Origin: a virus
Taxonomy: Duplodnaviria; Caudoviricetes
Direction: 5' to 3' (one strand)
Virus record (IMG/VR): IMGVR_UViG_3300049485_000064
Location: 1-29,273 of that record
Length of the DNA stretch: 29,273 nt
Below are positions 1 through 29,273 of the stretch, piece by piece; positions within the stretch are counted from its first letter, which is position 1, and every line of letters starts with the position of its first letter. The notes under the pieces are model-generated. The model was not told where the DNA came from, searched no databases, and saw only the letters and a program-made list of their open reading frames with translations. Made by a program: the position numbers and the translations under genes.

Positions 1-2
1 CT

Positions 3-1391
3 CCCAGCCCCTGTTGAGATGCAATCGACTGTCACGCCATTCTCACGGCACTTGTATTTGTTGCCAGTCGAGTCGTACCACATATCCCCGTTATTTGGAG
101 CCCCAACGAGTCCTGCTTGCGATCCTATGTTGAGTCCTGCGTTCGTGCCGTTTGGGTTGAACGTCTGCGTGACCCCATCAGGAAACGCAATCGCTCCAGA
201 GATAGTCGGGGTAGTGATGGTGGGCGAACCGGCACGCACGAACCCTCCGCTTGTACCTGTTTCATCGGTGAGATTTCCAGCTAATTCCGCCGAGGTGGTC
301 GCGGCGAGCGAGCTGAGATTATCGGCTGTCCGCACATAGGTCTGAACGGACCCGCCATTCTCGTGACTTTTGAGTTTCGAGTCGGCGGAATCGAAGTACA
401 TATTGTGTTCACCTGCCCCTGCCCCTGCGCCAGGTGCTGCGCCTTCCGTGATCGTGAAATAGCCCGTGCCACCCGTGCTGGCAAACCCACCAGAGCAGGT
501 CAGTAGATTCGCGTCGCTGATCGTGCAACCAGACGATTGAATGGTAGTGCCCCCTGTACCATCAGCCCGAATAATTGCGTTGTCAGTCGCACCCGTCGAG
601 CCACCAATGCCGCCCGCGCCCCCTGTATCTAGGTCGCTGGCCGTGCCATTTTGACACTTGCGAAAGTTGGTCGTGGTGCTATTGGCTTTGATCCAGTAGT
701 TCCCTGCGGCGCAAGTAGAATCACCAGCAGTCTCACTAAACTCAATCCCAGGACCTGGTATAACTAATGTACTTGGAAGGGATAATGTAATAGCGCCAGT
801 GGAGGCTGAACTAGTTACTTGATTAGCTGTACCTGTAATAGTTGTAGGCAAAGCCGTACAACCAGTAGCAACACCAGTGGTATTTACACCTTGGGCAAAT
901 TGTCCGGCAGAACAATCTGCACCATCAGCGGCCAAGGCTGTAGCTGTTGCTATATTACCTGCTGGTACCACGTAGTCAGTACCAGAAACAGCAATACTAA
1001 GAACACCAGTTGTAGTAGTGTTTTTGAGTATTCCCGTGGCTAATAGCCCAAGAGCCTGCTCATTGGTCAACGTACCATCGTTGGTTTGAGTGATATAAGT
1101 AGCACCTGATGGGGCACCACCAGAACTACAAGCTCCCCATGTAGGTAAGCCAGCAGTTACTACTAGGCACTGGCCAGCTGTACCGATACCTATACGCTCC
1201 CAAGTAGTATTAAAGCGTATAATATCACCTGCTACACCTGCTGCTCCGGTGCTGTCACTGTGGGTAGAGGATAGCATATTGTGGTTAGAACCACCACCAC
1301 CTCCACCACCAGGACTAAATACATCCGATTGAACAGGGCTAGAAAGGAGCAATCCCACTAGCAAACATAGAATAGAAAAAGTTTTTTTCAT
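3..1391 (-). CDS. Fibre-like Gly/Thr/Ser-rich virion or surface protein with N-terminal signal peptide (3'-partial, runs off the left edge)
   Basis: Not in the ORF track because it is open at the edge. Hand translation from ATG 1391 (ATGA overlap with the upstream stop, GAGG upstream) gives MKKTFSILCLLVGLLLSSPVQSDVFSPGGGGGGGSNHNMLSSTHSD...GDIIRFNTTWERIGIGTAGQCL...NGDMWYDSTGNKYKC. No stop was seen and the frame matches at both ends. GD-x-W-Y-D and GTAGQ-x-L units are typical of phage fibres. Confidence 0.85.
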   Translation of the reverse strand, partial: MKKTFSILCLLVGLLLSSPVQSDVFSPGGGGGGGSNHNMLSSTHSDSTGAAGVAGDIIRFNTTWERIGIGTAGQCLVVTAGLPTWGACSSGGAPSGATYITQTNDGTLTNEQALGLLATGILKNTTTTGVLSIAVSGTDYVVPAGNIATATALAADGADCSAGQFAQGVNTTGVATGCTALPTTITGTANQVTSSASTGAITLSLPSTLVIPGPGIEFSETAGDSTCAAGNYWIKANSTTTNFRKCQNGTASDLDTGGAGGIGGSTGATDNAIIRADGTGGTTIQSSGCTISDANLLTCSGGFASTGGTGYFTITEGAAPGAGAGAGEHNMYFDSADSKLKSHENGGSVQTYVRTADNLSSLAATTSAELAGNLTDETGTSGGFVRAGSPTITTPTISGAIAFPDGVTQTFNPNGTNAGLNIGSQAGLVGAPNNGDMWYDSTGNKYKCRENGVTVDCISTGAG

Positions 1392-2215
1392 GCTACCCTC
1401 ACATCTGCGTGAACCATGCTCTGAATAGCAGCCTTGTTGCTAAGCATGGCAACAAAAGAATCATAGCCACCTTCTAGGTATTCTTCACCAACCGGCTTGA
1501 TCTCATATATTACATTGTCAGCCAGGCCTTCGATGGCTACAATGATCTTGGCAACGCTCAAGCTATTTGCTACCGCAGCGGTTGTGCCAGGGGCAGTGGT
1601 TGATCTAAACCTTGCCCCATAGAGACCAAGTGGAACACCGGTGCCGTGACCGGCTTCTAAAGGAGCCCAGTCATTTGGGATGCCCCATACGATTAAGTTC
1701 TCACCAATAGCATAGTGGCCACTTGATATAGGTGCTACGAGTAGATTTGTTAATACTTGCCACGTGCCACCTGCTAAGCTATACTCCATCGTACGCACTG
1801 GGTTAGTTCCAGCCGAAGCCGTCCCAACATCAATACATAGAGTATTAAATGGATTCCTAGCAGCCACTAGAAAACCATCATTTGCCGTTAGGGTCTCCAT
1901 CGGGAAGTCAGTAACAGTTGCATTTTGGGCGTCCACTGTGTCGTTAGTGAAAACAGTACCGGCATGTGTCCACTGACCGGCCACCCACTCACTTTTGTGA
2001 ACACGACCTCCAACTCCACACTGAATCACGTTGCCGGTACGATTTTGGATAGATGCAAAACCAAGGCCAAATCTGTATACTTCTTCTAACCTAGCACCAT
2101 AGGCTGCTATCCCAGGTGGTCTCCACAAAACACCGTCAAAACTATATGGTTTGCCGCCATCCATTAGGAGTTGGACTCCTCGGCTAATGGAGTTATAAGC
2201 ATATTGTGTTCTCAT
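1388..2215 (-). CDS. Hypothetical virion structural protein (beta-rich)
   Basis: 275-aa ORF with AGGAGG RBS, located in the structural operon. No family recognised. Confidence 0.75.
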   Translation of the reverse strand: MRTQYAYNSISRGVQLLMDGGKPYSFDGVLWRPPGIAAYGARLEEVYRFGLGFASIQNRTGNVIQCGVGGRVHKSEWVAGQWTHAGTVFTNDTVDAQNATVTDFPMETLTANDGFLVAARNPFNTLCIDVGTASAGTNPVRTMEYSLAGGTWQVLTNLLVAPISSGHYAIGENLIVWGIPNDWAPLEAGHGTGVPLGLYGARFRSTTAPGTTAAVANSLSVAKIIVAIEGLADNVIYEIKPVGEEYLEGGYDSFVAMLSNKAAIQSMVHADVRVA

Positions 2216-2227
2216 GCTAATCCTCCT

Positions 2228-2590
2228 TTAACCTAAGGGTTCCCATTGAATGATTACTTCTGGTTCTTGGCCAGCTGTTGGAGCTGTTAAGCCATCGTGA
2301 GTAGTTGTCACACAATAACCAAGAGCAGTACTGAATTGGATACCCCCCTTTTTACCTGAATAGGACCCTTTGTTTACGGTACAATCTAGCTGAGTGTCGC
2401 CAGCAGGTATTGGAACTACCTTCTCGGGTGCTGTTGTGCCCGGCGTAATGCTGGCAGTATTGAACAGTTGAAGAAACAATCTAGGTGCAGCACCAACTCG
2501 CTGTCTGCAAGTTACAGACTTCAACCTAGTTGCACCTGTACGAATCACAACTGCGGTATTATCTGCGTCTCTATCATAAAACTGTGGCAT
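2228..2590 (-). CDS. Small beta-sandwich virion accessory/decoration protein (putative)
   Basis: 120 aa with GAGGA RBS. The pattern FLQLFN..S.TPGTTAP..V.PIPA...G..F.T.L resembles small head-associated proteins found downstream of capsid genes. Confidence 0.65.
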   Translation of the reverse strand: MPQFYDRDADNTAVVIRTGATRLKSVTCRQRVGAAPRLFLQLFNTASITPGTTAPEKVVPIPAGDTQLDCTVNKGSYSGKKGGIQFSTALGYCVTTTHDGLTAPTAGQEPEVIIQWEPLG

Positions 2591-2593
2591 TTA

Positions 2594-2953
2594 TTATTCC
2601 TCTTGTCCGGCAAGTGCATCTACATCTCGACCAGGTGCAACTTTGCCTCCTCGCACGTTTACAACCTTAGCCTTGTCGCCATCTAAATCAGTTTCACGGT
2701 TGATTAGTTCTTCCTCTGCCAACTTTCCTTTACCCATGAAACTAGTGTTGTGGATACCTTTGATACCCACTTGATAATCTGCCCGGCCTGTTTCGAGGTC
2801 ATATGATTTGATGCTCTTTTTGCGTGCATGATTGCCTACTTCCTCGGTTACATCTAGTTCTTCAGAAGCAGGAACTATATAACCTACCCCATCGAAAGTA
2901 AAAGCAAAGTCTCTGTCGGTTCGATTCACAAGAGTTACTACGTGACGATTCAT
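2594..2953 (-). CDS. Hypothetical phage protein downstream of major capsid
   Basis: Start moved from 3001 to ATG 2953, which follows AAGGAG. The 5' extension is a hairpin region. Sequence begins MNRHVVTLVNRTDRDFAFTFDG. Confidence 0.7.
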   Translation of the reverse strand: MNRHVVTLVNRTDRDFAFTFDGVGYIVPASEELDVTEEVGNHARKKSIKSYDLETGRADYQVGIKGIHNTSFMGKGKLAEEELINRETDLDGDKAKVVNVRGGKVAPGRDVDALAGQEE

Positions 2954-2972
2954 AAAGCTCCTTGTTAAGGGC

Positions 2973-3000
2973 TGGCTCCCGGCAAATTTGCCAGAAGCCA
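2973..3000 (-). promoter_or_regulatory. Stem-loop / palindromic site (core GGCAAATTTGCC) after capsid gene
   Basis: Minus strand TGGCTTCTGGCA-AATT-TGCCGGGAGCCA forms a 12-bp stem with G-U pairs and has no U-tract. The core is shared with three other intergenic sites. Confidence 0.6.
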
Positions 3001-3014
3001 ACCCAACTTAGATA

Positions 3015-4295
3015 TTAGTTGATATGTGCGACCACGATATTGGTAGTGATTCCATCCCAACGAACACAGCTCGCGGGCCGGTCGTTGGAGAAGTTCTCAA
3101 ACACCCGATATCGCGCTTCGTAGGCATCAACGTCTACCAAACGAAGCAGGATCGTGCCGTCATCATCGGCCCATTCACCCTCGACCTCACTCCAACGAGT
3201 GAAGTGCATCGGGTCAATGCCGAACAAGGTTCCATAGGGAGCATCCTTGTCAACATACCAAGGAAGGTCACCAAAAGTGATGTCCTTCATCTTGGCAGCT
3301 ACTGTGCCGGCATCTGGGCTCCGAAGGTCTCCACCAGAATAACGCCGATCTACTTCCATCAGCGTCAAGTATGCTCGGCGGACCGAGTGGTGGCAGACAA
3401 AGAATTGAACAGAACCTTCTCCAACTTGATCTGCCACATCCAAACCTCTCTGAAGGATATCAGCAGACAACGGGCCGACTGAGGCCACGTTTACGGAGTT
3501 GAAGATTGGGAATGTGGTACGGTTGACGTTATGAAGAGTGCTTACATAATCTCCATCATCAACCAGGCCTAACAGACCCATGCTTTCCTTGTTGGTGCTA
3601 GTATCAGCCAACGAAGTGGTTCCAGGCTTTGCGGCCTGAACTACAAAATCGTTGTCTGCATAAGAAGCATCAGCCGCCGCGTCGATGGTACAAGTCAAAC
3701 CATCATTGGCAACCGCTGTAACCTTGCGCGCCGTACCGGACCTGATAGCTGGGCCGGTTGGGTTTACAATATGGATGTACATGTTTTTTTGGATCCAACG
3801 TCCACCGTTGATAGCACCGGCTACGTTGCCAGGAGAATCCAACGTCAACGTAGTGGTTGTGCCTGGATCTCCATTGAGTAAGCACAACACACCTGAGCCG
3901 TACCCAAACATTGCCCGGTTGAGCTTGTTTGAGAGATCTCGCACCACACCAGCCATTTCCTGATCCATTGCCCGTTTGAAAGCACCTTTGTTAGAACGCG
4001 AATGCTTGATTACTTGAATGGACAACTGGATACGACCGTGGGCGTATCTGATAGGAACTTGATGCTCGATGTACTCCTGATTACCAGCATCTGGCAATGT
4101 GCCGTTTTCACTGGTAAACATGGTACCCTGGTTGCGACCCACGTTGAGTGGATACCTAACCACACGACCTTCCCACGAGCCAGTTTCCTTTTTGAAACGA
4201 TTTCTTGTTACAGTCCTAGAGTTGAGCAAGACTATGATAGTCTTCTCATACACTTCCTTAAGGGCTGCGTCATATGCTGAGATGTCAAGTCCCAT
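3015..4295 (-). CDS. Major capsid protein (HK97 fold)
   Basis: 426 aa directly after a scaffold-like gene, GGAG RBS. Motifs ALKEVY, GRVVRYPL..GRN....E.G.LP, GAF..A...EM......L...LNR..FG.GSG and F.D.PW..D.DAP are typical of phage MCPs. Confidence 0.88.
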   Translation of the reverse strand: MGLDISAYDAALKEVYEKTIIVLLNSRTVTRNRFKKETGSWEGRVVRYPLNVGRNQGTMFTSENGTLPDAGNQEYIEHQVPIRYAHGRIQLSIQVIKHSRSNKGAFKRAMDQEMAGVVRDLSNKLNRAMFGYGSGVLCLLNGDPGTTTTLTLDSPGNVAGAINGGRWIQKNMYIHIVNPTGPAIRSGTARKVTAVANDGLTCTIDAAADASYADNDFVVQAAKPGTTSLADTSTNKESMGLLGLVDDGDYVSTLHNVNRTTFPIFNSVNVASVGPLSADILQRGLDVADQVGEGSVQFFVCHHSVRRAYLTLMEVDRRYSGGDLRSPDAGTVAAKMKDITFGDLPWYVDKDAPYGTLFGIDPMHFTRWSEVEGEWADDDGTILLRLVDVDAYEARYRVFENFSNDRPASCVRWDGITTNIVVAHIN

Positions 4296-4298
4296 TGA

Positions 4299-5048
4299 TT
4301 ACTCCTGTCTACTCGATTCCAGCATCGCAAAGGCTTCTTCAGAGGCTTTATCTAACAGGTCCCGTTCTTCAAGCCGCCCAAGTTGACCATTCTGGCTTTT
4401 AGGCTTTTCAGATTGTTCATTAGGCTTCTGTGTTATAGGAGCCTTGGGAACTACCTTTTTACCTTGAACATTCGCACCAGGGATCACCCTGCGAACATTC
4501 GGCCAGAAGGTCTTCTTGGCCACTGCAAACGCATCGCTAAAGACTTTTTGGTCCATAGCATAGAAGCGTCTCAGAAGCTTGGGGTCTGCTGCAATTATGC
4601 CGCTTAGAAGCTCTTGGAGATACTGATTGTTTGAGTCGTTGACTTCAATACCTATCTCTTTGAGAAACTCATTGTTAGCTGAAGCACCTTGCTCAGTATA
4701 TGCCTGCCGCTGAACCTCCATCATGTTGGTCATGACCTGGAGTTCAGGAAACACATTGAGAAGCTCTTTGCGAATTTCGGCCTTCTCTTTGTCGGTGGTT
4801 CTATTCTGAGGCAAAGCTTCGAGTTCTTTGAGTCTCCCCATTGCCTTGCGAATGTCGTCAGGGCTACCAAGTTCTTTGTACTTTGTGTAGCCTTGATTAA
4901 CCTCGTCGAACCGGTGTTTTGGGATCCACTTGCCGTCCTTTGGAGCTTGTTCGCCCTTATCGTTGGCGGCACGTTCTCCTTCAGGGGGCTGTTGACCCTC
5001 CACCTGTTCGATTTGTTGCTGACCTTCTACTTTCTCCTCGTCACCCAT
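4299..5048 (-). CDS. Capsid scaffolding protein (putative)
   Basis: Acidic disordered N-terminus, WIPKHRFDEVN motif common in scaffolds, helical middle, GGAGG RBS, and position immediately upstream of MCP. Confidence 0.75.
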   Translation of the reverse strand: MGDEEKVEGQQQIEQVEGQQPPEGERAANDKGEQAPKDGKWIPKHRFDEVNQGYTKYKELGSPDDIRKAMGRLKELEALPQNRTTDKEKAEIRKELLNVFPELQVMTNMMEVQRQAYTEQGASANNEFLKEIGIEVNDSNNQYLQELLSGIIAADPKLLRRFYAMDQKVFSDAFAVAKKTFWPNVRRVIPGANVQGKKVVPKAPITQKPNEQSEKPKSQNGQLGRLEERDLLDKASEEAFAMLESSRQE

Positions 5049-5132
5049 AAACCCTCCGTTCGTTTGTTATTCGGGGTACGACCCCTAGCCCTCGCTATTT
5101 TTACATGGTTGCGACCATGATGGGCATGATTA

Positions 5133-5477
5133 CTAACCAAGAACTATCTCATCACCCGTCACAACTATAACGAGAATGTTATTAGTTCCAGCTGACAGCG
5201 TTAAGATTTCTGCTGCGTCCATGATTAGATACAGAAAGATATCTCTAACGCTATCAGTAACACCAGCTGCTTTTGCTGGTATACTGTAAGTCTCCAACAG
5301 ACGTGTCCCAGCTGCATCGGCTCCAACTGATACAGTAAGTGTAACAGGAGATGCTGATGGGTTATTTACATGGATCTGTCTTATGATGGTTTTTGTCAGA
5401 GCCGGTACAGTATATACGGTTGTTGGTCCAGTAGCTACTAATGCCGGGCCTACTAAGCGTTTTGGAATACGTGCCAT
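5133..5477 (-). CDS. Small beta-sandwich virion protein (putative)
   Basis: 114 aa with AAGGAG RBS. The TVYTVPA.TKTII..I.V.N pattern is common in phage structural modules. Confidence 0.7.
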   Translation of the reverse strand: MARIPKRLVGPALVATGPTTVYTVPALTKTIIRQIHVNNPSASPVTLTVSVGADAAGTRLLETYSIPAKAAGVTDSVRDIFLYLIMDAAEILTLSAGTNNILVIVVTGDEIVLG

Positions 5478-5486
5478 AGGATCTCC

Positions 5487-6125
5487 TTATATTCCTTTTA
5501 ACTCACTTTGCACTAAGGTATTAGTACCAGAAAATGATGCTCCCCCATTTACCGAGGCACCGATTATCAAGTTGGCTACAGTAGAATCGAAAGCAGCCGA
5601 TGTTACTGTGAGAATGCCAGTACCAGAAGCACCTGTTGAAATCAAACCAGTCGCGGCCAAATGATGCGTACAACGGCAGATTCCTACCAACACAGCCGAT
5701 GCTCCTATATTGCGGATGTGAGCGAGAATTTCAAACGTACCTGTATCAATTGCCGCAGTTCCGGCACCAAAAGTAAAAGTTAAACGTGCAGCGTCGGCAG
5801 TAGTACCAGCGGTACCTACTCTCACATTGATTGCAAAAGCGGCGGTACCAGCCGCAGTTTTCACCATATCAAAAACAAGACGATAGAGAGTTTTGGCTTT
5901 TAGTAAGGTACTAGGAATTGCAATCGAAGAACCTACTAAATAAGTATCTGCGGCAAAACCCGTTTGGTTGGCAGTACTAGCATTTTCAATATCCCCAAGT
6001 GTATCTACACTACCAGAATCATCTTTGGACTGCCATTTTTTGGAAGTACTATCAACCCAAATAATAGACTGTCCTGCAGATGGTGTTGCAGGTGCGCTTT
6101 GGACATCTAATAAAAGTTCAGACAT
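5487..6125 (-). CDS. Fibre/spike-like virion protein
   Basis: 212 aa, Ala/Thr/Gly-rich. N-terminal SAPATPSAG....WVDS fibre-like unit followed by a beta-rich C-terminal domain. Coupled to the collagen gene. Confidence 0.65.
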   Translation of the reverse strand: MSELLLDVQSAPATPSAGQSIIWVDSTSKKWQSKDDSGSVDTLGDIENASTANQTGFAADTYLVGSSIAIPSTLLKAKTLYRLVFDMVKTAAGTAAFAINVRVGTAGTTADAARLTFTFGAGTAAIDTGTFEILAHIRNIGASAVLVGICRCTHHLAATGLISTGASGTGILTVTSAAFDSTVANLIIGASVNGGASFSGTNTLVQSELKGI

Positions 6126-6754
6126 TAGTTCCCTATACGTAAGCGCCCGGTTCCGGCTACTGTGGCTCTCTGTGTTGAAGTTAGTTGTATGCGCTTGGCT
6201 GCGATATAATAGTTTCCAGTATTGACTGTAAAAGACCCAGGGGTATAGGAAGTATTACCACCTGCTCCTGGAGCACCAGTAGGGCCTTGATTACCTATTG
6301 GACCTGGAATAATGTAAGGGATTTCAGGTTCTTCGGCATCAAGTCCAGGAGGTCCTGGTACTCCAGATGCACCAGCCGCACCATTTATGCCTATTGTACC
6401 AGGATTGCCAGCAGGTCCTGGGAAGCCCATTTCACCCTGATCACCTTCGAGACCATCTACCCCCGGTACGCCTTGTGCGCCTGTAAAACCTTGGATGCCT
6501 TGAATACCTTGGACACCCATTGAGCCAGGTAAGCCCATGACACCTTCATCACCTTCGGGGCCTTCTAAGCCAGATGGACCAGTTTGGCCTACTGGACCTC
6601 TAGAGCCTACTGGACCAGGAATAAGCGATACCGACTCATCAGCATCTTGGCCGTCCGTAGCAATACCAGGAGGTCCTTGTGGGCCTGCTGGGCCTGTGGC
6701 ACCAGGAGGTCCTGGCGAACCACCTGATCCTGGAGGATAAAAAGCATCACTCAT
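6125..6754 (-). CDS. Collagen-like (Gly-X-Y) fibre protein
   Basis: Long Gly-X-Y runs (GPPGATGPAGPQGPPG..., GLEGPEGDEGVMGLPG...) with two acidic interruptions each ending in IPGP. Confidence 0.9.
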   Translation of the reverse strand: MSDAFYPPGSGGSPGPPGATGPAGPQGPPGIATDGQDADESVSLIPGPVGSRGPVGQTGPSGLEGPEGDEGVMGLPGSMGVQGIQGIQGFTGAQGVPGVDGLEGDQGEMGFPGPAGNPGTIGINGAAGASGVPGPPGLDAEEPEIPYIIPGPIGNQGPTGAPGAGGNTSYTPGSFTVNTGNYYIAAKRIQLTSTQRATVAGTGRLRIGN

Positions 6755-7050
6755 TGGGGTTCCTTGTCTAAGGTCATTCTACCACCAACCTGAACTGCTG
6801 CGGTGGAGTTGAAAATTAAAGCCTCATTGGTATTGGTGCTTACCCAAGGCATGTTAGATGCGTCAATTACCATAACCATGTTGGCCTTTATGGGCATTCC
6901 ACCTACTAGAATGTTTGCACCACTTTTGATCTGGATTGTGGTATCTCCACCCGGCACAAAGAACATCTGTCTGATCTTATACCTAAATCCCGCAGCCGCA
7001 GCCAAGATTGTATTATCACCAGATGCGCTAAAATCAATCTTGGCTTCCAT
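6751..7050 (-). CDS. Small beta-sandwich virion protein (putative)
   Basis: 99 aa, translationally coupled on both sides, with alternating hydrophobic beta patterns. Confidence 0.65.
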   Translation of the reverse strand: MEAKIDFSASGDNTILAAAAGFRYKIRQMFFVPGGDTTIQIKSGANILVGGMPIKANMVMVIDASNMPWVSTNTNEALIFNSTAAVQVGGRMTLDKEPQ

Positions 7051-7250
7051 TAGTCTTGTTCCATCTCTCCCATCGTCGGCACAGTACGCTTTTTACGACC
7101 CCGGCCTACTTGTTTGGTTTCTGGTTCTGCTGTCTCTTCTTCGTAAGAATCTTCCTCACCAGTGTCCATTGGTAAACCGGCGTGAGATTTGAGGTTTTCA
7201 AGTTCCTTCTCAATAGCTGCTATTGCGTGACCGATGCCTTTGGTATTCAT
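7050..7250 (-). CDS. Hypothetical protein
   Basis: 66 aa with AGGAG RBS directly after the portal stop. Confidence 0.65.
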   Translation of the reverse strand: MNTKGIGHAIAAIEKELENLKSHAGLPMDTGEEDSYEEETAEPETKQVGRGRKKRTVPTMGEMEQD

Positions 7251-7258
7251 TAGTGCTC

Positions 7259-8905
7259 CTATTGATGTTGGTTAGAACCACCACCGCCGAGGGCGACGCT
7301 GCCGCCTTCTCGCGCGGTGTCCATTGTTTTATCACCCTTCTCATGGGCTTTGCTTGTTGTTTCAGATTTAGGGCCACCTGATGGCGAACCAGGCTTGGCC
7401 TGCGGCTCAGATCCTGGCGGGGGCGGCATAGCCATCAAGTGGTCCAATAGGTGGTTCTGCCAATAAAGTTTTTTCCAAGGCTCTAACATACGGTATTGTT
7501 CGGTTCGAGATGGTTTGCGGTGTTCCATAATGTGGACCAGATGGTTGTCAAACAGAGGTTCTACCTTTGGTCCACCTTCTGGAAATGGCATCGGTGACAT
7601 TGGATCTAGTACAGGTTCACCGGTAGTTGGGTCTGCAGGAACTTGCCAATCCAATAAGGCTTGCCACTCGCCGGAGGCGTAGCGTACATCCTCGTCATTG
7701 GCACCTAGGATATTTGTCATACCAAACATCTTGGCTATTTCGTAGCCTTGTTGGGGGTCGGCTGGATTGATGACTCCGATCTTTGCCATCGCTTCAACCA
7801 TTGCTTGTTCTGCCAACTTTGAGCGAGGCCGCGCCGACCCGCCTTCAATCCGTATGTCCACAGACCCTTTGAGATCTGACCCTTTGAATGCTTGGATTTC
7901 CCAGCCACCTGTTGCACCTTTAATTTTCCGCATGCGCTCTTCGGTTGCATAAGTGCGGAATAGTTTGATTAAGATTGTATAAAGCTGGACCCAACCAGCT
8001 TCCCAGTTTGCAAACACTGATACGAAACGTCCATAGCTACGTTCTGTAAGAAGTTGAATGGCATAGCCAGCGGAGACGCCTCGTGGGGTGTTACCTTTCA
8101 TAGCATCAAAGGTGCCAGCGATTTCCTCAAAGTCTGCTTCGTAGCCTTTTTTGAGTTCTAACATGGCGGCGTGAAAGGGAGCTACTGTGACTATTTCAGG
8201 TTTCGCGCCACCAGTACCTGTTGGGGTCCATCTAATTACTTGTGATGGTTCACCTGCTATGTTGCTTATGGAGGAGCCATTTGGAATTATCCAGTTATTA
8301 TGGGTACCTTTCATTGAGGCCAACTCCAGAAGCGACTCAAGCCGGTTGAGTTGATCCTGCTTAGGGATGATGTCATACATTGGGGTTTTGGAATATAACC
8401 TACCAGGCACCATGTTATAGCCAAACTTGACCAAGGGACAGTAGTATTGCTTACCATTTTTGGTCTCTTCAAAAAATGGTGATGGTCCAGATTCGAGGCA
8501 GATGCTATCCATAGTACAAACGGCATCGAGGCCTTCTGGGTATTTTTCAGACGGCATCTGGACATGGCGTAGTAAGGTCACCCGGTCGCGTTGTACGGCA
8601 CCTGTGAGGTTGTAGCCAGAATCCTCGGTGCTATAGGCTAGAGCGTCCATGAAGTATTGCGCCGAACGGGTGGCTGAGTGGGTGTCAGGGTGGATTTTGT
8701 CTACCATATCAGGGTAGCGTTCTTTTACTGTATCTACGCCGTAGCTTTTTGCAACCGTGAATTTTAGTTGCTTGGCCATGTCAGTTATGTCTACGTTTAG
8801 GTAGATTTCTAAGGGAGAGCAGATATCTACTTTTAAGCGGCCAACTGGGTATTCTTCCACAAGAAGGACAAGCTCCGGCATCTTCCCATAGCTTAGGCTG
8901 GGCAA
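7259..8905 (-). CDS. Portal protein, C-terminal part (real coding likely begins near 8860, after the frame break)
   Basis: P22-like portal features: PGRLYSKTPMYDIIPKQDQLNR, GNTPRGVSAGYAIQLL.E, F.G.DL....DIRIE.GS, plus a Pro-rich tail. The annotated start has no clear RBS. Confidence 0.8.
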   Translation of the reverse strand: MPSLSYGKMPELVLLVEEYPVGRLKVDICSPLEIYLNVDITDMAKQLKFTVAKSYGVDTVKERYPDMVDKIHPDTHSATRSAQYFMDALAYSTEDSGYNLTGAVQRDRVTLLRHVQMPSEKYPEGLDAVCTMDSICLESGPSPFFEETKNGKQYYCPLVKFGYNMVPGRLYSKTPMYDIIPKQDQLNRLESLLELASMKGTHNNWIIPNGSSISNIAGEPSQVIRWTPTGTGGAKPEIVTVAPFHAAMLELKKGYEADFEEIAGTFDAMKGNTPRGVSAGYAIQLLTERSYGRFVSVFANWEAGWVQLYTILIKLFRTYATEERMRKIKGATGGWEIQAFKGSDLKGSVDIRIEGGSARPRSKLAEQAMVEAMAKIGVINPADPQQGYEIAKMFGMTNILGANDEDVRYASGEWQALLDWQVPADPTTGEPVLDPMSPMPFPEGGPKVEPLFDNHLVHIMEHRKPSRTEQYRMLEPWKKLYWQNHLLDHLMAMPPPPGSEPQAKPGSPSGGPKSETTSKAHEKGDKTMDTAREGGSVALGGGGSNQHQ

Positions 8906-9503
8906 CTTGGCTGCAGATTGGGCAGCCTAAGGATTCTATTTTGGTTTTACCTAAGGAGATATCCTTTTTATCATAATAAGGAAAGGCAAAAGCATCGGCG
9001 TTTAGAGTAACCCATTTAGCAATAGACTCACGTAGGTGGTCTATGTCAATTTCTGGGTTAATAACCTCTATCACGCGGTCGGCAATGTTTGCCGCTGCTA
9101 TGTCCTCGACATCTTGAGTAGCAGGCCAAGCCGAAGGTTCTACTTTCGTGCTTTGGATTGCCGCGCAAAGGGTGTCGGCAGTGGAGGCGAATCGGTTGGT
9201 GACTGGCTTAGGGACCCACTTTCTAACCTTTTTCTCTCGCCAACGTCTAGAACGAGCATCCCAGGTAAGCCACTGGTTTCCAAGGTAGTAGAGAATTGAT
9301 CTGAACCAGAGCCTCTCAAAGGCCCATCTAAGTTTATCGACTTCGCGCAAGTGTTCAAGGACGTCTGAGGCAATTTTTGCTCCATCGGCGTATGGGTCCT
9401 TTTCGGCTTCCTGGGCCGCGGTGCCAACAGGTGGGTTGACAACCGCATCCCCAGCGTTGCTAAACATATTAAAGATTTTATCTAGCCCTGCGCTAATGTT
9501 CAT
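8781..9503 (-). CDS. Portal protein, N-terminal part with CxxC..CxxC insert
   Basis: ATG 9503 overlaps the upstream stop (ATGA). FERLWFRSILYYLGNQW...PVTN...D..AA is a portal N-terminal pattern. After CPIC..CPSCG the frame runs out of register over the second part. Confidence 0.78.
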   Translation of the reverse strand: MNISAGLDKIFNMFSNAGDAVVNPPVGTAAQEAEKDPYADGAKIASDVLEHLREVDKLRWAFERLWFRSILYYLGNQWLTWDARSRRWREKKVRKWVPKPVTNRFASTADTLCAAIQSTKVEPSAWPATQDVEDIAAANIADRVIEVINPEIDIDHLRESIAKWVTLNADAFAFPYYDKKDISLGKTKIESLGCPICSQVAQPKLWEDAGACPSCGRIPSWPLKSRYLLSLRNLPKRRHN

Positions 9504-9772
9504 GTGCAAGCCCTACGGAAAGAGGTGACCGGGAAAAGAGAAGACCCAAGCATCCCCAACGGCAAAATCCTAGCAGGTACCTCATTGACAGATATGCTAA
9601 GGCTATTTGCTCCATCACATATCCTATCAATGAAGTCCTCCATTGGGGCCTGCTTGGGAGCCAATCGAGGTTGGTCAGACCTCCACCTTGGCCGGGTGTC
9701 GTCTAGCATTAGCTTCTCGCCGGCGTTGGTTGCCTTTGTCAAGGGAGCATTAACTAGATCATGGTTAGTCAT
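9500..9772 (-). CDS. Hypothetical protein
   Basis: Start moved to ATG 9772, overlapping the stop of the previous gene. Fills the gap exactly up to the portal start. Confidence 0.55.
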   Translation of the reverse strand: MTNHDLVNAPLTKATNAGEKLMLDDTRPRWRSDQPRLAPKQAPMEDFIDRICDGANSLSISVNEVPARILPLGMLGSSLFPVTSFRRACT

Positions 9773-10046
9773 ATAAAGGGTCATATTTCTCCTGTCGATT
9801 GTCCTCTGGAACTTTTTCCAGCTTCTCATCAACATCGTCGAATATCCCGCCGCCGCTGCTAGAGAGCATGGTATGCAATGCCTCCTTGGTGGGCTCAACC
9901 ATTGGAGGCACCATAGGCACGCCGGCCCGCGTTAAAAGCCTCTCCACCAACTGGTCGCTGTATGCTCTTTGGGCGTCCAGGCTTTTCCTTAAACGAGATA
10001 TCTCCTCTTCCAGTAATATGACATATCGACTCTTGAACCATAGCAT
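9765..10046 (-). CDS. Hypothetical coiled-coil protein
   Basis: 93 aa with GGAGG RBS and the heptad segment LEEEISRLRKSL. Confidence 0.7.
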   Translation of the reverse strand: MLWFKSRYVILLEEEISRLRKSLDAQRAYSDQLVERLLTRAGVPMVPPMVEPTKEALHTMLSSSGGGIFDDVDEKLEKVPEDNRQEKYDPLYD

Positions 10047-10149
10047 AACTCCTCCAGCCGCAATTTATACACCTAATAGTGTTACACTTACACCCAAAGT
10101 CATAAGCCACTTCCGCTATACAATGGCCATGACATTTGGGACATTTCAT
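9895..10149 (-). CDS. Small zinc-ribbon protein
   Basis: MKCPKCHG...RCINCG. ATGA-coupled to the terminase nuclease gene. The C-terminal half overlaps the next gene. Confidence 0.65.
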   Translation of the reverse strand: MKCPKCHGHCIAEVAYDFGCKCNTIRCINCGWRSYAMVQESICHITGRGDISFKEKPGRPKSIQRPVGGEAFNAGRRAYGASNG

Positions 10150-10856
10150 ACAAACTCCCCAACACCTTCTTCATACTTGGTTTCTTCAAAGTCTCCATCT
10201 AGATAATCATCAATGTCTGGTTTATCCTCTAGCAGGCCTTGCTTAACGGCATCGGCCCGCCAATATCGGGCAGACATGGGATCTTCCTTGCTCAACCGTT
10301 GTAATTGTTCATCTAACCCAGGTCGCTTGGACTGCTGTTGCGGAGTCAGGAGCCGAACGGCGTAGGCCATAGCATCTAGGATATCCCGTGTCCGCCCTAA
10401 TGGGAATGTTTCATACTCCTCGATAAACTCAGTCATTCCACGCTGGATGTAGATTTGCCCAGACCTAAAATAAGGCTGCATCGAAAGGATGCGTTGTTCT
10501 TTTTTCTCCAACCTATCAGGTTTCAAATTGATAATAGGCCAATACTCACCTTTGTCGGCCATCGCTTTTAAGGTGTAAGGTTCAAGAGACTTCTGATAAG
10601 CAACCATCTCAATGCCTATACAACGGGGTTGCCAGAAGTGGGCCATTTGGAGGTAGGTCTCGATAATTTTAGCTGGATCACCTTGCCGGCCGCACCAATA
10701 CTCTAGCAAAAACATCTTCTGATAAGGCGACATACCCATCGCAACAATCGCCGTCCTCGCGGCGTTGGAACGCTCAGATATGGCAGGATCCACACAGATC
10801 ACTATATCCAGTGTGCTACGCAGTACGGTGATGGTCTTTTTGACATCAATGCTCAT
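10146..10856 (-). CDS. terL: Terminase large subunit, nuclease (RNase H fold) domain as separate gene
   Basis: IVICVDPA, IGIEMVAYQ, K..RI..MQP, and FPLGRTRDILDAMAYA are hallmark TerL C-terminal motifs. Confidence 0.9.
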   Translation of the reverse strand: MSIDVKKTITVLRSTLDIVICVDPAISERSNAARTAIVAMGMSPYQKMFLLEYWCGRQGDPAKIIETYLQMAHFWQPRCIGIEMVAYQKSLEPYTLKAMADKGEYWPIINLKPDRLEKKEQRILSMQPYFRSGQIYIQRGMTEFIEEYETFPLGRTRDILDAMAYAVRLLTPQQQSKRPGLDEQLQRLSKEDPMSARYWRADAVKQGLLEDKPDIDDYLDGDFEETKYEEGVGEFV

Positions 10857-11068
10857 CGACGCCTCATCATACGATCATATGCGTTGGCTCTATCAATAGC
10901 ATTGGTTTGCCTCAAAGTCTCGGCATCATCACTAAAGGCCTCTTGCTCAGGGTCTACTGATCTAATAGAACGTCCCCGGTCAACTTTGCTATTATAGACA
11001 CTCACATCCTTCATGTAATTATCAAATTGCTTTTTGCTTCGCTGGGAACGTGGATTGCGCTGGGCCAT
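10853..11068 (-). CDS. Hypothetical 71-aa protein between the two TerL halves
   Basis: ATG 11068 lies 2 nt after the ATPase stop with GAGGT upstream. Its stop overlaps the nuclease ATG. Confidence 0.65.
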   Translation of the reverse strand: MAQRNPRSQRSKKQFDNYMKDVSVYNSKVDRGRSIRSVDPEQEAFSDDAETLRQTNAIDRANAYDRMMRRR

Positions 11069-11070
11069 TT

Positions 11071-11982
11071 TCAACCGACCTCGGCTAAAATGTTCAAACT
11101 CTCGTCGTTGAAACCATAGTATTGGAGCCAACCCGCCTTAAAATCAACAATGGCCTCGTCTCTAGGGTCATTCATCTGTTGCGTAGCATACATGTAAGGA
11201 TCCTTGAGGCGAAGCTCTAACAAGCTGTCCAGCGGGAACCGAATGGGCCAAACCGGCAACTTCGTCACCTGGTCAATGGCCTGGATCCTATTAACCGTAT
11301 ACTCCCGCTCATTGTTAATAATATGCTGGTACAAGTCAAACATCGCCCAACGTGTTCCCACCAACTGGTCGATACCTTGAACCGGCGATTCGAGTAAGTT
11401 CTTGGTCAAAAGGTGCCAGTCTATGATTTTCTCCATAACCTCTGGCGAACGTTCAGTTTTCTCGTCTATCAGGTCATCTTTTGAGAGAACATCAAAGTGC
11501 CAACCTGTGATGTGTCCGCCGACACCGATACATTTGAAGGTTGATTCAGGATGGTTTTTTGTGCGGGGCAGCAAGATCTCCATCTCGGCCCACTTATCAC
11601 CCTTCATATCAGGTATGCACTCAGGAAACAACCAATGTAGCAAGGTGTTAGTCTCGAAGATCTGTTTAATCTTGCGAAGGTTCTTCATACTATTCTCACG
11701 ACTCGAAGCCGCCAACATAATACGCACATTATTGTTACACAAATAGTATTGGATGTTTTTGGCAATTGTAATGATGTGGGTTTTGAGATGTCCACGAGGC
11801 CATAAATCCAACTGCCGCCCAAATGGCTCTCGCAGAGTGTCAAGCTGCGCGCAGCGTGGACCATGAAACGCCGGGTCCATATCCTTAAAATCAAGTATGC
11901 CTTTGGCAAGCACATACAAGTTAGTCTGCGCCAATAACCTTAGCTCAGACCAGCGATCCTTTGCTGAGTGCGAGGCCTTCAC
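11071..11982 (-). CDS. terL: Terminase large subunit, ATPase domain as separate gene
   Basis: Walker A PRGHLKT, Walker B region ITGWHFDVLSKDDL, coupling motif VGTRW, and PVWP.RF...YATQQMNDP. Likely GTG start at 11982. Confidence 0.9.
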   Translation of the reverse strand: MKASHSAKDRWSELRLLAQTNLYVLAKGILDFKDMDPAFHGPRCAQLDTLREPFGRQLDLWPRGHLKTHIITIAKNIQYYLCNNNVRIMLAASSRENSMKNLRKIKQIFETNTLLHWLFPECIPDMKGDKWAEMEILLPRTKNHPESTFKCIGVGGHITGWHFDVLSKDDLIDEKTERSPEVMEKIIDWHLLTKNLLESPVQGIDQLVGTRWAMFDLYQHIINNEREYTVNRIQAIDQVTKLPVWPIRFPLDSLLELRLKDPYMYATQQMNDPRDEAIVDFKAGWLQYYGFNDESLNILAEVG

Positions 11983-12220
11983 GAACCGCTTCAGCCTCGA
12001 CAATGACTCTTCCAAGGAACTCAAGTTGCGCCTCCGTAACCGTGGGTGCTTTACCCTTCGACTTGCCGACTTGACTAAAATTAAGTATATCCACCGCCGC
12101 TTTACGTTTAACGTCATCAGAGTCGGCAAATGTCAACACGTCCTTCAACGTCTGGACCGCGTCCACGTTCAAATCGTGGATACCCTTGGCAACCTTTTCC
12201 TCGACAGTTTCATCAAGCAT
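11945..12220 (-). CDS. Terminase small subunit-like protein (putative)
   Basis: First gene of the late arm, directly upstream of TerL. Helical AVQTLKDVL....SDDVKRKAAVDIL pattern. ATG 12220 follows AAGGGG. Confidence 0.55.
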   Translation of the reverse strand: MLDETVEEKVAKGIHDLNVDAVQTLKDVLTFADSDDVKRKAAVDILNFSQVGKSKGKAPTVTEAQLEFLGRVIVEAEAVREGLALSKGSLV

Positions 12221-12452
12221 AAAACCCCTTGCCCATTTTGCCGTTGAGCTTATCACAATGCCGCGTCTCATGCAAGCTAAAACCGCGAGAGCGGAACACT
12301 AAAAATGAGGTGTTTCATCTGGCGTAATTTTTATCAGGGTGAGAATTGTTAAAATGGCGGGAATAAAAAGAGTGCCTTAATAAGGCGATCACCTCGCTCT
12401 CTTTGACATGGCTCATGCTTATATGCTCCTTGTATATTGTTATATTATCATA

Positions 12453-12481
12453 TTGACATTAGCATTGATGTATGATACAAT
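12453..12481 (+). promoter_or_regulatory. Sigma70-type promoter
   Basis: TTGACA (12453-58), 17 nt spacer, TACAAT (12476-81). Confidence 0.7.
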
Positions 12482-12564
12482 GCAATCAAGTTAATTGTTC
12501 TTTGACAATTGAATATCGAATAGCTCGTATCATGTATGCTACGGCCAGAAAGCATGGCCATAAC

Positions 12565-12825
12565 ATGATTGACCCAAGCGTATTAGCTGAGATCGTAAAA
12601 GACAAAACCGCGGGCAAGGGTGTGAAAAAGAATTATATACCTTTCACCCGTGCCGAATTCAACAAGTTGCGCAGCCAATTTAATAAGCCGGAATGGATGC
12701 CAGCCGATTTTAAGCTCCTGCTTCAAGCTATCGGCGAAAAGCGATTGGGCCTGGTTAGCTTAAAAAGCAAAAGCGAAGAAAGCGAAGAAAGCGAAAGCGA
12801 AGAAAGCGAAAGCGAAGCGGCATAA
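12565..12825 (+). CDS. Small protein, paralog of 17222..17431, with acidic SEE-repeat tail
   Basis: Start chosen downstream of the promoter and by alignment to the paralog (VLAE...DK...G....Y..F...E). Confidence 0.7.
   Translation: MIDPSVLAEIVKDKTAGKGVKKNYIPFTRAEFNKLRSQFNKPEWMPADFKLLLQAIGEKRLGLVSLKSKSEESEESESEESESEAA
12772..12817 (+). repeat. In-frame AGCGAA(GAA) tandem repeat
   Basis: agcgaagaa agcgaagaa agcgaa agcgaagaa agcgaa agcgaa encodes SEESEESESEESESE. Confidence 0.85.
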
Positions 12826-12880
12826 CATAACCTTTAATAGGTCGTAGCATACATGAAACGGGCTATCTGGCGTAGGCTTA

Positions 12881-12904
12881 GCTCTCGGCAATTTTGCCGA
12901 TAGC
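12881..12904. promoter_or_regulatory. Palindromic operator-like site
   Basis: GCTCTCGGCAATTTTGCCGATAGC. Confidence 0.65.
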
Positions 12905-12912
12905 CAAAATCG

Positions 12913-13210
12913 TTCTACCCATAAAATCAATAGCTTACGTTTGTTTTCTACACACGTTCTACACATAACGTGTTGATTTTACGGCGTTTTCTACATTTCT
13001 ACCGTTTCTACATGCTCGTTGGCTTATATATAAATGGCTCACATTAAAATTGAAACGTAAGGTGTTGATATATATAAATATATATATTTACCGTCAGTAA
13101 TAGCTATTGATGTTTTGACACCTGCAGAAATGCACAAAATTCGTAAATTCGCTGTAAATTCAATAGCTTAAGTGTAGAACAACGCTGTAGAACAGCACAC
13201 ACATGTAGAA
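12913..13210. repeat. Iteron-like array around an AT-rich core (putative replication origin)
   Basis: TTCTAC at 12913, 12946, 12957, 12989, 12997, 13006. Inverted GTAGAA at 13174, 13187, 13205. Alternating AT tract at about 13068-13090 between them. Confidence 0.65.
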
Positions 13211-13309
13211 AAGCCTTTAATATCAACAGCTTATGAGCAGGTAGGATTCGTGAATAAAATCAATCGCTTGCAGCCAATACTTAAAGCAGCCAATGAATTC
13301 AATAGCTTA
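12925..13309. promoter_or_regulatory. Cluster of IHF consensus sites (WATCAANNNNTTR)
   Basis: Perfect matches at 12925-37(+), 12966-78(-), 13058-70(-), 13221-33(+), 13258-70(+). One-mismatch ATTCAATAGCTTA at 13158-70 and 13297-309. Confidence 0.8.
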
Positions 13310-13312
13310 CGC

Positions 13313-13329
13313 TGGCACACGGCTTGCAT
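13313..13329 (+). promoter_or_regulatory. Sigma54 (RpoN) -24/-12 promoter
   Basis: TGGCAC-ACGGC-TTGCAT, a consensus match with exact GG-N10-GC spacing. Confidence 0.7.
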
Positions 13330-13354
13330 ATGCCATATGTAGCATTTTGCCGCA

Positions 13355-13383
13355 TTGACAATCGGCTCGGCTTGTGCTATGCT
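13355..13383 (+). promoter_or_regulatory. Sigma70-type early promoter
   Basis: TTGACA, 17 nt spacer, TATGCT with an extended TG. Upstream of the first gene of the rightward operon. Confidence 0.75.
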
Positions 13384-13446
13384 CGACGAACGCTGGCAAT
13401 CATGCCACCGGCAAAATAGCCCCTTGGGGCAGAAAGCAGTCAATAT

Positions 13447-13641
13447 ATGTCATCTCAACTCACGTTCAAAGACCTAAAGCGCGGCACATTGCTACCTACG
13501 CGCAAATACACCAAGCGCCGCATGCTGCGTGGGGTAACTAAGTGTACCTTGTGTGCTTCGCAAACGTTCTATCCAATCACCAAAGACACCATGCAATGTA
13601 CTAGTTGTTCTAGGTTATATATTACACCGCTTGGGAGTTAG
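13447..13641 (+). CDS. Small basic zinc-ribbon protein
   Basis: CTLC...CTSC, 64 aa, first ORF after the promoter. Confidence 0.6.
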   Translation: MSSQLTFKDLKRGTLLPTRKYTKRRMLRGVTKCTLCASQTFYPITKDTMQCTSCSRLYITPLGS

Positions 13642-13683
13642 TGTTTTATAACAGGCCCAAAGGGCCAGAAAGTCTGGTGATAT

Positions 13684-13875
13684 ATGAATGATGTCTTGTC
13701 AATCAAAGACCACATAACAGCCTCGGTTGATTATATAGCATTTGCACGTAACGAGTTGCAAGCTACACTTAAAACTTGCTCAACCGTTGAAAGCATCGTG
13801 ATACTTGATCTATTAAACCAGCTCACCCATACTCATCATGAACTGCGCCATTTAGCAGATGCGGTAAAATCATGA
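13684..13875 (+). CDS. Hypothetical helical protein
   Basis: 63 aa with GGTGA RBS. Confidence 0.65.
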   Translation: MNDVLSIKDHITASVDYIAFARNELQATLKTCSTVESIVILDLLNQLTHTHHELRHLADAVKS

Positions 13876-13970
13876 ACCTCATATGGGATACCATCTTGTT
13901 CATGCTTCTAATCGCGGTTGGTTACTTTTGGATCACCCTATTATTCATAATAGAGTGTGAAGGGTGTTAG
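13872..13970 (+). CDS. Small membrane peptide (32 aa)
   Basis: Below the ORF-track cutoff. ATGA-coupled. MNLIWDTILFMLLIAVGYFWITLLFIIECEGC. Confidence 0.5.
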   Translation: MNLIWDTILFMLLIAVGYFWITLLFIIECEGC

Positions 13971-13971
13971 G

Positions 13972-14271
13972 ATGATGTTAAGCTCTCGGTTGGCTAAAAG
14001 AGCCATTCGTAGTTTGCGAAAACGTGAGGACTGGTTAACAGACCGCATTGTGCTCTCGCACGGTGATCTGTCATATGACAAAGCCGAACGCAGCGCGTTG
14101 CAGTTTTCTATTGGTGTTCTAACCGCCCTATTAGATGGGCAGAAAGTTGAGGTCTCGCATGGTAGATCTAGAACTAGACTCTCTCATAACCAAGCTGAAA
14201 CGGGAGAGGCCTATACGCACGAGCAGGATACTAAAGTTCCCGGTGAGGTTTCCCCAGCATCCATTAACTGA
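13972..14271 (+). CDS. Hypothetical protein
   Basis: ORF whose ATG directly follows the previous stop. Motif L..R...L..RI.......SYDKAE.SAL. The 3' part overlaps the next gene. Confidence 0.55.
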   Translation: MMLSSRLAKRAIRSLRKREDWLTDRIVLSHGDLSYDKAERSALQFSIGVLTALLDGQKVEVSHGRSRTRLSHNQAETGEAYTHEQDTKVPGEVSPASIN

Positions 14272-14575
14272 AGCCGAAATGGCTAACGCTGAGTGGGTTA
14301 AGTCTTGGCAGGGCACACCTGTTACCACGTATCAGTATCGTGCGCTAGCTTTGCTGGATGAAGACTTTTATATATACCTTTGCAAAAAGTACCGGCCTGA
14401 GATTCAATGTGTCTGGACAATCGACGAGTTCAAGCCTTTGTTTAATGAGATCCACCGAGCCATTGCATACTTAGTGGAACAAGGCTATACAGTTGAGAAA
14501 GCCTTGAAAGAGTACTTCAAACCGGCCTCAATGAAGGCCAGAAAGGACCGCGATGACGAACCAGCAACTGAGTAG
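14159..14575 (+). CDS. Hypothetical protein
   Basis: Start moved to ATG 14159, which follows GAGGT. Confidence 0.65.
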   Translation: MVDLELDSLITKLKRERPIRTSRILKFPVRFPQHPLTEAEMANAEWVKSWQGTPVTTYQYRALALLDEDFYIYLCKKYRPEIQCVWTIDEFKPLFNEIHRAIAYLVEQGYTVEKALKEYFKPASMKARKDRDDEPATE

Positions 14576-14789
14576 TATTATAGATGCATTAAGGGCTGAG
14601 AAATCTCTTCACACTCCTAGTGCTAGACCTGCCGGCAAGTGTTGCAAGTACTGCCACACTATGTTAGCCGTTGTGGTAGAAGAACCAACCATTGTGCATG
14701 TGCGGGATACCTTGAGTCAATCAGTCCAAGTCAAATGCTTATATCATGGTAAACATTATTGTAAAATGTGCCATAAGTATCAAGCATGA
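14553..14789 (+). CDS. Cys/His-rich hypothetical protein (zinc-binding)
   Basis: CKYC...CKMC with AAGGA RBS. Confidence 0.55.
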   Translation: MTNQQLSSIIDALRAEKSLHTPSARPAGKCCKYCHTMLAVVVEEPTIVHVRDTLSQSVQVKCLYHGKHYCKMCHKYQA

Positions 14790-15031
14790 AAGATCTTGAT
14801 CCTGAACTGATTGAGGAAATGAGGGTGAGCTTTATGAAGCTAGGAGAAGCTGCGCTACCAAAGTTTGATCCAGAAATTAGGCTACGCGAAGGCCGCACGA
14901 TGTATGTAGTGTTTGTCCCAGAAGACTGGTACAAAATGGAATTGTCTCTGGGCAAACACATATCTACAACAGAAATCCGCGACCTCATAATGGGTGTTTT
15001 CTGTGGTACACACAAGATTGTCAAAAGGTGA
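14786..15031 (+). CDS. Hypothetical protein
   Basis: 81 aa, ATGA-coupled. Confidence 0.6.
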   Translation: MKDLDPELIEEMRVSFMKLGEAALPKFDPEIRLREGRTMYVVFVPEDWYKMELSLGKHISTTEIRDLIMGVFCGTHKIVKR

Positions 15032-15034
15032 TAC

Positions 15035-15604
15035 ATGGATGAAGATACCAGATACGCGATTGACTCGCTTATTAGTGGGAAAACTAGGAAGAGGAAGACA
15101 GCCGAAACAATTAGGCCAGAATCAGAATATAGACCTTTCTATGGTGATCCATCATTCAAACCCGTTAAAAAGGTAGAACCAAAATGGTGCTTTAACTCAG
15201 CAGAAAAGACAATGAACCTCAAAGAACACATAGCCACCCTGTCAGTAGACACAAGCTCGGCCTCGATCATATTTAAGGCTCCTCTCACAGATGAGCTTAT
15301 CAAACGTATTGAGGCCAGTATACCACTTACAAGTAGAGAGTGGCTAGTAGATAAGCGAGCCTGGCGCTTTGCACCTTCAGTTATAGCCGTCCTGAAGCCT
15401 ATACTAAAGGACTGTTATAAGGATGTTCAGATGTTAGGTGTGCCCAAGGCCTTACCAAGCACCAAGTTTGACCAGCTCATGTCTAAACTATCCAAGGACG
15501 ATAAGGCTAGCATATATAGGATTCTAGCCAGTAAGTACCATCCAGACAAAGGTGGATCTCACGAAGTGATGACCTTGATTAACATTGTATTTAGGGGGTC
15601 GTGA
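15035..15604 (+). CDS. Protein with C-terminal truncated J-domain (DnaJ-like)
   Basis: YRILASKYHPDKGGSHEVMTLIN contains the HPD motif in a J-domain helix II-III context. AGGTGA RBS. Confidence 0.75.
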   Translation: MDEDTRYAIDSLISGKTRKRKTAETIRPESEYRPFYGDPSFKPVKKVEPKWCFNSAEKTMNLKEHIATLSVDTSSASIIFKAPLTDELIKRIEASIPLTSREWLVDKRAWRFAPSVIAVLKPILKDCYKDVQMLGVPKALPSTKFDQLMSKLSKDDKASIYRILASKYHPDKGGSHEVMTLINIVFRGS

Positions 15605-15828
15605 TGGAACGGGTAAAGATTCATGTTGATATGAATGCGGTCAAGCCAGTGACACCTGGCAACAAGTGTATTACGGTATGTAGGATGGATGGGACTATCC
15701 TAGCACGATGTAGTAAGGTTTATCTACATGGTAGTTGGACACTGCGACAATATAACAACCCAGTACCTTGTGGCGCAAGTGTGGTATTGTATCCTGAGGA
15801 TGATAGATCAACCTACGAGGCACCATAA
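15601..15828 (+). CDS. Hypothetical protein
   Basis: 75 aa, coupled to both neighbours. Confidence 0.6.
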   Translation: MMERVKIHVDMNAVKPVTPGNKCITVCRMDGTILARCSKVYLHGSWTLRQYNNPVPCGASVVLYPEDDRSTYEAP

Positions 15829-16064
15829 TGAATAACACACCTTTAACAGAACGGGAAATAGCTCTCGTTGAGGAGCTTGGCATTTACCGACAAGTAATTG
15901 AGATCAACCGTTGGATCATGGCCGCCCTGTGTGTTAGATGCGGGGGAGATGTCAAGCTAGAACACGATGAGCTTGAATACACAAGGAAAAGCTACGAACT
16001 AACCGAGGATCTATCACACTCAGACTACACGCGGTCTGTTCGGCTGCGTGTTAGGCTTAAATAG
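15828..16064 (+). CDS. Hypothetical protein
   Basis: 78 aa with GAGG RBS and TAATG coupling. Confidence 0.6.
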   Translation: MNNTPLTEREIALVEELGIYRQVIEINRWIMAALCVRCGGDVKLEHDELEYTRKSYELTEDLSHSDYTRSVRLRVRLK

Positions 16065-16073
16065 GAGTTAATC

Positions 16074-16772
16074 ATGGATAAATCTCTAACTCAATCAGAC
16101 GTAGAAGACCTCGGCATCAGTGATGGTTTTGATGACTTCGATCATTTGGCCGTAGCTGCCGAGGCGGCCCAAGCTCAACGTAAACGATTCTTACTTGTAT
16201 GTGATGCAACAAGTAGTATGGATCCTTGGTGGTCTGCCGCACAAAAAGCACTTAAACAGGCGGTTGATGAGATCTCTTCGCGAACTCATATACCATTCCA
16301 AGTCAAAGTGGTTGCGTATAGAGACCATACCTGTGATAGGGTGCCGATGGAGGAAAGTGTGTGGTCTAATGATACTGAATACTTAAAAGACTACATCTCT
16401 ACCATCAAGTCTAACGGCGGGGGAGACTTTCCTGAGTCAATTGGCTACGGCCTAGCTCCTGCCATGCAATCAGGCTCCTCGCTTGTGATATTAATTGGAG
16501 ATGCTCCTGGTCGTGACAACAGCACCGGGTTTGAGGAAGCTAAGATACTCGGCGCTCAAAAATGTCCTGTATATGCTTTGTACGTGGATGATAACGAACG
16601 CACTATAGAGTCATTCAAGACCATCGCCAAACTATCTGGCGGCAAAGCTATGGCCTTGCGAGATGATAAAACCATGACCGACATATTTAGTGCCTTGCTA
16701 GCTAAGGTGGTGTTTCAGATTGCTTATCAGGCTACAAGTATTGAAGGTAGGAAGGTAATGGAGGAAAAATGA
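16074..16772 (+). CDS. von Willebrand factor A domain protein
   Basis: MIDAS-like LLVCDATSSM, plus VVAYRDH, GGGDFPE and ILIGDAP. AGGAG RBS. Confidence 0.85.
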   Translation: MDKSLTQSDVEDLGISDGFDDFDHLAVAAEAAQAQRKRFLLVCDATSSMDPWWSAAQKALKQAVDEISSRTHIPFQVKVVAYRDHTCDRVPMEESVWSNDTEYLKDYISTIKSNGGGDFPESIGYGLAPAMQSGSSLVILIGDAPGRDNSTGFEEAKILGAQKCPVYALYVDDNERTIESFKTIAKLSGGKAMALRDDKTMTDIFSALLAKVVFQIAYQATSIEGRKVMEEK

Positions 16773-16918
16773 GATTCTCAGACACCACACAAAAAGCTAT
16801 CTTAAAACTCTGGCTAGATGGCGTAAGCATGGCCCAGATTGCGGCTTGTTATACAACTAGCCAGGAGGCTGTTGAGAGAATAATTAGGTTACAGTTACGA
16901 ACAAAAGGTGGCAAATGA
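16769..16918 (+). CDS. Small HTH-like protein (49 aa)
   Basis: Not in the track. MRFSDTTQKAILKLWLDGVSMAQIAACYTTSQEAVERIIRLQL. GGAGG RBS and ATGA overlaps at both ends. Confidence 0.65.
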   Translation: MRFSDTTQKAILKLWLDGVSMAQIAACYTTSQEAVERIIRLQLRTKGGK

Positions 16919-17100
16919 ATGAAACAGAGATAAAAAACTCAATCGAACTTCTCCGAACTCGTCGAGCTTCGATAGGAGACCTGCGCGATTATAAGCCGCA
17001 GCGAAGTGGAAAGAAAGCCTCAGCTCCCAAGGAACCTGAACGGGATGTTGAGGACACTTTCTCCAGTCTCATACAACAAGCCGACGAGTCTGGGGGGTGA
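16915..17100 (+). CDS. Hypothetical protein
   Basis: 61 aa with AGGTGG RBS. Confidence 0.6.
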   Translation: MNETEIKNSIELLRTRRASIGDLRDYKPQRSGKKASAPKEPERDVEDTFSSLIQQADESGG

Positions 17101-17221
17101 TAGGCGCTTGAGAGTAACCATGCCGCAAGATGGTATAGCTTGGGTAAGTGTTAGGGCTTAAATCCTCACTTATCACTATCACAAAAATCCAGCACCGTTA
17201 GGTAGAAAGGAGGTGATTTCC

Positions 17222-17431
17222 ATGGGTTTAATGGATGTTTTGGCTGAAGTAAGTGCGGATAAGAAAGCCAAAGGCAAGTCCGATGTTCGTTATGTCTCGT
17301 TCAAGATTACAGAGTGGGACGAGATGGAATCGAAGTTCGGCAAGAAGCTCGATCCTGTTGACGTGAAGAAGCTCGTCCAGGGTATCTTCTTGGGCCGGTT
17401 TAATGTCGTCTCGGCAAAGCCGAAGGCATAA
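17222..17431 (+). CDS. Small basic protein, paralog of 12565..12825
   Basis: Very strong RBS AGAAAGGAGGTGAT before ATG 17222. Confidence 0.8.
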   Translation: MGLMDVLAEVSADKKAKGKSDVRYVSFKITEWDEMESKFGKKLDPVDVKKLVQGIFLGRFNVVSAKPKA

Positions 17432-17433
17432 CC

Positions 17434-17498
17434 AAGCTATGGGGAACGTGGGTTGGCATGCGCTTACTGCCATAGTTGACCCACGTTCTACCAGCTTT
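17434..17498 (+). other. Long intergenic stem-loop
   Basis: GAACGTGGGT/ACCCACGTTC perfect 10-bp arms, inner TGGCA/TGCCA, outer AAGCT/AGCTT. Confidence 0.65.
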
Positions 17499-17501
17499 CT
17501 T

Positions 17502-17527
17502 GCTATCGGCAAATTTGCCGCAAGCTA
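17502..17527. promoter_or_regulatory. Palindromic operator-like site
   Basis: GCTATCGGCAAATTTGCCGCAAGCTA, with a perfect 14-bp core CGGCAAATTTGCCG. Confidence 0.65.
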
Positions 17528-17552
17528 CATATAACATATAAAGGAGCACAAC

Positions 17553-17711
17553 ATGGAAGATCTCATGATCCACATGAAAAAAAGTAAGTCCACCAAACGG
17601 TTTGATGTGTTTGAGTCTGTAAAATCAGACGCACACATTACGTCTGTATACATTAACAAGGCGGCAAATGCGCCTGAAGAAATCACCATTATGATAGGCG
17701 ATAAAAAGTGA
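17553..17711 (+). CDS. Hypothetical protein (52 aa)
   Basis: Not in the track. AAGGAG RBS. MEDLMIHMKKSKSTKRFDVFE...SVYINK. Confidence 0.7.
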   Translation: MEDLMIHMKKSKSTKRFDVFESVKSDAHITSVYINKAANAPEEITIMIGDKK

Positions 17712-18112
17712 CCGAAGGCCTTGATCTTGACAGTATTCTAGATGAGCTAAAGCAAGAATCCCATAGCTCCATCAAGCACGAACCTGGCTATGGCCCGTGG
17801 GGTTTAATGGAAGGTCACACAGGATGGTCTCCTGAGGACAAACAACCTTTCATTCAGCTTAGCTTGAGCAAATACGAAGCCTACTGGCTTTGGTGGCGTT
17901 TGAAGGTCCATCTAAAAACCTACGAACACTTTGAATGGTGTGAGATGAAGGAGGTCCTAGAATGTCTGATAACGAGAATATCCACCTTATCAACTTCGAC
18001 GACCTCATGCACGGCAGGCTCAGACACTCCTGCGGAGGGGTTATTAGAGCCAGCTGGCATCCAGGACAAACCCTTGCGTCCATCAGATGTAGTGGATGCA
18101 AAGACTACGTAA
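17708..18112 (+). CDS. Hypothetical protein
   Basis: GTGA-coupled start. The 3' third overlaps the next gene. Confidence 0.55.
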   Translation: MTEGLDLDSILDELKQESHSSIKHEPGYGPWGLMEGHTGWSPEDKQPFIQLSLSKYEAYWLWWRLKVHLKTYEHFEWCEMKEVLECLITRISTLSTSTTSCTAGSDTPAEGLLEPAGIQDKPLRPSDVVDAKTT

Positions 18113-18201
18113 GTTATAACGAGGATGGGAGCTTAGGTGCTGTGCAGGGTAATCCACTTGATCTACAAGTTCAAGTCCATCCTCAGGAAGGTTCGGCATG
18201 A
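17962..18201 (+). CDS. Hypothetical zinc-ribbon-like protein
   Basis: AAGGAGG RBS. HSCGG...RCSGC. Confidence 0.65.
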   Translation: MSDNENIHLINFDDLMHGRLRHSCGGVIRASWHPGQTLASIRCSGCKDYVSYNEDGSLGAVQGNPLDLQVQVHPQEGSA

Positions 18202-18353
18202 CCTGCGCAGTATGTAAAGGAAAATCCACAGTAACCGACTCTCGCGAGCGGGCCGATGGATCAATAAGGCGCCGACGAAAGTGTCTAGAGTGTAAGCGAC
18301 GGTTTACTACACACGAGAAAGAGGTTCCAAATGGCAATCATAAAAGGATCTGA
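18198..18353 (+). CDS. NrdR N-terminal-like zinc ribbon protein (51 aa, no ATP cone)
   Basis: Not in the track. MTCAVCKGKSTVTDSRERADGSIRRRRKCLECKRRFTTHE matches the NrdR pattern C..C....V.DSR......IRRRR.C..C..RFTT.E. Confidence 0.85.
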   Translation: MTCAVCKGKSTVTDSRERADGSIRRRRKCLECKRRFTTHEKEVPNGNHKRI

Positions 18354-19191
18354 TTGGGGTGGATCTCGCATTACCACCTTTCAGACCTGTAAACGAAAGT
18401 ATTACCTCGCATATGATGCGCCGCATCCTGATGGAGGTAATGGATTAGTTCCAATCGAGGATAAGGTTGCACCGGCTAAAGGCAGCCTAATCCACCTGGC
18501 CTTGCAACACTATTATCAAGGTCTTATCAACACACCAGACCAACCACGCGGTCCGTTGATCGTGGATAGCATCAAGGTCGCCTTGGATCAAGTGGAGAAG
18601 TTTGACCTCCCACCTGAAGTTGTACCATTACTCAAAGATGAGATCATCTCCGCTATTGACCAGTACTTTCAAAAGTACGAATTGGAGGACTTAGTACCCA
18701 TAGAGGCTGAGAAACCTTTCAACCTACCCATCGGCAACCTGGTCCACACAGGTATTATAGATTTATTTGCCAAGTGGCATGATGAGTACTTTGTTGTGGA
18801 TCACAAAACAACAAGCCTTCGGCTGGATCAGTTCTTTAAAAAGTTCCGTTTTGACTTGAGTCTAGCAGGTTATGCAAAAGCCAAGTCAGAAGAACTTGGT
18901 AGACCAGTTGGAATCCTCATCAATGGCATCCGTTTCAAAAAAGACAAAGCCATGACGGTTGAGTTGGAGCGAGAGCCAATCCTCTACGGTCCTGGTGAAC
19001 TAGAAGAAGAATTCCCTAAAACCATCCAGATCGAACGGCGTAATATCGAGGTATGCCAAAAGGAGGAGTTCTGGCCTAAGTCTGGCTCCCAATGCGTACA
19101 AGTTTGGGGAGATTGCGAGTTCCGCCGGTTATGTGTCTACCACGATGATTCAATGGCTAAGACTTTTTATAAAGCAAGGAGTGAGAGATGA
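18331..19191 (+). CDS. PD-(D/E)XK exonuclease, Cas4/AddB-like
   Basis: F..C.RKYY, G..IH.AL, GIID........VVDHKT, and C-terminal C......C.F..LC (1+3 Cys Fe-S staple pattern). Confidence 0.85.
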   Translation: MAIIKGSDWGGSRITTFQTCKRKYYLAYDAPHPDGGNGLVPIEDKVAPAKGSLIHLALQHYYQGLINTPDQPRGPLIVDSIKVALDQVEKFDLPPEVVPLLKDEIISAIDQYFQKYELEDLVPIEAEKPFNLPIGNLVHTGIIDLFAKWHDEYFVVDHKTTSLRLDQFFKKFRFDLSLAGYAKAKSEELGRPVGILINGIRFKKDKAMTVELEREPILYGPGELEEEFPKTIQIERRNIEVCQKEEFWPKSGSQCVQVWGDCEFRRLCVYHDDSMAKTFYKARSER

Positions 19192-19415
19192 CCAAAGAAC
19201 AAATTGACCAACTCTCAGCAGAAGCCGCCAATAGGATGGTAGACTACACAATCAGGGCGGCCGGTATTATCCTTAGTAGCGCCGAACGGGAGATTGTAAT
19301 GCTACAGGCAAAACATCTATACTTGAATGGTTTAGAAGAAGGGATGCGTGCGACAATGGCACACTTTAATCCAGTATTGAAAGGAGGTGAGATACCAAAT
19401 GCCAAAGGTAAGTGA
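19188..19415 (+). CDS. Hypothetical protein
   Basis: 75 aa with AGGAG RBS. Confidence 0.6.
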   Translation: MTKEQIDQLSAEAANRMVDYTIRAAGIILSSAEREIVMLQAKHLYLNGLEEGMRATMAHFNPVLKGGEIPNAKGK

Positions 19416-20211
19416 TCTCTTAGCAGAACGTCACAAGCCAAACATCTTAGGCTACGGCCCAAGCATGTGCGGCAAGACGCGGTTCATTACGACCCTGCGG
19501 AAGGTCTACAAAGGACCGTGTTACATTTTTAACTTCGATCCTCAGGATAATCTAACTCCTATTATCCTAGCACCGGGCATGGGAGATGTTGAATACGACC
19601 AGTACGACGTATCAAATGGTTACGATCTCCTGGTTAGAAAGATCATCGAGCTACGCAAAGCCTCGGCTGAAGCGTCTCGAGAAGGCGGCAAACCGTTCCC
19701 ATATGATTTGATCTGTGTCGAGAACGTCAACGTAATGCACAAGACTACGATAGAGACCTTGTTAACCTTAGCAGGTCGAGCCGACACTGATGGTGCACGT
19801 ATTCAGGATTGGGGCCTAGCAGCCGACCGTGTAAAGAAGCGGCTTAAGGAGATAGTAGATCTCCCATGTCCTATCTACGTCACGGCACACCAACAGTTGG
19901 AGAAGGATGAGATCTATGGTCGAACTGTTGGAAGGATTCTCATACCTGGTAAGTTCTTACCAGATGAAATCCCACCAATGTTCAACTTATTCCTTCACTT
20001 TATTACAACCACTAAATCAGGAGGTGTACCAGAATACAAAATTCAATGTGCGTCAGATCCATTGTGGCCAGCCGGAGACAAGACTGCTTCTCTAGAAGCA
20101 TTCGAGGAACCAGACTTTGTAAAAATGGCCGTCAAGTTCGGGAACAAGCTAACAGCAGCTAGAGCAGCAGCCGCAAGCGCACCAACAACAACAACCAAGG
20201 AGAAGTCATGA
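19399..20211 (+). CDS. Sak4-like / AAA_24 P-loop ATPase (phage recombinase)
   Basis: YGPSMCGKT, QDWG and VTAH motifs, located between an exonuclease and an SSB. ATG 19399 follows AAGGAGGT. Confidence 0.8.
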   Translation: MPKVSDLLAERHKPNILGYGPSMCGKTRFITTLRKVYKGPCYIFNFDPQDNLTPIILAPGMGDVEYDQYDVSNGYDLLVRKIIELRKASAEASREGGKPFPYDLICVENVNVMHKTTIETLLTLAGRADTDGARIQDWGLAADRVKKRLKEIVDLPCPIYVTAHQQLEKDEIYGRTVGRILIPGKFLPDEIPPMFNLFLHFITTTKSGGVPEYKIQCASDPLWPAGDKTASLEAFEEPDFVKMAVKFGNKLTAARAAAASAPTTTTKEKS

Positions 20212-20606
20212 AAATAGATGCAAACCTAAACAACGTCAAGGAAATTGAGACTCTTCCAGGCGGCACCTACAGTGCTATCATTCTGAAAGAGCCCAAGTTT
20301 ATCGTATCAAGCCAGAAGAAAACTCCTGGCATTGAGATTGAGTTCACTCTCACCGATAGCGGTACTGAGCTTGCACCAGGCGTGCCGCGTACCATAACAC
20401 ACATCATTTACAGGAGTGAAAAAACAGGCTGGGAGCACTTCAAGATCAAGGAACTGTGTGAGGCTACTGGTGCTCCTATGGAGAACCCAGACACAGCCGA
20501 CTTCGTTAATGCTTCACTGAAGTTGGCAATTGCACAAGAGCCTTACACCGACAAGCACGGTCAGCCTAAGACTCGTAATGTTGTTGATTACTTCTTGAAA
20601 GCATAG
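20208..20606 (+). CDS. DUF669-like single-stranded DNA-binding protein
   Basis: LPGGTY.A.I...S..K.PGI.IEF....Y....G....RN.V pattern, following the Sak4-like gene. Confidence 0.75.
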   Translation: MKIDANLNNVKEIETLPGGTYSAIILKEPKFIVSSQKKTPGIEIEFTLTDSGTELAPGVPRTITHIIYRSEKTGWEHFKIKELCEATGAPMENPDTADFVNASLKLAIAQEPYTDKHGQPKTRNVVDYFLKA

Positions 20607-20615
20607 AAAGGTCTG

Positions 20616-20640
20616 GTGGGGGTCTGTAATGGGCCCCCAC
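20616..20640 (+). terminator. GC-rich hairpin after SSB (possible terminator or stabiliser)
   Basis: GTGGGGGTC-TGTAATG-GGCCCCCAC, with no U-tract. Confidence 0.4.
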
Positions 20641-20721
20641 CCCTGAAAGGCACGGTGATGCGATGAGTGAGATTACCAACATGACCCGTTGCGAATCGGG
20701 CGAGGAAGAGGAAGGACGAGG

Positions 20722-21132
20722 ATGTTGACGCGAGACGAGGTTGAGAATTTTATTATGGGCCTCGTCAACGATAAGGTGGACGGGGTGCGAGCTGCGCAAC
20801 TTATCGACACCGACGCCGCCTTGCGCCAGCAAGTAGCCGACCTCACGGCGAAGCTGGCTGCCAGTGAACGGGCCGCCTACGATGTCGAGGGCACGATTGA
20901 GGCGTTGAAGCAGCAGCTCGCCGCCCTCCAGCTCCACTGGACGACCGAGAAGCCAACGGTGCCAGGGCAGTACTGGTGGCGCACGAACAAGAACACTGGC
21001 GGATGGATACGCAGGGTAGACGTTTTTCCTGAAGGCGTGCCATCAACAATATACTGTAGAGACAAAAGTGAATGGGTGATGTACGGCCAGTGGGCCGGTC
21101 CGCTCACCCCACCCACGGAGGCGCAGCCATAA
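20722..21132 (+). CDS. Hypothetical protein (coiled coil + WTTEKPT.PG.YWWR domain)
   Basis: GC-rich codon use relative to neighbours. The C-terminal module W..E.P..PG.YW....W.GP..PP is common in phage accessory genes. Confidence 0.7.
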   Translation: MLTRDEVENFIMGLVNDKVDGVRAAQLIDTDAALRQQVADLTAKLAASERAAYDVEGTIEALKQQLAALQLHWTTEKPTVPGQYWWRTNKNTGGWIRRVDVFPEGVPSTIYCRDKSEWVMYGQWAGPLTPPTEAQP

Positions 21133-21156
21133 ACGAGTATTGGCACAAGGAGTCAA

Positions 21157-21450
21157 ATGGAAACTCAAAAATCGATAAGTGAATGGGCTATCAAGACCTT
21201 TGGTCAACCTATAACAACGGATATTATCTTTGATAGATTCATGTCCGAAATAACGGAGCTTAGTGAAAGATTTTCCGACTGCAGGGATCCTGAATATCTC
21301 AAAGATGAATGTGCAGATTGTTTAATTATTCTGTATCAGTTTTGTCAAGAATCAGGCTTTGATCTCCATGACGCTGTAGATCAAAAAATGACCATAAACC
21401 GAAATCGTAAGTGGAAAACCAAGGGAGACGGTGTGGGTCAGCACATCTAA
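21157..21450 (+). CDS. MazG-like nucleotide pyrophosphohydrolase
   Basis: I.EWA..TFG, E..EL, ECAD.LI, and A.D.KM.IN..R.W motifs. Confidence 0.8.
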   Translation: METQKSISEWAIKTFGQPITTDIIFDRFMSEITELSERFSDCRDPEYLKDECADCLIILYQFCQESGFDLHDAVDQKMTINRNRKWKTKGDGVGQHI

Positions 21451-21457
21451 ATAAACC

Positions 21458-21483
21458 AGCTTTGGGCAATTTTGCCGGAAGCT
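21458..21483. promoter_or_regulatory. Palindromic operator-like site
   Basis: AGCTTTGGGCAATTTTGCCGGAAGCT in a 46-bp intergenic gap. Confidence 0.65.
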
Positions 21484-21496
21484 AGCGAGGAAATCT

Positions 21497-21718
21497 ATGG
21501 CAGCTATTCTGCATAAAGTCAAACGCGGTGAGACTATCATGTCTATATGTTTAATCTATAGTCTCCCCTACGAACAGTTTGTTAAACTAAACATGCGGTT
21601 CCTTGGCATCGGCCCATTTGATATGGTTGAAGCTAGAGTGGGTGATCCTGTAGTAGTCGGCGACAGCGCCGATCCAATTGACTTGGTACGTGTGCTTAGA
21701 AGCAAAGGTGAACTATGA
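21497..21718 (+). CDS. LysM-like domain protein
   Basis: HKVKRGETIMSI...Y......VKLN......VGD.V.V. Confidence 0.6.
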   Translation: MAAILHKVKRGETIMSICLIYSLPYEQFVKLNMRFLGIGPFDMVEARVGDPVVVGDSADPIDLVRVLRSKGEL

Positions 21719-22032
21719 CCACCAAGATCTACATCTCTGGCCCCTACAGCAAGCACATGGTAGATGGCACTCGCAACGCTATTATGGCAGCCGAGGCTTT
21801 GCGGAAAGCAGGCTACCTACCATTCGTACCACACCTAAGCTTGTTGTGGGACCTAGTATGTCCATCTCCTTATGAGGAATGGATCGACTACGACCTAGCC
21901 TGGCTTCGGCACTGTAATGCTTTGCTACGTTTACCTGGAGAGTCTCCCGGCGCGGACCGAGAGGTGCTACTAGCACAACAACTACGCATCCCAGTTTACT
22001 ACAACATAAAGGAGATCATAAAAAATGTCTGA
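21715..22032 (+). CDS. Nucleoside 2-deoxyribosyltransferase-like (DUF4406-type) protein
   Basis: KIYISGPY, PFVPH, D..WL..C..L.RLPGES.GAD.E. Confidence 0.8.
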   Translation: MTTKIYISGPYSKHMVDGTRNAIMAAEALRKAGYLPFVPHLSLLWDLVCPSPYEEWIDYDLAWLRHCNALLRLPGESPGADREVLLAQQLRIPVYYNIKEIIKNV

Positions 22033-22555
22033 CTCAATAGATGAAACTCTTTCCGAACGTAACAGTGTACACGGAAATTATGACTCACAAGCACTACTAG
22101 CAGAGACCCTAAAAGAATTAATCCACGTCCAACCAACATGGCACAGATTAGACTACAACCAACGACATGCCTTAGATATGATTCTAACAAAAATATCTCG
22201 CATAATGATTGGTTCCCCATATCACGCAGATCATTGGTTTGATATTCAAGGTTATGCAAGATTAATAGAAAGAAATCTAATCAAGGAGATCACAAAAAAT
22301 GGAAGCGACACAGAATATTGTGCACCTACCAATCACGCGCCTAAAACCCCACCCATTGAACACCACACTCTACGAGAGCATGACCGAGGAGTCGGACCAG
22401 TTCCTACAACTACTGGCTTCAATGAAAGACCACGGAGTTTTGCAACCCTTACAAATACGCCCCGACGGGACGATCCTAAGCGGCCATCGTCGGCTCTGCG
22501 TAGCGCGAAGCTTGGAATTGGAAAAGCTCCCGTGCATCGTGGTAGAAGGCGGTGA
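22025..22555 (+). CDS. DUF6378-like protein
   Basis: I.ETL.ER...HG.Y...ALDMI..KISRI..G.....D.W.DI.GYA.L. The domain ends near 22290 and the rest overlaps the next gene. Confidence 0.75.
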   Translation: MSDSIDETLSERNSVHGNYDSQALLAETLKELIHVQPTWHRLDYNQRHALDMILTKISRIMIGSPYHADHWFDIQGYARLIERNLIKEITKNGSDTEYCAPTNHAPKTPPIEHHTLREHDRGVGPVPTTTGFNERPRSFATLTNTPRRDDPKRPSSALRSAKLGIGKAPVHRGRRR

Positions 22556-23603
22556 TGATCGACTCCTAATAGTCGAGAACAATCGCTACCGGCACAAAAC
22601 CTCTAGCGAACTGATGCGCGAAGCTGAGTTGATTGAGGCTGTAGTAAGGGAGAAAGCCCTAGCCAACCAAGCTCGTGCCGGCCTAGACAGAGACACTCCA
22701 GTAGAAACCAAAATCGAAACTCGTGAGGTTGTAGCGGGTGCCATTGGAATGGGCGCGCGTACCTTTAGTAAGCTAAAGAAAGTCTACGAAGCAGCCAAGA
22801 CTAACGCTAACGCCGCTGAGAAGATGGCACGTATTGATAAGGGTGATCTATCAGTAGACGCCGCATTCAAATCTCTGCGCGCTATTATGCCGAGTGAGGG
22901 TGAAGATGACGACGACAAAGAAGCTATCCCTGAGTTCATACGTTTTTATAACTCTTGGCAATTCTCTGAAAACGATCCGAGATTTGGAATCCCGCATCCA
23001 GGAAGAATCCCAGGTCAAATATCTGCTAATATTATCTATTACTATTCTGAGCCTGGGGATCTTGTGGTGGATCCTATGGCTGGGGGTGGTAGTACTCTGG
23101 ACGCTGCTGCCTTTCTGGGTCGTGAGGCGTTGGGTTATGACGTTGTGCCAAAGCGACCCGATATCCAGCAGTGGGACATCTCTAAAGGATTCCCCGACGC
23201 CGCCAAAGGATGCCAATTGATATTCATGGACCCGCCCTATTGGAACATGATGAAGGAGGGTTATAGTGACAAGTCAAGCAGTGATTTGTCATTAGGAGAT
23301 TTCAAAAACTGGTACCGAAAATTACTAGCAGATGCCGCACATACTGTGAAACCCGGCGGCTTTGTAACGGTACTAAACATGGGGCAATACTTCCGCTTAC
23401 CAGAATCTTTTGGTGATGGGTACATTGATTGGCCTGTGTTTGCCTACCATGAACTTCAACTTAATGCTATGCTCCCTTGGTCTCGCATAGCTGTAACCTA
23501 CCCCACCACCCTCCACACCGCGTTTGATGTTGAATCTGCAAAGAAGGGAAAGTTCTTCTTGCCAGTGCTTGGGGATATCATCGTAATGAGGAGGCCAAAA
23601 TGA
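22299..23603 (+). CDS. ParB-like N-terminal domain fused to amino (N6A/N4C) DNA methyltransferase
   Basis: LKPHPLN, GVLQPL.I..DGTILSGHRR (ParB/Srx), then VVDPMAGGGST (motif I) and FMDPPYW (motif IV). AAGGAG RBS. Confidence 0.85.
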   Translation: MEATQNIVHLPITRLKPHPLNTTLYESMTEESDQFLQLLASMKDHGVLQPLQIRPDGTILSGHRRLCVARSLELEKLPCIVVEGGDDRLLIVENNRYRHKTSSELMREAELIEAVVREKALANQARAGLDRDTPVETKIETREVVAGAIGMGARTFSKLKKVYEAAKTNANAAEKMARIDKGDLSVDAAFKSLRAIMPSEGEDDDDKEAIPEFIRFYNSWQFSENDPRFGIPHPGRIPGQISANIIYYYSEPGDLVVDPMAGGGSTLDAAAFLGREALGYDVVPKRPDIQQWDISKGFPDAAKGCQLIFMDPPYWNMMKEGYSDKSSSDLSLGDFKNWYRKLLADAAHTVKPGGFVTVLNMGQYFRLPESFGDGYIDWPVFAYHELQLNAMLPWSRIAVTYPTTLHTAFDVESAKKGKFFLPVLGDIIVMRRPK

Positions 23604-23809
23604 ACACCACTATCCTAATCATAATAAGTTTTAGCATCGGCCTAGCTTTTGGTTCTGCCTTCTTCGCCGTGTGCAACACTAAGGCATTTGAGTTCCAAGA
23701 CAACCCAACCACACGCTTCCAACTCCAGCAACAGCGGCAAGAGATGGAACAACTACGTCAACAGCAGGAAATGTATAGACAGGAACAGAGGAGAAACCCG
23801 TGCCCATAA
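23600..23809 (+). CDS. Small membrane-anchored/secreted Gln-rich protein
   Basis: Hydrophobic N-terminus followed by a Q/E/R coiled coil. GAGGAGG RBS. Confidence 0.7.
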   Translation: MNTTILIIISFSIGLAFGSAFFAVCNTKAFEFQDNPTTRFQLQQQRQEMEQLRQQQEMYRQEQRRNPCP

Positions 23810-24948
23810 AAGATTGCGTCGGCTGCCCATCCTCAGTTGTAAACACCGGCTTTGCTATGGGTGAAGGCCCCACCACAGCCCCTATCATGTTTATTGGCGA
23901 AGCTTTGGGTGAACAAGAAGTAAACGAAGGCCGACCCTTCGTAGGTGGCACAGGCAAAATGCTTCGTATGATGCTCCATCAAGCCGGTATCACCGAAGGT
24001 ATGCGTTACATAACCAACGTAGTTAAGTGCCGACCGCCAGGCAACCGCACTCCTACACCCACCGAAATAGACCACTGTACCATGCGATATCTAAACAAGG
24101 AGCTAGCTTATGTCAAACCTAGAGTGGTTGTACCCGTGGGTGATATTGCCCTTCGCTTTATTGCCCCTGGTACTCACACTGGCATTGTGGCTTCTAGAGG
24201 GTACACTTTCCACCAGCCAGAAAGAGTGGTCATTCCTATTGTACATCCTAGTTTTGTTGCTCGTGGTAATCCTCATTATTGGGCTATCACTATTGCAGAC
24301 CTTCTAAAAATAAAAGACGCCGCGCTCGGCAAATCCAGACCACACCCAGAAGAACGTTTCATAATACGCCCAACAATAGATCAAGTCGAAGAAGCTCTAG
24401 ATAAAATAAAACGCGGCAGGTTGCGCTTCACATTCGACCTCGAAACAATTGGCGAACGCGAGACCCTCAACATCATGTGCATAGGTTTTGCTTGGTCTGA
24501 ATCAGATGCAATCTGCATCCCACTACTAACACGAGGTGGCCATGTATACTGGAAGTCCCCTGCCCAAGAGGAAGAAGTTTGGCGTCTTATGTGCGAGCTA
24601 TTTGATTCTGACATTGACTGTGTTGGTCAGAATATTTTCACATTCGATATTCCCAAGCTCTTGGAATTGGGTGTTAGATTCCGCCGAACTAATAGTCTTG
24701 GTAATTCTCGGGCTCACGATACTCTTATACGACACCACAATATAGCAACTGAGTTGCCTCACTCGTTGGCTTTTCTAGGTAGTATCTATACAGATATCCC
24801 ACACTACAAGCTAATGGTTAAAGGTGCAGGCGGCATGATGTGGGCGCCTGATGAGATCATGTGGACTTACAACTGCCGGGATTGCATCACTACATACATA
24901 GCAGATGTGCATATAACTAGAGAGATGATAGAAGGAGGGTTGGCATGA
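23800..24948 (+). CDS. Family-4 uracil-DNA glycosylase-like domain fused to 3'-5' exonuclease (N-terminal half of SPO1-type DNA polymerase)
   Basis: GEALG..E...GRPFVG..G, TNVVKCRPP.NR.P, HPS. ExoI FDLET, ExoII QN..FDI, ExoIII YN..D. Confidence 0.9.
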   Translation: MPIKDCVGCPSSVVNTGFAMGEGPTTAPIMFIGEALGEQEVNEGRPFVGGTGKMLRMMLHQAGITEGMRYITNVVKCRPPGNRTPTPTEIDHCTMRYLNKELAYVKPRVVVPVGDIALRFIAPGTHTGIVASRGYTFHQPERVVIPIVHPSFVARGNPHYWAITIADLLKIKDAALGKSRPHPEERFIIRPTIDQVEEALDKIKRGRLRFTFDLETIGERETLNIMCIGFAWSESDAICIPLLTRGGHVYWKSPAQEEEVWRLMCELFDSDIDCVGQNIFTFDIPKLLELGVRFRRTNSLGNSRAHDTLIRHHNIATELPHSLAFLGSIYTDIPHYKLMVKGAGGMMWAPDEIMWTYNCRDCITTYIADVHITREMIEGGLA

Positions 24949-25427
24949 CGAGCTTGTTATTACTATGCATCGTGAACTTTACGACCTTCAGCCTTGGCCA
25001 TCTTGAAGCCGCGAGTCGAACCTGCGCCATTGCGGAGTCAGAGGAGGAGGCCGCGTGGACGGTGTACGCACAACACCGATATGGCTATCCTGAGCAGTTA
25101 AAGTCCTCCGTACCTAGTGTAACGCTCTATCGACTTGATACGCTCACCATGACGCTGACAGAAATTCCACTCAAAATTGTGGAGGTGAAGGAACAACTGG
25201 AGCAGAATAAACGAGCCGGGGTACGAGTCACGGAGCTTGGGACGCTGCCCTCTATTGGTGTGACGGATCTAGACGTGGCGTGTCTCGGCAAGATGGAAAA
25301 CGCTATGCGAATCATGGACCCGTTCCTCGACCCACATGATAGTGGACTATCAGTTGAATGGCTCTCGCCTGTCACACGAGAACGCTTTCTGGTGTGGCAA
25401 TCAGTCAAGCGCGAGTGCTGGAAATAA
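24945..25427 (+). CDS. Hypothetical protein inserted between the polymerase halves
   Basis: 160 aa, ATGA overlap with GGAGG RBS, hydrophobic N-terminus, and more G/C-ending codons than its flanks. Confidence 0.7.
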   Translation: MTSLLLLCIVNFTTFSLGHLEAASRTCAIAESEEEAAWTVYAQHRYGYPEQLKSSVPSVTLYRLDTLTMTLTEIPLKIVEVKEQLEQNKRAGVRVTELGTLPSIGVTDLDVACLGKMENAMRIMDPFLDPHDSGLSVEWLSPVTRERFLVWQSVKRECWK

Positions 25428-25429
25428 CC

Positions 25430-26650
25430 ATGCCCTACTATGACGAAGTAGTCCAACATCTTCAATGGGCGGTTATGGATATCCAGATGGCTGGTATCCT
25501 GGTTGATCTCAATAAGTGTTCAGAGCTTATAGCCAAAGCAGAAGCTCAACGCGCGCAGCACCGAGAAACCCTCACTAGATGCTTCGGCTACGACTTCAAC
25601 CCGGCATCTCCTAAACAAGTAATCGAGGTATTCAAACAAGACCTTGGCATCCCAGTTGACGACTCCAACGCCATCACTCTCCTAAACACCATCATCAAAC
25701 ACCCAACCAAACCAATTGTTGAAGGTATCATAGAACACCGGGAGATGACCAAGGTAATAGGTACCTACCTAAAACCCAAAGTCTGGCCTGACCACCGACT
25801 GCGCAGTAGCCTACGAACCTATGGCACATTAACCTGGCGTCTGTCAAGCAAAGAACCCGACTTGCAGAATCAGCCCAGGGGAGAGGTACAAGGAATAAAT
25901 GTCAAAGACATATACATGGCACCCCCAGGCTATGTGCTTCTTGAACTCGATTACTCAGCACTTGAGGACCGTATCCCCGCTTACGCTTCAAGATGTACTA
26001 AGCTCATTAACATGTTTCAGAACGGTGAAAATACCCATCTCTACCGAGCAAGGCTCATTTTTAATAAACCTATCACTAATAAAAAAGACTTCCCAACAGA
26101 ATACGATTTCGCCAAGCGACTTCGTTATTCGCGTGGGTATGGAGCCAGCGTGCGGACCGTCTGCCTCAAGATGCTTGAAGATACCCATGAGTGGCATGCA
26201 GAAGAAGAAATAGCTCCCATGCTTAAAGCTATGGACGATGACGTTCCTGAGATCATGGCCTGGCATAATAAATGTTGGGCCGATGCAGAGCGTACTGGTC
26301 TACTATATGACGGCTTCGGCGTACCTCGCACTTTGTTTGAACCTCCAGGACGTAGACGCCAAGTAGCCTACAGCAGCCCAACCCAAACCACTGCTAGCGG
26401 GATAATGAACCGGGCCACAGTGAGAGCCTACTTGAACCGAGACAAGTTCCACCCTGACACACGTATCATATGCCAAGTACATGATTCGTTATTACTTGAA
26501 GTACGAGAGGATCTCGTTGAGGAGGAAGCATGGAAGATGAAGGGTTATATGGAAGTACCAGTTACCATATTCGACCAGGTAGTAAAGTTTCCAGTGGAAG
26601 CGAAATGGGGGAAGAGATGGGGGCAGATGAAAGAACTAAAGCTGAACTAG
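25430..26650 (+). CDS. polA: Family A DNA polymerase, polymerase domain
   Basis: GI.VD, FNPASPKQV, T.T.RLSS..P.LQN.P, motif A DYSALE.R, motif B AK...Y...YG, motif C VHDS. Likely start MPYY at 25430. Confidence 0.92.
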   Translation: MPYYDEVVQHLQWAVMDIQMAGILVDLNKCSELIAKAEAQRAQHRETLTRCFGYDFNPASPKQVIEVFKQDLGIPVDDSNAITLLNTIIKHPTKPIVEGIIEHREMTKVIGTYLKPKVWPDHRLRSSLRTYGTLTWRLSSKEPDLQNQPRGEVQGINVKDIYMAPPGYVLLELDYSALEDRIPAYASRCTKLINMFQNGENTHLYRARLIFNKPITNKKDFPTEYDFAKRLRYSRGYGASVRTVCLKMLEDTHEWHAEEEIAPMLKAMDDDVPEIMAWHNKCWADAERTGLLYDGFGVPRTLFEPPGRRRQVAYSSPTQTTASGIMNRATVRAYLNRDKFHPDTRIICQVHDSLLLEVREDLVEEEAWKMKGYMEVPVTIFDQVVKFPVEAKWGKRWGQMKELKLN

Positions 26651-26967
26651 ACCTTAGTAATGTTCTATTCACTCTATTAGAGGCTAGAGGTATAGTATTA
26701 GATACTAAAGACGTGACGACCCTTGAATTTTTTCTAAAGGAACTGGTTCCTATAATTTTTCTGCGGGAGAAAGGTTATCATGATCTTTTTAATTCTCTTC
26801 TAGAAGGAGACTTCCATCTTGAGTCTGATAGAAGCATAGAAGCACTGGGACGTACAAGGCGCAAAAGTCTATTCATTCCAATGTACTCTATCAAACGCAT
26901 CAAAGGTTCTGTAATAATCGAAAGGTCCATAGAACGAGATGGCTATATCATCAGACGAACGCCTTAA
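26605..26967 (+). CDS. Hypothetical protein
   Basis: Fills the gap between polymerase and helicase. Start uncertain (26530 to about 26617). Confidence 0.55.
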   Translation: MGEEMGADERTKAELDLSNVLFTLLEARGIVLDTKDVTTLEFFLKELVPIIFLREKGYHDLFNSLLEGDFHLESDRSIEALGRTRRKSLFIPMYSIKRIKGSVIIERSIERDGYIIRRTP

Positions 26968-28366
26968 TGAAGTCTATGCCATAATCGACTCTATAGATGA
27001 CTCAGCTCCGGCCTCTGTAAGACAGGAAGTTTTCAACTTCATCCGTAAATGGTGGACTGAGGTCGGTGAGTCTGTAGAACTTCGCAATCGGGTTTGTACG
27101 AAGCTAAGGATTGGTCCGGCCCAATTCAACATGCTTCTTATGAACCCTAGCCTAGCCTTTGGAGCCGAGACTTTACACAAAAGTCTAAAGCCTGGCTGGT
27201 TAAAGGACTATCTAGACTATACCTCAGGCCATGAAGCACCTGAGGATTTTCATGTCTGGGTTGGTCTAACCATCATAGGCGCGGCCATACGCCGGAGGGC
27301 TTGGATAGATAATGTCTATCATAAGTTCTATCCAAACCTCTATACCATACTTATCTCCCCTCCCGGCATCGGCAAAAAAACTACTGCTATAAACATCGGC
27401 GCAGACATCCTACGCGAAGCTGTCCCAGAATGCCGAATTATTAGTGAGAAGTGCACACCAGAAGCTCTAGCCAAACGCTTATCCAAACCTATGGAAATCC
27501 ACAAAGAATCCGGCGGCTTGAAAATAGAAGCTCGTGCTGAAGGAATAATTCTAGCACCTGAATTAACGGTATTCCTAGGCTCTGAGCAATACAACTCCGG
27601 CCTAATCATGTTCCTCACCCGTCTGTATGATTGTTCAAAGGTACTCGAAATAGATACCATCTCCCGTGGTACAGAGAAACTCAAGGAAGTTTGTGTCTCC
27701 CTCCTAGGTGCAACCACCCCAAGCGAAATCGACCGAGCTATACCATCATCTGCTAGAGGCGGCGGTTTCATGTCTCGTTTATGCTTGGTTCAAAAAGACT
27801 CTACCTCCCGTATCGTAGCTAAGGCAGTAAAAACAGACCCTACCATACGCGAACTGTTAGTGATCCAGCTGGGTAGAATCTATAACGAATGTGTTGGTGA
27901 GTTTAAACTAACCGATGAAGCCGATAAATGGTATGAAGAATACTACAAGCGGCACCATGAGGTCGTAGCAGCAGGCAATACTGTAATGTCTATTGAACGG
28001 CAGCCAGATCACCTCAAGAAGATAGCCATGATCCTTAGCGCAGCCGAACATTGTGGAATGAGCATAACCGAGGACCATCTCCAACGTGCATTCAACATCA
28101 TAGAAATCGCCGCACAGAATTGTGGAGATATTCTAAAAATGATCGACACATCAGAGCGTGGTAAGATGACCCAGCTTGTGTTGAATATAATCTCCCAAGC
28201 CGGTGGCATGTGTGGGAGAAGTTTTATCTGTCGCAAGGTCTACCGTCACATGAACGGCGCGGAGTTAGATATGTGCCTTAGGACTCTTGAAGAGGCCGGT
28301 TTGGTGGCACCTTTTAGAAATGAGAAAAAACAATTTTATAAATTAGTAAAATTGGAGGAGTCATGA
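26939..28366 (+). CDS. DUF3987/YfjI-like replicative helicase with C-terminal winged helix
   Basis: AP..FH.W.....PNLY..L..PPG.GKKTT, TPEAL, L..LYD, LLGATTP, GGF.SR, and a wHTH-like end (ELD..L.TL.EAG.V). Confidence 0.8.
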   Translation: MAISSDERLNEVYAIIDSIDDSAPASVRQEVFNFIRKWWTEVGESVELRNRVCTKLRIGPAQFNMLLMNPSLAFGAETLHKSLKPGWLKDYLDYTSGHEAPEDFHVWVGLTIIGAAIRRRAWIDNVYHKFYPNLYTILISPPGIGKKTTAINIGADILREAVPECRIISEKCTPEALAKRLSKPMEIHKESGGLKIEARAEGIILAPELTVFLGSEQYNSGLIMFLTRLYDCSKVLEIDTISRGTEKLKEVCVSLLGATTPSEIDRAIPSSARGGGFMSRLCLVQKDSTSRIVAKAVKTDPTIRELLVIQLGRIYNECVGEFKLTDEADKWYEEYYKRHHEVVAAGNTVMSIERQPDHLKKIAMILSAAEHCGMSITEDHLQRAFNIIEIAAQNCGDILKMIDTSERGKMTQLVLNIISQAGGMCGRSFICRKVYRHMNGAELDMCLRTLEEAGLVAPFRNEKKQFYKLVKLEES

Positions 28367-28388
28367 AAACAAGTCGAGGAGGAACGAG

Positions 28389-28727
28389 ATGCTCACACAG
28401 AAAAACTTAGACCATATCGCAAAGAGTCTGGGACACGAGACGATGAAGGAATGCTTGACAGAGTTATATCAAAAGAAATCACTGAGCTTAGAGAAATGTT
28501 CAGATATATTGGATCTGACTCCCTACATCGTAAAAAAATTGATCGCATGTTATGGTATATCAAAGATGCCACATCAGTTAGCGAAGCTCTCTATCACATT
28601 GACAGAATTAAAAAAGAATACTTTGGGCCAGACCGCTCTAAAGCACGGAGTGAGTCGTTCCACGGTCTGGCGCCTAAAGCAAAAACTGATTTCTAAGAAG
28701 CCGGTTGTTCCCGACGAAGGACCTTAG
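28389..28727 (+). CDS. HTH DNA-binding protein
   Basis: Two HTH-like segments (LSLEKCSDILDLTPYIVKK and TLGQTALKHGVSRSTVWRLK). GAGGAGG RBS. Confidence 0.7.
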   Translation: MLTQKNLDHIAKSLGHETMKECLTELYQKKSLSLEKCSDILDLTPYIVKKLIACYGISKMPHQLAKLSITLTELKKNTLGQTALKHGVSRSTVWRLKQKLISKKPVVPDEGP

Positions 28728-29271
28728 GCAAATGTTTATACTGCCTTTCCACCAAGGTCTCATTTTGCCGTCTTTGCTCATTGCGGATGCGCTTGCTCTT
28801 GCCGCCGAGTTCGGCAAACTTCTGATAATCTGCAGCACTGGCATTACCACCAGCAATACGTCTAGTAAGCCGTCCAAGCTCACCTTCTCGATAAGCTTCC
28901 TTATTAACATTTCTCTGATACAACCTACTCTCAGCAGCTTCCTTAGTTGGAGTAATCCCAATACCATGCAACACTCGATCCTTAGGAGATAACTCATAGG
29001 AAGGTTTATCCATCCTACCCATAACCTTGCCCTTCTCCCACCCTCTTGTAACCGCTATAACATTCCTAATAGAATTAGGCAACATATCCAGCACAGCTTC
29101 TCCATACTCGCCATTAGCCACGTCTGCTATAGTGGTGGCAAACCTTCCAATAACCGGCCCACTCCAACCTCTAAGATCGTTTGGAAAAATCTCAGGTATC
29201 CCGGCTCTCTTGGAAATATCCACCCCAGCCAGTGAGAACAAACCAGTAGAAATCGCCGGAGGTAAGTTCTT
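28693..29271 (-). CDS. C-terminal part of a large convergent gene (5'-partial), probably the last gene of the virion arm / internal virion protein
   Basis: The frame stays open to the right edge. Helical Gly/Ala/Arg-rich sequence resembling the C-termini of large ejection proteins. Confidence 0.6.
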   Translation of the reverse strand, partial: KNLPPAISTGLFSLAGVDISKRAGIPEIFPNDLRGWSGPVIGRFATTIADVANGEYGEAVLDMLPNSIRNVIAVTRGWEKGKVMGRMDKPSYELSPKDRVLHGIGITPTKEAAESRLYQRNVNKEAYREGELGRLTRRIAGGNASAADYQKFAELGGKSKRIRNEQRRQNETLVERQYKHLPKVLRREQPAS

Positions 29272-29273
29272 CT

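Follow-up and report, generated by a model that had tools for sequence, protein, structure and literature searches.

In the textbook view tailed-phage assembly takes place wholly in the cytoplasm, and to our knowledge fibres of the T7 gp17 type (PF03906) are synthesized there without a leader. The receptor-binding protein pIII of filamentous phages carries a Sec leader, forms disulfides in the periplasm and ends up in the virion; it is membrane-anchored and added at the extrusion of a non-lytic ssDNA phage, whereas the tailed dsDNA phage to which the locus described here belongs is of the lytic type and builds its capsid in the cytoplasm. According to the accessible text of PMC6702177, gp17-type fibres dock between adaptor and nozzle. 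The protein studied here resembles them in its mosaic of beta-rich shaft modules, a distal binding domain and a late-operon position, but differs in its predicted leader, its five cysteine pairs, the absence of an anchor domain and its location behind the capsid genes. The MAT fibres of Bdellovibrio bacteriovorus, as described in the accessible part of PMC10769870, combine a signal peptide with a phage-fibre-like trimeric shaft, variable adhesive tips and, in some cases, disulfides; a conserved domain of ~130 aa follows the leader, and 13 of 21 carry S74. They are cellular genes of a predatory bacterium and not virion parts, whereas our protein is encoded in a phage structural operon, has a short peptide and a Gly linker after its predicted leader, and gave no match among PDB sequences.

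Disulfides in virions are described for Agrobacterium phage Milano, whose virion is disulfide-crosslinked (PMC10491603), and for a siphovirus tail tube (PMC13576161); the accessible parts of both texts mention neither signal peptide nor periplasm. These virion proteins have cysteine pairs, as does the protein studied here, but there the bonds join subunits of capsid, neck and tail. The initial annotation of our locus had reasoned from assembly in a reducing cytoplasm, a premise that has to be softened, since virion disulfides can form without export as far as these two sources go (PMC10491603; PMC13576161). A description of tailed-phage fibres exported by Sec was not found in the accessible texts of the literature searched (subscription journals and supplements lay outside its coverage); the main text of Demina et al. 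2025 (PMC11924767) mentions neither signal peptides nor tail fibres, and the accessible parts of a phi24B preprint and of PMC3426561 contain nothing on leader-bearing virion proteins. Virion disulfides, exported phage-like Bdellovibrio fibres and exported filamentous-phage pIII are each already known separately. The phage fibre is likewise of a known kind; the extracytoplasmic assembly route implied here would be new.

The window and the extent of the fibre-like gene

The window is an entire virus record of 29,273 bases, a single contig of an uncultured phage that by its sequence is podovirus-like (short-tailed). Searches against PHROG and Pfam recognised a split terminase, a P22-like portal, a major capsid protein, a family A polymerase and a primase/helicase (coordinates in Table 1). 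The complete 44.3-kb relative MW202554 has the same gene order, and comparison with it suggests that the window contig lacks ~15 kb, among them the genes for adaptor, nozzle and main tail fibre. The terminase consists of an ATPase ORF and a nuclease ORF with a 92-aa ORF in between; because MW202554 has the same split and a small intervening gene, we regard this as a real family trait. The two portal ORFs lie in different frames and each match phrog_156, while the portal of MW202554 is a single 742-aa gene, so that the split reading may stem from a frameshift or from an error of sequence assembly. Between portal and scaffold (5133-7050, minus strand) there are four small, leaderless and nearly Cys-free genes of 114, 212, 209 (with collagen repeats) and 99 aa; the corresponding interval of MW202554 is filled by leader-bearing appendage genes instead. 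On the plus strand, 23800-26650 encodes DNA polymerase A in two genes with a 160-aa ORF between them; a uracil-DNA-glycosylase-like domain is fused to the first of the two (MW202554 has two polymerase genes too). Also on the plus strand, 22299-23603 holds an N6/N4 DNA methyltransferase fused with a ParB-like domain.

Table 1. Coordinates of the fibre-like gene, its parts and the structural genes of the window
Feature	Position	Strand	Basis or remarks
Fibre-like gene	3..1391	(-)	ATG at 1391, no stop up to contig end; 463 codons visible
Predicted Sec/SPase I signal peptide, residues 1-22	1326..1391	(-)	sequence; tripartite leader rule; orthologue leaders
Predicted mature N-terminus, short x-F-x-P peptide (four or five residues) and seven Gly	1290..1325	(-)	sequence, alignment of kin
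Cys pair 75/88	1128..1169	(-)	homologous segments: both Cys 10 (all in leader-bearing proteins), neither 39, single 0
Cys pair 160/178	858..914	(-)	homologous segments: both 183, neither 0, single 13
Cys pair 227/246	654..713	(-)	homologous segments: both 30, neither 7, single 0
Cys pair 289/299	495..527	(-)	homologous segments: both 16, neither 19, single 0
Cys pair 448/457	21..50	(-)	homologous segments: both 21 (20 leader-bearing), neither 105, single 1
Leaderless 275-aa all-beta protein	1388..2215	(-)	stop overlaps fibre start; model pLDDT 89.9
Major capsid protein	3015..4295	(-)	phrog_14242, E 9e-48
P22-like portal, two overlapping ORFs	7259..9509	(-)	phrog_156; PF16510
Terminase large subunit, two ORFs	10146..12129	(-)	phrog_38

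The fibre-like gene is the third behind the capsid gene and lies on the same strand as terminase, portal and major capsid protein. Its ATG overlaps the stop of the preceding 275-aa gene (ATGA), and from 2874 to the fibre start we found nothing promoter-like on the minus strand, so the gene is likely part of the late operon. Among sequencing runs, a freshwater-sediment metagenome, which may be the source, was the only full holder, and no RNA run was listed as a holder. An assembled contig from the source-like run ends at the identical base and a second, 90%-alike contig spans the last 92 bases; the contig break therefore probably lies at a shared module. The initial annotation had described this gene without stating its 3' truncation: the leader-like sequence and the paired cysteines are confirmed, but 463 of probably about 800 residues are visible, the full-length protein being, to judge from its relatives, probably about 750-850 aa.

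The fibre-like protein had no match in Pfam, PHROGs, PDB sequences or GenBank phages, and the GenBank-phage search yielded no close homologue in a cultured phage. Leads in the ESM Atlas were all below 0.9, with a poor model (pTM 0.24), and the clusters were all viral by their features. Among the best matches listed, the nearest full-length relatives are P0003 (808 aa), P0021 (793 aa) and P0122 (852 aa), which match the last visible window residues and then continue for ~300 aa more. Full-length kin end in a conserved C-terminal domain of ~170-190 aa. A model of this tip, built from the relative L018 and not from the window gene (pLDDT 82), aligned with the CBM36/6/35-like beta-sandwich 7ay3_A (Z 13.0, rmsd 2.5, 123 residues aligned) at 8-20% identity. 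We thus predict a CBM6/35/36-like fold for the tip of the kin, which would likely bind a glycan, although the modelled domain could alternatively bind a downstream partner. The window gene likely encodes the N-terminal 60% of a fibre with such a lectin-like tip, the tip itself lying beyond the contig end. Its fibre nature is indicated by the position in the morphogenesis operon, by shaft modules common to leaderless fibre-like proteins and by the CBM-like tip of the kin. The tip domain also forms the C-terminal domain of EBPR siphovirus 2 gp74 (JF412297; 33.6% over 123 aa, E 2e-6), which is encoded in a tail module but is leaderless with one Cys and comes from a metagenomic phage.

The host of the phage is probably Gram-negative. 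Eleven of the 13 real genome matches of the kin's tip domain fell into Acidobacteriota bins. The two closest were on short contigs of 5-6 kb in unrelated bins, one labelled Bdellovibrionales and the other Bifidobacterium, and a host assignment from the tip-domain matches failed.

Predicted leader and cysteine pairs

The protein begins with MKKTFSILCLLVGLLLSSPVQS, followed by DVFSP after the predicted cut. We detected leaders by a tripartite rule (n-region, h-region, small residues at -3 and -1) rather than by SignalP; by this rule the leader consists of the basic n-region MKK, the nine-residue hydrophobic core LCLLVGLLL and small residues at -3/-1 of V-Q-S before D. A stricter version of the rule fired once in the whole window, at the fibre gene, and the working version was positive in 43 of 5,180 internal 60-aa windows (0.8%). 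The Sec signal peptide proposed initially is supported by this pattern and by the N-terminal orthologues P0002, P0003, P0019 and P0123, all four of which bear leaders that differ in sequence. P0003 has a canonical AFA before D in the same register as the cut predicted for the window protein, where SPase I is predicted to cleave at 22/23; in P0002, P0021 and P0123 this register places Pro at +1, and cleavage would have to fall a few residues earlier. The N-terminus is fully visible, and neither Pfam nor PHROG indicated a globular anchor domain after the leader; the x-F-x-P/Gly stretch that follows in the sequence is a candidate docking peptide. The visible 463 residues show no membrane anchor; the C-terminus, which could hold one, lies beyond the contig end.

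One cysteine of the window protein lies in the leader (position 9) and ten in the mature part. The latter form the five neighbouring pairs noted in the initial annotation, with spacings of 13, 18, 19, 10 and 9 residues. In 200,000 random draws ten cysteines fell into five pairs at most 19 residues apart in 0.26% of cases, and in 0.02% (again 200,000 draws) when the pairs had additionally to be at least 40 apart. Four of the five pairs are kept or lost as units among homologous segments, the exception being 160/178 (Table 1). Leaderless versions of the modules carried the cysteines in 0 of 25 cases for pair 75/88 and in 1 of 60 for pair 448/457; in the tree of the latter module the nine rows nearest to the window form one clade. 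The 160/178 module occurs in ten rule-negative proteins, mostly fragments or mis-started leaders. From their spacing and covariation in the sequences, the five pairs are likely to close as local disulfides.

For a broader comparison we used 259 homologues (the best 120 of 286 and the best 150 of 3,168 matches, overlaps merged). The leader, expected initially to recur in homologues, is present by our rule in 164 of the 259 (63%), while the others fail the rule; where present it is, by sequence, conserved in kind and not in sequence. Clustering at 60% identity gave 206 clusters, 125 leader-bearing and 81 leaderless, which are counts of related sequences and not of independent events. At least six cysteines were observed in 87 of the 125 leader-bearing and 12 of the 81 leaderless clusters (Fisher p 3e-15, kinship ignored), and among clusters with any cysteine an even count was found in 92 of 115 leader-bearing versus 20 of 58 leaderless ones (Fisher p 9e-9, kinship ignored). 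Fewer than six cysteines are present in 38 of the 125 leader-bearing clusters, so the link between export and disulfides is not a strict one. P0008 and P0025 have the same fibre modules, but are leaderless and nearly Cys-free. A tree of a shared module (74 rows) shows leader-bearing and leaderless proteins interleaved, with at least five changes forced on starred branches; in a comparison of leader presence with Cys richness over the 361-462 module, just five phylogenetically independent pairs lie on starred branches, and b differs in about one. Export and oxidative folding, as put forward in the initial annotation, draw good support from this comparison, with a leader conserved in kind, cysteine richness and even counts that track it, and covarying pairs.

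Neighbouring genes and tail modules of relatives

Residues 66-224 of the upstream 275-aa protein superimpose on residues 488-637 of 9efk_M, an 817-aa tail chain of podophage LME-1 (Z 12.1, rmsd 2.9, 147 aligned); in the accessible main text of PMC12407071 we found no assignment of this segment to a particular nozzle domain. Nozzle-like tail proteins of ~640 aa (L094-L096) contain a segment that the core of the family matches as well (E 2e-10 to 3e-6). A homologue of the 275-aa protein (34% identity) precedes a leader-bearing fibre in three loci (L021, L023, L062), and the fibre slot is absent in L003. The comparison covered 28 rows, of which 21 are informative after removal of three nozzle-like matches and four without downstream DNA; a leader-bearing gene comes next in 7 of these 21, for which reason we rejected the 275-aa protein as an obligate dock. 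Sequence and model leave it a candidate for a virion-side neighbour or dock of the fibre. In L076 and L080 the fibre slot is occupied by short fibres without a leader, and BLAST showed no similarity between these and the leader-bearing ones.

We next consider 45 non-duplicate loci with the tip domain (duplicates and short matches, L016, L020, L022, L024, L037-L039, L041 and L044, were left out). Six of the 45 are cut at the 5' end; the 39 visible starts have a leader by rule in 34 cases and by eye in the other five, and in 37 of the 45 loci the rule also detects a leader on the gene after the fibre. The loci are found in structural modules of podo-, sipho- and myovirus tail types: behind lambda-J-like tips (L033-L035), behind a baseplate wedge (L057), between siphovirus head and tail genes (L014, L015) and behind podovirus tail tubes (L013, L055). 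Several tip-domain relatives reside in prophages. A tyrosine integrase was found in none of four related records, one of them complete, and none is annotated in MW202554.

The clearest cases of leader-bearing fibres are the relatives L055, L043 and MW202554, the window gene being a truncated accessory example. In L055 the leader stands directly before a T7 fibre anchor (PF03906, above cut-off with E 1.9e-6; phrog_1640, E 5e-30); no second match to phrog_1640 was found in this genome, which is complete at 39 kb. The same tip, 43% to P0003, forms the C-terminus of the L055 protein, which also shares one shaft module with the kin of the window protein. P0132 has a T7-type N-terminal anchor domain as well. 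In L043 a separate leaderless, Cys-free 234-aa T7-type anchor gene lies immediately 5' of the leader-bearing fibre, a layout that, by sequence, is the one expected for a cytoplasmic dock and an exported fibre. MW202554 has a collar-domain fibre with a leader (by eye) after its nozzle-like gene, and five other appendage genes with leaders by eye: an 846-aa, a lectin-annotated and a tailspike-like one, one in the slot of the window fibre, and a stand-alone tip. The last is an unannotated leader-bearing gene of ~195 aa (~26470-27060 of MW202554, minus strand) that consists of the tip domain alone (E 2.7e-10).

A cassette follows the fibre in seven loci (L013, L014, L017, L018, L021, L023, L040). 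It starts with a ~245-aa leader-bearing partner with an Arg-rich tail (F.F.RRR) and continues with a variable leader-bearing protein ending in G..R(I/V/M)Q and a small leader-bearing protein. By their sequence these tails look like docking strands. In L058 (10573-11250) the partner gene has a twin-arginine-like leader (MLRREFIK), a hint that some cassettes employ Tat export. The window's own capsid and scaffold proteins, like its small decoration-like ones, lack a leader and have 0-4 cysteines.

Among cultured phages, Cellulophaga phage phi18:3 (KC821620) has three proteins, gp085-gp087, which start with leaders, contain 0-3 cysteines and are annotated as structural by MS/MS; they have no homology to the window protein. 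The MS/MS annotation could reflect co-purification, and no literature on these leaders was found in the accessible texts searched.

A probable exported virion fibre and its alternatives

The best reading of the locus, and one that we hold to be quite probable from its sequence, is an exported, disulfide-stapled virion fibre that is added at lysis. The fibre would be expressed late together with the capsid genes and exported by Sec to the periplasm of the host, where SPase I would remove the leader, the local cysteine pairs would be oxidised (DsbA-type) and the fibre would trimerise. Once holin and endolysin open the envelope, it would attach to the head, neck or tail of the cytoplasm-built particle, with a glycan bound by its tip or by a tip-bound partner. 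An accessory head, neck or side fibre is more likely than the main tail fibre, because the gene comes shortly after the capsid genes and its product lacks a tail-anchor domain; such a fibre would hook on via its N-terminal peptide.

The initial annotation had named two fates for the exported protein, addition to virions and display on the infected cell. Addition is favoured, and display is disfavoured by the coupling to the late operon, the leader-anchor fusions of relatives and the lack of a membrane anchor in the visible part. A protein that is exported without joining the virion, retained in the periplasm or displayed at the surface of an infected or lysogenic cell, or acting as a soluble decoy or receptor mask against superinfection or re-adsorption of progeny, seems to us rather unlikely. 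A leader with a lectin-like tip does resemble a surface adhesin such as the Bdellovibrio MAT fibres (PMC10769870, accessible part), lambda Lom is a leader-bearing gene within a tail module according to the accessible part of PMC12309495, and there are the prophage residence of several relatives and the lack of a tail anchor in the window copy. Against this, the leaders of relatives sit directly on T7-type anchor or collar fibre domains, once on the only such anchor found in a complete genome, the gene is tied to the late operon by its ATGA overlap, and the integrase searches above were negative. Moreover, full-length kin end as a soluble beta-sandwich. In comparison with type Vc anchors, a Pfam scan of 16 relatives gave no match in 15 and no YadA-type beta-barrel anchor in the 16th, and the kin's C-terminus models as the sandwich just mentioned (that of the window copy is missing).

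The same leader might be cleaved slowly or not at all and serve as a membrane tether, the trimer being picked up by particles at the inner membrane and its disulfides forming in air after lysis. The Pro at +1 of an A-x-A-like site in P0002, P0021 and P0123 would fit such a tether, as would the spontaneous disulfide formation in virions proposed in the accessible part of PMC13576161; yet the A-x-A site is canonical in P0003 and in most homologues, and even cysteine counts track the leader. A positively charged n-region with a short h-region places the mature chain outside the cytoplasm in Sec topology, and the leaders here have both, which also speaks against a tether, so that we consider it very improbable. 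That the leader is an artefact of start choice or chance, and the protein an ordinary cytoplasmic fibre, we can hardly credit: leader detection is indeed rule-based, but the fibre start overlaps the upstream stop, the rule is positive far more often in homologues (63%) than in internal windows (0.8%), and the leaders vary in sequence yet retain the pattern.

On a wider scale, we give about even chances to the idea that many tailed phages, podo-, sipho- and myoviruses alike, have a second assembly line in the periplasm, where a cassette of Sec-exported, disulfide-stapled fibres, tips and lectins would fold before clicking onto leaderless docks of the completed particle at lysis via short terminal peptides. 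Candidates for such peptides are the x-F-x-P/Gly hook here and the Arg-rich and G..R(I/V)Q tails of the partners. If this second line is real, particles would be non-infectious before the envelope opens, and co-infecting phages could swap fibres in the lysate.

The reading of an exported virion fibre is testable, as the cultured phage phi18:3 has leader-bearing proteins annotated as structural. If true, it would account for the escape of such genes from tail-fibre annotation, as with the missing Pfam and PHROG matches here. A Sec/Dsb-dependent host-recognition fibre would add an extracytoplasmic step to tailed-phage assembly, host range would depend on the export machinery of the host, and bacteria would gain a new point of defence.
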